64,000 nucleotides of DNA, from positions 1 to 64,000 of the forward strand of contig CAWHCF010000051.1 of NCBI GenBank assembly GCA_963827655.1, read 5' to 3'. Below, in pieces: positions 1 to 64,000 of the stretch (position 1 is its first letter; the number at the start of each line of letters is the position of its first letter). Made by a program: the position numbers and the translations under genes. The notes under the pieces are model-generated. The model was not told where the DNA came from. It searched no databases and saw nothing but the letters and a program-made list of their open reading frames with translations. The stretch comes from an uncultured Acidobacteriota bacterium. Its GTDB lineage: Bacteria; Acidobacteriota; UBA6911.

Positions 1-168
1 ACCAAAGATGTATCCTTGACTTTCCCGGTTGGTTTGCATTACAAGACGCCAGATCAACTGAAAGCGACCAAACGCATTTCGAAGTCCCGGAAGAGGGAGT
101 TCTGTACTTGCCCTCGAGTTCTAACATGACGCTGGATCAAGTACCGGTTCACATGGAGTACAGGACCA

Positions 169-1881
169 ATGCCTCAGTTCTTCCAGACCTATGATCCCCT
201 CGGAAATGTGTGGCTCTCCACGCTGGTAGCAGGGCTGCCGATTTTCGTCCTGCTGTACTTCCTCGCTATCCATCCGCACCGCGACAGCGCCGGACGGCGC
301 CATCTCGGGATTGAGGCGCCCAAGGCGGGCGCCCTGGGCGCTTTGTCGGCCATCCTGGTCGCAATCTTCCTGGTCGGAATGCCGTGGACGTACGCAGTCT
401 CCGCCTGGTTCAACGGCGCCGCCTTCGGCATGCTCGGAATCGGCTGGATCGTCGTGGCCGCAATGTTTCTCTACACCATGACCTTGATCACCGGTCGATT
501 CGAGATCGTCAAGGAGAGCATCACCGGCCTCTCGGCCGACCGTCGTATCCAGGCCATTCTGATTGCCTTTTCGTTCGGTGCATTCATTGAAGGCGCCGCC
601 GGGTTCGGGACGCCGGTCGCGATTGCGGGAGCCATGATGGTCGGCCTCGGCTTTAGCCCGATCTCAGCGGCGGTACTTTGCCTGATCGCCAATACGGCGC
701 CAGTGGCATTCGGAGCCCTTGGAACTCCGATCGTGACTCTGGCCGCAGTCACCGATCTGCCGAAGGACGCCCTCTCGGCCATGGCGGGACGACAGCTTCC
801 CCCCTTCTCACTCCTGATACCGCTCTGGCTCACCGCCACGATGGTCTTCATGAACAAAGGCAAATGGCGCGACGTCACAGAGGTCTGGCCGGCCATCCTC
901 GTGGCGGGGGGTAGCTTCGCGGCCACTCAGTTCTGGGTTTCCAATTACATCGGACCCGAGCTGACCGATATCCTCGGTGGAGTCATTTCAATGGCCTCAC
1001 TGGCGGGGCTCATGCTGGTGTGGAAACCCAAAAGATCTTTTCTTCTTGAAGGCGACACTCCCGTTCAGGGAACCGGCAAATACGTCGCAAAACACTCGAC
1101 GCGGGAAACTGTGCAAGCATGGACGCCATGGGTGATCTTGACTCTCGTTGTCTTCTTTTGGGGGCTCCCGCCTGTGAAGGCCGCCCTGAATAAAGTGACC
1201 CTCTCGTTCCCCTGGCCCTACGTGCATGGACTGGTCCTCCGAACGCCCCCCGTCGTCCCCAAGGTTGAACTGGAAAGAGCGATGTTCAACTTCAACTGGC
1301 TCGCAGCGCCGGGAACCGGGGTTCTGGTAGCCGCACTCGCCACAGGGCTCTTCCTGGGTCTCTCAAAGGATCAGTGGATTCATGCCGTAAGGCGCACCGC
1401 GCAGCGCATGAAAGTTCCCTTGTTGACCATCGGTCTGGTACTGGGACTTGGATACGTCACGAGATATTCCGGAACAGACGCGATTCTTGGTCTGGCTTTC
1501 ACCAAGACAGGCGTGCTCTATCCATTTTTTGCCGCGGTGCTCGGCTGGCTGGGTGTCTTCCTGACCGGCTCTGATACCTCTTCGAACGCGCTGTTCGGCT
1601 CGCTGCAGAAAATCACGGCTCAGCAGTTGAATCTTGACCCGGTATTAATTGCCTCCGCAAATTCGACCGGCGGCGTCATGGGGAAGATGATCGACGCGCA
1701 ATCGATCGTGGTAGCCACCGCCGCCTGCTACGAGGACCGTACCGAGGGCGCCAATGCCGTAGGACCGATCTTTCGCAAGGTGGTCTGGCACTCGATCGCG
1801 CTGATCATATTGATGGGCCTCCTCATTCTGGCGCAGGCCGGCCCGTTGAGCTGGATGATCCCCGAATACACGTTAAAGTAA
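169..1881 (+). CDS. lctP: L-lactate permease (LctP family)
   Basis: 570 aa polytopic membrane protein with LctP-type motifs FIEGAAGFGTPVAI, ANTAPVAFGALG, LTGSDTSSNALFG, GGVMGKMI. Confidence 0.9.
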   Translation: MPQFFQTYDPLGNVWLSTLVAGLPIFVLLYFLAIHPHRDSAGRRHLGIEAPKAGALGALSAILVAIFLVGMPWTYAVSAWFNGAAFGMLGIGWIVVAAMFLYTMTLITGRFEIVKESITGLSADRRIQAILIAFSFGAFIEGAAGFGTPVAIAGAMMVGLGFSPISAAVLCLIANTAPVAFGALGTPIVTLAAVTDLPKDALSAMAGRQLPPFSLLIPLWLTATMVFMNKGKWRDVTEVWPAILVAGGSFAATQFWVSNYIGPELTDILGGVISMASLAGLMLVWKPKRSFLLEGDTPVQGTGKYVAKHSTRETVQAWTPWVILTLVVFFWGLPPVKAALNKVTLSFPWPYVHGLVLRTPPVVPKVELERAMFNFNWLAAPGTGVLVAALATGLFLGLSKDQWIHAVRRTAQRMKVPLLTIGLVLGLGYVTRYSGTDAILGLAFTKTGVLYPFFAAVLGWLGVFLTGSDTSSNALFGSLQKITAQQLNLDPVLIASANSTGGVMGKMIDAQSIVVATAACYEDRTEGANAVGPIFRKVVWHSIALIILMGLLILAQAGPLSWMIPEYTLK

Positions 1882-1914
1882 CCTCACCGCGAAGACTCAA
1901 AACGCGGCCGTGGC

Positions 1915-3100
1915 CTACTGTTTCCAGACCACGTCGGGCCAGCGATAACTCCCCGGCTTGACCGTCAAGAGGCGCCGGCGCTCACCCTGTACCTCGAGTG
2001 AAACCACACCAGGCGCAAGTTCCCGCTCCACTTTCATCCGCGTCCAACCCAGCCGCCGGATCAATGCTGAAGCGGTGTAGCCGCCCTCAACATAGAGATG
2101 GTCGACCGACGCGCGGCCGAGTAAGAGCTCGACGGCGTCGAGCAGGTCATTGACAAGAGTGCCCGGTCCCTCCGGGTCCCGGGGCGAATCCGAGTCGATA
2201 CACAGGAGAACCTGGCGGTGCGCGGCCAGCGCTGCGGCCGCGGCTTCGGTCCATGCCGGAAGCAAATCCGCCGGCGGCCCACCTGGGGCGCGGCGGCCCT
2301 GGGGCACGAACAAGACCGGAATGCCGCGCCGTTCAGACTCGTGGCGGAGCGCGCGGCTCTGAGCGGAAGCGCTCCCGCAAACGAAGAGCGCGTTGCCGCG
2401 TACCATTCCACTCGATGGGGAAGCAGCCTGCTCGGCGTTCCGGCCCAGCCTGGTCTCGAGTATCCTGGCAAAAAACTCGGCTGCGCCGGCGGGCAGCGTG
2501 TGATCGTCGAGCCGCCGGGCCCAGGCCGTCACGTCGCTGACGCTGGCGGCCTCGCCCAGGATGATTCCACGCTCGGGAAGGCTATCTTGCGGGCGCAGGA
2601 CGGCGACCTCGGACGTACCCAGGATTCTCCGGACGTCCGGAGACCGCGCAGGATACTCCGGGTCTTTGCCGAAGTCGGTTTTGTCGATCGGCTCTCCATC
2701 GATGAAGTAGCAACCCCCGCGGATCACGCGACCCAGGGAAGGATTGGCAGGGACGAGCAATGCCCGGCGCATTCCCAGGGCATCGAGCACGGCCTCGATT
2801 TCCGCCACGACCGGCCCGCGCAGCACAGAATCGATCTTCTTGTAGACCCAGGAGACAGTACTGATCCGGATCTGCTCGGCCAGCTTGCCGGCATTTTGAG
2901 CGGCATCCTGCGGACGGTAGTGAACGCGTATCGGCATCGATAACGATTACGCCGGTCTCGCTGGCGGCGGTCCAGGCCGTCTGTACTTCCGCTGCAAGCC
3001 CGTAACGGACTGCGACGCCTCCGATTTCTGCTGCGCCGGTGAGGTCGTCGGCGATGACGGCAATGGGGCCGGATCTGATGGCGTGGTGCTCGGGTCGCAT
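1915..3100 (-). CDS. Four-carbon acid-sugar kinase family (DUF1537/DtnK-like), one frameshift near 2915-2935
   Basis: N-terminal IADDLTGA...DTRS in ORF 2582..3100; YKKIDSVLRG, GSASAQS, EGGYTA, VKPGS in ORF 1915..2937; adjacent to pdxA. Confidence 0.85.
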
Positions 3101-3154
3101 TCGCGATTCTTTGTGTCGCGAGTGTGGGTAAAGATTCTTCGCGGTTCGTGCGGT

Positions 3155-4180
3155 TCAGGTTCTCAACGCAAGCGGCTTCTGGGCGCCGGCCAGGCGGGCT
3201 GCCCACAACACCGCCTGGATCATGCTTTTGTCGTCGGCCCGTCCGCTCCAGGCAATGTCGAAGGCCGTCCCGTGATCGACCGACGTTCGAATAATCGGCA
3301 ACCCGAGGGTGATGTTCACGCCTTTATCAAAAGCGAGCATTTTGAAGGGTATGTGTCCCTGATCGTGGTACATGCAAACAAAAGCGTCGACCTTCTTGCG
3401 CCGATCGGGCAGGAATGCGGCGTCCGGCGAGATTGGACCTTCGACGTTGATTCCTCGGGCTCGGGCGGCCTCGACAGCCGGTCCTATGACTTTTTCCTCC
3501 TCCTGAAAACCGAACAGGCCGTGTTCCCCCGAGTGGGGATTGAGACCGCAAACAACAATGCTGGCGGCCTGGCCTCGGAGCCGCATCATGGCCTCGGCGG
3601 TAAGCTCGATCACGTCCAGGATCCTGGGCGTATTCAGCTCGCGCGGGACATCGGCGAAACCAATGTGTCCGGTCACGAAGCTAGTTGTGATTTCATCGGA
3701 GGCGAGCATCATACAAGCACGCTTTGCGCCTGTGAGCGCAGCAAAGATTTCCGTGTGTCCGGGGTAAGGGACGCTTGCCAGGCGAAGCGCCTCCTTGTGC
3801 ACCGGCGCCGTTGCGACCGCCGCGACCTGGGCGCCGAGCGCTGATTCGATCGCGGCTTCGATGTATCGGTATGCGGCTCGCCCGCAAGCGGCACTGACCT
3901 CTCCGGGCCGGACGGCTGCGGCATCCACCGCCGAGCAGTCTATGACGGCGGCTGTGCGCGCTTCCGGGCGCGATTTCCACTCGGATTCCGCCAGGACCTG
4001 CTCGGGGGGCGCCAGGCTGCAGGCATTTGCCACGCGCATCAAAATCGCGGCGTCGCCGAAGACCACCGGTACGCATTCCGCCAGGACGGCCGGCTCCGTC
4101 AGCATGCGCAGGGACAATTCCGGGCCGATGCCGGCCGGATCGCCCATCGTGATAGCGACTACGGGTAAGGCCCACGTCAT
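3155..4180 (-). CDS. pdxA: 4-hydroxythreonine-4-phosphate dehydrogenase family (PdxA/PdxA2)
   Basis: Motifs TMGDPAGIGPE, GHTE, GLNPHSGE, MYHDQGHIPFK, RTSVDHGTAFDIA; ATG 4180 with GGAGGA RBS. Confidence 0.93.
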   Translation of the reverse strand: MTWALPVVAITMGDPAGIGPELSLRMLTEPAVLAECVPVVFGDAAILMRVANACSLAPPEQVLAESEWKSRPEARTAAVIDCSAVDAAAVRPGEVSAACGRAAYRYIEAAIESALGAQVAAVATAPVHKEALRLASVPYPGHTEIFAALTGAKRACMMLASDEITTSFVTGHIGFADVPRELNTPRILDVIELTAEAMMRLRGQAASIVVCGLNPHSGEHGLFGFQEEEKVIGPAVEAARARGINVEGPISPDAAFLPDRRKKVDAFVCMYHDQGHIPFKMLAFDKGVNITLGLPIIRTSVDHGTAFDIAWSGRADDKSMIQAVLWAARLAGAQKPLALRT

Positions 4181-4282
4181 TTCCTCCACCAATCGGGCGC
4201 CTCGTCAACCACAGTCAGTGACGAAGACGATTCCGGCAATATATCAGAAGTGACGAGCGCTGTGCTAAGATCCGAGAAACCT

Positions 4283-4567
4283 ATGGTTCGCGAGCCTAGC
4301 CTGGAAATTGAATACTGCACGCAGTGCCGCTGGCTCTTGCGCGCCGCCTGGATGGCCCAGGAACTCCTGACCACTTTCGAGGCGGAACTCGGGGAAGTTG
4401 CCCTGGTGCCGGGCAAGGGAGGTATCTTCGAGGTCCGGTTGAACGGAGAACCGATCTTTTCGCGCGGCGAGCTGGGCCGTTTTCCGGAGTCCAAGGAACT
4501 GAAGCAACTGGTGCGGGATCGCATTGCGCCGGAGAGATCCCTCGGCCACAGCGATAGGAAGGGGTAA
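4283..4567 (+). CDS. SelT/SelW/SelH (Rdx) family protein
   Basis: IEYCTQCRWLLRAAWMAQELLTTF...GGIFEV...FPE pattern with CxxC. Confidence 0.9.
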   Translation: MVREPSLEIEYCTQCRWLLRAAWMAQELLTTFEAELGEVALVPGKGGIFEVRLNGEPIFSRGELGRFPESKELKQLVRDRIAPERSLGHSDRKG

Positions 4568-4643
4568 TTTCCTTCGGGTCTTTGCGACTTGGTGGTGGTC
4601 TCACCGTCAGGTCTCAAAGACGCGAAGAAACGCGAAGAAAACT

Positions 4644-6435
4644 ATGAAGATCAGCAACTACTCACTCAACTATGCGGCGTTAATCGCCGAGCGCACGATG
4701 GACGTCTTCCAGTTTCTGGCGTTATGCCGGGAGCTGGGTCTCGAAGGCGCGAGCCTTCATCTTCAAAACCTGCAGAGCACGCAGCCCGACTACCTGAAAC
4801 AGATCCGGCGAGCCTACCTGGATCACGGGCTCTCGGTCTCGATTTTCACAGTCTCAACCGACTTCGGGCAGCCCGAGGAGAAGCACGAGGAAGAGTTCAA
4901 GAAATTTCGCCAGGCACTCCGGGCGGCAGAGCTTCTGGGCGCGCCCTTGATCCGGGTTTTTCCTGGGTCGCCTCGATCCGAGGCCGATCGGCAAAATGCC
5001 TTCGACCGGGCGGCCGCCGCCGTGCGCCGCGCCTGCGAGGAAGCGGCGCAGGCCGGTGTTCCGATCGGACTGCAGAATCATAATCACGGCGCCTTGTGCC
5101 GAACGGGCGAAGAGGTGATCAGGTTTATCAAGAAGGTCGATCATCCCAATTTCACTTTCGTGCTCGACACGGGACAGTTTGCCGGATCCCAAGGGGCGAG
5201 CGGCCAACCCCCGGCCGAACTGCGCGACGCCAACTTCATGGAGAGCATTCGCCAGACCGCTTCGCTGGCGCGATATGTGCGCGTGAAGTTCTACAGCCCC
5301 GAGACCCGACGGGAGCGAGCCGGCGATACCCTACGACAAAGTCTTCGACATTCTGCAAGGCGTGCACTATTCGGGATTCATCGATATCGTTTACGAACCG
5401 CGCAGAATCGACGGCAAGCCGGGGGAGGATGTGCGCACGGCCATCCCACGGGTGGTCGCTTTTCTTCGCTCCAGGTTACAGACTCCATCCGCCAGACAGC
5501 AGGCGCCGGCGGGGCGGTACGCGGGTCTTGATCCAGGCCGCTACTTCGGCGAGTTGGAGTCGCGAACCGAAACCCAGGTGGCGTTTCTCGAGGGACCTGC
5601 GGTGGACCGTCAGGGAAACTGTTTTTTCACCAACGGCCCGTTAGAACAGATTCTCAAGTGGGATCCTGCTCAGAAAAAACTGACCGTCTTTCGTGAAAAG
5701 AGCAACGGCGCTAACGGACTGAGATTCGACCGAAGCGGCAGGCTCCTCGCCTGCGAGTCAGGCGGGCGCGTCACCCGGACCGAGATGGCGAGCGGCAAGA
5801 TCACAGTCCTGGCGGAGCAGCATCAGGGCAAGGCGCTTGGGGCTCCCAACGATCTGGACATCGATAGTCGGGGTCGGATTTATTTTACCTCCAGGCTGCC
5901 GAATCGCGACCCGAAGGCCGGAAACGTCAACGCCGTTTACCGGATTGATCCGGAGGGCGCGCTGACGCGCATCCTGGCATTACCGGCTATTGATATGCCG
6001 AACGGCATCGTGACTTCTCCGGATGACAAGCTGCTGTACCTGATCGACGCCGATGGCCAGGAGAACCGGGCCCGCCGCATTCGGGTCTACGACCTCAAGC
6101 CCGACGGAACCGTTACGAACGAGCGCCTGCTATACGACTTCTATCCGGGACGGAGCGGAGACGGCATGGCGGTGGACGCCGAGGGAAATCTCTATGTCGC
6201 TGCCGGGCTTCATCGCCCCCGCGGCACAAGCGAGACGCTGGACACGCGGCCGGGAATACACGTCATCTCGCCCCAGGGGAAGCTGCTCGCCTTCTTGGAA
6301 ACGGCGGAGGACACGATCACGAATTGCAGGTTTGGCGGGCCGGATCTCCGCATCCTTTACGTGACGTGCGGAAAACTCCTGTTGAGCATGCGCACGCGCA
6401 TTCCCGGCAAGTCGTCTTACCGGCCCGATACATAA
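4644..6435 (+). CDS. Probable fusion of a sugar-phosphate isomerase/epimerase TIM barrel and an SMP-30/gluconolactonase domain; frameshift near 5297-5301
   Basis: TIM-barrel motifs (IRVFPG, LQNHNH, LDTGQF); removing one base at the CCCC run continues into YSGFIDIVYEP and then SMP-30 motifs EGPA, GANGL, PNDL, PNGI, DGMAVD. Confidence 0.75.
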
Positions 6436-6527
6436 CCCTGCTATGGAGTGCGGTAGCTTGCTTCGCCGCTGGAAGCTGTCGCGAACAGAAGTTTCGCGGG
6501 CGCGGCTACCGCCTTGGACGTACCCAC

Positions 6528-7360
6528 ATGGAATCCGCAACAGAGATCGCTGATCCGGTTAAGGGGGAGGCGGCGCTTCCTGTTTTTTCCCAGCACTACA
6601 TTCCAGAAAAACCACTTTCCGAATTCGTCGGGCTCTTCTGGTATTGGCGGGGTCATCATGTACCGTACTCGAAAGAACGGGTCCTGCCCATGGGAACGGC
6701 AGAACTGGTTATCAGTCTCGGCGTGGGACGTCAGGGGCCGGGATTTCCGGTCCGCAGTCCAAGTCCGTCATAATCCAGAGAACTTCGCACGACGAACTTC
6801 TCGGCATTCATTTCAACCCGGGTGGCGCTTTCCCGTTTCTCGGACTTCCCTCTGGCAATCTACAAGGCCTCAATATCTCTCTGTCCGATCTTTGGGGAGA
6901 GGGAGAAGCCGGACAATTGCTCTGTCTTCTTCACGAGGCAACAACAGTCGAAATGAAGTTTCGGGTTCTTGAAAAATGGCTGATGCGGATTGCCTGCCGG
7001 CCACTGAAACATCATCCGGCAGTGTCATTCGCCATCAGGGAATTTCAGAGGGATCCCGGCTTGCTCTCCAGCGCGGCCGTGGCCGAGAAAACCAATCTCA
7101 GCCAGCGGCGGTTCATTCAACTGTTTCGAGACGAGGTCGGGCTGACGCCCAAGCTCTTTTGCCGGGTACTGCGGTTCCGAAATGTCATTGGACGGATCCA
7201 AGGGCTGCGCGATGTGGACTGGGTCGATATCGCTCTTTCGTGCGGTTACTTTGATCAATCGCATTTCAATCACGACTTTCGCGAGTTCACTGGTCTGACT
7301 CCTACCGGGTATCTGGAGTTACGCACAGAGCATCCCAGCCACGTCCTCGTTCGTGAATGA
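6528..7360 (+). CDS. AraC-family transcriptional regulator (DUF6597-type N-terminus), frameshift near 6720-6740
   Basis: N-terminal P..PLSEFVGLFW..ERVLPMG; C-terminal HTH LSQRRFIQLFRDEVGLTPK and GYFDQSHFNHDFREFTGLTP. Confidence 0.85.
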
Positions 7361-7452
7361 AGTCAATTTTTTACAATACCCGCCTCTCTTTATCCGTTTA
7401 TATTTCTCGCGAGAGTCAGTTAAGCGATCTTCATGGAGGAGGAAAACAAGAC

Positions 7453-7839
7453 ATGTCCATCACGCCATATCTTTTGTACGAAGATGTCGCCGGGGCCCTG
7501 AACTTTCTGGCGAAGGCGTTTGGTTTCCGAAAGTACGGTGAACAAATGTCGGGACCTGACGGTAAACTCAATCACGCAGCGATGAAACTTGGCGACGACG
7601 TCATCATGATGGGATATCCGGGTCCGAAGTATAAGAACCCGAAGCGGCTCGGCCATGCGACGCAGAGCCTCTACATCAATGTTGACGATGTCGACCAGCA
7701 CTTTGAGCGCGCCAGGAAAGCGGGCGCGACAATCCTCGAAGAGCCTCAAAACACGTTCTACGGCCACCGTCGATACGGCGCAGAAGATCCGGAAGGGCAT
7801 CAGTGGTACTTCGCGCAGGAAATCAAGACCACCGGCTAG
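7453..7839 (+). CDS. VOC/glyoxalase (PhnB-like) family protein
   Basis: ITPYLLYED, FLAKAFG, LYINVDDVD, FYGHRRYGAEDPEGHQW; GGAGGAGG RBS. Confidence 0.9.
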   Translation: MSITPYLLYEDVAGALNFLAKAFGFRKYGEQMSGPDGKLNHAAMKLGDDVIMMGYPGPKYKNPKRLGHATQSLYINVDDVDQHFERARKAGATILEEPQNTFYGHRRYGAEDPEGHQWYFAQEIKTTG

Positions 7840-7975
7840 AAAAGGCGAGGCTGCGCGACGCTCTTGAAGGCCAACAAGTGAAAATCACGTCTCGTAATTG
7901 CCAACTGACGCAATCAGGAGCGGTAGTGCGGCGATCTCATGCGTGACCGGTTGGTTTAGATAGGAAAGCGCGCTC

Positions 7976-8374
7976 TTATTGAGATACGATTTGTAGGTCT
8001 TCGATCATCTCGAAGTGACGGCGATTGTTCGTCAGCAAGATAAGCCCGTAACGCAGTGCTGTAGCGCCAATCAGCAAGTCAACGTCACCGATGAGCTTCT
8101 TCATCGCCCGCAAACGCCCTCGTTCTTTCCCGAATCGTCTGCACACTTCCTCATCAAGCGGCAGAACGCTTACGGTTCGGAGGAAATCGCTCAGACCTTG
8201 CTCGCTGCCTACTGGGTCGCGAGAGTAGAAAACCCCCTCCCACAACTCCGCGAGGGACACTATGGATAGGCCGATGCCCTCAGGGTGGAGTTCGGCGAGT
8301 CGCTGAACAACGTTCTGCTGGCCATTCATATAGTGAATAGTCCAATCCGTATCAACCAGATACCGGAGACTCAT
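7976..8374 (-). CDS. vapC: VapC-family PIN-domain toxin
   Basis: YLVDTD, SLAELWEG, DLLIGATAL, LLTNNRRHF PIN motifs; 4 nt overlap with the upstream small gene. Confidence 0.9.
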   Translation of the reverse strand: MSLRYLVDTDWTIHYMNGQQNVVQRLAELHPEGIGLSIVSLAELWEGVFYSRDPVGSEQGLSDFLRTVSVLPLDEEVCRRFGKERGRLRAMKKLIGDVDLLIGATALRYGLILLTNNRRHFEMIEDLQIVSQ

Positions 8375-8619
8375 AGCTCAGGTGTCGGTCGGGTTGAAAT
8401 TAGCCGATCTGCATAGATGCTACGGATCAGTTCTTCGGCATCCACCTTGCCCCGCCAGCTGCCTGCGGCTCTGCGGAATGCTTCAACATCTTGGGCGGAA
8501 GGCTCCTTCATGATGGTAAGTGTAACCTCTTCCCCCTCAGGAAGATCAATATGCTCCATCGGCTCCAGCACGCCGCCCTTGAAGCGGGCGCGAATCGTCT
8601 TGGTCACTGCGGCCTCCAC
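8371..8619 (-). CDS. Antitoxin, AF2212/DUF104-like
   Basis: TIRARFKGGVLEPMEHIDLPEGEEV pattern; translationally coupled upstream of the PIN toxin. Confidence 0.8.
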   Translation of the reverse strand: MEAAVTKTIRARFKGGVLEPMEHIDLPEGEEVTLTIMKEPSAQDVEAFRRAAGSWRGKVDAEELIRSIYADRLISTRPTPEL

Positions 8620-8659
8620 TCCTCTATTGTAATAGTACGCATCAGGACAGCTGCTTTGC

Positions 8660-8721
8660 TGTCTTCGTGGTTAGTGCTGCGAAACAAATAACCACGAAGA
8701 CACGAAGACTCGAAGAAACAC
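8660..8721 (+). repeat. 8-nt-period REP-like hairpin element (family C)
   Basis: Perfect 14 bp stem TGTCTTCGTGGTTA/TAACCACGAAGACA followed by ACNCGAAG units; close copies at 20481, 55307 and 58700. Confidence 0.85.
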
Positions 8722-8731
8722 TAGGAGGTTC

Positions 8732-9850
8732 TCATCCTGCCGAAGCCTTCAAACCGAGGCCCAGAACCTCCCTGCAATACTTGATGCTGCGTTCCAGTTC
8801 TGACTTCTGGAATCGCTGCTCGGCCGCCTTTCGATCTTCACCCTCGGGTAGCTTGAAGCGCTCAATCGGCTTGCCTCGCTTCGCCAGCGCGACAAAGCGC
8901 GCGAACTCGCCGGCGCGAGCCTTCGGGTAAGGTTTCCAGAACTCCTCCTTGAGATACGGTACGGCGCGAGGAGAGCCGGAAATGATCTCGAGCTGAATGG
9001 GAACACCCGGGCAGAGCTGTGCGAATCTCTCGATGAACCGCTTGAAGTCGACGTTCCCCTCGCCCATAGCAGTCCATTGGACCACCGCACCGTCGGCGGT
9101 TTCCCAGACGGCAGAGTCGCGGATGCCGGTCGTGACCGCGTACGGGCCCAGAATTTCGAGATTCGAGAGGGGGTCTTCCAGGGTCCAGGTGGCGTTGCCG
9201 GAATCGAGAGTCGCACCCACATAGTCCCGCCCGGCTTCTTCGATCAGTGTCACAAGCTCCCAGGCCTGCATGTCGCCGGCGTGGTTTTCGACGGCGATCT
9301 TCACACCGGAGTCCAGAGCCTGGCCACGCGCGGATTTGCAGACCTGAACCGTCTTCTTTATGTGTCCTTCGATACCCCCTTCAGCTTTACGGTCGTCACC
9401 CACCCCGAGATAGCATCGAGCCACGGGGGAGCCCAGCGCTTTGGCGACGCGGATCGTCAGGGCGAGATGTTCTTCCGCGCTGCCAAAGCGATTGCTGAAG
9501 CTCTTGGACGAAGGGCAGATGCTTCCGGTTCCCGCGTGAATCTCGATCCCGAGATCCGACGCTCGTGAGCGGATCCCTGCCAGATAGGCCTGGTCATGGC
9601 TTTCGTAAACGTCGAGGTCGGACAGGAGCACCGTGTCGACGCCGAGCGAAGAGGCGTAGTCCAGAAGCTGCGGAGCTTTCCAGCCCAGTGCCCGGATAGA
9701 GAAATTGTCGAAGCCAAGCTTGATGCGCTGCGGCGCGGGGCGGGGCGTTCGCTGTTCGGCCGAAGCAGGCGCGGCAGAAGCGAGACTCCCGCTCATTGCA
9801 AGCAACTTCATAAAATCCCTCCGAGGAAGCGGTAAACGTCGGAATTCCAT
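8732..9850 (-). CDS. Tat-exported sugar-phosphate isomerase/epimerase TIM-barrel protein
   Basis: PRRDFMK twin-arginine signal; [27 protein letters not shown] motifs. Confidence 0.85.
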
Positions 9851-9895
9851 AAGCGCTAACCGCAAAGACGCCGAGACTCAAAGAAGGGCAGTTGC

Positions 9896-12800
9896 TCAGA
9901 ACAGCACCTTCAGGCCGAACTGGATCTGCCGCGGGTCGCCGGCGGCGAATATCCGCCCCACCGTAGCCGGGACCGAAATATTGGTCGCCGGCCCGAGGAA
10001 GTTCGCATGGTTGGGCATATTGAAAAACTCCGCCCGGAACTGCACGTTCACGCGCTCGGTGATCGTCGTGTTCTTGAGCACACTCACATCAAAGATGATC
10101 TCGCCCGGAAGTAAATAACATGTTTCGCCCCGAGTTTCCGTAGGTGAACGGAGCCGGTACGGCAAAAGCCGTCGGATCGAACCACCGTGTGATCGAACGC
10201 TCCGAGCCTGAAAGCCTTGGGTCTTTGACCAGGTCGGCGCGGCCCCCGAACCATCCCGCTTGCGTGGCGTTAAACGCCACGGAGAACGGGGGTCCGCTGC
10301 GCAGATACGTAATACCGGCCACCTGCCATCCGCCGATGAGCTTGCTCATGGCGCCCGATGCAGAGCTGGCGAAACGCTTTCCGGGGCCAAAGGGGAGATC
10401 GTAGCTGTAGGCGGTGGTGAAGACATGCCTGCGCACCTGGTCCGAATTCCCGCGATCCGCCCGGTTGTTGTAGGGATTCTGAGGCCCGCCGACAATCGGC
10501 ACATTATCGAGCGACCGGTTCCACGAGTACTCCGCCTGGAACGTAAGGCCGTACGCATAGCGCTGGATTCCCTCGAGCTGCAACTGGTGAATGGTCGAGT
10601 CTCCGCCGCCGGCCAGCAAGAGAATATCCGACCAGGGCTGGAAGGGCCGCCGCGGCTGGATCGCCCCTGGCGGCCTGTTGTTCAGGAACGTTGATCGATC
10701 GGTTGTACCACGGAAGATGGCTGGTCTTGTTACCGACGTAGGAGACTCTGAAGCCGAGGTTGTGCGCCAGTTCTCGCTCGACCGTGAGGTTCCATTGCTG
10801 CGCCAGGCTGTTCTTGATATTGCGCTCGACCGCCGTGATGGCCGGATTGGGAGAGAGGGCTCCAGCGCCGGGGAAGGGCTGGTCCAAGGTCAGCGAAGGA
10901 GACCGCTCCCGCGAGCCGCCTCAAAGGTCTCGGCAAGCAGGAAAGGCGGATTGCTGAAACCCATCTGACGAAACCCGATGTAGACCGGCAAGGTATTGTA
11001 GTAGAAGCCGGCGCCGCCCCTGATCACGGTCCGGTTATCGGCGAAGGGACGAAAGGCGAAGCCGATGCGCGGCGCGAAATTGTTCTTGTCGGTTTCGAGG
11101 ACGTCATCGGGCAACCCGGCCTCCTGCGACGTCACGATCGGGTAGGTGGCGACCATGCGCGCCTGAGTTTGCGGAGGAAACTGATCGCCCGGAATTACCA
11201 GTCTTCCGGAGGCGAAGTCGAGATTTGCCTGGGCGCCATCACGTTCTTTCCACGAGGTCTGCACCATGTAACGGACTCCGAAGTTCAGGGTCAGGCGGGG
11301 TGAGGCCTGCCAGTCGTCCTGGATGTAGGCGCTGTAGCGGGTCTGATAGAAGAGATTAACCGCACTCGGTGTCGAGCGATAGGTTGTAACCGGATAGCCG
11401 AGGAGAAAATCGGCGAAAGCGTGAGCCGGTTGCGCAGTAGCGCGCATTGCCGCTGGCATAGCGCCCGGTGAAGGTGAACCGTCCGAAACCCGCTTCCTGC
11501 GCGAGACCCGTCAGAAGCCCGAAAGCTCCGGGGGGCGACGACACGCGGTAATTCGCGAAATCAATTCCGGTTTTCAACGTGTGCCGGCCGCGCACCATGG
11601 TGAAATTATCGATGTACTGATTCGTGAATTGCTTCCCGCGCGCGCTCCCGCCGTAGTCGCCGATCGAAACATGGCTCGAGATGGCGACGTTAGGCAAGCC
11701 GCCCACCGGTAGAGGGCCGTACAGGGTCGGGAAAAGGGTGCGGGGATCGAAGTCCGTGTTCATCCCCAGACGCACGCTGCCGTGGTAAAACCAGCCGAAG
11801 CGGAACTCGTTCATGGTTCGAGCGGAGAAAGTGTGGGTGTGGGTCAGATTCAGGTTCTCGGTCTGGTATCCCCCGTCGCTCCAGCTGCCGTAGCCGGGCG
11901 GAAACGCCTGTGCCACAACATAGGGAGATCCCTTGGAATAGTTGAAGCTCCCCCACAGACTGTCCGACTCGCTCAGCTTGTGATCGATGCGAGCGCCGTA
12001 GCGATTGATATCGGAGATGTTTGCAATATTCACCACATAGTTGGTCAGTGTTCCCGCCGGTCCGGTTCCGGCCTGGTTTGGCAGGGGCACGTATTTCAGA
12101 AGAGCCTGGGTGCGCGGGTCGATCCGCGATGCCGGAATGCGGTTGCCGGAAAATGGTTGCCCGGTTAGCGGATCGGTGATTGCCGGCAACCCGCGTGAAA
12201 TCGCCATCACGCATCGCGGCGGTCCCGACCGAAAGCGTATTGGTCCGCGGGAACCGTTCTCGCAGCCCCTCGTAGTTGCCGAAGAAGAACGTGCGATCTT
12301 TGCGGATCGGCCCGCCGAGCGAAAACCCGAACTCGTTCCGGTTGTAAGGCGGCTTCGCAACGCCGGTGGCGAAAAAGTTTTTCGCGGCGTAAGCCTTGTT
12401 GCGGTTGAACTCGAAGAGGGAGCCGTGGAAAGCGTTCGTCCCGGATTTTGTCACTATGGTCACGGAAGCGGAGCCTTCAAACTCGGCCTTCTGATTGTTG
12501 GAGTCGATCTTGAACTCGTTGACCACATCGATCGAAGGAAGCGTAGACGCGCCGTTGCGGAACGAGTAGGCGGCCCCGCCGTTTCCCGAATCGTTATAGC
12601 TCGCGCCGTCGACGTTGAAGTGAATTCCACCCCAGTACGAGCTTCCCGCTACTCTCGGGTTCGAAGCGCTGTCGCTGGTCACTCCGGCCGAGATCCGTAT
12701 GAGCCGGTCGAGCGTGCGTCCGTTGAGCGGAAGCGTGGTTATGATCTGGCTCTCCATGACGTTGCCGATGGTCGCGGTTTCGGAGTTCACGACCGGAGCC

Positions 12801-13178
12801 GTCGCCTGCACCTGGACCTCTTGAGCAATGCGCGCCCGGTTCAAGGACTACGTCGACCCGGACGGTTCGGTTCGCCAGAAGCCGCACTCCTTTAACGATG
12901 TTCTGTTTGAACCCGGTCGCTTCGGTCTTGACCGTGTAAATTCCCGGCGCAAGGTTGGGAACGACAAAATCCCCGGTCTCGTCAGCTATCACGGCGAACT
13001 GAATATTCGTCTCCTCATTCGTCAAGCTCACCGCCGAGCCGGGCATGACTCCGCCGCTGCTGTCGCGCACGGTGCCGACGATGGTCCCGGTGATATTCTG
13101 GGCCAGGACGGGCGCGGCCAGACTGAAAGCGAAAATCAGAACTAGAATCGGATGAAGTCGAACGGACTTGCATTTCAT
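9896..13178 (-). CDS. Oar-like TonB-dependent receptor with carboxypeptidase-regulatory-like N-terminal domain; several frameshifts
   Basis: Signal peptide + TGTIVGTVRDSSG, LPLNGR, KSGTNAFHGSLFEFNRN, YIQDDWQ, NNFAPRIGFA, FRAEFFN...PRQIQFGLKVLF spread over consecutive ORFs. Confidence 0.9.
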
Positions 13179-13292
13179 CGAAAATTTCTCCTTGGGGGTA
13201 GTCTTCGTGTCACTTCGTTAGTCGGTACTTTCTTGCTTTCTATGAAAGATATTCTTGGCGTTTCTTCGTGTCTTGGCGTCTTGGCGGTTGCT

Positions 13293-15203
13293 TCACGCGA
13301 GCTTGGTCCGCTGCGCCGCCAGGCTGAACTTCTGGTGCCAGGTCGATTCCGCGCCACCACCGACCCGGGCGATGATCACTTCAACCAGGTACGGCTTGCC
13401 GTCTTTTGTCGCCTGTATGCCGCGCTTCAGCGCTGCCTGGATGGCGCCCGGCTCGCTGACTTTCTCACCGCGCACGCCCTGACTCTCGGCCAGCTTGACA
13501 AAGTCGATCTCGGGATCGCCCAGATAGAGCCCGTGGAAACGGCCGGTCTCCGCCATGCGCTTGCCATAGCGGACATAGCTGTTGCGCACGGTCTGGTAGT
13601 TGTAGTTGTTCCAGACCACGGTCAGGATCGGAACCCCGTAGCGCACCATCGACCAGAATCCCGAAGCGCTGTACATCACCGACCCGTCGCCGATGCTCAA
13701 GATCACTTGCCGGTCGGGCGCTCCCAGCTTTGCTCCAATGGCGGCGCCGACTCCCCAGCCCAGCGACGCGCCGGTATTGCCCAACCACAGCTTTTCGTCG
13801 GGACGGTAGCCCAATCGGAAGAGGCCGTTGCTACCGGTCAGGTTCTCGCTCACGATAATCGCATCAGGATCGGCAGCCTGATCGATTTCGTAGCCCAGAC
13901 GATCCGGGTGTATGGGTCGTGAATCGAAATTTTTCTTGGCGTTTTGTGATTGCGCAGCCTTCGACCTGGCGACATGATCTTTGACGGTTTGCCGCCGCTC
14001 GTCGCATAGTTTCTGAAGTCGAGCCGGAGTTACAGCCGCCTGCAGCGCGTCCATGAGGTCCCGGAAGGTCTCGCGCACATCGGCGACGATAGCCAGATCC
14101 ATCGGCTGGGTGCGTCCGAGCATTTGGGTGTCCATCCCCGCGGCGACCACGCGCGCGGAGGTTTCGATGAGCGGCTTCTCCGGAATCGCCAGTCCACCCA
14201 GGTCGCGCGTGCCGAATTGAACCACGAGGTCCGCGCTTCCGACAGGATAGGGACGGTCATTTGCGAAGGTACCGGTGTACTGCGGGTGTTCCGTAGGGAA
14301 GTTGCGGAAAGCCTGGGTTCCGGTGGCCGCCGGGAGCCCCAGCATTTCGCACAGCTTCACGGCCTCGGCCTGGGCGCCGGACTTCCAGACTTCATCGCCC
14401 AGAATCAGAATGGGCCGCTGGGCGTCAATCAAAAGTCGCGCAAGTTTTTCGACCTGGTCTTTCGCCGGGCGCGGCCGCGCCTGGATCATGAAGGTTTCGC
14501 GGGGCCAGATTTCGCCCTTCAAGCCGGGCGCCTCCAGCGCCAAGCTGGAATAGCAAACATAGACCGGCCCTCCCGGAGCAGTCGCGGCAGTCTTGAACGC
14601 TCTCCGGGTGACGACCGGAATAGACCCGCCGTTTCGGACCTCCCACGAGATCTTGGTGAACTGACGATTGACATCGGCCTGGCTGAAGCCGGGACGGGGC
14701 GCAAGAAGAACGTCGTCACTGTAGTTCGAGGAATCGAGCATTCCCGCGGTTACCACAATCGCCGATCCGTCGCGATGAGCGTTGTAGAGCTGGCCCGCCA
14801 TCTGAGCGGTCCCCGCGATGGCGTGAACATTGACCAAGGCCGGCTCTTGGGTGACCTTGTGGTAACCATCGGCCATGGGAATCACGATCCCCTCGTGCAA
14901 GCCGACGATCACTTGAAGCTCGGGCCGGTCCGTCAATGCGTCGAAGAAACCTACCTCGAACGATCCCGGATTCGTGAAAACATACTTCGCACCGGCCGCC
15001 TTCGCCTGTTCAACCAGCAGGTCTCCTCCGGTTCCCGTCACGATGCGGGCTCTTATTCCATCGGGGGCCGGCTTGGTGCCTTCGTCGGCAGCCTCGATAA
15101 TTGAGCCGGCGGCGCCCGCCGTGAACCCGGCCGCGACGAGTTGAGTGAGGAAACCACGGCGTGAAAGATTTCCGTCGAGGTAATCTCGCAAAAGTTCTCG
15201 CAT
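13293..15203 (-). CDS. Thiamine-diphosphate-dependent enzyme (benzoylformate decarboxylase/ALS-like) with a Tat-like N-terminus
   Basis: FTNPGS, LHE, MADGY, GDGS...NN ThDP motif; N-terminal SRRGFL + hydrophobic stretch; GGAGGT RBS before ATG 15203. Confidence 0.88.
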   Translation of the reverse strand: MRELLRDYLDGNLSRRGFLTQLVAAGFTAGAAGSIIEAADEGTKPAPDGIRARIVTGTGGDLLVEQAKAAGAKYVFTNPGSFEVGFFDALTDRPELQVIVGLHEGIVIPMADGYHKVTQEPALVNVHAIAGTAQMAGQLYNAHRDGSAIVVTAGMLDSSNYSDDVLLAPRPGFSQADVNRQFTKISWEVRNGGSIPVVTRRAFKTAATAPGGPVYVCYSSLALEAPGLKGEIWPRETFMIQARPRPAKDQVEKLARLLIDAQRPILILGDEVWKSGAQAEAVKLCEMLGLPAATGTQAFRNFPTEHPQYTGTFANDRPYPVGSADLVVQFGTRDLGGLAIPEKPLIETSARVVAAGMDTQMLGRTQPMDLAIVADVRETFRDLMDALQAAVTPARLQKLCDERRQTVKDHVARSKAAQSQNAKKNFDSRPIHPDRLGYEIDQAADPDAIIVSENLTGSNGLFRLGYRPDEKLWLGNTGASLGWGVGAAIGAKLGAPDRQVILSIGDGSVMYSASGFWSMVRYGVPILTVVWNNYNYQTVRNSYVRYGKRMAETGRFHGLYLGDPEIDFVKLAESQGVRGEKVSEPGAIQAALKRGIQATKDGKPYLVEVIIARVGGGAESTWHQKFSLAAQRTKLA

Positions 15204-15274
15204 GGAACCTCCCGACAAGTGCTCTTTATGTCCTGGTGATGAGAGATTACCGCAAAGACAGCAAGAAGAAAAGA

Positions 15275-16355
15275 TCAGCGGCTCGGGGGTTGGATCCGGC
15301 GAACCCGATGCGCCTCGCTATCTCCCACCAGGATGGATCCATCCCGATCTGAAAACACACCGTGAGGACGTGCGAACCTGCACGCCTGCGCATCGCCATC
15401 CGGTCCGTCTCCTCTCTCTCCCGTGCCCGCGATCAGCTCGAGAGTGCCGCGGGCAAGATCTATCATGCGAATGCTGTGACTCTCGGTATCCGCCAGATAA
15501 ACGTTCCCGCCCGGCCCGATGCTGAGACCTTTGGGCCCGGAGAGAGTTGCTGCCTTCGCCGGACCTCCATTTCCCGTGAACCCTTTCTCACCCGTCCCGG
15601 CAACGTGGTAGATAATGCGCCGGGTCATGTCGATCTTGTAGACGGCATTCCCTTCGCGCAAGGCAAGCCACAGGTTTCCGTCGCGGTCGAAGTCGAGCGC
15701 GCGCGGGCCGTTCAGCGGCGCGCCCTCGAGCCTGGCGCCGTCGGACGTGCGTCCCTTCTCGCCGGTGCCGGCGAAGGTGGAGATCATCCCTGTCTTCACA
15801 TCAATCCTGCGAATGCGATGGTTGCCGATGTCGCAGATATATAAATCACCATTCCGATCGAATTGAATACTGTGAGGCTGGCTCAATGAGGCGGAGGTGG
15901 CAGCGCCGCCGTCGCCCGAGAATCCCGGCTTTCCGGTTCCGGCGACCGTGGAAATGTTCCTCGTCCTGGCGTCGACCCGGCGCACGGTGTGATTCAGTCT
16001 CTCGACGAAGAACATGTTTCCCGCCCGGTCGAAGCGGACCTCGTAGGGTTCGTTGAGCTGGGCGAGCGTTGCACTACCGCCGTCGCCCGAATAGCCTGCC
16101 TTGCCCGAACCGGCCACGGTCGAGATCGTCCCGTCCGACGCGATTCTGCGGATGACATGGTTGCCGACTTCGCAGACGTAGAGCGCCCCGTCGGGCCCGC
16201 GGGCAATACCGTAAGGATTATTGACTCTGGCCTGCCCGCGCCGGCCCGTTGTCGCCGGAGTAGCCGGCCTCTCCAGTACCGGCGATCGTCACCGTCCGCC
16301 AGCCTGTGGCAAGGGAGTTCAACAGAACTGCCAACAAAACGAAAGCAACGCGCAT
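15275..16355 (-). CDS. Secreted NHL-repeat protein, frameshift near 16225-16235
   Basis: Signal peptide MRVAFVLLAVLL; repeated AGTG..G.SGDGG.A..A.L..P units. Confidence 0.85.
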
Positions 16356-16424
16356 TTGAGCCTCCATCGTCACGGCGAAGTTGCATGCAGTAGAGTGTCA
16401 TTGTACTTCGTTCTCACTTTTTTT

Positions 16425-16538
16425 AACCACCAAGACACCAAGGTTCGTTCGGGACGAAGCCCCGAACGAAGGCCCCCTTGTGAACAACATGTTGTTTGAA
16501 CGTTTCACCAAGTGCCCAAGACACGAAGAAACACTAAG
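16425..16538 (+). repeat. Structured ~110 bp element embedded in family C repeats (second copy near 47705-47817)
   Basis: 10 bp stem TTCGTTCGGG/CCCGAACGAA and 14 bp palindrome AACAACATGTTGTT, flanked by CAAGACAC units. Confidence 0.7.
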
Positions 16539-16554
16539 GCTCAAAAGGCGGTCC

Positions 16555-16563
16555 TGTTATAAT
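16555..16563 (+). promoter_or_regulatory. Extended -10 promoter element
   Basis: TGTTATAAT about 35 nt upstream of ATG 16598. Confidence 0.55.
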
Positions 16564-16597
16564 GAGCCACCGTTATCGGTCAACCTGAGGTTCCTCT

Positions 16598-18942
16598 ATG
16601 ACCCGGCGTTCACGGGTTTTAATCGTTTCGTTAACGATAGTTACTTCAAGGTTCATCGTGTTTCAGATGAGAGCGTCTTCGACCCCGGCCTGGGCCTCGG
16701 AGAACTCGGAAACAAGCGAGACCTGGGCCTTCCATCCCGTGAAGCATCCTGTGGTTCCGAAGGTGAGCAGCACGTGTCGTACGCCGATTGACGCGTTCAT
16801 TTTCCGGAAGCTCGAACAGGCCGGACTTGCCCCTGCTCCTCCGGCCGCGCGCCTTCAACTGATCCGGCGCGTGACTTACGACCTGACGGGTCTGCCCCCC
16901 ACGCCGGAGGAGGTAGACTCGTTCCTCCGAGACAGCTCGGGCGCTGCCTTTGACAAAGTGGTGGAACGGCTGCTCGCTTCGCCTCGCTACGGCGAACAGT
17001 GGGGACGGCACTGGCTCGACGTCGTGCGCTACGCCGACACGGATGGCTATTCCAATGATTACGAACGGCCCAATGCGTGGCGCTATCGAGACTACGTCAT
17101 TCGCAGTTTCAACCAGGACAAGCCCTACGATCAATTCATTATCGAGCAAGCTGGCCGGCGACGAGCTGGAGGCGGGCAATACCGGAGAACTTGATCGCAA
17201 CCGGCTTCCTGCGAATGGGACCCTGGGAACAGACCTCGATGAGTGTGGCCGCAGCCACGCGGCAGCAATTTCTCGATGACGCGACTCAGACGACCGCAAC
17301 TACTTTTCTGGCCCTGACGGCCCGATGCGCCAGCTGCCACGATCACAAGTTCGATCCCATTCCGATCCGTGACTACTACCGGTTGCAAGCGGTGTTTGCG
17401 CCGGTCCAGTTCGAGCAGCGCGCGGCGCCGTTTCTGCCCGCGGAAGACGTCGCTCGCTTTGATGACGCTGTGACGCAAGTCAAGCGCAGGATCGAAGAAA
17501 ACGAACGCCGGCGCAAGGCTCTGGAGGCCGGAGCCCAGGAGCTTCTACTCAAGCGGCACGGCGTTTCCCAGATCAGCGAACTTCCAAGAGAAGTTGTGCG
17601 CGATGGCGTGGCCGACGAGGCAGGGGAACAGATCCGGGCGCTCAGAAAACGTATCGAGTACTATCAGCGCGAGCTGCAGCGGTACCAGCCGCTCTCGCTC
17701 AGTGTTTCGAGCGGCGGAGCGGAAAAAAAGATCCCTACGCCGGACACGCACATTCTGATCGGAGGCGGCCTGGAATCGCCCGGCGACAAGGTGTTGCCCG
17801 CGGTGTTCAGCGCCGCGCAGGGCGCTGCAGTGACCATCCCTCAGGCAACCGAAGGGCGCAGGCTTGCCCTGGCCCGCTGGATCGCCAGTCCATCGAATCC
17901 GCTGACGGCGCGCGTAATGGTGAACCGAATCTGGCAGCATCACTTCGGCCGCGGCCTGGTGAAGACCGGCAATAACTTCGGCAAGACGGGGGAGAGACCG
18001 ACGCACCCGGAGCTGCTGGACTGGCTGGCCGGCTACTTCGTCGAGCACGGCTGGAGCATCAAGGCTATGCACCGCCTCATTGTAAAATCGGCGGTGTATC
18101 AACGTTCGGCTGCACATCCCGAGGTTGACAGGCTTCGCCAGGTCGACCCCGAAAACAAGCTGCTATCGCATTTCTCACCTCGAAGGTTGGCAGCGGAGGA
18201 GTTGCGCGATTCAATTCTTGCGGCGGCGGGCGCTCTGAATCTGGAGGCGGGAGGTCCGGGGGTTTTTCCGGAGATCAATCGGGACCTGGCGCTGCAGCCG
18301 CGCCAGATCATGGGGACGATCGCGCCGGCGTACGAGCCCTCGGCCGCAAAGACGCAGCGGAACCGTCGCACGATCTATACTTTTCAGCAGCGCAACCTGC
18401 CGAATCCGCTGCTTGAAGTATTCAACGGACCGAACCTGAACGAGTCGTGTGAACAGCGCGACGCCAGTGTCACGGCGCCGCAGGTATTTGCTCTTTTCAA
18501 CAGCCAGTTCTTGAACGACGCAGCCCTTGAAATGGCGCGCAACGTCGATTGCGGTCTTCGGACTGCGGATTGCGGATTGAAGGAGGACAAAGCGATTGGG
18601 CAATCCGCAAGCCGCAGCCCGAAAGCCGCAATCGAGCGCGCGTTTCTCATGGTGTTCCAGCGACGTCCTGCTCCTCACGAAATGACGCGCTGCCTTGAGC
18701 ACCTCGAAAGAATGAACCGGTATCACGCGGCAGGTCCGCCGCGCACGGAAATCGCTCCCAGGCGGATCGTGCGCAGCATTATCGGGGAATTGACAGGAAA
18801 ACAATTCGATTTTGAAGAAGACTGGGATCCGGCGGCTTACGAGTTCAACCTGAAGCCCAGTCAAGTAACGGCCGGCGTCCGCGCTCTGGCCGAACTGTGT
18901 CTCGTGCTGCTGAACTCGAACGAATTCGCTTATGTTTATTGA
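16598..18942 (+). CDS. DUF1549/DUF1553 (PSCyt2/PSD1) domain protein, frameshift near 17150
   Basis: [88 protein letters not shown]. Confidence 0.9.
18545..18635. repeat. GATTGCG-heptamer inverted-arm element (family B) inside a CDS
   Basis: 35 nt arms 18545-18579 and 18601-18635, reverse-complementary with 4 mismatches; translated as [12 protein letters not shown]...[12 protein letters not shown]. Confidence 0.85.
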
Positions 18943-19014
18943 CGATTTACGATTGACGATTGACGATTGAAAAGTCGTCGGCCGATTCCAATCGTCAATC
19001 GTAAATCGTCAATC
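18938..19014. repeat. GACGATT-heptamer inverted-arm element (family A)
   Basis: ATTGACGATTTACGATTGACGATTG pairs perfectly (25 bp) with 18989-19013; contains the upstream stop codon. Confidence 0.95.
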
Positions 19015-19026
19015 CTGAGGACGATG

Positions 19027-20449
19027 ATGGCCTATCGAAATTCTCCAGTCAGGATCGCAGCGCCGGATCGACGAGAGTTCATCTTCCAGCTGGCAGCCGG
19101 GATCGGCTCGGTCGCGCTGTCGTCTTTGATTCGGCAGGATGAGGTCCGGGCAGGAATCCTGGCGGCGAAGAAGCCCCACCATCCGGCGAAAGCCAGGGCA
19201 TGCATCTTTCTCCTGATGGAAGGGGGCCCGAGTCACATCGACACGTTTGATCCCAAGCCAAAGCTGCAGCAGCTCCATCTGACCGAATTTGTTCGCGAGA
19301 GCCAATATGCATCCGCGATGGAGAGCGGCAAACGCTACTACGTGTCCAGCCCTTTCAAGTTCATCCGGTCATCCCGGACAGGATTGGAGATTTCAGAACA
19401 CTACGAGCCTCTCATGGAATGTGTGGGCGACATCTGTTTCTATCGAGGTCTCGTCGCTGAGAGTACAAACCATCCTACCGCGCTCTATCATTTGAACACG
19501 GGCAACAAATTCGGAGGCGATCCGGCCGCCGGAGCCTGGGTGACATACGGGTTGGGGACCGCTGAACGAGAATCTTCCGGCTTTCGTGGTGCTGCCCGAC
19601 ATCATTCATCCTCAGGGCGGGAGCGCGAATTGGTCCAACGGGTTTCTCCCGGCCCAGTATCAGGGGACGGAGTTTCGTCCTGCCGGACCGCCGATCCTGG
19701 ACCTGAATCCGCCTTCCGGAGTGGCGCCGGAGGTGCAGCGGCAAAACCTGGACCTGCTGCGCGCCCTGAATGAATATCATCAAGAAAAGCAGCCGTGGCA
19801 TGGGGAGCTGGCGGCGCGCATCGAGTCGTATGAACTGGCCTACCGGATGCAGGCTGAGGTTCCGGCGGTGGTCGACATCGAAAAGGAACCTGAAGAAACC
19901 AGACAAATGTATGGCATTGGTGAAAAGGAAACCGACAGTTTCGGCCGGCGTTGTCTCCTGGCCCGGCGTCTGGTTGCTAACGGTGTGCGCTTCGTTCAGG
20001 TGTACTCTACCGGCTGGGATTCCCACGATTACATCGAGCGCGCGCACTCTAACCGGATGCGCGCCACGGCGAAGCCCATCGCCGGGCTCCTGAAGGATCT
20101 CAAGCGCACCGGACTACTGGAGAGCACCCTGGTTGTCTGGGGCGGCGAGTTTGGCCGTTCCCCCGACAATGGCATCCGGGGGGGCGCCAAGGCTTTCGGA
20201 CGGGATCACAACGCCAGGGCAATGACCGTCTGGCTTGCCGGCGGCGGCGTCAAGGCCGGCGAAGTGATCGGAGCCACCGACGAGATCGGCCAGCAGGCCG
20301 TCGAGGTGGTTCACTCCATGCCCGACTTCCATGTAACTCTGCTCCACCTGCTCGGACTGGATGACGCCAGGCTCCGCTACTTTCACCAGGGAAGGGAGAA
20401 GCAGCTCAGCCAGTTCGGCGGTCGCGTCATCAAGGAATTGCTCGCCTGA
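19027..20449 (+). CDS. DUF1501 domain protein with Tat-like signal, frameshift near 19560
   Basis: DRREF, MEGGPSHIDTFDPKP, GAWVTYGLG, CLLARRLV, VWGGEFGR, GRDHN, GGGVK motifs; typical partner of DUF1553 genes. Confidence 0.9.
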
Positions 20450-20480
20450 CACCGCGTCGGTGTGGTTGATCCGAGATGCA

Positions 20481-20550
20481 GTGTTTCTTCGCGTCTTCGT
20501 GGTTGAGTTCTGACAAAAATACCACTAAGACTCAAGACACGAAGAAACAC
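20481..20550. repeat. Family C 8-nt-period hairpin between convergent genes
   Basis: GTGTTTCTTCGCGTCTT pairs with AAGACACGAAGAAACAC (1 mismatch in 17). Confidence 0.85.
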
Positions 20551-20569
20551 CAGATCTTGCAAAAAAGTT

Positions 20570-21998
20570 TCACGGGAAGATTCCTAGTTCCATGTACGAG
20601 CGGGCAATCTTGTCGATGGCGCTGAGGAAGGCTGCGGTTCGAAGATCCTTGAGCTTCGGGTTTGCCTTCAAGGCATCTCGAATGCCGTTGTAGGCCACGA
20701 CCATCGTTTCCTCGAGACCGGAGTTAACCAGGTCCAGCTCGTCCGCGCCGCGTACGACGGCGGCCTTTTCCCCTTCGGTGAACTGTTTCCCCGTAGCCAA
20801 CTCGATCGCCCGAAGCAGGCGCTGCTCCACGGCCTCCTCGTAACGCTTTCCCATGCGGCCGAAACGTACGTGCGACAGGTTCTTGAGCCACTCAAAGTAG
20901 GAAACGGTTACGCCTCCCGAATTGGTGTACACGTCGGGAATGATCAGGACGCCCTTTTGCAGGAGAATCTCTTCCGCCTCGGGAGTAGTGGGACCGTTGG
21001 CGGCTTCGAGCAGGATTCTGGCCTTGATCTTGTGGGCATTCTTCAGCGTGATCTGGTTTTCGAGAGCGGCCGGGATCAGGACGTCGCAATCCAGCTCGAG
21101 AGCATCCTCTGTGTTCGGGATGTTGGTCGCTCCCGGATAGTCGAGTATGGAGCCTTTCTCCTTGCGATGGGCGAAAGCCTTCGCCTCGTCGAGGCCTTTG
21201 GGATCGAGAATGGCTCCCTCCCGTTCGGCGATGGCAATAATCAGGGCTCCACCTTCCCGGCAATACTTTGCCGTATGGTAACCGACATTCCCGAGTCCCT
21301 GAACTACCAGGCGTTTCCCTTCGATCCCTTGAGACTAAGCCGAGCGCCCGCATGTCTTCCTTGTGGGAGCATGCTTCGCGCAGGGCATAGTAGACTCCCC
21401 GTCCCGTGGCCTCGCGGCGTCCCTGGATGCCTCCCTGGGTGACCGGCTTGCCTGTCACGCACGCCAACCCATCGAGATGGCCCGGATGGATGGCCATATA
21501 GGTATCGGCAATCCAGGCCATCTCTCGCTCGCTGGTTCCGTAATCGGGGGCCGGAACGTCGATGCCCGGCCCGATGAAGTTCTTCTTCGCGAGCTCATGA
21601 GTGTAGCGGCGAGTCACGCGCTCGACCTGCTCTGCGGTGTACCGCTGCGGATCAAGCTGAACCGCCCCCTTAGCTCCTCCATAAGGCACATCGACGATGG
21701 CACATTTGTAGGTCATCAGCGCGGCCAGGGCCATGACCTCGTCTTCATTGACACTAGGACTGAATCGAATTCCCCCCTTCACCGGCAGCTTGTGGTGACT
21801 GTGTTCGACGCGCCAGGCGGAGATGACTTCCAAGGTGCCGTCGAGGTTGCGCAGAGGAAACTGAAAGCGATAAACGCTATTGCACTTTTTGATCTGGTTG
21901 AGCAGCCCTTTCGGGTACTTGGTGAAAGCGGCCGCCCGGTCAAACTGGCGCGTGACATTGCCGAAGAAGCTGTGCGTATTGTCAGTCATGACCGCCAT
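20570..21998 (-). CDS. gdhA: Glu/Leu/Phe/Val dehydrogenase (glutamate dehydrogenase), frameshift near 21337
   Basis: KGGIRF, MTYKCA, GGAKG, DVPAPD, VTGKP, ATGRG; alternate frame gives [25 protein letters not shown]. Confidence 0.9.
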
Positions 21999-22093
21999 CC
22001 TTCAGGGATTGCTGGTGACTGGCTCCAAATTGCGTGGCGAAACTTCGATCCGTTGGCCTTTTGATAAGCAATGGAGCCTGTCCCCGAATTTCC

Positions 22094-23676
22094 TCAGTAT
22101 GCCACGACCGGGAGAGTGGCGAACTCGTTACTTGTGAAAAGCAGGGCAAGAGCGGCCACCGGCCCGGTGCTTATCGCAGTCACGGTTCCGCGGAAGGTAA
22201 ACGTGACAATATCCGCAGTGGGAAATACCTGCGTCAAAAAAGCTGCGAATTGCCCGCGCGGCGGAAGGCTGAGGGTGCGGCTTGCCAGATCGGCGCCGGT
22301 TTCGTTACGCAGGACCAGCGTAACGGTCACCGCCGTCTCCGTGGTATTGCTCAGGGCAATGCCGCTGTCGATCTGACCGAAGGGATCTCTCTGCACGGCC
22401 ACGAAGAACCGCGCCAGCGGAGGACTTGCGCCCACGGCGGCAAGGCCTCGAAATCCCGGCAATGAGCTGGCAAACAAAACCGTGCCGCTCGCCGGGAAGT
22501 TCCGAGGAGATCAGAAGAGAGCCGACTCTCAGAGTGGAGCCAGGATCAGCGCTGCGCAAGGTCAGAGAACCCAGCGCATCCACGAGCGCAGTGGCTTTGC
22601 TGCGTGTGCTTCCACCCAGATCCGCCTGCAGCGGATTTCCGCTCTGATCGAACAATTCCGCCGTGACCAGCGACGATCGACCCTCCACAGGATTGCCGAC
22701 CACGGTCTCTGTTGAGATTCCACTCCCTGAGGCGAAGTGAGCAAAGAACAACTTCTCGGGCTGAACTACAAAGGCCTCGTTGGCGCCGGTGTGGCTCCCC
22801 CCGCCCGCCTGCGTGGCCCCGGCCGGTATGTAGATTCGATTGCCGATGGCCGCGGCGCCGATCCCGTGCCTGGGCGTCGGCATAGGATCAAGCGACTTCC
22901 AGGAATCGGTCGCCGGGTCATAAACCTCCGCCTCCTGGAATATGCCGATCGGGCTGTTGGGATTTCCTTCGCCGCCGAATGTATAGAACTTGTCCCGGAC
23001 AACGGCGCCGGCATGTCCCGAGCGGGCCGTCAGCATCGGGGCCCTGGGCGTCCAGGTGTTGGTGGCGGGATCGAAGACTTCGAGCGCAGCAAGATTTCCC
23101 GGCCTGCCTCCGGCGACATACAGTTTTCCGCCAATGGTTCCAGCGGCCAGGTGATTACGGCCCGTCGGCATCGGCGGAAGCTGCGTCCACATGCCGGTAG
23201 CGGGATCGTAGACTTCGAGTTCCCGTCCGGTCACACCGGTGCCGGCGCCGCCGACTGCATAGATTTTTCCCGAGATTGCCACAGAACCGAGCGCATTTCT
23301 CGCCGTCGGCATCGAGGGGCGCGGGGTCCACTGATCCGTGGCCGGGTCGTATTCGAACAGGGCGTTGGTAGAACCGTTCGCCGTGTTTCCACCCATGACG
23401 TAGAGTTTCCCACCCAGTGAAGTCGCTCCCGGATGATCGACCGCGATCGGAAGCGAGGCCACAATCCTCCAGGTATTGGTCGCAGGATCGTACTCCTGCA
23501 CTCGGTTGGTCGAGGGGAGCCCGCCAACGATATAAATCTTGCCGTTGAGCTCGGCCGCTCCCACTTCCTGCCGGGGATCGCCCGCGGGCGCAAGAGCGAT
23601 CCAGGCTCCCTCGGCGGCAAACAGCCGTGTAATGCACAGGGCTGAGAAGAATTGAAGACCCGATGAGTTTCGCCAT
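22094..23676 (-). CDS. Secreted Kelch-repeat protein with a C-terminal beta-rich domain; two frameshifts
   Basis: Six GKIY..GG...YDPATxxW repeats; the signal-like N-terminus and the C-terminal domain lie in neighbouring frames. Confidence 0.85.
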
Positions 23677-23846
23677 GAGTTCCTCCTCGAAGGATAAAAC
23701 AGAAGGACCTGTCGCCCTGATAAATATAGAGAGACGTAATCAAAAGCAAGCTATCATACCCCTGCGCTCGCACCGCGAGGCTCTGCGGTATCGCGGTGGT
23801 GGCGCAAGAAAAACCAACCACCGGGATGCGAGAAAGAGGAGGATCC

Positions 23847-24891
23847 ATGACCTGGGCGACTTTGGTACTCATCATTTTGTTTGCCCTCAGTTCGGCGCTG
23901 TGGGGAGTTCCGGCCGCGGGCGGGCTGGATATCTTCTGGTGCGACGTCGAAGGTGGTGCCGCGACCCTGATTGTGACCCCTTCACGAGAGTCGCTACTGG
24001 TCGATTCCGGCTGGCCGGGAGAGCGCGACCCGGAACGCATAGCGAAGCTGGCCCGGGAGGTTGCGGGGATCCAGCAGATCGACCATTACATCACGTCCCA
24101 CTGGCATACCGATCACTTCGGAGGTATTCAACGCCTTGCGGAGCTCATTCCGATAAAGAACTTCTACGACCACGGGTTTCCCCAATTGCCGCAGAGCGAC
24201 ATTACGCCCCAGCTGGTAGACAACTATAAACGCGCCTCCAAGGGGCAGACGACTGTCCTCAAGCCAGGCGACCAGATTCGACTGAAGCAACTCCAGGGAA
24301 CTCCAAATGTCACGCTGAGAGTGTACGCCGCCCATGGCGTGGTGTCGGGCGAGAAGAGCGACGCGGGACAGATCCGCGAATGCACGGCAAACCCGAAGCA
24401 CGAGGCCAAGGAGCTGGATAACTCCGATAATGCAAGATCGCTTGCATTCGTGCTCGCGTTTCGGCGGCTGGGAGTTCTTTGATGCCGGCGATCTCACGTG
24501 GAATGTCGAGCACAAGCTCGTTTGCCCCAAAAGCCTCGTGAGTCCGGTTGACGTGTATCAGGTGACCCATCACGGCATGGATATCAGCAATCACCCGGCC
24601 TTGATCCAGGCGCTTCAGCCGCGCGTGGCGGTGATGAACAATGGCGCAAAAAAAGGCGGAAGCGAAGCGGTGGTCCGGCTCTTGAAATCAACTCCCAGTG
24701 TCGAAGCGCTTTTCGCCGTTCATCGAAACGTGCAGACAAAACCAGAGGACAATGCGGATCCCGCTCTGACCGCCAACGACGTCGAGCAGTGCAGCGGGGA
24801 GCATGTTCGATTGTCGGTGGCCCCGGACGGGAAGAGTTACACGGTTGCGGTGCCGAGCAAGAAGACCAGCCGCACTTTTTCGACGAAATAG
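23847..24891 (+). CDS. MBL-fold metallo-hydrolase (ComEC/Rec2-like), frameshift near 24460
   Basis: DVEGGAATL, SHWHTDHFGG, DAGDL, VTHHG motifs; signal peptide; GGAGG RBS. Confidence 0.88.
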
Positions 24892-24936
24892 AGAAACCAC
24901 CAGGACGCGAAGACGCCAGAAAACACGAACGCTTGA

Positions 24937-27900
24937 TCAAAATTCCAGCTTGAGGGCCGCCTGCATGACGCGCGCCGGGGCGGTCCCGCTGATCTGACCC
25001 GCCACCGGATTTCCGATCACGGCATTCGGAACATCGAAATTCGCCCGATTGAAGGCGTTGAACATCTCCCAACGAAAGCTGAGGCGATAGCGCTCGCCGA
25101 TCGGGAAGTTCCGGTGGATACCAAGGTCGACGTTATAGTAGCCCGGGCCTTCCAGGATTCCGCGCCCGGTGTTGCCGAAAGTGAACTGCGCGGGCGTGAC
25201 AAAAGCTCCCAGGTCGAACCAGCGATCGATCGTCCGCTGGTCGCTCGGCAGGTTGCCGTCCAGCACCCGGTTTGGGCGCTCGCCGCCGCCTCCGGCGGAG
25301 TTCGAAACCGTGGCCGCCAGGGCCGGCGTAAAGCGCTGGCCGGTTGAAAAGCTCCAGATTCCCGAGAGATTCCAGTTTCCGACGATGTGCCCGAGCGCGC
25401 CGCTCCGCGCGTAGCGCCGCCCAATGCCGAAGGGCAGCTCATAGACATGATTGAGCACGCCCACGTGGGCCCGGTCGTCGGGCATTGCTCCCCATTCGCA
25501 CCGGTAGCATTGGGCGTCCTGTGGCGGCCCATTGCCTCCGCCATTGATGTTCCCGGAGTTTGACATGTACTTCGACCACGTGTAAGAGAGCGCCAGCGCC
25601 AGACCCTGGGCATAGCGGCGCTCAACCCGGGTCTGGAGCGAATGGTACTTCGACGCGCCGTAGTTGGTGCGGTATGTGATGTTGGTGACATTCGGGTTGA
25701 TCGGAAAGAAAGGCCGGCGCGGCCCTTGCGCTCCGGGTCCGGGCGACGACTGGTTGATGTTAACGTTTGAGATCAACCCGTACGTCCGGGACCCGACGTA
25801 GGAAACGTCGAGCAGCAAGTTGGGCAGAATCTCGCGCTGGATTCCAAGGCTCCACTGCATGGCTCGCGTCGCCTGGAGGTGGAAGTCCCAGGCGTTCGGA
25901 TTTCCGCCCGAAAGCTGCACGGGGTCGTTGATGTCAGGGCGGACCGGCGCCGGCATACCGTCGCTGATGCGCAGCGGCGGCACCCCGTTCTGGTCGGTGC
26001 TGATGACCTGGAGAAATGAAAAGGGAAGGTTCTTGTACAGCTGACCGCCTCCCTGGCCCGCCTCGACGTACGAGACGCCGAAGCCGCTGCGCAGGACCGT
26101 CTTCTGATCTGATGTGAGCTGGTAGGCAATGCCCATGCGGGGCGCAAGGTTGTTGGTGTCGAAGTCGCGCAGGCGGCGGCCGCTGTCCCCGCCCGCCAGG
26201 ACCAGGCGGCCCGTGGCAACATCGAAGTTCGACCAGTAGTCCTTGACCTCATAGGGCGGAGCGAACAGCTCGTAGCGCAATCCGAAGTTCCAGGTCAGCC
26301 GGTTGGTAACCCGCCAGGAATCGTCGGCGAAACCGGACAGGTTCCAGAAACGCATCCCGAAAATTCCTTCCAGGATATTGCGATTGACTCCGTTCGGCAC
26401 TCCGAGGGCGAAGTCCGCCAAAACGGTTTGAGCCGTGGTCGAGCCGATCTGGCGCGAGAACTGGCCGTTGAAGGTGTAGGCGCCGCGCGTGGGAAAGGCG
26501 GAGAAGCCGTTAAAAAGGTGGCGAACGTACATGCCGCCAAACTTCAGGGTATGGGAGCCACGAACCAACGTCATGATGTTCTCGAAATGCGCGCTCGTGG
26601 TCTGGCTTGACTCGGGGAAGGTGGAGTTATCGCCGATGACCTGAAAACCAGTGATGGAAAACGCGGGCAGGCCGCCCGACTTGTCGTTGATGTTGATCCC
26701 GGGGATCCCGAGAGCATCGGCCGTGGCGAAGGGATTTCCCAGCGGATCGATGAACTGGTTCCAGCGCACGACCCCCAGGCGGCTCTCGTTCACCGTGGCG
26801 GCGCCGAGCACCTTGGTGAAGTTGAGCGTGGCCGATTGGTTCTTCAGAGGCACAGTGGTTCCCGACTCCGGGCCGGTTGCCGAGAGAAAGGGACCGATCG
26901 GAACTCCGCCGGCGTTGTCAACAGGAAGCGCCCCCGGCACCGTCAGGTCCGTGTCATCGAAGCTGTACTTGAAGAAGAGCCGATCGGAGCTTCCGACGTT
27001 CTGATCGATCCTGACATCGAACTGGTCTGTGCGCTGCGAAAGCGTCGGATTGAAAACGAAGTTTCGCGTCGCCGCCGGCGAGGTTGGGGCCGGCAGCAAG
27101 GCCATCAGCTTGAGGGCGGCCGGATCCAGACGCGCAAGCGGGATGCGGTTTCCGGGGAAGGGCTCGCGGGCCGTCGTACTCCCCGGGACCAGGCTGTAAG
27201 GATCGTAGATGGGGACGCCGAGCCCGGCGAAATCGCCGGTTGCGACCATCTGGCGCTGGGCCAGTGTCGGTATGGTGGAAGTGACCGTCCGCGGCTGCCG
27301 GATCCGGATTCCCTGGTAGTCGGCAAAGAAGAAGGTACGGCCGCGAGCGAGCGGTCCGCCCACTGTGCCGCCAAACTCGTTGCGGCGGAAGGCTGGCCGC
27401 GGCAGCCCGGCGCGGTTATTGAAAAACGTGTTGGCGTCAAGTTTGTCGTTGCGCAGAAACTCGTACAGGCCGCCGTGAAACTCGTTTGTTCCCGAGCGCG
27501 ACTGTACCACCGTGACGGCGCCGGCGGCGGTCCCGTATTCGGCCGAGTAGTTGCTGGTCAGAACGCGAATCTCCTGGATGGAGTCGACGGTAGGGACCAT
27601 TATCAAGGTGTTGAGCCAGAGGTTTCGGTTCCCGATCCCGTCAATCAGGTAGCTGTTATTCTGGGCGCTGGAGCCGTTGACACTGATGTTTGTGCTCCCC
27701 CTCATCGCGTAGGGAGAGGTTTCGAGATTGCCGCTGGATCCGGTGTGCGCGCCAGGCGCAAGCAGCATCAGCGAGGTGAAGGTGCGGCCGTTGAGAGGCA
27801 TGTTCGTCATTTCCTGGTTGGTGACGAGGTTCGAGACGGCAGCGGTCTGCGACTGAAGCAGGGGGGCGGTCGCCACCACTTCCAGCGTCTCGGAGACCTG

Positions 27901-28242
27901 GCCGACCCGCAGCTCGAGGTTCACCGTGAGGGTGTCGGCCGCGGTGAGCTCGAAACCCGAACGGACCAGCTTCTGAAATCCGGGCATCTCCACCGTGATC
28001 GTGTACGCGCCGGTAGGGATTGAGTAGGCGACGTACTGCCCGCTCGAATTGGCTTCGACCCTGCGGCTGAACGCCGTGGCGTCGTTGGTCAAAACCACGA
28101 CGGCGCCGGGAATAACCGCCCCTCCCTGGTCGCTGACGGTGCCCACGATCGTTCCGCTCAAGGCCTGAGCAAAGGAGAAGGCCGCCAACAACACGACAAA
28201 TGCGCCCGGAAGGACGCCTCGCAGCAACAGAAGCTTCGACAT
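24937..28242 (-). CDS. Oar-like TonB-dependent receptor
   Basis: Intact ~1100 aa ORF: signal peptide, GTIVGTVSD, MPLNGR, SGTNEFHG..YEFLRN, DDSWRV, FRWEMFN, terminal LKLEF. Confidence 0.93.
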   Translation of the reverse strand: MSKLLLLRGVLPGAFVVLLAAFSFAQALSGTIVGTVSDQGGAVIPGAVVVLTNDATAFSRRVEANSSGQYVAYSIPTGAYTITVEMPGFQKLVRSGFELTAADTLTVNLELRVGQVSETLEVVATAPLLQSQTAAVSNLVTNQEMTNMPLNGRTFTSLMLLAPGAHTGSSGNLETSPYAMRGSTNISVNGSSAQNNSYLIDGIGNRNLWLNTLIMVPTVDSIQEIRVLTSNYSAEYGTAAGAVTVVQSRSGTNEFHGGLYEFLRNDKLDANTFFNNRAGLPRPAFRRNEFGGTVGGPLARGRTFFFADYQGIRIRQPRTVTSTIPTLAQRQMVATGDFAGLGVPIYDPYSLVPGSTTAREPFPGNRIPLARLDPAALKLMALLPAPTSPAATRNFVFNPTLSQRTDQFDVRIDQNVGSSDRLFFKYSFDDTDLTVPGALPVDNAGGVPIGPFLSATGPESGTTVPLKNQSATLNFTKVLGAATVNESRLGVVRWNQFIDPLGNPFATADALGIPGININDKSGGLPAFSITGFQVIGDNSTFPESSQTTSAHFENIMTLVRGSHTLKFGGMYVRHLFNGFSAFPTRGAYTFNGQFSRQIGSTTAQTVLADFALGVPNGVNRNILEGIFGMRFWNLSGFADDSWRVTNRLTWNFGLRYELFAPPYEVKDYWSNFDVATGRLVLAGGDSGRRLRDFDTNNLAPRMGIAYQLTSDQKTVLRSGFGVSYVEAGQGGGQLYKNLPFSFLQVISTDQNGVPPLRISDGMPAPVRPDINDPVQLSGGNPNAWDFHLQATRAMQWSLGIQREILPNLLLDVSYVGSRTYGLISNVNINQSSPGPGAQGPRRPFFPINPNVTNITYRTNYGASKYHSLQTRVERRYAQGLALALSYTWSKYMSNSGNINGGGNGPPQDAQCYRCEWGAMPDDRAHVGVLNHVYELPFGIGRRYARSGALGHIVGNWNLSGIWSFSTGQRFTPALAATVSNSAGGGGERPNRVLDGNLPSDQRTIDRWFDLGAFVTPAQFTFGNTGRGILEGPGYYNVDLGIHRNFPIGERYRLSFRWEMFNAFNRANFDVPNAVIGNPVAGQISGTAPARVMQAALKLEF

Positions 28243-28290
28243 GATTTTCTCTCCTTTATTGCGCTGGTGCTTAACCGATTTTTGGAGAAC

Positions 28291-28440
28291 CGTCCCCGTT
28301 CCCGTTCCCCGTTCCCGTTCCCGGTCAATCAAGTATAGCTGCGGATTCAGTCGCTAACCCACTGGGCCTGAGATATCGGGGTCGTAAACGGCATTACTAT
28401 AGGATACCGCCGGAAAAACGGGAACGGAAACGGGAACGTG
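28291..28440. repeat. CCCGTT-hexamer inverted-arm element between divergent genes
   Basis: (CCCGTT)n at 28291-28322 and (AACGGG/AACGGA)n at 28417-28438. Confidence 0.8.
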
Positions 28441-28515
28441 TACGAGGAGGAAATCCCCAGTTTGTAAAGCACCCTTCTTTGCCTCTTGCCATCTTCGTGG
28501 TAAGTTGTCCTTCCT

Positions 28516-29058
28516 ATGTCGATTCTTCGATTCCTGGGGTTGGACCCGGCGAGGTCCGCGCCCTCACAGAGTTCGGCTGAAACTGAGACGGTGCGCAAGA
28601 TCGTGGGCGCGCTGGATAAGCTTGAACCTGAACGGGCGAAGTTCATCGCGTCGTTTGCCTACATCCTGAGCCGCGCCGCACGCGCCGATCTTCATATCAG
28701 TCCCGAAGAGACCCATGCGATGGAGCAGATCGTCATGGAAAAGGGGGGACTGCCGGAGGAGCAGGCTGTTATCGTGGTTCAGATGGCCAAGACTCAGAGC
28801 ATTCTTTTTGGCGCGACCGAGAACTATCTGGTCACACGCGAATTCAACAACATCGCAACACGAGAAGAGAAGATGGCGCTGCTTCACTGTCTGTTTGCGG
28901 TCTCCTCGGCAGACCAATCGGTCAGCACCGTCGAAGACAGCGAGATCCGGCAGATAGCCAGCGAGCTGAAAATCGAGCACCCAGACTTCATCACGGTACG
29001 GACTTCTTACCGGGAACACCTGGCGGTCTTGAAAAAGCCTCCGGTTACAGAACGCTGA
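28516..29058 (+). CDS. TerB-family (tellurite-resistance-like) protein
   Basis: ARADLHISPEE and LFAVSSADQSVSTVEDSEIRQIASEL, the paired AD..E motifs of the TerB fold. Confidence 0.8.
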   Translation: MSILRFLGLDPARSAPSQSSAETETVRKIVGALDKLEPERAKFIASFAYILSRAARADLHISPEETHAMEQIVMEKGGLPEEQAVIVVQMAKTQSILFGATENYLVTREFNNIATREEKMALLHCLFAVSSADQSVSTVEDSEIRQIASELKIEHPDFITVRTSYREHLAVLKKPPVTER

Positions 29059-29120
29059 AGCCGGCCTTTCCTTGCGTCGACCATCGAGTTCACGACGCCA
29101 AGACGCAATCAGGAGCTGCC

Positions 29121-30485
29121 ATGAAGCGATACAGTGCACCGAGAGCGTTGTTGTTTTTCGGGTTGCTTTTCGCCCTGGCCTCACCTCCCCGGCTGGGTGC
29201 TCTTCTCGCGCAGGCGAGCCAGGGACTGCCATCGGGCAAGCCCGAGGAGGTGGGGATGTCGTCGGATCGCCTGGCGCGAATCCGGGTCGCGATGCAGCGT
29301 TACGTCGATCGCAAGGACGTTCCCGGTGTCGTCACGCTGGTTGCCCGTCACGGCCGCGTGGTCCATTTCGAAGCCCTTGGCTACCGGGATGTCGAGGGCA
29401 AATCACCGATGACCGGCGACGCGATTTTTCGCATTGCCTCTATGACCAAGCCGATCACTTCGGTGGCCGCAATGATGCTTTTCGAGGAGGGACATTTTCT
29501 CCTTTCCGATCCGATTTCCAAATGGCTGCCGGAGTTCTCCCAGATGAGGGTAGCTCAGCTCCCGTCTCCCGGGGAGCGAGTCGGCGCGCCCTACAAGCTG
29601 GTACCGGCGGCGCGGCCGATTACCATTCGCAATCTGCTGACTCATACGGCCGGCCTCCCCAATGCCTATCGCGGATTAACCCAGGCTGAATATCTCAAAG
29701 CCTCGCCGCGGCAAAATCCGGCTGAAACGGTCGCCGACGTCATCCGGCGCGTTGCGAAGCTGCCCCTGAACTTTCACCCGGGAGATGCCTGGGAATACGG
29801 CCCGGCAACCGACGTGGTCGGCCGGCTGGTGGAGGTAGTCTCGGGAAAGACCCTGGATGAATTCTTTCGCGAGCGGATTTTCAAGCCGTTGAAGATGGTC
29901 GATACCCACTTTTACCTGCCCAAGTCGAAGTTAGGGCGCTTCTGCGCCCAGTACGAACCCGACGAGAACAAGAAAATCAAGCTGGCCGACGCGCCCAACA
30001 CAGAGAGCCGATTTGTGAAAGAACCCCATGTCTACCATGCCGGAGCCGGGGGTTTAGTCTCCACCGCGACGGACTATCTTCGTTTTCACCAGATGATGCT
30101 GAACGGTGGGGAACTGGATGGTGTGCGCCTTCTCGGACGCAAGACGGTTGAATTGATGACCTCCAACCACATCGGTGATCTTCCGATCTGGCTCACCGGA
30201 CCCGGTTTTGGATTCGGCCTCGGGTATTCGGTTGTCACCGACGTGGGAAAAACCGGTCAGCCGGGATCGGTCGGGAACTACGGCTGGGGAGGCGCGTTTT
30301 GCACGTATTTTTCCGTGGACCCTTCCGAGGGAATGATCGCGATTCTCATGACGCAGGTGCGTCCTTACGACCACCTCAATATTCGCCAGGAATTCCTGGT
30401 TCTGGCCAACCAGGCGATCGTCGACCCGGGCAATCGAAAGACCGCGCCGGCCTCTTACGGTCCTGTTTCTGCGAACAATCGCTGA
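29121..30485 (+). CDS. Serine hydrolase, beta-lactamase class C-like family
   Basis: FRIASMTK (SxxK), LLTHTAG, PGDAWEYG, GWGG; signal peptide. Confidence 0.92.
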   Translation: MKRYSAPRALLFFGLLFALASPPRLGALLAQASQGLPSGKPEEVGMSSDRLARIRVAMQRYVDRKDVPGVVTLVARHGRVVHFEALGYRDVEGKSPMTGDAIFRIASMTKPITSVAAMMLFEEGHFLLSDPISKWLPEFSQMRVAQLPSPGERVGAPYKLVPAARPITIRNLLTHTAGLPNAYRGLTQAEYLKASPRQNPAETVADVIRRVAKLPLNFHPGDAWEYGPATDVVGRLVEVVSGKTLDEFFRERIFKPLKMVDTHFYLPKSKLGRFCAQYEPDENKKIKLADAPNTESRFVKEPHVYHAGAGGLVSTATDYLRFHQMMLNGGELDGVRLLGRKTVELMTSNHIGDLPIWLTGPGFGFGLGYSVVTDVGKTGQPGSVGNYGWGGAFCTYFSVDPSEGMIAILMTQVRPYDHLNIRQEFLVLANQAIVDPGNRKTAPASYGPVSANNR

Positions 30486-30524
30486 CCAAGAAGACGAAGA
30501 CGCCAAGAAGAAGAGAGGAAACGA

Positions 30525-32120
30525 ATGCGCACCTTCAGAAGACTTTGCTCGATTTCGTTACTGGCGCTCCTGGTAAACACCGGCGTGCCCGTCGCCCAGG
30601 ACAGTCAGGGCAGGCTCGAGGCCTTGAAGCGCGAGGCCGCGAACCAAGTGGATTCGATGAAGGACTTCACGCAGCAAGTTGTGGACATGATTTTCAGCTT
30701 CGGCGAACTTGGCTTTCAGGAGGTTGAAACCTCCAAGTATTGCATCGACATTCTCAAGAAGAACGGCTTCCAGGTCCAGGAAGGTATTGCGGGAATTCCG
30801 ACGGCTTGGATGGCGAGCTGGGGATCCGGGAAACCTGTCATTGCCCTGGGATCGGACATCGACGGAATTCCTCAAGCTTCTCAGAAGCCCGGGGTCTCTT
30901 ATCGCGATCCGCTGATCGTGGGGGCGCCGGGGCACGGTGAGGGACACAATTCGGGTCAGGCGGTCAATATTACGGCGGCTCTCGCAATCAAGAAGCTGAT
31001 GGAGCGGGAGCGCCTCCCCGGAACGGTTCGTCTCTGGCCTGGAGTTGCCGAAGAGCTGCTCGGCACGAAGGCCTATTTCGTGCGCGAGGGCTGCTTCAAG
31101 GACGTGGACGTCGCTATCTTTTCCCATGTCAGCGATAACTTGAGCGTTTCGTATGGCTCCGAATCGGGTAACGGGTTGGTGTCCGTGGAGTACACGTTTC
31201 AAGGAGAGAGCGCCCATTCCGCGGGGGCTCCATGGCGAGGCCGCAGCGCGCTCGACGCGGTCGAACTCCTGAACATCGCCTGGAACTTCAGGCGCGAACA
31301 TCTGCGAATCCAGCAGCGTTCCCACTATGTCATCACCAATGGCGGTGACCAGCCCAACGTCGTGCCGTCGAACGCCGCCGTCTGGTACTACTTTCGCGAG
31401 ACCGACTACCCGCGCACCAAGGAGCTGCTCGAAATGGGGAACACGATGGCGCAGGCGGCCGGGATGATGACGGCCACGAAAGTCAACTGGCGCATACTCG
31501 GTTCGGCCTGGCCCCAGCATTTCAACAAGCCGATCGCAGAATCCGCCTACGAGAACATCACCAAAGTGGGCCTGCCGCAATGGAGCGAAGCCGACCAGAT
31601 TCTGGCCAAGGCAGTCCAGCTCGAGGTGAAATCGGAGGAAAAGGGACTGAATACTGAACTTGCCAAACTGGAGGAACCGATCAAGGAGGAAAACAAGCGG
31701 GGCGGCGGTTCGGACGATATCGGGGATGTCTCATGGTCGGTGCCTACGGTGACGCTGCGATACCCGTCAAATATCCCGGGGTTACCGGGTCACAACTGGA
31801 TCAACGCCGTTGCCATGGCGACTCCTATCGCTCACAAAGGAGCCACGGCGGGAGCCAAGGTGATGGCCATGACAATGCTCGATATCCTGCTGAAGCCGGC
31901 GCTGGTCGAGCAGTCGTGGGAGTATTTCCGCAAGGTTCAAACTAAAGACACGAAATATACGCCTTTCATTGGTCCCCAGGACCGGCCGGCAATCGAGCTG
32001 AACACGAAGGTGATGGAGCGTTACCGTCCGGAGATGCGCAAGTACTACTTCAACCCCGCCCGGCACAAAACCTACCTCGAGCAATTGGGAATCAGCTATC
32101 CCACGGTGAAGAAGCCGTAG
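30525..32120 (+). CDS. Secreted M20 amidohydrolase (AbgB-like)
   Basis: ELGFQE, GHGEGHN, AEE, AHSAGAPWRGRSALDA, GGDQPNVVP, GSDDIGDVSW. Confidence 0.88.
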   Translation: MRTFRRLCSISLLALLVNTGVPVAQDSQGRLEALKREAANQVDSMKDFTQQVVDMIFSFGELGFQEVETSKYCIDILKKNGFQVQEGIAGIPTAWMASWGSGKPVIALGSDIDGIPQASQKPGVSYRDPLIVGAPGHGEGHNSGQAVNITAALAIKKLMERERLPGTVRLWPGVAEELLGTKAYFVREGCFKDVDVAIFSHVSDNLSVSYGSESGNGLVSVEYTFQGESAHSAGAPWRGRSALDAVELLNIAWNFRREHLRIQQRSHYVITNGGDQPNVVPSNAAVWYYFRETDYPRTKELLEMGNTMAQAAGMMTATKVNWRILGSAWPQHFNKPIAESAYENITKVGLPQWSEADQILAKAVQLEVKSEEKGLNTELAKLEEPIKEENKRGGGSDDIGDVSWSVPTVTLRYPSNIPGLPGHNWINAVAMATPIAHKGATAGAKVMAMTMLDILLKPALVEQSWEYFRKVQTKDTKYTPFIGPQDRPAIELNTKVMERYRPEMRKYYFNPARHKTYLEQLGISYPTVKKP

Positions 32121-32173
32121 CTAGTTTTGTGTTTCTTCGCGTCCTCGCGTCTTAGTGGTTGTTTTTTTCATGT

Positions 32174-34123
32174 ATGAGCATGAAAGACGAGATTATCTGG
32201 CGGCCTTCGGAAGAGTATTCGGCTTCGGCGAACGTTCGCCGTCTTATGGACCGGCACGGCATTAATAGCTATGCCGAACTCCTCGCGCGCTCGGTGGCCG
32301 ACATTCGCTGGTTTTGGGAAGCGTGTCTGGACGACCTGGGCGTCCAGTGGTATGCGCCTTATAGCGAAGTCCTCGATGATTCCCGCGGCTTTCCGTGGGG
32401 CCGCTGGTTTGTGTCGGGAAAGATTAACCTGGTTCACAATTGCCTGGATCGTCACCTCGAAACTCGTCCGGACCAGGTTGCAGTTTTGTGGGAGGGGGAT
32501 GACGGACAAACGCGGACGGTGACTTATCGGGATCTGAATTCGGAAGTGTGCCGGATCGCGGCCGGCATGCATGAACTCGGCATCGGCCGGCACGACACGG
32601 TCGGTATTTACATGCCGATGGTTCCGGAAATCGTGGCGGCGTTGTTCGCGGCCTGGAAGATCGGGGCGGTCGCGGTGCCCGTATTCGCGGGGTTTGGTCC
32701 GGAGGCGCTCGCGGTGCGGCTGCGCGATTCGGGCGCGAAGCTCCTTTTCACGGCCGACGGATCGTACCGTCGAGGGAAACATGTTCGCACCAAGGACGCG
32801 GCCGACCAGGCTCTGCAGTCGGTTCCGTCCGTCAAGTCGGTGATTGTACTCCGGCGCACCGGTGAGCCGATCTCCTGGGTCGATGGGCGGGATCTCTGGT
32901 GGGACCGCGTGGCCGTCAACTCGTCGGCCGATGTTCCGACCGAGCAGCTCGACGCCGAAGACCTTTGTCTGGTTCTCTACACCTCAGGAACGACAGGCCG
33001 TCCGAAGGGAACGCTTCACACGCAGGGCGGTACGTTGGCGAAGGTTGCAAAGGAGCTCGCCTACTTCATGGACGTGAAGACCGGCGATCGATTCTTCTGG
33101 CTCACGGATATGGGATGGATGATGGGCCCCTGGGAAATCATCGGGACGACATTCCTGGGAGCGTCGGTGCTTCTGTTCGAGGGAGCGCCCAACTGGCCCA
33201 ACCCGGACCGTGTGTGGGAAATGGTGGACCGGCATCGACTCACGCACCTGGGAATTTCTCCGACGGCCATTCGCCTTCTGCGTCGTTCGGGCGATGCCTG
33301 GGTGGAACGTCACGACCTGGACTCGCTTCGGATTCTGGCGTCGACCGGGGAGCCCTGGGATCTGGAATCTTATCTCTGGTTCTTCCACAAGGTAGGACGC
33401 GGACGCCGCCCTATCATCAATATCTCGGGCGGCACCGAGCTTATGGGCTGCCTGCTGGCAGCGCCGCCGATGTCAGAAATGAAGCCTTGCTCGCTCGGCG
33501 GACCCGGGTTGGGCATGGATGTGGACGTCGTTGATGACGAGGGAAGACCGGTCCGCAATACGCTGGGTTATCTGGTGCTCAAACAGCCTGCGCCGTCGAT
33601 GACCCGCGGCTTCCTTAATGATCCGCAGCGATATATCGAGACCTACTTTTCACGCTGGCCCGGCGTCTGGTTCCACGGGGATTGGGCGCTGGTCGACAAG
33701 GACGGTTTCTGGTTTATCCACGGCCGCGCGGATGACACCATTAAAGTTGCGGGCAAGCGGACGGGACCCGCCGAAGTTGAATCCGCGCTCATTGCGCACG
33801 AAGCTGTCTCCGAAGCTGCGGCCATCGGAATTCCTGACGAACTTAAAGGGGAGACCGTCGCCTGTTTTGCAGTCCTGAAGCCGGGAAACGAGTGGAGCGA
33901 TAAACTCTCCGAAGACCTCTCCGACCAGGTGGTGGAACACCTGGGAAAGACCCTTCGACCCAGGTTCATCTATTTTGTCAGCGCTCTTCCCAAGACGCGT
34001 TCCGGGAAAATCGTGCGCGGCGCGATCAGACGAAGGTTTCTGGGCGAAAGCGACGCGGATATTTCGTCGATCGAAAATCCCGAGGCGCTGGAAGCAATCC
34101 CACGATTGACGATTGACGATTGA
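32174..34123 (+). CDS. Acetate/acyl-CoA ligase (AMP-binding)
   Basis: YTSGTTGRPKG, STGEPW, SGGTE, HGD, GRADD, LPKTRSGKIVR; C-terminal RLTIDD encoded by a repeat arm. Confidence 0.92.
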   Translation: MSMKDEIIWRPSEEYSASANVRRLMDRHGINSYAELLARSVADIRWFWEACLDDLGVQWYAPYSEVLDDSRGFPWGRWFVSGKINLVHNCLDRHLETRPDQVAVLWEGDDGQTRTVTYRDLNSEVCRIAAGMHELGIGRHDTVGIYMPMVPEIVAALFAAWKIGAVAVPVFAGFGPEALAVRLRDSGAKLLFTADGSYRRGKHVRTKDAADQALQSVPSVKSVIVLRRTGEPISWVDGRDLWWDRVAVNSSADVPTEQLDAEDLCLVLYTSGTTGRPKGTLHTQGGTLAKVAKELAYFMDVKTGDRFFWLTDMGWMMGPWEIIGTTFLGASVLLFEGAPNWPNPDRVWEMVDRHRLTHLGISPTAIRLLRRSGDAWVERHDLDSLRILASTGEPWDLESYLWFFHKVGRGRRPIINISGGTELMGCLLAAPPMSEMKPCSLGGPGLGMDVDVVDDEGRPVRNTLGYLVLKQPAPSMTRGFLNDPQRYIETYFSRWPGVWFHGDWALVDKDGFWFIHGRADDTIKVAGKRTGPAEVESALIAHEAVSEAAAIGIPDELKGETVACFAVLKPGNEWSDKLSEDLSDQVVEHLGKTLRPRFIYFVSALPKTRSGKIVRGAIRRRFLGESDADISSIENPEALEAIPRLTIDD

Positions 34124-34264
34124 CGATTTACGATTGAGGACCACTTCGGGAAAGTTTCCCGGTGAAACCCACAGGGATATTGTGTCGATAGAATATCCCG
34201 CGAGGTTTGACGATTGTCGGTTGTTGGTTGAAATCGTCAATCGTAAATCGTAAATCGTCAATCG
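34102..34264. repeat. Family A heptamer inverted-arm element with ~95 bp spacer
   Basis: (ACGATTG)n at 34102-34137 and (AATCGTC/AATCGTA)n at 34232-34264. Confidence 0.93.
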
Positions 34265-34277
34265 GCTCGGCTTGCTG

Positions 34278-34286
34278 TGATAGAAT
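34278..34286 (+). promoter_or_regulatory. Extended -10 element
   Basis: TGATAGAAT about 33 nt upstream of ATG 34320. Confidence 0.45.
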
Positions 34287-34319
34287 AGACACCAGTTAAC
34301 GTCCCCCCGGAGGGTGATC

Positions 34320-35194
34320 ATGAAACGACGCGATTTCCTGAAGTGCGGCGCCCTCGCAGGCGGCGCGGCTACCGTCAGCCTGCACAACTTCCCGTACCAT
34401 TTATTTGCCGCAGAGAAGAAAAAATACGCTCAGGACATCATCACCCTTGGAAGAACCGGCATCCGCCTCTCGCGGCTTGCCCAGGGGACCGGCACGGTCG
34501 GCTCCAAGAAGAGCTCGAACCAGACCCGAAAACTGGGCCTGGAAGGCCTGGCCGATCTTTTTCGCGCCGGGGTCGACCAGGGGCTATCTTTCTGGGACAC
34601 CGCTGACGGCTACGGAAGCCATCCGCATATCAAAGAAGCGTTGAGAACCGTCAAGCGCGAAAAGGTAGTCATCATGACCAAAACCCGGGCCAGCACCGAA
34701 GCCGAGATGCGCGCCGATCTCGAGCGCTTCCGTCAGGAACTGGGCACCGATTATATCGACATCTTGCTGCTTCACTGTATGCTCGATGCCGATTGGCCGC
34801 AGAAGAAAACCGGAGCCATGGCCGTGCTGAGCGAAGCCAAAGAAAAGGGGATCATCGAGCCCACGGCGTCTCATGCCACACCCTGGGCGCTTTGAAAACG
34901 GCAGCGGCGACCGATTGGGTGGAGATCGACCTGGCCAGGCTGAATCCGATCGGCTCGCACATGGATGCAGATCCGGCGACAGTGGTCCCGGTATTGCATG
35001 AAATGAAATCGAAAGGGAAGGGCGTTATCGGAATGAAAATCCTGGGCGAGGGGGATCTCCGGCATGAGGTGGATAAAGCTCTGCAATATGCCCTGGCGCA
35101 GGACGTCCTGGATTGCTTCACGATAGGCGCCGAAAATCAAGGCGAACTGGCAGGTTTGCTCAGCAAGATCCCCGCTGCCAGCGTTCGAGCCTAA
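34320..35194 (+). CDS. Tat-signal aldo/keto reductase, frameshift near 34858
   Basis: MKRRDFLK; LGRTG, WDTADGYG, LGTDYIDILLLH, GVSCH, GVIGMKILG. Confidence 0.88.
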
Positions 35195-35208
35195 CCGGAG
35201 GTGAAACC

Positions 35209-35997
35209 ATGTATCGACGTGCCAGTCTAATTGTAGTTCTGCTGAGCTCTGTTCTGGTGTGGGCGGCGGACAAGGATTTCTGGGACACGAAGCCCTACAG
35301 CGAATGGAATGATAAAGAAGTCGAAAAACTGCTGAAGAACTCCCCCTGGTCGAGGAGCGTAACCCTCAGCATGGGGACGATGGGAGCGCCGGGCTATGGC
35401 AACGAATCCCGGCAGCAGTACCCGCGCACCTCCGGCGGAGCCGGCACCCAGACTCCCGGCGGAGCCGGCACCCAGACTCCCGGCGGCGCTGAGAGTGACC
35501 CCGTCGGCGGCGGGCAGCGAGGCCCCGGCGGGGTGGGTGATCCTTCAGAAAGGCCCAGCATCCCGCTCGTCGTCCACTGGTACTCCCGGCCCGTTCGGGA
35601 AGCCTTCGCGCGCCGCGTCCAACTTCGCAAGCCTGAAGCGCCTAAGGAGCAGCTGGATAGTCTGCTCAATTACGACGACCCGACTCACTTTGCCATCCTG
35701 ATCACCGGCTTCCCGGGGAATATGCCCGGCAGCGCGCCGGCCGAACTCGTCCAGAGACTAAAAGAAGAGACTTATCTTCAGAAGAAGAACAAAGAAAAAA
35801 TTCCGCTGGCGGAGGTCGTACCGCCTTCCGGACCGGGGCAACCTTTAATCCTGAAGTTTCTCAGCGAAGCCGATGGAAAACCGGCCCTGACGCTGGAGGA
35901 CAAAGAGGTAGAACTGGTATCGAGACTGGCGGGAGATTCGTTGCGAGCCAAGTTCAAGCTGGCGGATATGGTCGTGAACGGGAAGCTCGAACTCTAA
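35209..35997 (+). CDS. Secreted hypothetical protein with a Gly-rich insert
   Basis: GGAGGT RBS, signal peptide, FWDTKPYSEW..LLKNSPW, terminal KFKLADMVVNGKLEL. Confidence 0.75.
   Translation: MYRRASLIVVLLSSVLVWAADKDFWDTKPYSEWNDKEVEKLLKNSPWSRSVTLSMGTMGAPGYGNESRQQYPRTSGGAGTQTPGGAGTQTPGGAESDPVGGGQRGPGGVGDPSERPSIPLVVHWYSRPVREAFARRVQLRKPEAPKEQLDSLLNYDDPTHFAILITGFPGNMPGSAPAELVQRLKEETYLQKKNKEKIPLAEVVPPSGPGQPLILKFLSEADGKPALTLEDKEVELVSRLAGDSLRAKFKLADMVVNGKLEL
35432..35486 (+). repeat. 24 bp in-frame tandem repeat (GGAGTQTP x2)
   Basis: CCGGCGGAGCCGGCACCCAGACTC twice plus a partial third copy. Confidence 0.9.
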
Positions 35998-36011
35998 GAG
36001 AAATACCTGCC

Positions 36012-36065
36012 ACCACAAGGACGCGAAGCCGCGAAGAATCTTTCGCGGCTTCGTGCCTTCGTGGT
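36012..36065. terminator. Family C hairpin between convergent genes; possible bidirectional terminator
   Basis: Perfect 12 bp core CGAAGCCGCGAA/TTCGCGGCTTCG extended by an imperfect stem; abuts the stop at 36065. Confidence 0.55.
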
Positions 36066-36928
36066 CAAAACAACACCTGGGCCAGACGCTTCCGGTACTC
36101 TTCCGCCAGGTCGCTTCTTTCCCCAACCAGCGCGAACACGGTCAGCATCGCCTTGCGCGCCGTCTGGTCTTGAAAATTCTTGTCACGGCTCAGGACGGAA
36201 AGAAACTCCTCCAGGGCTCCGCGGAAATCACCAGCCACAACCAGGCAGCAGGCATGAGCGTACCGGGCTTCGAGGTTCGTCGGTTCTGCCGCCGCGCGCG
36301 CGGCGGCTGCGTCCGGTCCACCGTTTCGAGTGCAGACGACCTGGAATTCGAGCGATTGCTTGAGCTGCTGGGCTTGGCCCGACGCCGGCGACGAAACCGA
36401 AACCCGGTTCCAGAATGACTCAGCTCCGGCCGTGTCGCCCGCGGTGGCGCGCATCTTTCCCAGCTCCACCAGAGCGCCCCCATGAGACGAATCGAGTTCG
36501 AGCGCGGATTCAAACTCACGTTGCGCCTCGTCGGGAAGCCGGCGCTCGAGCAGCGCCAGCCCCTGGCTGTACTTGCGGTCGGCGGCGGTTGGACAGTGCT
36601 TGCGCAGAAAACTACGCGCCTTGCTTTCGGAAACGGCGCCCATGAACTCGTCCACCACGGTGCCGTTCTTGAAGAGTTTTACATTGGGAATGCTCCGGAT
36701 GGCAAAGTGTTCCGCGAGTTCCGGATTCTCTTCGGTGTTGACTTTGGCCAGCAGGAAATCGCCTCCGAATTCCTCAGCCAGGCGTTCCAGGACGGGACTC
36801 AGAACTCTGCACGGCCCGCACCAGGCCGCCCAGAAATCAACGGCCACTGGACGCTTGAACGATTCGTCAATTACCGACTTCTGGAAGTCGGAGAGCTGCA
36901 CATCTCTCACGTGAAGGGCTGTCGCCAC
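36065..36928 (-). CDS. Thioredoxin-TPR co-chaperone (YbbN/CnoX-like)
   Basis: VDFWAAWCGPC, IRSIP, helical C-terminus ending YRKRLAQVLF. Confidence 0.9.
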   Translation of the reverse strand: MATALHVRDVQLSDFQKSVIDESFKRPVAVDFWAAWCGPCRVLSPVLERLAEEFGGDFLLAKVNTEENPELAEHFAIRSIPNVKLFKNGTVVDEFMGAVSESKARSFLRKHCPTAADRKYSQGLALLERRLPDEAQREFESALELDSSHGGALVELGKMRATAGDTAGAESFWNRVSVSSPASGQAQQLKQSLEFQVVCTRNGGPDAAAARAAAEPTNLEARYAHACCLVVAGDFRGALEEFLSVLSRDKNFQDQTARKAMLTVFALVGERSDLAEEYRKRLAQVLF

Positions 36929-36946
36929 TCGAAAACCCCTTTCCGC

Positions 36947-37067
36947 CGATTGCAGATTTACGATTGACGATTGACGATTTAAAAATCAATAGTCAACGTT
37001 TGCTGCCAGGCTATCCGTCAATCATCAATCTGCAATCGTCAATCGTCAATCGTACAATCGTCAATCG
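36947..37067. repeat. Family A heptamer inverted-arm element overlapping the P450 3' end
   Basis: Arms 36947-36980 and 37016-37067 share a GATTGCAGATT variant unit. Confidence 0.9.
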
Positions 37068-38390
37068 GCCCAGCATGCCATGCTTGGGCCGGAGCGTAAT
37101 GAGCGGCTGAAGCTTCACTGGATGCCCCGGAACGAGCCGCATGCTCCACTTCTGTGCCAGAGTAGCCAGAACCAGCACTCCTTCGAGCCATGCGAAGGAT
37201 TCCCCGATACAAACCCGCGGACCTCCGCCGAACGGGAAGTAGGAGAACTTGGGACGCGCAGCCTGAGCTTCCGGCGTCCACCGTTCCGGATCAAACCGGT
37301 GCGGATCCGGGAAGAAGCGCGGGTCATGATGCATCACAAACGGGCTCATCAAGACGATGGACCGCTCCGGCAAAAGGTAGTCATCGATTCTGTAGGGGCT
37401 CATGGCGCGGCGGCCGATGGCCCAGGCGGGTGGATAGAGGCGCATGGCCTCGGAAAACACCATCTCGGTATAGCGTAATCTGGGCACATGGTCGAGGGTG
37501 GGGAGCTGGCCGGCGAGCACGGCCTTGAGCTCTTCGTGCAACCTGGCTTCTGCATCAGGATTCTGTGACAGCAGATACCAGCTCCACGTAAGCGCATTGG
37601 CCGTGGTTTCGTGGCCGGCGAGAAAAATGGTCATGGCCTCGTCGCGCACCTGAAGATCAGTCATGCCGCCGCTGTCCCCCTCCTCGTCCTGAGCCAGAAG
37701 GAGCATGGAGAGAAGATCGCCCCGGTCGACCCCGCGCGCGCGGTGTTCGTGGATGATCCGGTAAATCGTGGCATCGAGACGCTCGCGCGCTCTTCGAAAT
37801 CGGCGATTGCTGGGAAGCGGAAGCCGGTCGACGACACCGGAAAACGGCGTCGTGACTCGCCTGAATACTTGCATGACGTCGGTAAGGGCCTGGCCGATCT
37901 CTTTGGCCTCCGCCTCCACGTCGGCATCAAACAGGGTTTTTGCGACGATCGAGAGGGTGAGGCGCATCATCTCCTGCGCCATATCCACGGTGGCGCCTTC
38001 TTGCCAGCGCTGCGCCAGGCGGGCGCTGTAGTCGGCCATCACGCCTCCGTAGGCGGCGATCCGGTCCCGGTGGAATGCAGGCTGAGCCAGGCGTCGTTGA
38101 CGGCGGTGAAATTCATCCTCGCTGGTCAGCAAACCGTTGCCGAGGAAGCGCCGCGCAATCTCGAGCCCGCGGCTCTTGTGAAATAGACGGCTGTTGGTTA
38201 CCAGCACATCCCTGATGTAGTCGGGATGGTTGAGCAGGAAAACGTCCTGCGAGCCCAGCTTGAAATGAACGATATCGCCATAGGTTTGAGCCAGCGTGGT
38301 CAAGAAACCGATCGGGTCCCGGCGGAATTCAAACAGACTGCCGAAGATCGGCTTGCCCTTTGGTCCTTGCGGGCGTACGGCGGCTGTCAT
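37011..38390 (-). CDS. Cytochrome P450
   Basis: [14 protein letters not shown] (ExxR), [16 protein letters not shown] heme motif. Confidence 0.96.
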
Positions 38391-38443
38391 TCAAACCCTC
38401 TCTTTTTGGGCGTCTTCACATGCTTTTGCGGTGAGCTTCGCCT

Positions 38444-39367
38444 TTAACTCAAGGGACGGGAGGCGCTGACGGGATAGTATTGATCGATTTTCTTCTTGAG
38501 GAATTCGACGCTGCGAGCCATCTGCTCCAATCCGTCGACGCCGTCTTCGACCGAAATCCACCCGCAATAGTTGATCTCACGAAGGATTTGAAAGATGGCG
38601 TCGTAGTCATTCAACCCTTTGCCGATCTCTCCGTGAAGCAGGTCGGGCGAGTAGCCGAGAGTCCCGTCAGCCTGCTTCAGATCCTGCAGCCGGGCGTTTC
38701 CTTTCAGGTAGCGATCCGAAGCCTGCATGGTGACAACGCGATGTTTCACCTTCCGCAGGAAGTCGACCGGGTCTTCGCCCGCGAGTATGGAATTGCTGGG
38801 ATCGTATTGCACACCGAAGTTGGGTGAATCGATCTGTTCAATGATCTTGAGGTAGACCTCGCTTCGCTGGGCAAATTCCGGGTAGCGCCAGAGCCCGTCT
38901 TTGTAATGATTCTCCATGCACAGAGTGACGCCGCGGGGAAGGGCATATTCCAGGCTGGCTCGAATTCCCTCGACGGCCCAGCGCACTCCGTCCTCCGGAG
39001 ACGTCTCCGGATGTCTCTGCCCGGAGAGCGTCCGGCAATAAACGGTTCCCAATTTCAGACTGAGGTCGATGGCCTCCTCCTGACGGTGGAGCTGGCGAAC
39101 GCGCTCGGCCGCATCGGGATGAGTGAAATCAGGCGAAAAGCAGAGCATGGATGTGCGCAATCCGGCTCTGTCCATGGCAGTGAGCACCTGATCAAGCTCT
39201 GCGGCATCGCGCCGCTGGAAGAAGCCGTCATACATTTCGATGGCCTCTATGTCCAGTGTCGCGGCCTCATCGATCCACTCGAGAAGCGACATCCGGGCAC
39301 TGCAGAGCTGGTCGAAATAAGCTTTGGGAAAAACGGAAACGGATGGCCGGCTTGCCTGGGCGTTCAC
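38444..39367 (-). CDS. Sugar-phosphate isomerase/epimerase TIM-barrel protein
   Basis: MENHYK, YDPSN, GEIGKGLNDY, GWISVE. Confidence 0.85.
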   Translation of the reverse strand: MNAQASRPSVSVFPKAYFDQLCSARMSLLEWIDEAATLDIEAIEMYDGFFQRRDAAELDQVLTAMDRAGLRTSMLCFSPDFTHPDAAERVRQLHRQEEAIDLSLKLGTVYCRTLSGQRHPETSPEDGVRWAVEGIRASLEYALPRGVTLCMENHYKDGLWRYPEFAQRSEVYLKIIEQIDSPNFGVQYDPSNSILAGEDPVDFLRKVKHRVVTMQASDRYLKGNARLQDLKQADGTLGYSPDLLHGEIGKGLNDYDAIFQILREINYCGWISVEDGVDGLEQMARSVEFLKKKIDQYYPVSASRPLS

Positions 39368-39996
39368 TTTAGCAGTAGTTTCGCCCCTTCTTCCTTGGAC
39401 AGCGGGCGGATCTTGACGTTACGGAAAGAGACCTGGCCGTGGTCTCCCTGCAGCCGGAGAGGGCCGGGGGCGTCGTCACGTTCGCTGCTCGCCCCGGTCC
39501 CCTTGGGACCTACGTCGATATTGTCGAGTATCTTCTGGTTGTTGTGGCGAACCGTGAGGCGCTGGCCGACAAAGACGATGTCAAACGCTTCCCACTCGCC
39601 CACTGGTTTGCAAGCGTTCTTGGCGGGTGTGGTACGGCGATAGAGCGCGCCGCAGCTACCGAAGTCAGACGGCTTGCCATGGCTATCAAGGATCTGGATT
39701 TCGTATCGATCGCGCATGTAGACACCCGAGTTGCTGCCGGGCGCAATCTTGAACTCAACGTGGAGTTCAAAATCATTAAAATCCTTGTCGGTCATAAGGT
39801 CCGTCCCTTTGGCCGCAGTGGTGTAAACTCCGTTCTCGACTTTCCAGAGATTCGGACCGTCGGGCTTGCGAAGATGCCAGCCCTGAAGATCTTTTCCGTT
39901 GAAGAGGGAAATCCAGCCATCGGAATACAGGTTGCCCGCGGACAACGTTCCAATGATCGATAGAATAGAAACTTGGATGACGGATCGGGTTCTCAT
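39364..39996 (-). CDS. DUF1080 (3-keto-disaccharide hydrolase-like) secreted protein
   Basis: WISLFNGKDLQGW, NSGV, YEIQILD, LQGDHGQVSFRNVKI. Confidence 0.9.
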   Translation of the reverse strand: MRTRSVIQVSILSIIGTLSAGNLYSDGWISLFNGKDLQGWHLRKPDGPNLWKVENGVYTTAAKGTDLMTDKDFNDFELHVEFKIAPGSNSGVYMRDRYEIQILDSHGKPSDFGSCGALYRRTTPAKNACKPVGEWEAFDIVFVGQRLTVRHNNQKILDNIDVGPKGTGASSERDDAPGPLRLQGDHGQVSFRNVKIRPLSKEEGAKLLLK

Positions 39997-40090
39997 GCGG
40001 ACTCTCTTCCTCCTCGAATGCTATTGCCGTGCCCCAACGACTTGATCCAACCATAGTCTGGTTCGGGTTTAGATTTCAATACATGTTTTT

Positions 40091-40275
40091 CCGATTGCGG
40101 ATCATCTCCGATTGCGGATTATTCCGATTGCGGATTGCGGATTTCAGATTGCGGATTGGAAAAAACGGAGCATGCTGTTGGGTCGACAGTCACGTGCGCG
40201 CACTATGAAACAGATAACGAAACAATCCGCAATCCGACAATCCGCAATCCGAAATCCGCAATCCGCAATCGGAAT
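40091..40275. repeat. Family B heptamer inverted-arm element between divergent genes
   Basis: 38 nt arms 40121-40158 and 40238-40275 with one mismatch; the right arm runs into the MFS ATG. Confidence 0.95.
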
Positions 40276-41458
40276 GGCCGAGTTCTTCGGGCTTCGCGCC
40301 AATATCGTGGCGTTGCTGGCCGCGATAATCTTTATCGGCAGCGGCGAGGAACTCTGGATTCGATTTGTGCCCAAGTACCTCGAGGTTCTTGGCGCCGGAA
40401 CTTTTGTAATCGGGATCTACGACGGCCTCAAGACACTGCTGGGTGCGGTGTACGCTTACCCCGGCGGGATCTTGACCGATCGATGGGGACACCGGAAGGC
40501 GCTGTCGTTTTTTACGGCGCTCTCGATCGCCGGGTACCTCATTGTCTATGCGATTCCGCACTGGGCCGCTGTCCTGGGAGCCACCTTTCTTTTTCTGGCC
40601 TGGGCTTCGTTTTCGCTTCCGGCCACGTTCTCACTGGTGGGCACGAACCTTGCGCCGGAAAAATATGGAATGGGAATCGCCCTGCAGTCGATCATCAAGC
40701 GTATTCCGGTTCTGATTGGACCGGTTTTGGGCGGTATCCTGATCGACAGGTTCGGCCTGCATGCCGGCATCCGTATTGGGCTCCTGGCCTCCGCCGTCCT
40801 GGGGTTGATTGCGATGCTGGTCCAAAACAGGATTTCCGAGATTGAGTTGCGCGGCGCGAAGGACGTCCCGCTGCGGTTTCGCTTTGCGGTTGGGCAGTTC
40901 CGGCCGGAACTGCGGCGTCTCCTTCTGTCAGACATCCTGGTTCGCTTCTGCGAACGCATCCCGGCAGCCTGGGTGGTTATCATGGTAATGTCGCGCGCCG
41001 GCTTGAGCGCCAGGGAATTCGGCTATCTAACCGCATTGGAAGTTGCCGTCGCGATGCTCTGCTTCATACCGGTCGCCTACCTGTCGGATCGTTATGGTCG
41101 AGAGCCTTTTGTGATCTTGACCTTTGTGTTTTTCACGCTCTTTCCCCTCGCCTTGCTTCAGGCGCAGACCTTGTCCTGGCTCGCGCTCGCCTTCACGATT
41201 CGTGGTTTGAAAGAGTTTGGCGAGCCTGCGCGCAAGGCGCTCATCATTCGGTACAGCTCCGGCTCGAATCAAGGACAACTGATAGGGGCGTACTATCTGA
41301 TTCGAGACATTACCGTCACACCGGGGGCGCTGCTCGGCGCCTGGTTGTGGGCCGCCGGACCCGAGGTCAATTTTTGGGGAGCATTTCTTTTCGGTCTGCT
41401 GGGCACCGCGTACTACGCCTTGACGGTAGCACGTATTGCATTGACGATTTACGATTGA
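40274..41458 (+). CDS. MFS transporter
   Basis: About 12 hydrophobic segments; GGILTDRWGHRK and LSDRYGREP motif-A copies. Confidence 0.9.
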   Translation: MAEFFGLRANIVALLAAIIFIGSGEELWIRFVPKYLEVLGAGTFVIGIYDGLKTLLGAVYAYPGGILTDRWGHRKALSFFTALSIAGYLIVYAIPHWAAVLGATFLFLAWASFSLPATFSLVGTNLAPEKYGMGIALQSIIKRIPVLIGPVLGGILIDRFGLHAGIRIGLLASAVLGLIAMLVQNRISEIELRGAKDVPLRFRFAVGQFRPELRRLLLSDILVRFCERIPAAWVVIMVMSRAGLSAREFGYLTALEVAVAMLCFIPVAYLSDRYGREPFVILTFVFFTLFPLALLQAQTLSWLALAFTIRGLKEFGEPARKALIIRYSSGSNQGQLIGAYYLIRDITVTPGALLGAWLWAAGPEVNFWGAFLFGLLGTAYYALTVARIALTIYD

Positions 41459-41532
41459 CGATTGACGATTGAAACCAGATGGCGGCGCGCCTCTTTAAAT
41501 CGTCAATCGTCAATCGTAAATCGTCAATCGTC
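41440..41532. repeat. Family A heptamer inverted-arm element
   Basis: 31 bp perfect inverted repeat 41440-41470 / 41498-41528; contains the MFS stop codon. Confidence 0.95.
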
Positions 41533-41538
41533 TGTGGG

Positions 41539-41567
41539 TTGACATCGTTCGCGCGTCGCGGCATACT
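41539..41567 (+). promoter_or_regulatory. Sigma70-type promoter
   Basis: TTGACA-17 nt-CATACT upstream of the oxidoreductase gene. Confidence 0.55.
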
Positions 41568-41668
41568 CGATTGGATGTTTCTCTAATCCGATTGAAATCT
41601 TTCTTAGTCCGGGATGATGCGCGACTCAATATTCATGAGTGGCATGCCCCGTTTTTGGGAGTGGCCCT

Positions 41669-43033
41669 ATGTCGGAAAAGATGCAAATCAACCGCAGGGA
41701 GTTTATTCACCGGAGCGCGATCGGAGGAGCCGCCGTCGGGATGGCTCTGGAGGAATTGCATGGCGAAAGCCCGGACCCCATTGCTCCCGTGCCCGCCAAT
41801 GAAAAGATAACGGTGGGTGTGATCGGCGTCGGAGCCCGGTCACATGAGCTGATGCAAGCCATCATGACTCTGGCCAATACCGAAATCGTGGGAGTTTGCG
41901 ATGCATACACCGGACGCGTTGAGCGCGCCGTGGCCCGCACGAAAGGGAGGGCGAAAATCTACAAAGACTATCGCGAGATACTCGCCGATAAATCGATCGA
42001 CACGGTAGTCATCTCAACGCCGGATCACTGGCACGCCACGATGGCGGTTGACGCGCTTCGGGCCGGCAAGGACGTCTACATTGAAAAGCCGCTGACCTAT
42101 ACGGTCGAAGAAGGAAATACCATTATTTCCGAGGTGAAAAAGAGCGGGCGAATCCTGCAGGTGGGAAGCCAGGGAATGAGCTCGCGCATCCAGCAGAAGG
42201 CTCGGGAACTGATCGCATCCGGAAAACTGGGACAGGTAACGATGATTCGCGCCTTCTATAATCGAAATACGGCCGGCGGCGCCTGGATCTATCCCATCCC
42301 GCCGGATGCCTCTCCGGCGACGGTCAACTGGGAGATGTTCCTGGGACCGGCCCCGAAGCGCCCGGTAGATTATGCGCGCTTCTTCCGATGGAGATGCTAT
42401 CAGGATTACTCAGGCGGGATCTCAACGGATCTCTTCGTTCATCTATGCACCAGCATTCATTTCATGATGAACGCCAAGATGCCGGCCCACGTTGTGGCCA
42501 TGGGCCAGCTCTATCGCTGGAAAGAGTCTCGAGATGTTCCGGACACGATCAATGCCATCCTGGAATATCCCGAGGGTTTCACCGCCAACCTGAGCAGCAC
42601 TTTCAACAACCAGACGGGTTCCGAAGGAGGAGGGTTCCAGATCCTCGGCACCAAAGGAAGCCTGGTGCTCGGCGGGTCAGGAATGACTTTTAATCCGGAA
42701 ATCACGCACGAAGACAATCGCTGGATCGTAGAGAGCTGGGCCTCTGGACTGCAGGAGGCCTATTACAAAGACCCAAAGGTCCGGACTGAAGAGTTGCCGG
42801 GGACCAGGGAACCCGAGGTTATTCCGGGACAGGAGCAATACCGGGAAATCGGATTGGAAGCCACGGTGATCCACTTCCGTAATTTCTTCTCTTCGGTCAA
42901 GACGCGAAAGCCGCCGATGGAAGACGCCCTGGCGGGGCACCGGGCGGCCTCTTGCGCCCATTTAATCAACCGATCCGCTCGCGAAAAGAAAATGGTGAGC
43001 TGGGATTCGTCAAGAGAGACACTGAAAACCTAA
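41669..43033 (+). CDS. Tat-signal Gfo/Idh/MocA oxidoreductase
   Basis: NRREFI; GVIGVGAR, STPDHWH, GKDVYIEKP. Confidence 0.92.
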   Translation: MSEKMQINRREFIHRSAIGGAAVGMALEELHGESPDPIAPVPANEKITVGVIGVGARSHELMQAIMTLANTEIVGVCDAYTGRVERAVARTKGRAKIYKDYREILADKSIDTVVISTPDHWHATMAVDALRAGKDVYIEKPLTYTVEEGNTIISEVKKSGRILQVGSQGMSSRIQQKARELIASGKLGQVTMIRAFYNRNTAGGAWIYPIPPDASPATVNWEMFLGPAPKRPVDYARFFRWRCYQDYSGGISTDLFVHLCTSIHFMMNAKMPAHVVAMGQLYRWKESRDVPDTINAILEYPEGFTANLSSTFNNQTGSEGGGFQILGTKGSLVLGGSGMTFNPEITHEDNRWIVESWASGLQEAYYKDPKVRTEELPGTREPEVIPGQEQYREIGLEATVIHFRNFFSSVKTRKPPMEDALAGHRAASCAHLINRSAREKKMVSWDSSRETLKT

Positions 43034-43130
43034 GATTTTCTTTACCAGACGTCTCTCGGCTGGGGCAGCCCCGCCGGTCGCGCGCTGATCGGTCAGGTAC
43101 GGCAGCGGCCCCATCCCGGAGGTCAAAGTT

Positions 43131-43661
43131 ATGATCGAAACTCGAATTCATCGCCGCGTTCATCGCAATCGTAAGAAACACCGCATTCCATTGTCGAAAC
43201 TTCTTACCTCCGAAGTCGTCAAGACTGTCGTGGCTCATCCGCGCCGGCTCGAAGAGTTGATTAACATGCTGGATGACCGGGATCGGTGGTTGCGGGACCG
43301 GGCGGCCAAGACGCTGGCTCGGCTTTCCGAGTCACATCCCGGACGTCTCATCAGGGTCGTAGAGCGCCTTCGAGAGGCTCTGGCCGACGATTCGGCCTAC
43401 GTTCGATGGCATCTTGTCTACACGCTGGGCCGCGTCGGTACACATTTCCCATTGCGTGCTCCTCGCTTCCTTCCGGATCTGAGCGCTCGGCTCGACGATG
43501 AAAACCGGATGGTTCGTATCCTGGCGTCGAGGGCGTTGAATAGCCTGGCCGTGAAAAAACCTCGGATGGTCGAGGAGGCTTTTGAGTCGACAAAGCGGGG
43601 TGTTCCGTCTTCACTCGCGCGCATCCTCCGTGACGCCGGCCTTCGGTCGAAATCATCCTGA
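43131..43661 (+). CDS. HEAT-repeat protein
   Basis: Three L.D....(L/V)R..A...L helical repeats. Confidence 0.7.
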   Translation: MIETRIHRRVHRNRKKHRIPLSKLLTSEVVKTVVAHPRRLEELINMLDDRDRWLRDRAAKTLARLSESHPGRLIRVVERLREALADDSAYVRWHLVYTLGRVGTHFPLRAPRFLPDLSARLDDENRMVRILASRALNSLAVKKPRMVEEAFESTKRGVPSSLARILRDAGLRSKSS

Positions 43662-43793
43662 TTCGAGGCGCCGCTCTTCGCAAGCTATGTGGATGCAGGG
43701 CCCCGCGTAGCCTCACCGGCCTAGAGGTTCAAAAAACGGAACAAGTTGTGTGGTACTGCGTAGATATACCTGGGTGTCCATGGACTCGAAAAG

Positions 43794-45059
43794 ATGATAA
43801 GAGCATTCGTTATTCTCTGCGCCTTCGCCTTTTCTTCGGCGATTTCATTGGGCGCAGCTCTTCCTCAAGAAGATAGTTTTTCCAAGAACTTCAAGAAGTT
43901 CAAGGACGTGATTTCGGGTGTGGATTTCTTCGCCGGGAACCGCGCGGACCTGGCGCCGTTTGAGAAGCCGATCGCCGAGGCGCGCGAGAAGCTCTCAGCC
44001 TTTCTCGGTGACGATCTTGCCAAGGGAGCCATTGTGATCTGCTCGAAACTCGAGCAGAAGGACTCCGTGAACGAGATCAAAGTCCTCCGCATGGGCTATC
44101 GCTGGGTTCTGATACAGCTCACTCCGGAGGCATCGAACCAGGAGATGCTGGCAAACCTCAAATCTCGCTCGGGCGGACAGCTGCCTCCGGAAATGCTCGA
44201 AAGGCTTCAGAATCCCTCTCCTGAAATGAAGGCTGCCGCCCAGGCTGGCATGGTCTCGACAACCGCTCGCCGATGTGCCAATGCCTTGATTTCCATGTCC
44301 GTGGCCAAGGACAAGGAGTTTCGCTCGTCAAGACTCGATGACACGGGAAGAAGCCCACTGTCCGATTGGTTGGATATCGGTCTGGCTGCCTATGCGTCAG
44401 GAACGGCGAACTCTAACCTGAGGTTCCTTCAGGATCGCATGGAGGAAGCTTTCCCGTTGGAAGACGTTCTTGGGATGTCGCGCCCTTTCGTTGCGCCTGG
44501 GCAGGCGGGAGGTGTAACGGGCGGTCCGACGGTCATGTTCCGTCCGGCCGGGGGCGCCGAGCCTGGTCCTGGTACGGGGAATCCCGGGCGGGGGCCCCGT
44601 CCGGGAGTTGAGGCTCCTCCGCCGGGTGAGGTTGTCATTCGCCCAGGCTCCGGTCCGGGTGGGGGCGCCGAACCCGCTCCCGGCGCCGGAGTCGGAACTC
44701 CGGAACGCACGCCCCGCTCGGGAACGGAGGCTCCTCCACCGGGTGCAGTTACGATGCGCGGCGGCTCCACCTCTGCCGCCATGCCCAAAGAGGTACAGGA
44801 TCGGATGCTGTTTGATGCGCAAGCCGCTACTTTTTTCAATTATCTGATCCAGAAGGCCGGGGTCGAAAAAGGAAAAGAACTGGTCGAGTGGGACCAGGCA
44901 GGGAAGGACCCGGTCGAGTTTGTGACCCGCCCTGATGTTTTTGGACCGGACCTGGAAAAGACTGAAAAGGAATGGCAGGTCTGGCTGAAGAGCCAGAAGG
45001 CGCCGGCCCCCATCCGCATCATGACCGGCGGGCCGCGCTCCACCGGGCGTCCTGAATAA
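43794..45059 (+). CDS. Secreted hypothetical protein with a duplicated Gly/Pro-rich insert
   Basis: Signal peptide; two imperfect GGAEP...EAPPPG repeats about 37 aa apart. Confidence 0.7.
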   Translation: MIRAFVILCAFAFSSAISLGAALPQEDSFSKNFKKFKDVISGVDFFAGNRADLAPFEKPIAEAREKLSAFLGDDLAKGAIVICSKLEQKDSVNEIKVLRMGYRWVLIQLTPEASNQEMLANLKSRSGGQLPPEMLERLQNPSPEMKAAAQAGMVSTTARRCANALISMSVAKDKEFRSSRLDDTGRSPLSDWLDIGLAAYASGTANSNLRFLQDRMEEAFPLEDVLGMSRPFVAPGQAGGVTGGPTVMFRPAGGAEPGPGTGNPGRGPRPGVEAPPPGEVVIRPGSGPGGGAEPAPGAGVGTPERTPRSGTEAPPPGAVTMRGGSTSAAMPKEVQDRMLFDAQAATFFNYLIQKAGVEKGKELVEWDQAGKDPVEFVTRPDVFGPDLEKTEKEWQVWLKSQKAPAPIRIMTGGPRSTGRPE

Positions 45060-45201
45060 TATGGCTGTGATTACTCGACCATTCTTGCGCCGCTGGCTCG
45101 TTCTTGCGCACTCAAGAGGCGGCTCTTAGACAAGGGATCCATTGTCCGTGGTTAACGTGAGAGCTCGATTGGGAAAAAGCAGGTCAAGCGGGGCAATCCG
45201 C

Positions 45202-46435
45202 ATGCTGCTCCGCTGCGGCGTGATTCTGGCGCTTGGGGGTCACCTCTGGTTCGGGAACGTTGCGGCGCAAGGTCCGCCGGCTCCTTCCAAACCGGAAAAG
45301 GGGGAGTCTTTTACCGTGAGTGCGGAGGACGTTGTCCGGACTTTGCTGGTGACCGGAGAATTACGCGCGTCGCGGTCCCGCGATATCCTGGTTCCGGACG
45401 TGAGGAGATCGTTCGGCGCCAGCATCACATTCCTGGTTCCGGAAGGCTCCCAGGTAAAGCAGGGGGAGCGCATCCTCGAGTTTGATGCCACGAGCACACT
45501 CAGCCAGAAAGCCGAATCGGAACGCAAGCTTGACGAGGCCAAGCTCAAAATCGAGAAAACCAAGGCGGATACCGAGGCTCTGCGCTGCGATCTCTTGAAC
45601 GAGCTGGCACTCGCGGAAGGTAATTTGAAGGTGGCCGAGCTCTACGGCAAAATCAGCCAGGAACTTCTTCCGGCAAACCAGTATCAGAAATACCAGCTGG
45701 ATCTGGAGAAGGCGAGGCTCGCCCTGGACAAGGCAAAGGAACGACTGGCCAACCACGAGGACAGCATCCCTGCCCAGCTCGCGCTGGTCGAGCTGGAGCG
45801 TGAGCAGGCCGAAATCGAATTGAAGAAAATCGACGCCGATCTTGCGCTGCTCGAAGTGGACGCGCCGCAGGGCGGCATCATTATTTACGGTGACAATTGG
45901 GCCAACAACAGGAAGGTTCAGGTCGGCGATACCCTCTTCCCGCGCATGACGGTGTCTGACTCTGCCCGATCTTTCCAGCTTGCAAGTCATCGGTCACGTC
46001 TACGACACCGAGGTGCGATTCCTCTCTGCGGGAATGACCTGCGAGTTCAGTCTCGACGCGGTTCCGGGAAGAGTATGGCGGGGGAAAATAGCTTCCCTGA
46101 CCAGTGTCGCCACGCGCAAGGGGTTCGCATCTCAGCACAAGGTTTTCCGCGCGGTCATCGAACCCGAGGCTGTGGATCTGACGGTAATGAAGCCGGGAAT
46201 GACGGTTCGTGTGGAACTCCCCCTGGCCCTGGCATCGCGCGCTATTGCCATTCCGCGCGAGTTTCTGGGCGTCGACCTTCGGAGAGAGTATTACGTGAAG
46301 AAAGGAACCAGTCTGGGGACGGCCACGATCCAACCCGTGAAGGTCGGGGTCTTCAGCTACCGGCTGGTGCAGATCCTGGACGGGCTCAAAGCCGGAGACA
46401 CTATCGTTCCGCTTCGTCCAGCGGGGAGCATGTGA
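45202..46435 (+). CDS. Efflux periplasmic adaptor (HlyD/MFP) 1, frameshift near 45950-45960
   Basis: LVPEGSQVKQGE, coiled coil, APQGG, then MKPGMTVRVE and ILDGLKAGD in the next frame. Confidence 0.85.
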
Positions 46436-47670
46436 TGTCGCGGAAATCGACCGTTTATCTGGCAGTCATCATCCTCCTGGCTTCGGGAATTCTCGGTTTC
46501 TGGCTTTATCGCTCGTCACGTAGCGTAGCGCTAGCGGCAGCCGCCGAAAAGGATCTATTGACCGTTACCCGCGCGGACTTCCCCTTGATCGCCACGGCCC
46601 CGGGAATCCTGGAATCTCCCCGCAGCGTCAGTATCGGTCCGCCGCGAGTTCCCCGGGAGAATCGTTTCAGGCTGGCGCGCATGGTGGAGGAAGGAAAACA
46701 CGTTTCCGAGGGGGACTTTCTCCTGGAATTCGACGGCTCGGACCTCAACCGCAGGCTGCGCGAAGACACGGCGAACTTTCAGCGGGTTCAGGAGGAATAT
46801 CAAAAGAAGCGCTCCGACTTCGACATCCAGGTGCGAGACCTGAAGCTGCAGCTCGAGCAGGCCAAGGCCGATCTTGACAAACTCGAGAACAAGCTGAGCC
46901 GCCAGGCTGAGCTGGAAAGCGCCATAGTCATAGCCGAGACCCAGATCCGGCGCGACATGGCCAAAAAGAAAGTTGAGCTGCTCGCCAAAAAGCTGGACCA
47001 CGTCACCGAGAGCGGACGGATCGATCTTCAGATTTCGCGCACCAACGAGAACCACTACCGATCGCGCATGGATACCTTGCTGGATGCGATCGAATCGCTC
47101 ACGGTAACCTCCCCGGTTGCCGGCGTGGTCATTTACAAGCGCGACTGGAACAACGAGCCGCGGCAGGTAGGAAGCTACGTTTTTGTGCTCGACACCGTGC
47201 TGGAGATACCCGACCTGTCGTCCATGCGCGCGAAGGTCATGGTGGACGAGGTCGACGCCGGCAAGGTTCAGGTAGGGCAGGAAGCCCGGGTCCTGGTGGA
47301 CGCCCTGCAGGGAAGAGTATTCTCCGGAAAGGTGGCCTCGATCAGCGCCATTCTGAAGCAGGCGGCATTCGACCGCCCCCAAAGGATTGCCGAGGCGCTG
47401 GTGGAATTACAGAGCTCGGAGATCAAACAACTGCGGCCCGGCATGAGCGCGCGCGCGCAGATCCAGGTAGGCCGGCACTCCGATGTCGTGGTGATCCCGC
47501 TGGCGAGCATTCAGGAGCGGAACGGACAATCGCTGGTTCAGGTCTGGAATGCCGAGAAACTCACTTATGACTGGCAGTCGGTTCAGCTGCTCACCAACGA
47601 CGGAGTGTCCGCGGTGATCAGTTCCGGATTGCAACCCGGGCAGCGGATCCGGGCCACGCCGAAGGCCTGA
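46435..47670 (+). CDS. Efflux periplasmic adaptor (HlyD/MFP) 2
   Basis: TGATG stop/start overlap; N-terminal TM, VEEGKHVSEGD, SPVAGVV, LRPGMSA, SGLQPGQ. Confidence 0.88.
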   Translation: MSRKSTVYLAVIILLASGILGFWLYRSSRSVALAAAAEKDLLTVTRADFPLIATAPGILESPRSVSIGPPRVPRENRFRLARMVEEGKHVSEGDFLLEFDGSDLNRRLREDTANFQRVQEEYQKKRSDFDIQVRDLKLQLEQAKADLDKLENKLSRQAELESAIVIAETQIRRDMAKKKVELLAKKLDHVTESGRIDLQISRTNENHYRSRMDTLLDAIESLTVTSPVAGVVIYKRDWNNEPRQVGSYVFVLDTVLEIPDLSSMRAKVMVDEVDAGKVQVGQEARVLVDALQGRVFSGKVASISAILKQAAFDRPQRIAEALVELQSSEIKQLRPGMSARAQIQVGRHSDVVVIPLASIQERNGQSLVQVWNAEKLTYDWQSVQLLTNDGVSAVISSGLQPGQRIRATPKA

Positions 47671-47704
47671 CGCCTGATGGCTCGGAGCCTTCGTGGGCGG
47701 AAAA

Positions 47705-47817
47705 AACCAACCATGGAGACTCAAGGTTGGTTAGGGGACTTCGATCCGAACCAAAGGCTCTTCTGAACGACAACAGGTTGGTTTGAACATCTCGCAAAGC
47801 CTCCAAGAAACGATGAG
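47705..47817 (+). repeat. Second copy of the ~110 bp structured element
   Basis: CAAGGTTGGTTAGGG..CCGAACCAAAGGC..ACAACAGGTTGGTTTGAAC aligns by eye with 16439-16501. Confidence 0.65.
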
Positions 47818-47870
47818 CTGGCGGAGACGGAATACAAAAGGAAGCACGATGACTTATCGCAGTCAAGAAT

Positions 47871-49223
47871 TTGAAACCACGTCCGAAGAGCCGTAACACT
47901 CGAGCGGTCCAGCTCGTCTTTCTCCTGGCGATCGTGGCCACGGCGGCCGCGGCTCTCGCCTATCGGGAGCCGCTGTGGGGCCGGGTCACACGGGTCCTGG
48001 CTACCGCGAACGAAGAACCCATCCCGACCCAGAACCTCGAGAGGGTTTCTTTCAGGCTGGAAACGCCAGCCGTGGGCGAGATCATCGGTCTGGAAACCGT
48101 ACCGGTTCCAACGCCCAGCACGCGCGGCGGGGGCCTCAAAATAGCCTGGTTGATACCCGAGGGGAGCTTTATCAAGCCGGGTGATACCGTGGTCCGGTTT
48201 GACAGCACCGATGCGCAGCTGAATCTGGAACAGCAACAGAACACGCTCGAAGCCAACCAGGAACGGACCAAAATCACCACGGGCAAGCAGACCACGGACG
48301 AGAAGGTTCTGGGAATCGACCGGACCGATGCCGAAAAAGAGTACCAGCATGCCATGACGGTCATGCCGCAGGACGAGACGATCTTTTCGAAATGGGATAT
48401 CATCGAAGCCAAGATCAATGCCGGCTTTGCCAAGGAACGGATCAATTTCCTGTCAAACAAGGGAAGGGTCCAGAAGCGAATCGCGCGCGCAGACCAGCAG
48501 ATACTGGCGATCGAGAAGAACAAGGCGCGCGCCGAGATCTCCGTCGCCCAGCAGACGCTCGATTCTCTCGAGTTGAGGGCTCCCAAGGGGGGACTTGTCC
48601 TGTACCGGCGAGATCGGATGCGGGAGCCCCAGGTGGGCGAAGAGTCCTGGCCCGGTCAGGTGCTGGTGGAGGTCGTGGATCTGCACGCGCTCCAGGCGCG
48701 AATCTACGTTCTGGAGAGGGATGCGGCGGGACTGGCTCAGGACAAAGCGGTTACTATTCGACTCGACTCAATTCCGGAGAAGACCTTCCACGGAACCATA
48801 AACTCGGTGGCTTCGCTGGCACAAACCCTCGAGCGCAACTCGCCGCTGAAATATTTCGCCTGCCAGGTTACCGTCCAGGACGCTTACGAAGACATGCCGC
48901 GCATCAAGCCTGGAATGTCGCTGAAGGCGGACGTGATTCTCGAGAAATACGACTCATGCTTCGTAGTCCCGGCCAGTGCCATCACCCTCAAGGGCGCGGA
49001 GGCTCTGGTTCATGTGAAACAGGGAGACCGTTTCGTGCCCAGGCCCGTCACAATCGGCACCGGTACTCACGGGCAGTCCGTCGTATTGAGCGGCGTCAAG
49101 GATAACGAAACCATAGCAATGCGAAATCCCTTCGAAACCCGCAAGGCTCACCTGCCCGATTTCAGCAAGGCATCGGCGACGGGGTCCGGCATGGGTGGGG
49201 GGATGCGCATGATGATACGCTGA
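47871..49223 (+). CDS. Efflux periplasmic adaptor (HlyD/MFP) 3
   Basis: N-terminal TM, IPEGSFIKPGD, LRAPKGG, IKPGMS. Confidence 0.88.
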   Translation: MKPRPKSRNTRAVQLVFLLAIVATAAAALAYREPLWGRVTRVLATANEEPIPTQNLERVSFRLETPAVGEIIGLETVPVPTPSTRGGGLKIAWLIPEGSFIKPGDTVVRFDSTDAQLNLEQQQNTLEANQERTKITTGKQTTDEKVLGIDRTDAEKEYQHAMTVMPQDETIFSKWDIIEAKINAGFAKERINFLSNKGRVQKRIARADQQILAIEKNKARAEISVAQQTLDSLELRAPKGGLVLYRRDRMREPQVGEESWPGQVLVEVVDLHALQARIYVLERDAAGLAQDKAVTIRLDSIPEKTFHGTINSVASLAQTLERNSPLKYFACQVTVQDAYEDMPRIKPGMSLKADVILEKYDSCFVVPASAITLKGAEALVHVKQGDRFVPRPVTIGTGTHGQSVVLSGVKDNETIAMRNPFETRKAHLPDFSKASATGSGMGGGMRMMIR

Positions 49224-49310
49224 GGCGAGCTTCTCCATCGCATCAGCATCCGCCATAGTATTCGGCGAACGCCTTCCCAGTTTGGAATGAAATACAAGCA
49301 TTGATTCAAT

Positions 49311-49344
49311 CTGAAAGCTGACGGCTGATGCTGACGGCTGACGG
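49311..49344 (+). repeat. Degenerate GCTGACG-type heptamer run
   Basis: CTGAAAG CTGACGG CTGATG CTGACGG CTGACGG; weak partner CATCAGC near 49241. Confidence 0.55.
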
Positions 49345-49367
49345 GTCTTTGCGACTTCGCGGTAACC

Positions 49368-50603
49368 ATGTTCAGTTTCGAAAGTATTCGCGGCGCTCTC
49401 AGTAACCTCGGCCGGCGGAAGCTCCGCTCCTTCTTGACCATGCTGGGAATGATCTTCGGCGTGGGGGCCGTGATCGCCATGCTCTCGATCGGCGCGGGAG
49501 CGGAACGGGAGAGCCTCAGGATTATCGAGAATTTCGGCATCCGCAACATCATCATTCAAGCCAAGGAATTCAAACAGGAAGAGCTGAAGCAGATCCGCAC
49601 GGAATCGCTCGGGCTCGCGCTGCGCGACCTGGAGGCGCTCGAGGCCGTGCTTAAGCCGAAGCCGCTGGTCTCAGCCAAGAGGGTGGTCAAGACTTTTCAG
49701 GTGATCTCCGACAAGGGACGAAGCGACAGCCGCGTCCTTGGAGTCAGCAGTACCTTTCCCACGATTCAAAACCTGAAGCTTGTCCAGGGCTCGTTCTTTC
49801 TCCCCTTCGATGAAGAGGCCTCCAATCAGGTCTGTGTTCTGGGGATGACCGCCAAGCAAAAGCTGTTCGGATTCGGCACCGTCCTGGGCGAGCGGATCAA
49901 AATCAATGACCAGTGGTCGACCGTCATCGGCGTTCTCGCCGACGCGAACGTGGAGAAGCAGGAATTCGAAGGGGTAAAAATCCAGAATCCAAACAACGAC
50001 ATCTACATTCCCATCACGACCTCGTTAAAAAAATTCGAGAGGGACACGCTCGACAACGAGCTCCATGAAGTCGTAGTCCAGGTAGCGGACAGAGGGGATC
50101 TGAGGGAGCAGGCGGCTGCCATCAGCAATCTCATGTCGACGATGCACCGCTACGTGGATGACTATTCGCTGATCGTGCCGGAAAAACTGCTGGAACAGAA
50201 TCAGAAGACCCAGGGTATCTTCAACATCGTGATGGGAGCTATCGCCAGCATCTCCCTTCTGGTGGGGGGAATCGGAATCATGAACATCATGCTGGCTTCG
50301 GTTCTCGAGCGGACGACCGAGATAGGACTGCGGCGAGCGATCGGGGCCCGCAAGCGCGACATCCGGGTTCAATTCATAGCCGAGGCGCTGGGGCTTAGCC
50401 TCGCGGGCGGCCTCGCGGGTATCGCCCTGGGATACGCCATCTCACGGGGGGTGGCCATCTATTCCGGGTGGAGCACTATAATCACGGCAGCCTCGATAGG
50501 CTTGTCGTTCGGAGTCAGCTCGCTGGTAGGGCTGATCTTCGGCATCTACCCCGCCGTCCAGGCGTCTAATCTCGATCCCATCGAGTGCCTGCGCTACGAG
50601 TAG
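49368..50603 (+). CDS. MacB/FtsX-type ABC transporter permease
   Basis: RSFLTMLGMIFGV, SLLVGGIGIMNIML, ERTTEIGLRRAIGA, YPA..ASNLDPIECLRYE. Confidence 0.93.
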   Translation: MFSFESIRGALSNLGRRKLRSFLTMLGMIFGVGAVIAMLSIGAGAERESLRIIENFGIRNIIIQAKEFKQEELKQIRTESLGLALRDLEALEAVLKPKPLVSAKRVVKTFQVISDKGRSDSRVLGVSSTFPTIQNLKLVQGSFFLPFDEEASNQVCVLGMTAKQKLFGFGTVLGERIKINDQWSTVIGVLADANVEKQEFEGVKIQNPNNDIYIPITTSLKKFERDTLDNELHEVVVQVADRGDLREQAAAISNLMSTMHRYVDDYSLIVPEKLLEQNQKTQGIFNIVMGAIASISLLVGGIGIMNIMLASVLERTTEIGLRRAIGARKRDIRVQFIAEALGLSLAGGLAGIALGYAISRGVAIYSGWSTIITAASIGLSFGVSSLVGLIFGIYPAVQASNLDPIECLRYE

Positions 50604-50648
50604 GGTTGTGTTTCTTGGCGTCTTGGTGTCTTCGTGGTTAGGCTGAAG

Positions 50649-51959
50649 TCAGGGCCGGTTGAGATACTTTTCGTAGAGCCGGGTGTGTTTGGTTTCGAGG
50701 CTGACATTCTTTCCGGCGATAAACAGATGTTTCACCTGTGTCCGTATCTCGAGCAAGTCGCCGTCCGTAACCACGAGGTCGGCGATTTTCCCAGTCTCAA
50801 TGCTTCCCACTTTGGCTGCCACACCCAGGATTTCCGCGGGATTCAGAGTCACGGCCTTCAGCGCGTCTTCGTGAGAAAGGCCGTAGGCCTCGGCGAACCC
50901 GGCTTCGTAGGGCAGATTCCTGACTTCTGAGCTGCTCGACGAGGTCAGTGCGAACTTGATCCCGGCCCTTGCCAGATCGCGGGGCAGCGTGAACCGGGCG
51001 TCATAAGGATCGTCCTCCCGGTCGGGCAAGGCGACGATCGAGCCGAGTATGACCGGAATATTCTCTCGCTTCAAAAGCTCCGCTGTCTTGTTGGCCTCGC
51101 GTCCGCCCTGGAGAACGACCTTCAGCTTCTCTTTCCTGGCGAAGTCGACCGCGTTCTTGATGTCGCGTTCGGAATCAGCCTGCAGGAATACCGGCAATTC
51201 TCCTTTGATCACCGGAACCAGGGCTTCGAGCTTCCGATCTCTTTCCGTGCCGGGATTGGCTCCGCGAGCTTTGTCGTAGTGGCGGGCCGCCTCGAACAGA
51301 TCGGACAGTTCCTTGACTCGCTTTTCGTAATTGCGCTTGATTTCAGCGAAGCTTCGTCGCTGCGCGCCGCCCCGGCCCCCGCCGCCGGCGCGAGAACGTT
51401 GAGCCGGGTCGAGACTCGGAAAGTCAAGGACCAGTCCCGCAGATTTCAGGAGGGCCATTTCGTCAACAGTCCAGCCGTCGAGATGGAGCAAGGTCGCCTG
51501 GCCCGCGATGATGCCGCCCGAAGGGGCGCTCACACTGGCCGTGATGCCGTTCACGCGGGCAACGGGAATGTGTTCGCTGGCTGGGTGGATGGCGGTGAAT
51601 GCCAGCAGGTGAGGATTATAGTCACCCATCTCGGAGGCGTCGTTGGTGGCCGGAACCGATGTGATCTCGGTCAGCCCCAGATTGCTCCAGGCATTGATCA
51701 TCCCGGGATAAACTTCGAGTCCCTGACCGTTGATTATCTGCGCGCCGGCCGGAATCTTCACCCCCGCACCGACGGCGGCAATCTTGCCATCAACGACAAC
51801 CACGGTGGCGCGAGACAGCGTTCCGGACGAGCCCAGGGTGTGAACCTTGGCGTCTCGTATGGCATAGACCCGGTTGTCGCCGGCCGCCCACCCGGCCAGC
51901 GCAAGAGCGGAGAGCGCAAGCGTCCAGTTCACCAGTGTGATTGGTTTTCTCATGATCAA
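50649..51959 (-). CDS. Secreted amidohydrolase-family protein (metal ligands look degenerate)
   Basis: VYPGMINAWS replaces PG.IDxHxH; AVTLNPA, GSIETGKIADLV. Confidence 0.85.
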   Translation of the reverse strand: MIMRKPITLVNWTLALSALALAGWAAGDNRVYAIRDAKVHTLGSSGTLSRATVVVVDGKIAAVGAGVKIPAGAQIINGQGLEVYPGMINAWSNLGLTEITSVPATNDASEMGDYNPHLLAFTAIHPASEHIPVARVNGITASVSAPSGGIIAGQATLLHLDGWTVDEMALLKSAGLVLDFPSLDPAQRSRAGGGGRGGAQRRSFAEIKRNYEKRVKELSDLFEAARHYDKARGANPGTERDRKLEALVPVIKGELPVFLQADSERDIKNAVDFARKEKLKVVLQGGREANKTAELLKRENIPVILGSIVALPDREDDPYDARFTLPRDLARAGIKFALTSSSSSEVRNLPYEAGFAEAYGLSHEDALKAVTLNPAEILGVAAKVGSIETGKIADLVVTDGDLLEIRTQVKHLFIAGKNVSLETKHTRLYEKYLNRP

Positions 51960-51964
51960 CCTCG

Positions 51965-53386
51965 TTATTCTTCCGGTGGAGCCGCAGCTGTCGCGGTGAC
52001 GTCCGTGGGTGGTCCGCGGCGGGAATCCGGGCGGCGCTCACGATCCTGGTTCTTCCGGTCCATTTCCTTGAGCTCCTTCCGTTCCTTTTCCGTCAGCTGC
52101 CGCAGTTCCAGGTCTCTCTTCACATCGAAATAGACCTGACCGTCGATCAGGACCTTTTGCGCAACAGCGTAGACACTCAGGGGATGCCGGTTATAGATCA
52201 CCAGGTCCGCATCCTTGCCCGGATCAATCGAACCGACGCGCTGGTCGACGCGCAGTTGCTTCGCTGGATTCAGTGTAACGAGCGCCAGCGCTTCCTGCTC
52301 GCTGAGCCCGCCGTATTTCATGCACTTTGCCGCCTCCTGATTCAGGTGGCGGGCCTCTTCCGCGCTGTCGGAGTTGATCGATACCAGGACCCCTTTGCGC
52401 GTCATGATGGCCGCGTTGTGGGGTATGGCGTCATAAGCCTCGACCTTGTAGGCCCACCAGTCGGAGAAGGTCGACGCGCCGGCGCCGTGGGCGGCGATCT
52501 CCCTGGCGACCTTGTAGCCTTCAAGCACGTGCTGGAAAGTGGCGATCTTGAAACCAAACTCGTCCGCCAGGCGAATGAGCATCAGAATCTCGTCGGCGCG
52601 GTAGCCGTGAGAGTGCACCAGCCGCTCGCCGCGCAAGACCTCGGCCAGCGCTTCCAGCTTCAAGTCTCTGCGCGGAGGTATGGCAGTCCGCTCTCCGCCG
52701 GCGGCGCGTTTCTTGTAGTCGTCCCATCTCTGCATGTACGTCCGCGCCTCAATAAAGGCTTCGCGGATCACGTCCTCGACCCCCATGCGCGTCTGGGGAT
52801 ACCGGCCCGGCGTCGTGCTCGGCCCGGCGCTGCGGGAGCGCTTCGGGTTCTCGCCCAGAGCGAACTTTATTCCCGGTTGGGCGCCTTCAAAAATGAGCCC
52901 TTTTGCGTCCTTCCCCCAGCGCAGCTTGATCAGCTGGTTGCGGCCGCCGATCGGGTTCGCGCTGCCGTGAAGAATATTGGAGGAGGTGACTCCCCCCGCC
53001 AGGTCGCGATAGATGTTGATGTCGGTTGAATCAATGACATCCTCGACACCGACCATGGCCGTCACTGCCAGGCTCCCTTCGTTCACGCCGCCGGCGGTCG
53101 CGATATGCGAATGGCAGTCGATAATTCCGGGCATTACATACTGCCCGGAGCCGTCGATGACGGTTGCCCCGGCCGGGGCTTTCACCTCGGGCCCGACCTC
53201 GGCGATCTTGCCGTCGCGGATGAGTATCGACCCCTTGGGAATGGTGCCGTGGGACACGGTCAGAATCGTCGCGTCCTTGATCAACGTCAGGCCGGCGCTT
53301 GAAGCGGCTGACTGGGGATCGAATGCCAGCAGATACGAGGCGCACGCGATGAGTATCAAGGCTGCGGTCAAAACATTTCTCTTCAT
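51965..53386 (-). CDS. Secreted amidohydrolase-family protein
   Basis: [49 protein letters not shown]. Confidence 0.92.
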
Positions 53387-53416
53387 GATCTACGGCCTTT
53401 CTGGTGGTGCCGGCAT

Positions 53417-53449
53417 AGAAGCCAGGAGTCAGAAGTCAGAAGCCAGAAT
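53417..53449 (+). repeat. AGAAGTC-type heptamer arm (family E), downstream of the four-helix-bundle gene
   Basis: AGAAGCC AGGAGTC AGAAGTC AGAAGCC AGAAT; contains the gene's stop codon. Confidence 0.9.
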
Positions 53450-53809
53450 CGCCTTTGCATATGCATTCAGCAGGCGGCTGACTTCCTCCAGGAGATTCAT
53501 CCTTCCTTCTTGAGGTCTACCGTAACCTAGGTCGTGTGCCAGCATCAGGTAGTAGCGGCTCTCTTCAAGCGAACCCTCGGCAATGTTCATGAATCGCGCT
53601 TTGTCGGCCTTGCCTCGCCGCTTGAAACCTTCTGCAACGTTCGCCGGTATGGACACGGCGGCCTTTCGCATTTGCTGCACCAGGCCATAGATCTCGCGCT
53701 GCGGGAACGATTCCGTGTAACGATACACTTCGAGCACAAATTCATGAGCTTTCTGCCATACCAGTAGATCGCGGAAGGTCTTTGCGCTTGGCCGCTGTGC
53801 TTGCATCAT
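53429..53809 (-). CDS. Four-helix-bundle protein (23S rRNA-IVP-like / TIGR02436-type family)
   Basis: FRDLLVWQKA, FP..EIYGL..QMRKAAVSIPANVAEG, FMNIAEGSLEE, DLGY motifs. Confidence 0.92.
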   Translation of the reverse strand: MMQAQRPSAKTFRDLLVWQKAHEFVLEVYRYTESFPQREIYGLVQQMRKAAVSIPANVAEGFKRRGKADKARFMNIAEGSLEESRYYLMLAHDLGYGRPQEGRMNLLEEVSRLLNAYAKAILASDF

Positions 53810-53853
53810 ATTACTCCATCTCGTGATGTTATCCTTTCAGGTAGTGCGACCCC

Positions 53854-53889
53854 CTTCTTGCTCCTGACTCCTGACTTCTTGCTTCTGAC
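53854..53889 (-). repeat. Family E heptamer arm, upstream of the four-helix-bundle gene, inverted relative to 53417-53449
   Basis: Minus strand reads GTC AGAAGCA AGAAGTC AGGAGTC AGGAGCA AGAAG. Confidence 0.9.
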
Positions 53890-53924
53890 GTGAACAAAAT
53901 TCTTCGTAAGCTCGGGCCAACGGT

Positions 53925-55289
53925 CTAGAAGAGTCCGGCTCGGGCTTTTCCGCTGAGGGAGGAGCTTCCCTCGCAGCGGGAAGATTCCGGCTCAGGAATG
54001 TCGAATTTTGCCCCGTCGATGAAAACATGCTTCACGCGCGTACGCGAATCGAAGAGGTCGCCGGTGGCAACTACCAGATTCGCGGTCTTTCCCTTTTCGA
54101 GACTGCCGAACCGGTCGGCAACGCCGAAAATCTCGGCCGGCGTCAAGGTAAGAGCGCGCAGGGCGATATCCTTGTCCAGACCGGCTTCGATGCTTCTGCT
54201 GATATTGCGCATGAAGTCGCGCGGATTTGTCATGTCCCCCGACTGGAAAGCGAATTGAACTCCGGCCCGGGCCAGGGCTGCTGCGGTGCCTGGCGCTGCC
54301 ACTCTGCGACGCAGCACCTGCAGCTCCTCTTCGGCCGCCGGGTCTGCTTCGCGGTCTCTTTCCGGAAACTTGACTGACAAAAGCACCGGTACCTTGTTTT
54401 CCTTGAGCAGGGCGGCGGCCGTGGCAGCCTCCAGACCTCCATTGAGAATCATCTGGAGCTTGAAGGAATCTGCCAGGTTGATGGAACGCTCGATTTGCGC
54501 CGGCGTGTCACCCGGGAGCACGACCGGCATCTGCCTTTTGAGCGCCGGCTGAAGAGCCTCGAGCGCCCGGTCATATTCAGGCCGCTCCGCGCCGCGATTC
54601 GCGTTGTAGATTCCCCACGCCCTTTCGTAGTGCTGGGCATCCAGGAGCTTCTGTTTTACAAACGCAAGAACTCCCATCAAGGAACTCGGGTAACTTCCTC
54701 CGAAGCCCCCGCTGGTCTGCAATCCGATGTGCATCGCGACCGGTGACTTGACCACCATCTGGCCCGCTCTGATTCCCGATAGATTGATCAGCGCGCTTTG
54801 CCCCGGGAACAGACCTCGCCGCGGCGCCACGAGCGCGATGGTGATTCCTGAGGCGCGCGAGGCCTCGATCTTCCTGTTTGCCAGATTGATGATGTCGGCC
54901 GCGCTCACGTGCGGGGTCAGTGGCTGGCGCTCTTCCGGCGTGGCGGCGGGCGATTGCTGCGCCGGGACACCGGGACGGGCTCCAGGCGTTGTTCCCGCCG
55001 GCGGGCGCGGTTCTTCGAGTGTTGCATCGGACAAGCTGTCGATCAGCCCGGGATAAATCGTCAGACCCGTGGCATCGATAATACGGGCATCACCGGGCAA
55101 GGACACGCTCTCTCCGAGCGCTTCGATGATTCCGCCGCGGATCAGGATGGTCCCCTTCTCGATCGGCGCTGTCGAAACCGGGATCAGCCGCGCGTTGGTA
55201 AGGGCATAGACGGGCGGCTCGCCGGTCCGGACGCCGGGCGCCGCTGCCAGAACGAGCCCGATCAGGGCAATGATTCGAAACGACGTCAT
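53925..55289 (-). CDS. Secreted amidohydrolase-family protein (metal ligands look degenerate)
   Basis: YPGLIDSLS, YPSSLMG, ALTLTPA, GSLEKGKTANLV; signal peptide; GGAGG RBS. Confidence 0.87.
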   Translation of the reverse strand: MTSFRIIALIGLVLAAAPGVRTGEPPVYALTNARLIPVSTAPIEKGTILIRGGIIEALGESVSLPGDARIIDATGLTIYPGLIDSLSDATLEEPRPPAGTTPGARPGVPAQQSPAATPEERQPLTPHVSAADIINLANRKIEASRASGITIALVAPRRGLFPGQSALINLSGIRAGQMVVKSPVAMHIGLQTSGGFGGSYPSSLMGVLAFVKQKLLDAQHYERAWGIYNANRGAERPEYDRALEALQPALKRQMPVVLPGDTPAQIERSINLADSFKLQMILNGGLEAATAAALLKENKVPVLLSVKFPERDREADPAAEEELQVLRRRVAAPGTAAALARAGVQFAFQSGDMTNPRDFMRNISRSIEAGLDKDIALRALTLTPAEIFGVADRFGSLEKGKTANLVVATGDLFDSRTRVKHVFIDGAKFDIPEPESSRCEGSSSLSGKARAGLF

Positions 55290-55306
55290 CCAGATCCTCC
55301 TGTTGC

Positions 55307-55370
55307 GTCTTCGTGGTTAGAGTGTCGAACAAATACCACGAAGACACAAAGACACGAAGAAACGCCAAGA
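55307..55370 (+). repeat. Family C REP-like element
   Basis: GTCTTCGTGGT/ACCACGAAGAC 11 bp stem plus 8-nt units. Confidence 0.85.
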
Positions 55371-55373
55371 ATA

Positions 55374-56048
55374 TTACCGTACGTCGGCGCGGCGCAGGAG
55401 CACGTAGATCGCGCCCACGCCCCCATCCTTGGCTGGAGCTGAAGCATAGGCGACGACGTGGCGTGCCAGTCGACGGGTTGAAAGCCAGCGCTGGAGACTG
55501 TCCTTCAGTACTGCCTTATCGTTCGAATTGATGCCACGGCCATGTATGATTTTGACGCAGCACTCCTGGAAGCGCGCCATGTTCAGAATGAAACCTTCGA
55601 CCAGCTGCCGGGCTTCGGTCCGGCTCAGGCCGTGGAGATCGATCTGTCCCTGGATTGAATAAAGCCCGCTTCGCAAATGAGGAAGAAATCGCTTGCCGGC
55701 CGGATCGACCCAACCCTCGATGTATTCGGGATGATCGAGCATGGAGGCGAGAGAATCATCTGCGATGGCGGCCTGCATCAAGCGCAGATCCTCGAGTTCC
55801 TGGCTGCCGTTCGATTCAGGCGAAGGGAAAGGCGACGGAATCGGGGCGTGGCGCCAGCTTGAGCGTACCACCCCTTGCATGGCGTGGGAGAAGAGAGTTT
55901 CTTCCGAGTCGTCGGACTGACGTTCCACCGGCGGCGGCTCGCGGTTTTCGGAACTGTTGAGCCTCAACCCGGCGCGCTCCAGCACGACATCCAGATGCTG
56001 AAAGGGATTATGACCGGCCTGGGACCTCTCTTTGCTCCGCTTGGACAT
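55374..56048 (-). CDS. Smr/MutS2 C-terminal domain protein
   Basis: IDLHGL, KIIHGRG, VLK, DGGVGAIYVLL. Confidence 0.9.
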   Translation of the reverse strand: MSKRSKERSQAGHNPFQHLDVVLERAGLRLNSSENREPPPVERQSDDSEETLFSHAMQGVVRSSWRHAPIPSPFPSPESNGSQELEDLRLMQAAIADDSLASMLDHPEYIEGWVDPAGKRFLPHLRSGLYSIQGQIDLHGLSRTEARQLVEGFILNMARFQECCVKIIHGRGINSNDKAVLKDSLQRWLSTRRLARHVVAYASAPAKDGGVGAIYVLLRRADVR

Positions 56049-56097
56049 TCCGTGACCAGGAAGACACGAAGACCTCAATAAACACGGCCTCGCGCGG

Positions 56098-57223
56098 CTA
56101 CTGAATGATGTAGTCCCGGGCAACCACGTCCCAATAGGTCTCGTTCTTGCCGGCTGTCTCGTTGGCGAGAAAGGTCTGAATCGAGTGCATGACGGTCGTC
56201 ATGTAGTAACCGGGCATTTGGGCCGGATGCGGCTGCCACATGTTTGCATAGGCCCGGATGATGAACGCCTCTCTGGCAAGCGGCAGCGACCGGACATTAC
56301 CGACATAAGGGGGCCAGCGCTCGCTGCGAAACAGATAGAACTCGACGTTAGAGGCGTACATGCACTTGACCTCGAGCCCGCGCAGCCGCAGCTCTCTCGC
56401 GACAGCCTGAAAAGCGTGAGCCCCTCCGAAGTCTCCGACCAGAGGAAGAATCCTGTTCTCGTGATGGAGTTTCTTGATTACGCGGAATCTCTCTTCCTGA
56501 GCGAGATAGTTCGTCTGCTGACCCGATGGGTCCTTTTCTTCGAGCAGGGCGCGATATGAAGGATGATGAGGTCGAGGCGATCGGTGATAGCTGGTAAATT
56601 TGAGGTCCGGTCCACCCTCCATGAATGCCTGAGCAATATAATCAATCGCCCGGAGATCCTCGTTGGTCAGGCCGATAATCCACGATTGGAGAAGCCGGAT
56701 CGCCTCCTGTTTTTTCCGGGTTGCGAAAGTCTCATCATAGGTGGCCCGATCGACCCTGCGCAGAAGGTCGCCTATCCTGGCGCTCTGGGGGTCACTGACA
56801 TCATGCGCAATCGCTCGTCCGAAGAGCCGTTCCAGATAAGCGACGCGGTTGGGGCTGAGCTCGAACAAAGCCTTATAGTACAAATGCTGCAGCGCATTCT
56901 GGCGCCGGATATCGATTATGATTGCCAGCCGGGGGTGGACATCCGCGATGTAAGAGTAATTCTGGTCCGGGCCGACGCCAATGTAGACGCCTCCGCGCAC
57001 ACCGAGACGCCTTAACGCGGGTAAAACCCGCAGGTAGGCCGCCTCGTTCGAGACGAAGTTGTCGCTATCGAAGTAACCCTCGGGCTCGGAAAGGGAAGTC
57101 AGAAGTTGACCGAACTCCTTCAGCCCGATGGCGGAGTCAAGCGTTCGGACGGGCCGTCGGTGGGGAAAAAGGGCTGCAGGCGACCAGAATCAAGAGGATC
57201 TGGGATATACCGCGCAACGGCAT
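56098..57223 (-). CDS. Secreted hypothetical protein, frameshift near 57160-57170
   Basis: Frame extends upstream of 57000 as LSEPEGYFDSDNFVSNE...GGVYIGVGPDQNYSYIA; signal-like N-terminus from ATG 57223 in the adjacent frame. Confidence 0.65.
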
Positions 57224-57300
57224 GGGTTTATCGTAGTGGAAATTCCGCGCATAATCAATGACACCCCCGTCTATTCGGCAGAGTGCCCGGAACTTGCGCT

Positions 57301-57333
57301 AGCCTTGACTTTTAACCAAGGCTTGTGTAACTT
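57301..57333 (+). promoter_or_regulatory. Sigma70-type promoter overlapped by an inverted-repeat operator
   Basis: TTGACT-17 nt-TAACTT; AGCCTTG-N9-CAAGGCT palindrome over the -35. Confidence 0.55.
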
Positions 57334-57395
57334 ATCTTTTTTATTCCTGCGGATTGAACACCCCTGGAAAAGACGTAGCTTGGAAAGGAGATTCA

Positions 57396-57716
57396 ATGCT
57401 TACCATGACCCCTACCGCCGTCGACAAGGTTAAATCTATCCTCGCCGAGCGAGGTGAGGAAGCCGGCCTCCGCATTTCAGTAATCGGGGGTGGATGCTCG
57501 GGTTTTCAGTATCAGATGACGCTCGACAAGCAACCCAATCCCGATGACCAGATCATCGAACAAGACGGCCTCAGAGTCTTCGTCGACACCCGTTCGTTGC
57601 TGTACCTCAATGGAACTCGAGTCGATTATGTTGATGGATTGACCGGCTCCGGCTTTAAATTCGAGAATCCGAACTCGAAGGGTTCCTGCGGTTGCGGAGA
57701 GTCCTTCTACGCCTGA
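57396..57716 (+). CDS. A-type Fe-S cluster carrier (IscA/ErpA/HesB)
   Basis: GGGCSGFQY, FENPN, CGCGESF; AAGGAG RBS. Confidence 0.95.
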   Translation: MLTMTPTAVDKVKSILAERGEEAGLRISVIGGGCSGFQYQMTLDKQPNPDDQIIEQDGLRVFVDTRSLLYLNGTRVDYVDGLTGSGFKFENPNSKGSCGCGESFYA

Positions 57717-57745
57717 TCCGATTTGTCTCACACGGTCTCATCATG

Positions 57746-57781
57746 AACGCGGGCCAAATTACCGGCCCGCGTTTTTCTTTT
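57746..57781 (+). terminator. Rho-independent terminator
   Basis: AACGCGGGCC/GGCCCGCGTT 10 bp stem followed by a T-rich tract. Confidence 0.85.
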
Positions 57782-57868
57782 ATCGCGGCACACCGGAGGT
57801 TCCGGGCTTCCTTGCGATAAAGATTGATCCCACATAGCGAGCTCGACTCCTTTGGCAGGAGAGCTCAA

Positions 57869-58246
57869 GTGTTTCCTAGATATCGGGAAAACCGGATTAC
57901 CCTCCGCGGTGTGAAGCTACGGCCACGGCTCGGTGTAACTCCGGGCGAAAGACGCCAGCCGCAGTGGTGTGAAGCGGACATCACGATCTGGGGAGACTTC
58001 GAGGCTGCCGCGTCAACCGACTCGCTCGACCGGGCGGTCGACTACAGCAAGGTCTTGTCCACGATTCTGGAGACGGCTCATTCCCGGGAATACTACTTGC
58101 TCGAGGCTCTCGCACATTGCATTGCCAGAGAAGTGTTGCAGGCGTTTCCGGCGCGCCGGGTTGGAGTTCGAGTTCGCAAGCGGCCTGCTTCACTAAAGGA
58201 GAAACTTGACCACGTCGAGGTCGAGGTCGAGGTCGAACAGTCGTGA
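57869..58246 (+). CDS. folB: Dihydroneopterin aldolase
   Basis: GVTPGER..Q, TDSLDRAVDYS, LLEALA, VRVRK; GTG start with AGGAG RBS. Confidence 0.85.
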   Translation: MFPRYRENRITLRGVKLRPRLGVTPGERRQPQWCEADITIWGDFEAAASTDSLDRAVDYSKVLSTILETAHSREYYLLEALAHCIAREVLQAFPARRVGVRVRKRPASLKEKLDHVEVEVEVEQS

Positions 58247-58367
58247 CGCGGCGGTGACCTCTTGGTGCTTTCGCTTCGAGGTGGTAACTTTGTCCTGACG
58301 CAGGTGAACGAGCGTCGCCAACCGAAGAAAGCGGCGGGACACCCGCTGGGCGGGTTTCGGGCCTTAC

Positions 58368-58685
58368 ATGAACGACGACTTTCCCCAGGCGGAATTGAAG
58401 CTGGTCCCTCTATCGATCGAAAGCACGGAGTGCCGTGTCCCGGAGAATCTCACCCTGCTCCAATGCTTCCAGTATCTGAAGACTTATCCGATCATGATGG
58501 GTGGGTTTTGCTGGAATGCAGACTGCCGTACTTGCGAAGTCGTCGTCCGAAACGGTTCCGAACCCGAACGGACCGTGCTTTCATGCCAGACCAGGGTCGC
58601 TCCCGGAATGACCGTCCTGAAAATGACCGACAAGCTTCGATTCTGTCTGAGGGAGCTTTTGTCGGTTCGCTCCTCAAGCGCGTAA
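58368..58685 (+). CDS. Small 2Fe-2S ferredoxin-like protein
   Basis: VPENLTLL, FCWNADCRTC...LSCQT.V..GM (CX4CX2C...C). Confidence 0.75.
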   Translation: MNDDFPQAELKLVPLSIESTECRVPENLTLLQCFQYLKTYPIMMGGFCWNADCRTCEVVVRNGSEPERTVLSCQTRVAPGMTVLKMTDKLRFCLRELLSVRSSSA

Positions 58686-58699
58686 CCCAAAGTGCTCCT

Positions 58700-58760
58700 G
58701 GTGTTTCTTCGTGTCTTGGCGTCCTGGTGGTATTGTTTCGCAGCGCTAACCACGAAGACA
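58700..58760 (-). repeat. Family C REP-like element, inverted copy of 8660-8721
   Basis: Reverse complement reads TGTCTTCGTGGTTAGCGCTGCGAAACAATACCACCAGGACGCCAAGACACGAAGAAACAC. Confidence 0.85.
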
Positions 58761-58868
58761 CACCACCAATATGTTAAATGGAATCCGGAGCGGAGATCTT
58801 CTATACTGAGCCCTTATCGTCAGCCCCGACAGTGACGGTGGCGACAAGAAAGGGACGAGGCAGCGCAG

Positions 58869-59342
58869 ATGTCCAATACACAGGGTGAAGGGCCGGGATT
58901 CTTCACATCGAAACTGGAACGGGCGGTCGGTTGGGCCCGCAAGTATTCGATCTTTCAGTACCCATTCGTCACGGCATGCTGCGGTATGGAGTACATGGCG
59001 GCAGCATCCGGGCATTATGACATTGACCGTTTTGGCGCGGGGTTGCCCCGATTTTCGCCGAGGCAGGCGGATGTGCTCTTTGTGGTCGGAACCATCAGTC
59101 ACAAGATCGCTCCCGTCCTCAAGCGCATCTACGATCAGATGTGCGAACCCAAGTGGGTAGTGGCATTTGGCGTGTGTACCTGTACGGGCGGATTTTACGA
59201 CAATTACGCCACGGTGCAGGGAATCGACACCATCATCCCGGTCGACATTTACATACCCGGTTGCCCGCCTCGACCGGAGGCGGTTCTGGATGGGCTGATG
59301 AAGCTCCAGACCAAGATCGAGAATCAACAACAGGCACTATAG
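58869..59342 (+). CDS. nuoB: NADH-quinone oxidoreductase subunit B
   Basis: TACCGME, SPRQAD, YDQMCEPKWV, PVDIYIPGCPPRPE. Confidence 0.93.
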   Translation: MSNTQGEGPGFFTSKLERAVGWARKYSIFQYPFVTACCGMEYMAAASGHYDIDRFGAGLPRFSPRQADVLFVVGTISHKIAPVLKRIYDQMCEPKWVVAFGVCTCTGGFYDNYATVQGIDTIIPVDIYIPGCPPRPEAVLDGLMKLQTKIENQQQAL

Positions 59343-59350
59343 CGAAGATC

Positions 59351-60691
59351 ATGGATATGGCCGTTTCCAGCCGGGAAAGCAAGAGCATGCTGCTCAACGT
59401 GGGACCTTCTCATCCCGCGATGCATGGCGTCATCCGGCTGGTCACCGAACTGGAAGGGGAGACGGTCGTCAAGGTTGAGGCTGAAATCGGCTATCTTCAT
59501 CGCGCCTTCGAGAAGAGCTGTGAAAACTCTACCTGGACTCAGGCTATTCCGTACACCGACCGGCTCAATTATGTCTCGCCGTTGATCAACAACTTCGGGT
59601 ATTGCGGCGCGGTCGAAAAGCTCCTGGGAGTTCAGGTGACTGAGCGCTGCCAGTACATTCGCGTCCTCATGAGTGAGGTGTCCCGGATAACCGATCACCT
59701 GACCTGCATTGCCGCCTCGGCAATGGAACTGGGTGCCATGACGGCTTTCCTTTACTTCATGAAAGCGCGGGAGGCGCTCTACGAAATTGTTGAAGAGGTG
59801 ACCGGGGCCCGCTTGACGATTTCGTACGGCCGCGTGGGCGGAGTGAAAGCCGATCTGCCCGAGGGTTTCGACCGGAAGCTCGAAGGAGCCCTCCGGGCAG
59901 TGGAAAAGGAGATGGTCGAGGTGGACAAGCTCCTGACGCGCAATCGAATATTTTACGACCGCATGCGCGACGTGGGGGTTCTGACTCAAGAGGATGCCTT
60001 GAGCTATGGAATCACGGGACCGATGTTGCGCGCCTCCGGCATCAACTACGACGTGCGCAAGACTTTCCCGTACTTCGTCTACGATCGGATGGATTTTGAG
60101 GTCCCGCTGGGGGAACGCGGCGACAACTACGATCGATACCTGGTCCGCATGGAAGAGATGCGGCAGAGCCTGCGTATCATCCGAAAAGCTATGAAGGACA
60201 TGCCGGGCGGGCCGATTAACGTCGATGCGCAGGGGAAAGTGATCGAGTCGTTCGACCTGGTGGACCAGGCCAAGATGGGAAAGACTGCCGGACTGGTGAA
60301 TATCACTACCTCCGTGGAACCAACCCTGGACGGGACGCAACGGGTTTTTCATGAGCGGATCTTGCCTGATGAGAAACGAGTGGTTCTTCCGCCCAAGGAA
60401 GATACCTATGGGAACATCGAGGGCCTGATGAACCATTTCAAGATCATCATGGATTACCATGGCATCCGGCCGCCGGCGGGGGACACCTACTTCGCCGTGG
60501 AGGGGGCCAACGGGGAACTGGGGTTCTATGTGGTGAGCGATGGAAGCGACCGTCCCTATCGTGTCCGCGCGCGCGCGCCTTGCTTCTTTGCCATGGCCGG
60601 TCTGCACAAGATGCTGGAAGGATACATGATCGCAGACATCGTCCCGACATTTGGTTCGATCAACATGATCGCTGGAGAACTGGACCGATAG
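59351..60691 (+). CDS. nuoD: NADH-quinone oxidoreductase subunit D
   Basis: GPSHPAMHGV, IGYLHR, TDRLNY, GPMLRASG, EGANGELG, GELDR; no NiFe-binding CxxC pairs. Confidence 0.93.
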   Translation: MDMAVSSRESKSMLLNVGPSHPAMHGVIRLVTELEGETVVKVEAEIGYLHRAFEKSCENSTWTQAIPYTDRLNYVSPLINNFGYCGAVEKLLGVQVTERCQYIRVLMSEVSRITDHLTCIAASAMELGAMTAFLYFMKAREALYEIVEEVTGARLTISYGRVGGVKADLPEGFDRKLEGALRAVEKEMVEVDKLLTRNRIFYDRMRDVGVLTQEDALSYGITGPMLRASGINYDVRKTFPYFVYDRMDFEVPLGERGDNYDRYLVRMEEMRQSLRIIRKAMKDMPGGPINVDAQGKVIESFDLVDQAKMGKTAGLVNITTSVEPTLDGTQRVFHERILPDEKRVVLPPKEDTYGNIEGLMNHFKIIMDYHGIRPPAGDTYFAVEGANGELGFYVVSDGSDRPYRVRARAPCFFAMAGLHKMLEGYMIADIVPTFGSINMIAGELDR

Positions 60692-60710
60692 AAACCGGAC
60701 CGGGTGACGA

Positions 60711-61739
60711 ATGACATCTCTCGCTGCGCAACTGCACAATCGACTGGGTCTTCTCGCCAGCTATATGCTGCGGCGGTCGCGGGTTCCTGGGGGCCCCCTG
60801 ACCCTGGCGATTGAGAGCACTGCAAAATGCAACCTCTTCTGCCCCATGTGCCCGCGCGAGAACATTCATTTCCCGCCGCGCGACATGGAGCTTTCGCTAT
60901 TCAAGAAAATCATAGATGAAGGCAAGGATTTTCTGGAGTTCGCGGTCCCGTACGGTGTCGGAGAGCCGCTGCTGAATCCCGAGATCTTCGACATGATCGC
61001 ATACTGCAGGCAGCTGGGCGTGCCCAGCGGCATCTCCACCAACGCAACCACGTTGACGGAGGATTCAAGCCGAAAACTCATTCAAGCCGGTCTCGACTAC
61101 GTCATCTTTGCTTTTGACGGCGCCACCAAGGCCACGTACGAGAAATATCGCAAAGGGGCGGAATTCGAGAAAGTGCGCAGCAATATTCTGACTTTCTTGA
61201 GAGTCAAGAAGGAAATGAAGTCGAAGATCTTCTGCATCATTCAGATGGTGCGGTTGAAAGAAAACCGCCACGAGATCCCGGAATTGATCCGGATGTGGCG
61301 CATCGACGGCATCGATGAGGTCAGGATCAAGAAGGACGAGGTTCACAATACAGGAAGCGCGATTCCGGGCGATCACGCCCAACGCCCGCCCATGCGGCAT
61401 CCCTGCTATCTGTTGTGGCGCGGGCCGATGTACATTCACTACGACGGCACGGTCTTTCCCTGCTGCTATATCTACCCCGAAGAACCCATCGGAAACGTGA
61501 AGAAGAACACACTGACGGAAATCTGGAATTCGGAAAAGATGGTCCAGTTGAGAGAGGCGCACATTCGCGGGGATTTGAGTGAGTACAAGGCGTGCCAGAA
61601 CTGCCCTGCGGCGCGACCCAAACTCCCGGTCACGCTGGGAAGCTTTCTGGTAAACACTCACACAGTCAGAAAGGTGATACCCTTCTTTGAACGAATGGCG
61701 CAGATTCGGAATATCTCGGTTTTTGAAACGTTGAAGTGA
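60711..61739 (+). CDS. Radical SAM protein with SPASM/twitch domain
   Basis: CNLFCPMC, GEPLL, STNA, C...DGTVFPCC..IGNV...CQNC. Confidence 0.92.
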   Translation: MTSLAAQLHNRLGLLASYMLRRSRVPGGPLTLAIESTAKCNLFCPMCPRENIHFPPRDMELSLFKKIIDEGKDFLEFAVPYGVGEPLLNPEIFDMIAYCRQLGVPSGISTNATTLTEDSSRKLIQAGLDYVIFAFDGATKATYEKYRKGAEFEKVRSNILTFLRVKKEMKSKIFCIIQMVRLKENRHEIPELIRMWRIDGIDEVRIKKDEVHNTGSAIPGDHAQRPPMRHPCYLLWRGPMYIHYDGTVFPCCYIYPEEPIGNVKKNTLTEIWNSEKMVQLREAHIRGDLSEYKACQNCPAARPKLPVTLGSFLVNTHTVRKVIPFFERMAQIRNISVFETLK

Positions 61740-61763
61740 CGCAAGCGACGGGGATCTGGGAAA

Positions 61764-62150
61764 ATGAGTGAGGGCAGCCCGAGGGTTTTCAGCCTGGCCG
61801 AAGCAAATGATCTGGTGACTCTCGTGGCGGGACTCACCGAAGGAGTCGTCCAGCAGCTTGAAAGCATACGCCAGCGGTACAAGATCGGGGCAGGGAATCT
61901 CTCGCCTGATGTGCCCGAGTCGGTGCTCCAGGAGGTGGAGGAAGCGCTGCGGGACTGGTCTGACAAGATAAGCGGCCTGGGAGCTTCACCCAAGGGTTAT
62001 TTCACAGTCGATTTTCAATCCATCGATCCGGAGCTGCTCTATTGCTGGACTTATGGCGAAGAGAAGATCGCTTACACCCACAAGGTCTGGGAGAACTTTA
62101 ATCACCGCCGCCCCTGGCGAAGAGCGCAGAATCTTCGACGGATCACCTGA
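61764..62150 (+). CDS. DUF2203-like protein (3' end possibly frameshifted)
   Basis: RVFSLAEANDLV, KG..TVDF, YCWTYGEEKI..H pattern. Confidence 0.75.
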   Translation: MSEGSPRVFSLAEANDLVTLVAGLTEGVVQQLESIRQRYKIGAGNLSPDVPESVLQEVEEALRDWSDKISGLGASPKGYFTVDFQSIDPELLYCWTYGEEKIAYTHKVWENFNHRRPWRRAQNLRRIT

Positions 62151-62228
62151 AATGGATTAATTGAGCCCGGCGCCGGTTGCGACGAGACTGATGAGAGAAA
62201 TGGTCAAGTGGCCGACAGTTACGTCAGA

Positions 62229-62465
62229 CCCGTCGTGAGTAGACGTGGAAATTGGCCTGTGGTACGGAGTCAGGCCTTAAGTTCGGAAGTTCGTAGGCCC
62301 CCATAGCGGGATTCGGACGGGCTTGATAGCCCGTCCGCACATGTATTGGCAGGTTTTGCGACAGTCATCGGGCACTTCAGAGCGCCCGGTTGAACTGAAC
62401 AGGCTCGAACTGAAGTTCGAGAAGCATGACACCGGACCGTCTGAATCGCAGAGGCTTACGGCGGG
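62229..62465 (+). ncRNA. Candidate multi-helix structured RNA or leader upstream of map
   Basis: Closing stem 62229-62240/62454-62465 with nested helices and four hairpins; no family recognised. Confidence 0.45.
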
Positions 62466-62509
62466 CTTACACCGCAGGATCGCCGCGCGCTGCTCTGTGG
62501 AGAGTTTAT

Positions 62510-63259
62510 TTGATTACCCTGAAGTCAAAACGGGAAGTGGAAATAATGCGCGATGCCAGCCGGATCGTCGCAGAGATTCTGCTTGAATTGCGACAGTTGT
62601 GCCAGCCTGGAATCACCACAGCAGAACTGGACCGTATTGCAGAAGAGAAGACCCGTAAACACGGCGCACAGCCCGCATTCAAGGGCTATCGGGGCTTTCC
62701 GCGCAGCCTCTGCACCTCGATCAACCACGAGGTGGTTCACGGTATTCCAGGGAACAAAGCACTGAAGGACGGCGATATCATCGGCCTGGACTTTGGGGTT
62801 GTGTACCGGGGTTACTACGGCGACTCCGCCTTTACCGTCCCGATCGGAGAGATAACGCCCGAATTGAAGACGCTGCTGAAAGTCGCCGAGGAGAGCCTGT
62901 ACCTTGGCATTCAGGAAATGAAACCCGGCAATCATCTTTCTGATATTTCGCGCGCTATCCAGATTCATGCAGAGTCCCACGGCTACTCGCTGGTAAAGGA
63001 ATTCGGCGGGCATGGAATCGGCCGGCGCCTGCACGAAGATCCCATGGTTCTGAACTATGTCGCCAACGGCCGGGGCATCAAGCTCAAGCCCGGGCTGGTT
63101 CTAGCCATCGAGCCGATGGTCAATATGGGGACCGACCGGGTCCAGATTCTGGCCGACGGATGGACCGTCGTGACTCTCGATGGAAAGCCGTCCGCCCACT
63201 TCGAGCACACCATCGCGCTGACCGACACCGGCCCGGAGATCCTCACGCAGGTAGCCTGA
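62510..63259 (+). CDS. map: Type I methionine aminopeptidase
   Basis: LITLKS, CTSINHEVVHGIP, DFG...GDSA, GHGIG..HEDP, IEPM, SAHFEHT; TTG start with GGAGA RBS. Confidence 0.95.
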   Translation: MITLKSKREVEIMRDASRIVAEILLELRQLCQPGITTAELDRIAEEKTRKHGAQPAFKGYRGFPRSLCTSINHEVVHGIPGNKALKDGDIIGLDFGVVYRGYYGDSAFTVPIGEITPELKTLLKVAEESLYLGIQEMKPGNHLSDISRAIQIHAESHGYSLVKEFGGHGIGRRLHEDPMVLNYVANGRGIKLKPGLVLAIEPMVNMGTDRVQILADGWTVVTLDGKPSAHFEHTIALTDTGPEILTQVA

Positions 63260-63287
63260 TACGCGAAGGCGCCAGCAACCTTCTTTG

Positions 63288-64000
63288 ATGCCCGCTTCGA
63301 TCCTCTCCTTCCTGCGGTGCCCGCGCTGCGCGGGTGCGGCGCTGGAAGAACGCGCTCAAAAGGTTTCCTGCAAGTCGTGCGCGAGCGAATATCCGGTCCG
63401 GCAAGAAATACTGGACATGATGCCGGACGAGTCGGCCGAGGTCATAACGCCCTTCCAGCGCCTCATGCAGGCTGCGCCGGTGGCCAGGATCTACGAGCGG
63501 TTCTGGCGGCCGCTCGGCTATTACGTCGCCAGCTCTCGTCCGTTCTCGGAGGAAGTGCGCGCCGTGCTCCAGCTCCAGCAAGAGACCGACCGCAGCCGCA
63601 TACTCGACGTCGGCTGCGGAACCGGTGTTTTTTCGCGCCCGCTGGCGCGCGCGGCCGGGCTCGTTGTCGCCTTTGACCTGTCCTGGCCCATGCTCAACCG
63701 CGCGCAGTGGCTCGCCCGTCAGCAGGGGACTTCCAACCTGGCTTTCATTCGCGGCACGGTTTTCAAGCTCCCGTTCATCGCCGGAGCGTTCCCGTCGATC
63801 AACTGCTGCGGCGCGCTCCACCTGTTCGATCAACCTGATGCGGCCCTGCGCGAGATGGGGCGGGTTCTGAGTCCGGGAGGCCATGTGTCGATCCAGACCA
63901 CGATTCGGCCCGACCACTCGGGCGGCATGGCCTACTTCCTGGAACGGTTCATTCGTTTCGGTTTCTTCAAGGAAGACGAGTTGAAAGAGCGGATGCGCCG
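63288..64000 (+). CDS. Class I SAM-dependent methyltransferase with an N-terminal Cys-rich (Trm112-like) module; runs off the window end
   Basis: Manual translation from ATG 63288: LRCPRC...CKSC, IYERFWR, ILDVGCGTG, FDLSWPML; absent from the ORF track, consistent with no stop before 64000. Confidence 0.85.
   Translation, partial: MPASILSFLRCPRCAGAALEERAQKVSCKSCASEYPVRQEILDMMPDESAEVITPFQRLMQAAPVARIYERFWRPLGYYVASSRPFSEEVRAVLQLQQETDRSRILDVGCGTGVFSRPLARAAGLVVAFDLSWPMLNRAQWLARQQGTSNLAFIRGTVFKLPFIAGAFPSINCCGALHLFDQPDAALREMGRVLSPGGHVSIQTTIRPDHSGGMAYFLERFIRFGFFKEDELKERMR

Follow-up and report, generated by a model that had tools for sequence, protein, structure and literature searches.

A four-helix-bundle gene between inverted heptamer arms probably lies in a non-autonomous copy of an apparently undescribed insertion sequence of the rolling-circle type

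This study found that a repeat-armed unit at positions 53415-53924 of a 64,000-nucleotide stretch of DNA from an uncultured Acidobacteriota bacterium (hereafter the window) is probably, at odds of about 0.7, a non-autonomous derivative of an apparently undescribed insertion sequence of the rolling-circle type, in which a four-helix-bundle (FHB) gene rides as a dispensable passenger or accessory. Descent of the unit from an element with the left end (LE) and right end (RE) described below is highly probable; the rolling-circle chemistry, which is read from a structure model, is reasonably likely. The observations behind this reading are shared ends, dispersed copies, a deletion series, insertion at YTAG without duplication, and loss of the enzyme gene here.

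The FHB gene (53429-53809, minus strand, as are all parts of the unit) is intact. In profile searches, its 126-aa product was a clear member of PF05635 (121.5 bits, cut-off 33.8) and matched TIGR02436 with 117.5 bits (cut-off 24); a relative with a solved structure is 2GSC (E 9e-22). Arm 1 (53855-53889) has about five AG(A/G)AG(T/C)C units and lies directly behind the LE. Arm 2 (about 53415-53451), inverted relative to arm 1, is made of TTCTGRC-type units, which encode the final FHB residues and include the TGA stop codon. An earlier note on this DNA had described a 126-aa FHB gene between inverted AGRAGYC-type arrays, with its stop inside the downstream arm and with co-oriented amidohydrolase genes on either side, and all of this was confirmed. 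The note missed a conserved transposon-like end, with which the unit reaches 35 nt past the upstream arm, as far as 53924. This LE (53890-53924) starts with ACCGTT and contains a degenerate GAATTTTGTTC hairpin, and the target tetranucleotide CTAG (53925-53928) stands directly outside the element. Judged by eye, the leader at 53810-53854 is a remnant of the spacer that lies, in autonomous elements, between divergent transposase-like and FHB genes. The window copy ends at 53415 without an RE.

The host genes, both on the minus strand, are an upstream amidohydrolase gene (53925-55289) and a downstream one (51965-53386), the latter adjoined by a third amidohydrolase gene (50649-51959). The CTAG at 53925-53928 holds the TAG stop codon of the upstream ORF in this assembly; it is unsure as the native stop, because near-identical contigs vary there through indels and a 326-nt segment. 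An FHB gene was present at the amidohydrolase junction in none of 14 relative loci (10 tight junctions and four empty pairs of other units), indicating that the site is an insertion. Among public DNA contigs, one from run X1 spans both borders of the unit, which is thus not an assembly artefact. An X3 contig (six differences in 512 bases) tracks the window to 53411 and then runs into octamer-type repeat, so the site is polymorphic among close strains. Contigs of X1 and X2 have additional internal deletions, present as DNA. Near the 3' end of the upstream amidohydrolase gene (window 53953-53975), contigs of X1-X3 carry about 326 extra bases that probably encode the C-terminal domain present in several relatives; the window either lost this segment or is misassembled.

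A BLAST search with a full copy revealed 32 related loci in this genome: four hold the whole gene, most others are internally deleted, and a few consist of arms or one end only. The RE, which lies beyond arm 2 and consists of two hairpins and a CTRG end, is common to 16 loci. The LE, behind YTAR and before arm 1, is common to 13 loci besides the window copy (14 matches, one judged to be chance), not counting variants of this end. One deletion junction occurs on contigs C27 (twice), C28, C49 and C53, and another on C22 and C48; C23:175608 gave one further match to the recurrent junction (match only). The same deletion junction in different flanks indicates that the deleted copies themselves moved. 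By eye, seven initial codons of the transposase-like gene survive in long-leader copies, where they lie between arm 1 and the start of the FHB gene. This genome, which is 90% complete, yielded no intact enzyme gene, and the trans-acting source is therefore missing. The series thus resembles MITEs: the copies are dispersed, have both ends of the autonomous element, are internally deleted and lack a transposase, with the window copy having the LE only. When the earlier note called the unit transposase-less, this was right for the copy itself and wrong for the element, which encodes a candidate transposase in other genomes. Two other members of the family were seen, namely an arm-less LE-RE miniature (C40:29818) and an older, diverged armed copy (C29:47808). 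Predicted DNA hairpin folds gave z -3.75 for locus L065 and z -2.06 for L108; the others of the four were not significant or unusable.

The exact RE pattern was found at 38 loci in other genomes (Acidobacteriota, Verrucomicrobiota, Methylomirabilota and one Stellaceae). Some of these have an LE and an RE without arms or FHB gene, and some enclose a 539-aa ORF. At L079, this ORF lies between LE and RE with no FHB gene, and at L082 the order is LE, 539-aa ORF, divergent FHB gene, arm 2 and RE; the FHB protein of the autonomous element in L082/L106 is 76% identical to that of the window. The element is 1.8-2.4 kb long, multi-copy and chromosomal, with precise ends, and the 539-aa type gene is its only conserved gene. 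On sequence grounds, this ORF behaves as a candidate transposase gene. At L154, an element without an FHB gene retains an ACTGACA-type heptamer run before the RE, suggesting the loss of a further FHB clade.

The target of the element was read from 80 metagenome loci. TTAG precedes the LE in 50 of 62 distinct flanks and CTAG in five, and the RE ends in CTAG in 49 of 52 cases. The two flanking tetramers differ at 17 of 45 loci. TTAG follows the RE exactly in 33 of 52, and variants are also frequent; this TTAG may reflect target preference or read-through to a second site, and could also be read as a partial duplication. Removal of the element from L155 gave a gap-free 66-aa match (64% identity, E 5e-24) to an intact gene on contig C2, and removal of four more bases broke the restored match, so both ends are fixed and a duplication is excluded in that case. 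Target-site duplication was rejected on account of both the flanking tetramers and this excision. A nucleotide search among the loci found no uninterrupted empty site for 42 joined flanks. Genome G293 has ten copies of a distant family member, all ten behind CTAG in unrelated flanks (one judged by eye); in eight of these copies, TAG occurs within five bases after the right end, hinting that the target is longer than a tetramer. By these sequences, the element inserts 3' of YTAG and leaves no duplication. In L126, an RE is joined directly to an LE, which may reflect either a circle or copies in tandem. The ends were also considered by eye as integron attC or group II intron sequences, and both readings were dropped.

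The 539-aa protein has 3,601 relatives among 8,000 scored candidates, and among the 120 matches listed these are unnamed, hypothetical or regulator proteins. At E <0.001, 5,995 clusters (50% identity) are related to it. Searches of Pfam, NCBIfam, PHROGs, PDB sequences and phages gave nothing useful; there were only unnamed Atlas clusters, and plasmid matches are annotated as hypothetical or regulator. Across 83 aligned members there was no Rep, transposase or HUH match in Pfam, and no match to the PF02486 profile. The element ORF has no PF01797 match, and its near-invariant columns contain no conserved HxH. A full-length model (pLDDT 85) predicts a winged helix at residues 376-498, with weaker Rep_trans and TBP matches. 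For residues 1-372 (pLDDT 90.7), the best Foldseek match was RepSTK1 (4cij, E 2.8e-3, probability 0.96), and the top seven VIA rows were all TBP or Rep_trans (Z 9.1 to 7.0; next 6.3), including TBP at Z 9.1, 4cij at Z 7.5 (rmsd 4.6, 196 aligned) and 4cwc at Z 7.0. These scores are moderate, in that no Foldseek match to the PDB reached E 0.001 and common arrangements can reach Z 7-9. A viral structure library added further TBP-like proteins and A0A345MNV4, an inovirus Rep_trans according to the available text of PMC13107129.

Five residues are conserved in 95-99% of rows: D20 (70/73), E245 (80/82), Y320 (77/78), R328 (77/80) and E330 (75/79). The model puts Y320 within a strand, and LLRTE fits motif IV, W/LxRxE, as given in the accessible part of PMC5714925. 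The protein is a candidate Rep_trans-type tyrosine nickase; we infer this chemistry from the model, since the fold scores are moderate and the catalytic residues were mapped by motif and secondary structure rather than by superposition on RepDE. The full element comprises the LE, a transposase-like gene in reverse orientation toward the LE, an optional divergent FHB gene with a heptamer run, and the RE. Its enzyme, with Y320 as putative nucleophile, D20, E245 and E330 as putative metal ligands and the winged helix for DNA binding, would nick at YTAG|ACCG. The displaced strand would be carried through to the hairpin-CTAG right end and then joined 3' of a YTAG target, a route that IS91 and Helitrons take by means of an unrelated HUH enzyme. 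Copies with deletions would move in trans, and the window copy would have landed at the end of the amidohydrolase gene, with its RE lost or never copied.

In 23 of the 80 metagenome loci, an FHB gene runs divergently from the enzyme gene at a distance of 55-115 nt, a share inflated because these loci were fetched with patterns of an FHB-bearing element. Among 28 genomes with upstream sequence (31 with the locus), five have this arrangement, three of which had also surfaced in searches for FHB or the RE. In this genome, by comparison, FHB loci number 11 in some 5,800 called genes. Element-linked FHB proteins belong to at least four clades and have several repeat units. Within the window's FHB clade, autonomous elements have arm 2 only, with an arm before the FHB gene in none of 22 and an arm at the LE in none of 20 with a visible LE. 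Arm 1 adjoins the LE in short derivatives (nine of 17 loci with LE near RE, by rough patterns). Arm 1 looks secondary in this clade and was perhaps, as a guess, copied from arm 2. On a tree of 32 enzymes (full-length, deduplicated and with FHB or RE visible, out of 81 loci), the FHB label changes five times. Its presence in part of the loci and these five changes indicate that FHB is dispensable for the element, yet repeatedly linked to it. Of the 17 further FHB loci that were examined, one had an RE. FHB does not mobilise this family; it is an optional passenger or accessory that is found repeatedly in one slot, and its likeliest role would be that of a putative binder of heptamer runs at the element ends.

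Repeat arrays of this kind extend far beyond the element. The whole genome contains 701 heptamer arrays and, counting nested ones, 234 inverted heptamer pairs, as against 13 and 16 arrays and no inverted pair in two shuffled genomes, which excludes chance for the pairs. Arm spacing is below 200 bp in 216 of 259 pairs of all unit lengths in this genome, and the polarity is that seen around FHB genes in 137/152 ATTGACG, 39/40 GATTGCG and 12/12 AGAAGYC pairs. A profile search with PF05635 gave 12 matches at 11 loci of the genome, and inverted arrays flank all 11, which bears out the expectation of the earlier note that FHB genes lie between arms. The window's family accounts for four of these loci; at each of the remaining seven, the inverted arrays are built from a unit particular to that locus, and the ends described here are absent. 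The further expectation that protein clades track repeat units held for most close FHB relatives (50-71% identity), which have related units, and failed for L197, L198 and L201, where the units differ. Among 100 other genomes of the class, AGAAGYC-type runs occur in 11 of 13 with a close FHB relative vs 28 of 87 without, kin not being independent; 10 of 14 run-rich genomes have no close FHB relative with the window query. Heptamer repeats are reported as abundant in the accessible part of PMC4692102.

All seven further arm pairs that the earlier note had listed in the window are present. Empty ATTGACG pairs overlap stop codons at 18938-19014, 34102-34264 and 41440-41532, and another (36947-37067) lies between two minus-strand genes; empty GATTGCG pairs are found at 40089-40270 and 18547-18631. 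The description of these pairs as often overlapping start or stop codons thus holds for stops and not for the pair at 18547-18631, which lies in frame within ORF 17077-18942 and gives it about 28 additional codons. Among stop-side arm edges, 112 of 190 lie within 15 nt of a stop, a raw count to be read with the fact that ATTGACG-like units contain TGA and can end any frame. Nor is every pair without cargo: the one at 28291 holds fragments of a further FHB gene. It belongs to a deletion derivative of a second FHB family with CCGTTC hexamer arms (28266-28473, minus strand), whose outer ends, GTGCTTWAC ... GTTAAGCAC, look like short terminal inverted repeats. Other loci of this family are C41:219190, C52:93038-93336, C52:94624-94885 and loci on C14, C23 and C29; the deletion at 28266-28473 recurs identically at C41:219190, and the two copies on C52 bracket a 390-aa gene. 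No enzyme was found for the CCGTTC deletion series.

For every repeat unit of the empty pairs in the window, this genome has a cognate FHB gene at another locus, and the AGAAGYC and CCGTTC families each include copies in which one internal deletion recurs at separate loci. The proposal of the earlier note that filled and empty forms belong to one system is supported to this extent. The element explanation does not cover the ATTGACG and GATTGCG pairs, which are the largest families of empty pairs: no FHB remnants were found inside them in this genome, and LE-like motifs occur in 0 of 234 ATTGACG flanks and one of 72 GATTGCG flanks. The interiors of these pairs are singletons in 103 of 128 cases, and a cluster of 17 is joined through repeats only. 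Most empty pairs in the window lack the element ends and stay outside the element explanation.

Several smaller repeat features were also noted. Octamer (CACGAAGA-type) arrays with hairpins occur in the window at 4620, 8693, 13253, 50613 and 55337; elsewhere in the genome, several AGAAGYC-family copies adjoin arrays of this type, in which the GGTTAG tail contains a TTAG available as target. At the junction before an ABC permease gene (49368-50603), a GCTGACG heptamer run stands alone (49317-49344). The 3' end of an FHB gene and its arm are tandemly duplicated behind the gene, once at C26:290555-290651 and twice at C25:44878-45105. Six CATTKKT pairs (C1, C18, C23, C46 and C53) with a common interior hairpin and no FHB remnant are a separate small repeat family. 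An ATTGACG pair at C14:138687-139332 encloses a 175-aa fragment, which we take to resemble an IS4-type transposase.

Two explanations of the FHB gene compete within this picture. FHB and its heptamers may be an independent selfish or regulatory unit that spreads to gene boundaries by its own means, was captured several times and hitchhikes on the element, a reading with somewhat less than even odds that is compatible with the best explanation of how this copy moved and differs on the role of FHB only. Consistent with it are the seven other FHB loci of this genome, which have arms and lack the element ends, the four relatives with empty pairs of other units at the same junction, the octamer-type sequence in the X3 contig, and about 150 ATTGACG pairs with unique interiors and no FHB remnant. 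Chance capture, however, leaves unexplained why element-borne FHB genes occupy one slot in one orientation, and why the arms sometimes enclose the enzyme gene too. These facts suit an FHB protein that is a true accessory subunit, like Avd in DGRs, and that would bind the heptamer runs and bridge the two ends; ordinary arm-FHB-arm cassettes across bacteria would then descend from such elements through loss first of the enzyme gene and subsequently of the outer ends. In favour of this more doubtful alternative, members of four or more FHB clades take one slot and one orientation next to enzymes from three or more subfamilies (G013, G045, G271, G194 and G017), and in G271, L132 and G194 the arms surround both genes, each with its own unit. 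Moreover, arm 1 lies outside the enzyme-gene remnant in this genome, so that deletion of the enzyme gene gives exactly an arm-FHB-arm cassette. It has to contend with the lack of an FHB gene in 57 of 80 loci (some without upstream sequence), the five changes on the enzyme tree, the missing arm 1 in all 20 autonomous elements of the window's clade, and the many FHB cassettes and empty pairs, a majority, without a trace of the ends.

Other readings place the motor elsewhere. Movement as REP/REPIN-like copies by the single Y1 (RAYT-like) HUH enzyme of the genome, or by an integron integrase, is very improbable: both ends do have GNA-loop hairpins and GTTAG-like words, and there is one PF01797 gene (C35:41745), but the same ends enclose a Rep_trans-fold gene in dozens of loci, and inspection by eye found no such ends in the region adjacent to the Y1 locus and no attC-type box pair in the RE. 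The earlier note offered, as one example, an mRNA-level intervening sequence (IVS) whose arms pair into a processing stem. In this reading, RNase III would cut the paired arms of the transcript, excising the unit or splitting the operon message as in 23S rRNA. In the predicted RNA fold, the arms do pair over about 19 bp; according to the accessible text of PMC4990558, RNase III cleaves in vitro a Coxiella IVS that contains an S23p ORF; and a 214-nt RNA-library contig matches 53651-53864 exactly, which is no proof of transcription. Against this, G.U shows no excess over A.C (82:84) when mismatches are counted along the mRNA strand for 101 co-oriented pairs, arm pairs are not enriched between co-oriented genes (124/187 pairs vs 3995/5784 gene pairs), the whole-region fold has z -1.8, and skipped forms are present as DNA contigs. 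It also leaves the spread of copies unexplained. We consider the RNA-level reading unlikely, and the mismatch balance gives the note's proposal no support, although the arms can form a stem.

With the unit read as a derivative of an insertion sequence, the results offer a candidate motor for at least one lineage of repeat-armed FHB cassettes and a testable way for them to spread, and they point to an insertion-sequence family with thousands of unannotated members. A wider proposal, put forward tentatively, is a new class of transposon in which a TBP-fold nickase is joined by an FHB accessory that pairs the ends via heptamers. If so, the arm-FHB-arm cassettes of many phyla, ORF-bearing rRNA IVSs and much of the heptamer excess would be its deleted offspring. 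A literature search, mostly of open-access papers and exclusive of ISfinder and supplements, found no FHB genes with heptamer arms outside rRNA and no insertion sequence with a Rep_trans-type transposase; in a term search, the available text of PMC4679880, on TAACTGA repeats, contained none of six terms for FHB, IVS or transposase. Ends, target site and candidate catalytic residues have been delimited precisely enough that transposition could be assayed directly, in the presence and in the absence of FHB and arms. Such an assay bears on the old proposal, cited in the accessible part of PMC4990558, that the IVS protein serves mobility.

ORF-bearing 23S rRNA IVSs (Coxiella S23p) share the protein family and complementary termini with the window unit, and PMC4990558 cites the idea of IVSs as transposition remnants or mobile elements. 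Complementary termini are present here as the predicted stem of about 19 bp; unlike those IVSs, the window unit is located between protein-coding genes, carries transposon ends beyond the stem and belongs to a set of dispersed deleted copies. Avd of DGRs is likewise a small accessory gene beside a mobility enzyme, and the window FHB matches Avd profiles weakly, below the cut-offs (NF033474, 31.4 bits, cut-off 80; PF22296, 21.7 bits, cut-off 40), but the partner here is not a reverse transcriptase. In REPIN-RAYT systems, a Y1 RAYT gene is flanked by its cognate repeats; this genome has a single Y1 gene, with no matching ends seen by eye in the adjacent region. IS200/IS605 elements also insert 3' of a tetranucleotide, have subterminal hairpins and may carry an optional second gene. 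These features are given in part in the available text of 10.1101/2023.03.14.532601. The present element differs in having neither Y1 TnpA nor TnpB, and its optional gene encodes FHB and comes with heptamer runs.

By its model, the candidate enzyme has the TBP-like fold of Rep_trans proteins (PF02486: RepSTK1 4cij, RepDE 4cwc and MOB-T relaxases), and its strand tyrosine, its three acidic residues and its LxRxE fit the Rep_trans motifs. In archaeal Rep-Arvir, according to the accessible part of PMC13107129, there is also a winged helix, and a hairpin origin lies downstream. The hosts of Rep_trans named in the available sections of PMC5714925 and PMC13107129 are plasmids, phages and conjugative elements, and insertion sequences are absent from those lists. 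Unlike the enzyme proposed here, these proteins replicate plasmids and viruses or start conjugation, and they have no sequence-level match to the 539-aa protein. To our knowledge, this fold is otherwise known only from plasmid, virus and conjugation initiators. The 3' ends of Helitrons consist of a hairpin and CTRR. IS91, ISCR and Helitrons agree with the element in several respects (PMC5714925, accessible text): terminal inverted repeats and target duplications are absent, a short target of fixed sequence adjoins one end, a hairpin precedes the other, and non-autonomous copies with deletions exist. They differ in that their transposases are HUH enzymes, whereas the element ORF has no HUH match in Pfam and a TBP/Rep_trans model with a C-terminal winged helix. 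By this analogy, the element is best explained as one that works like IS91 or a Helitron while being a member of neither.
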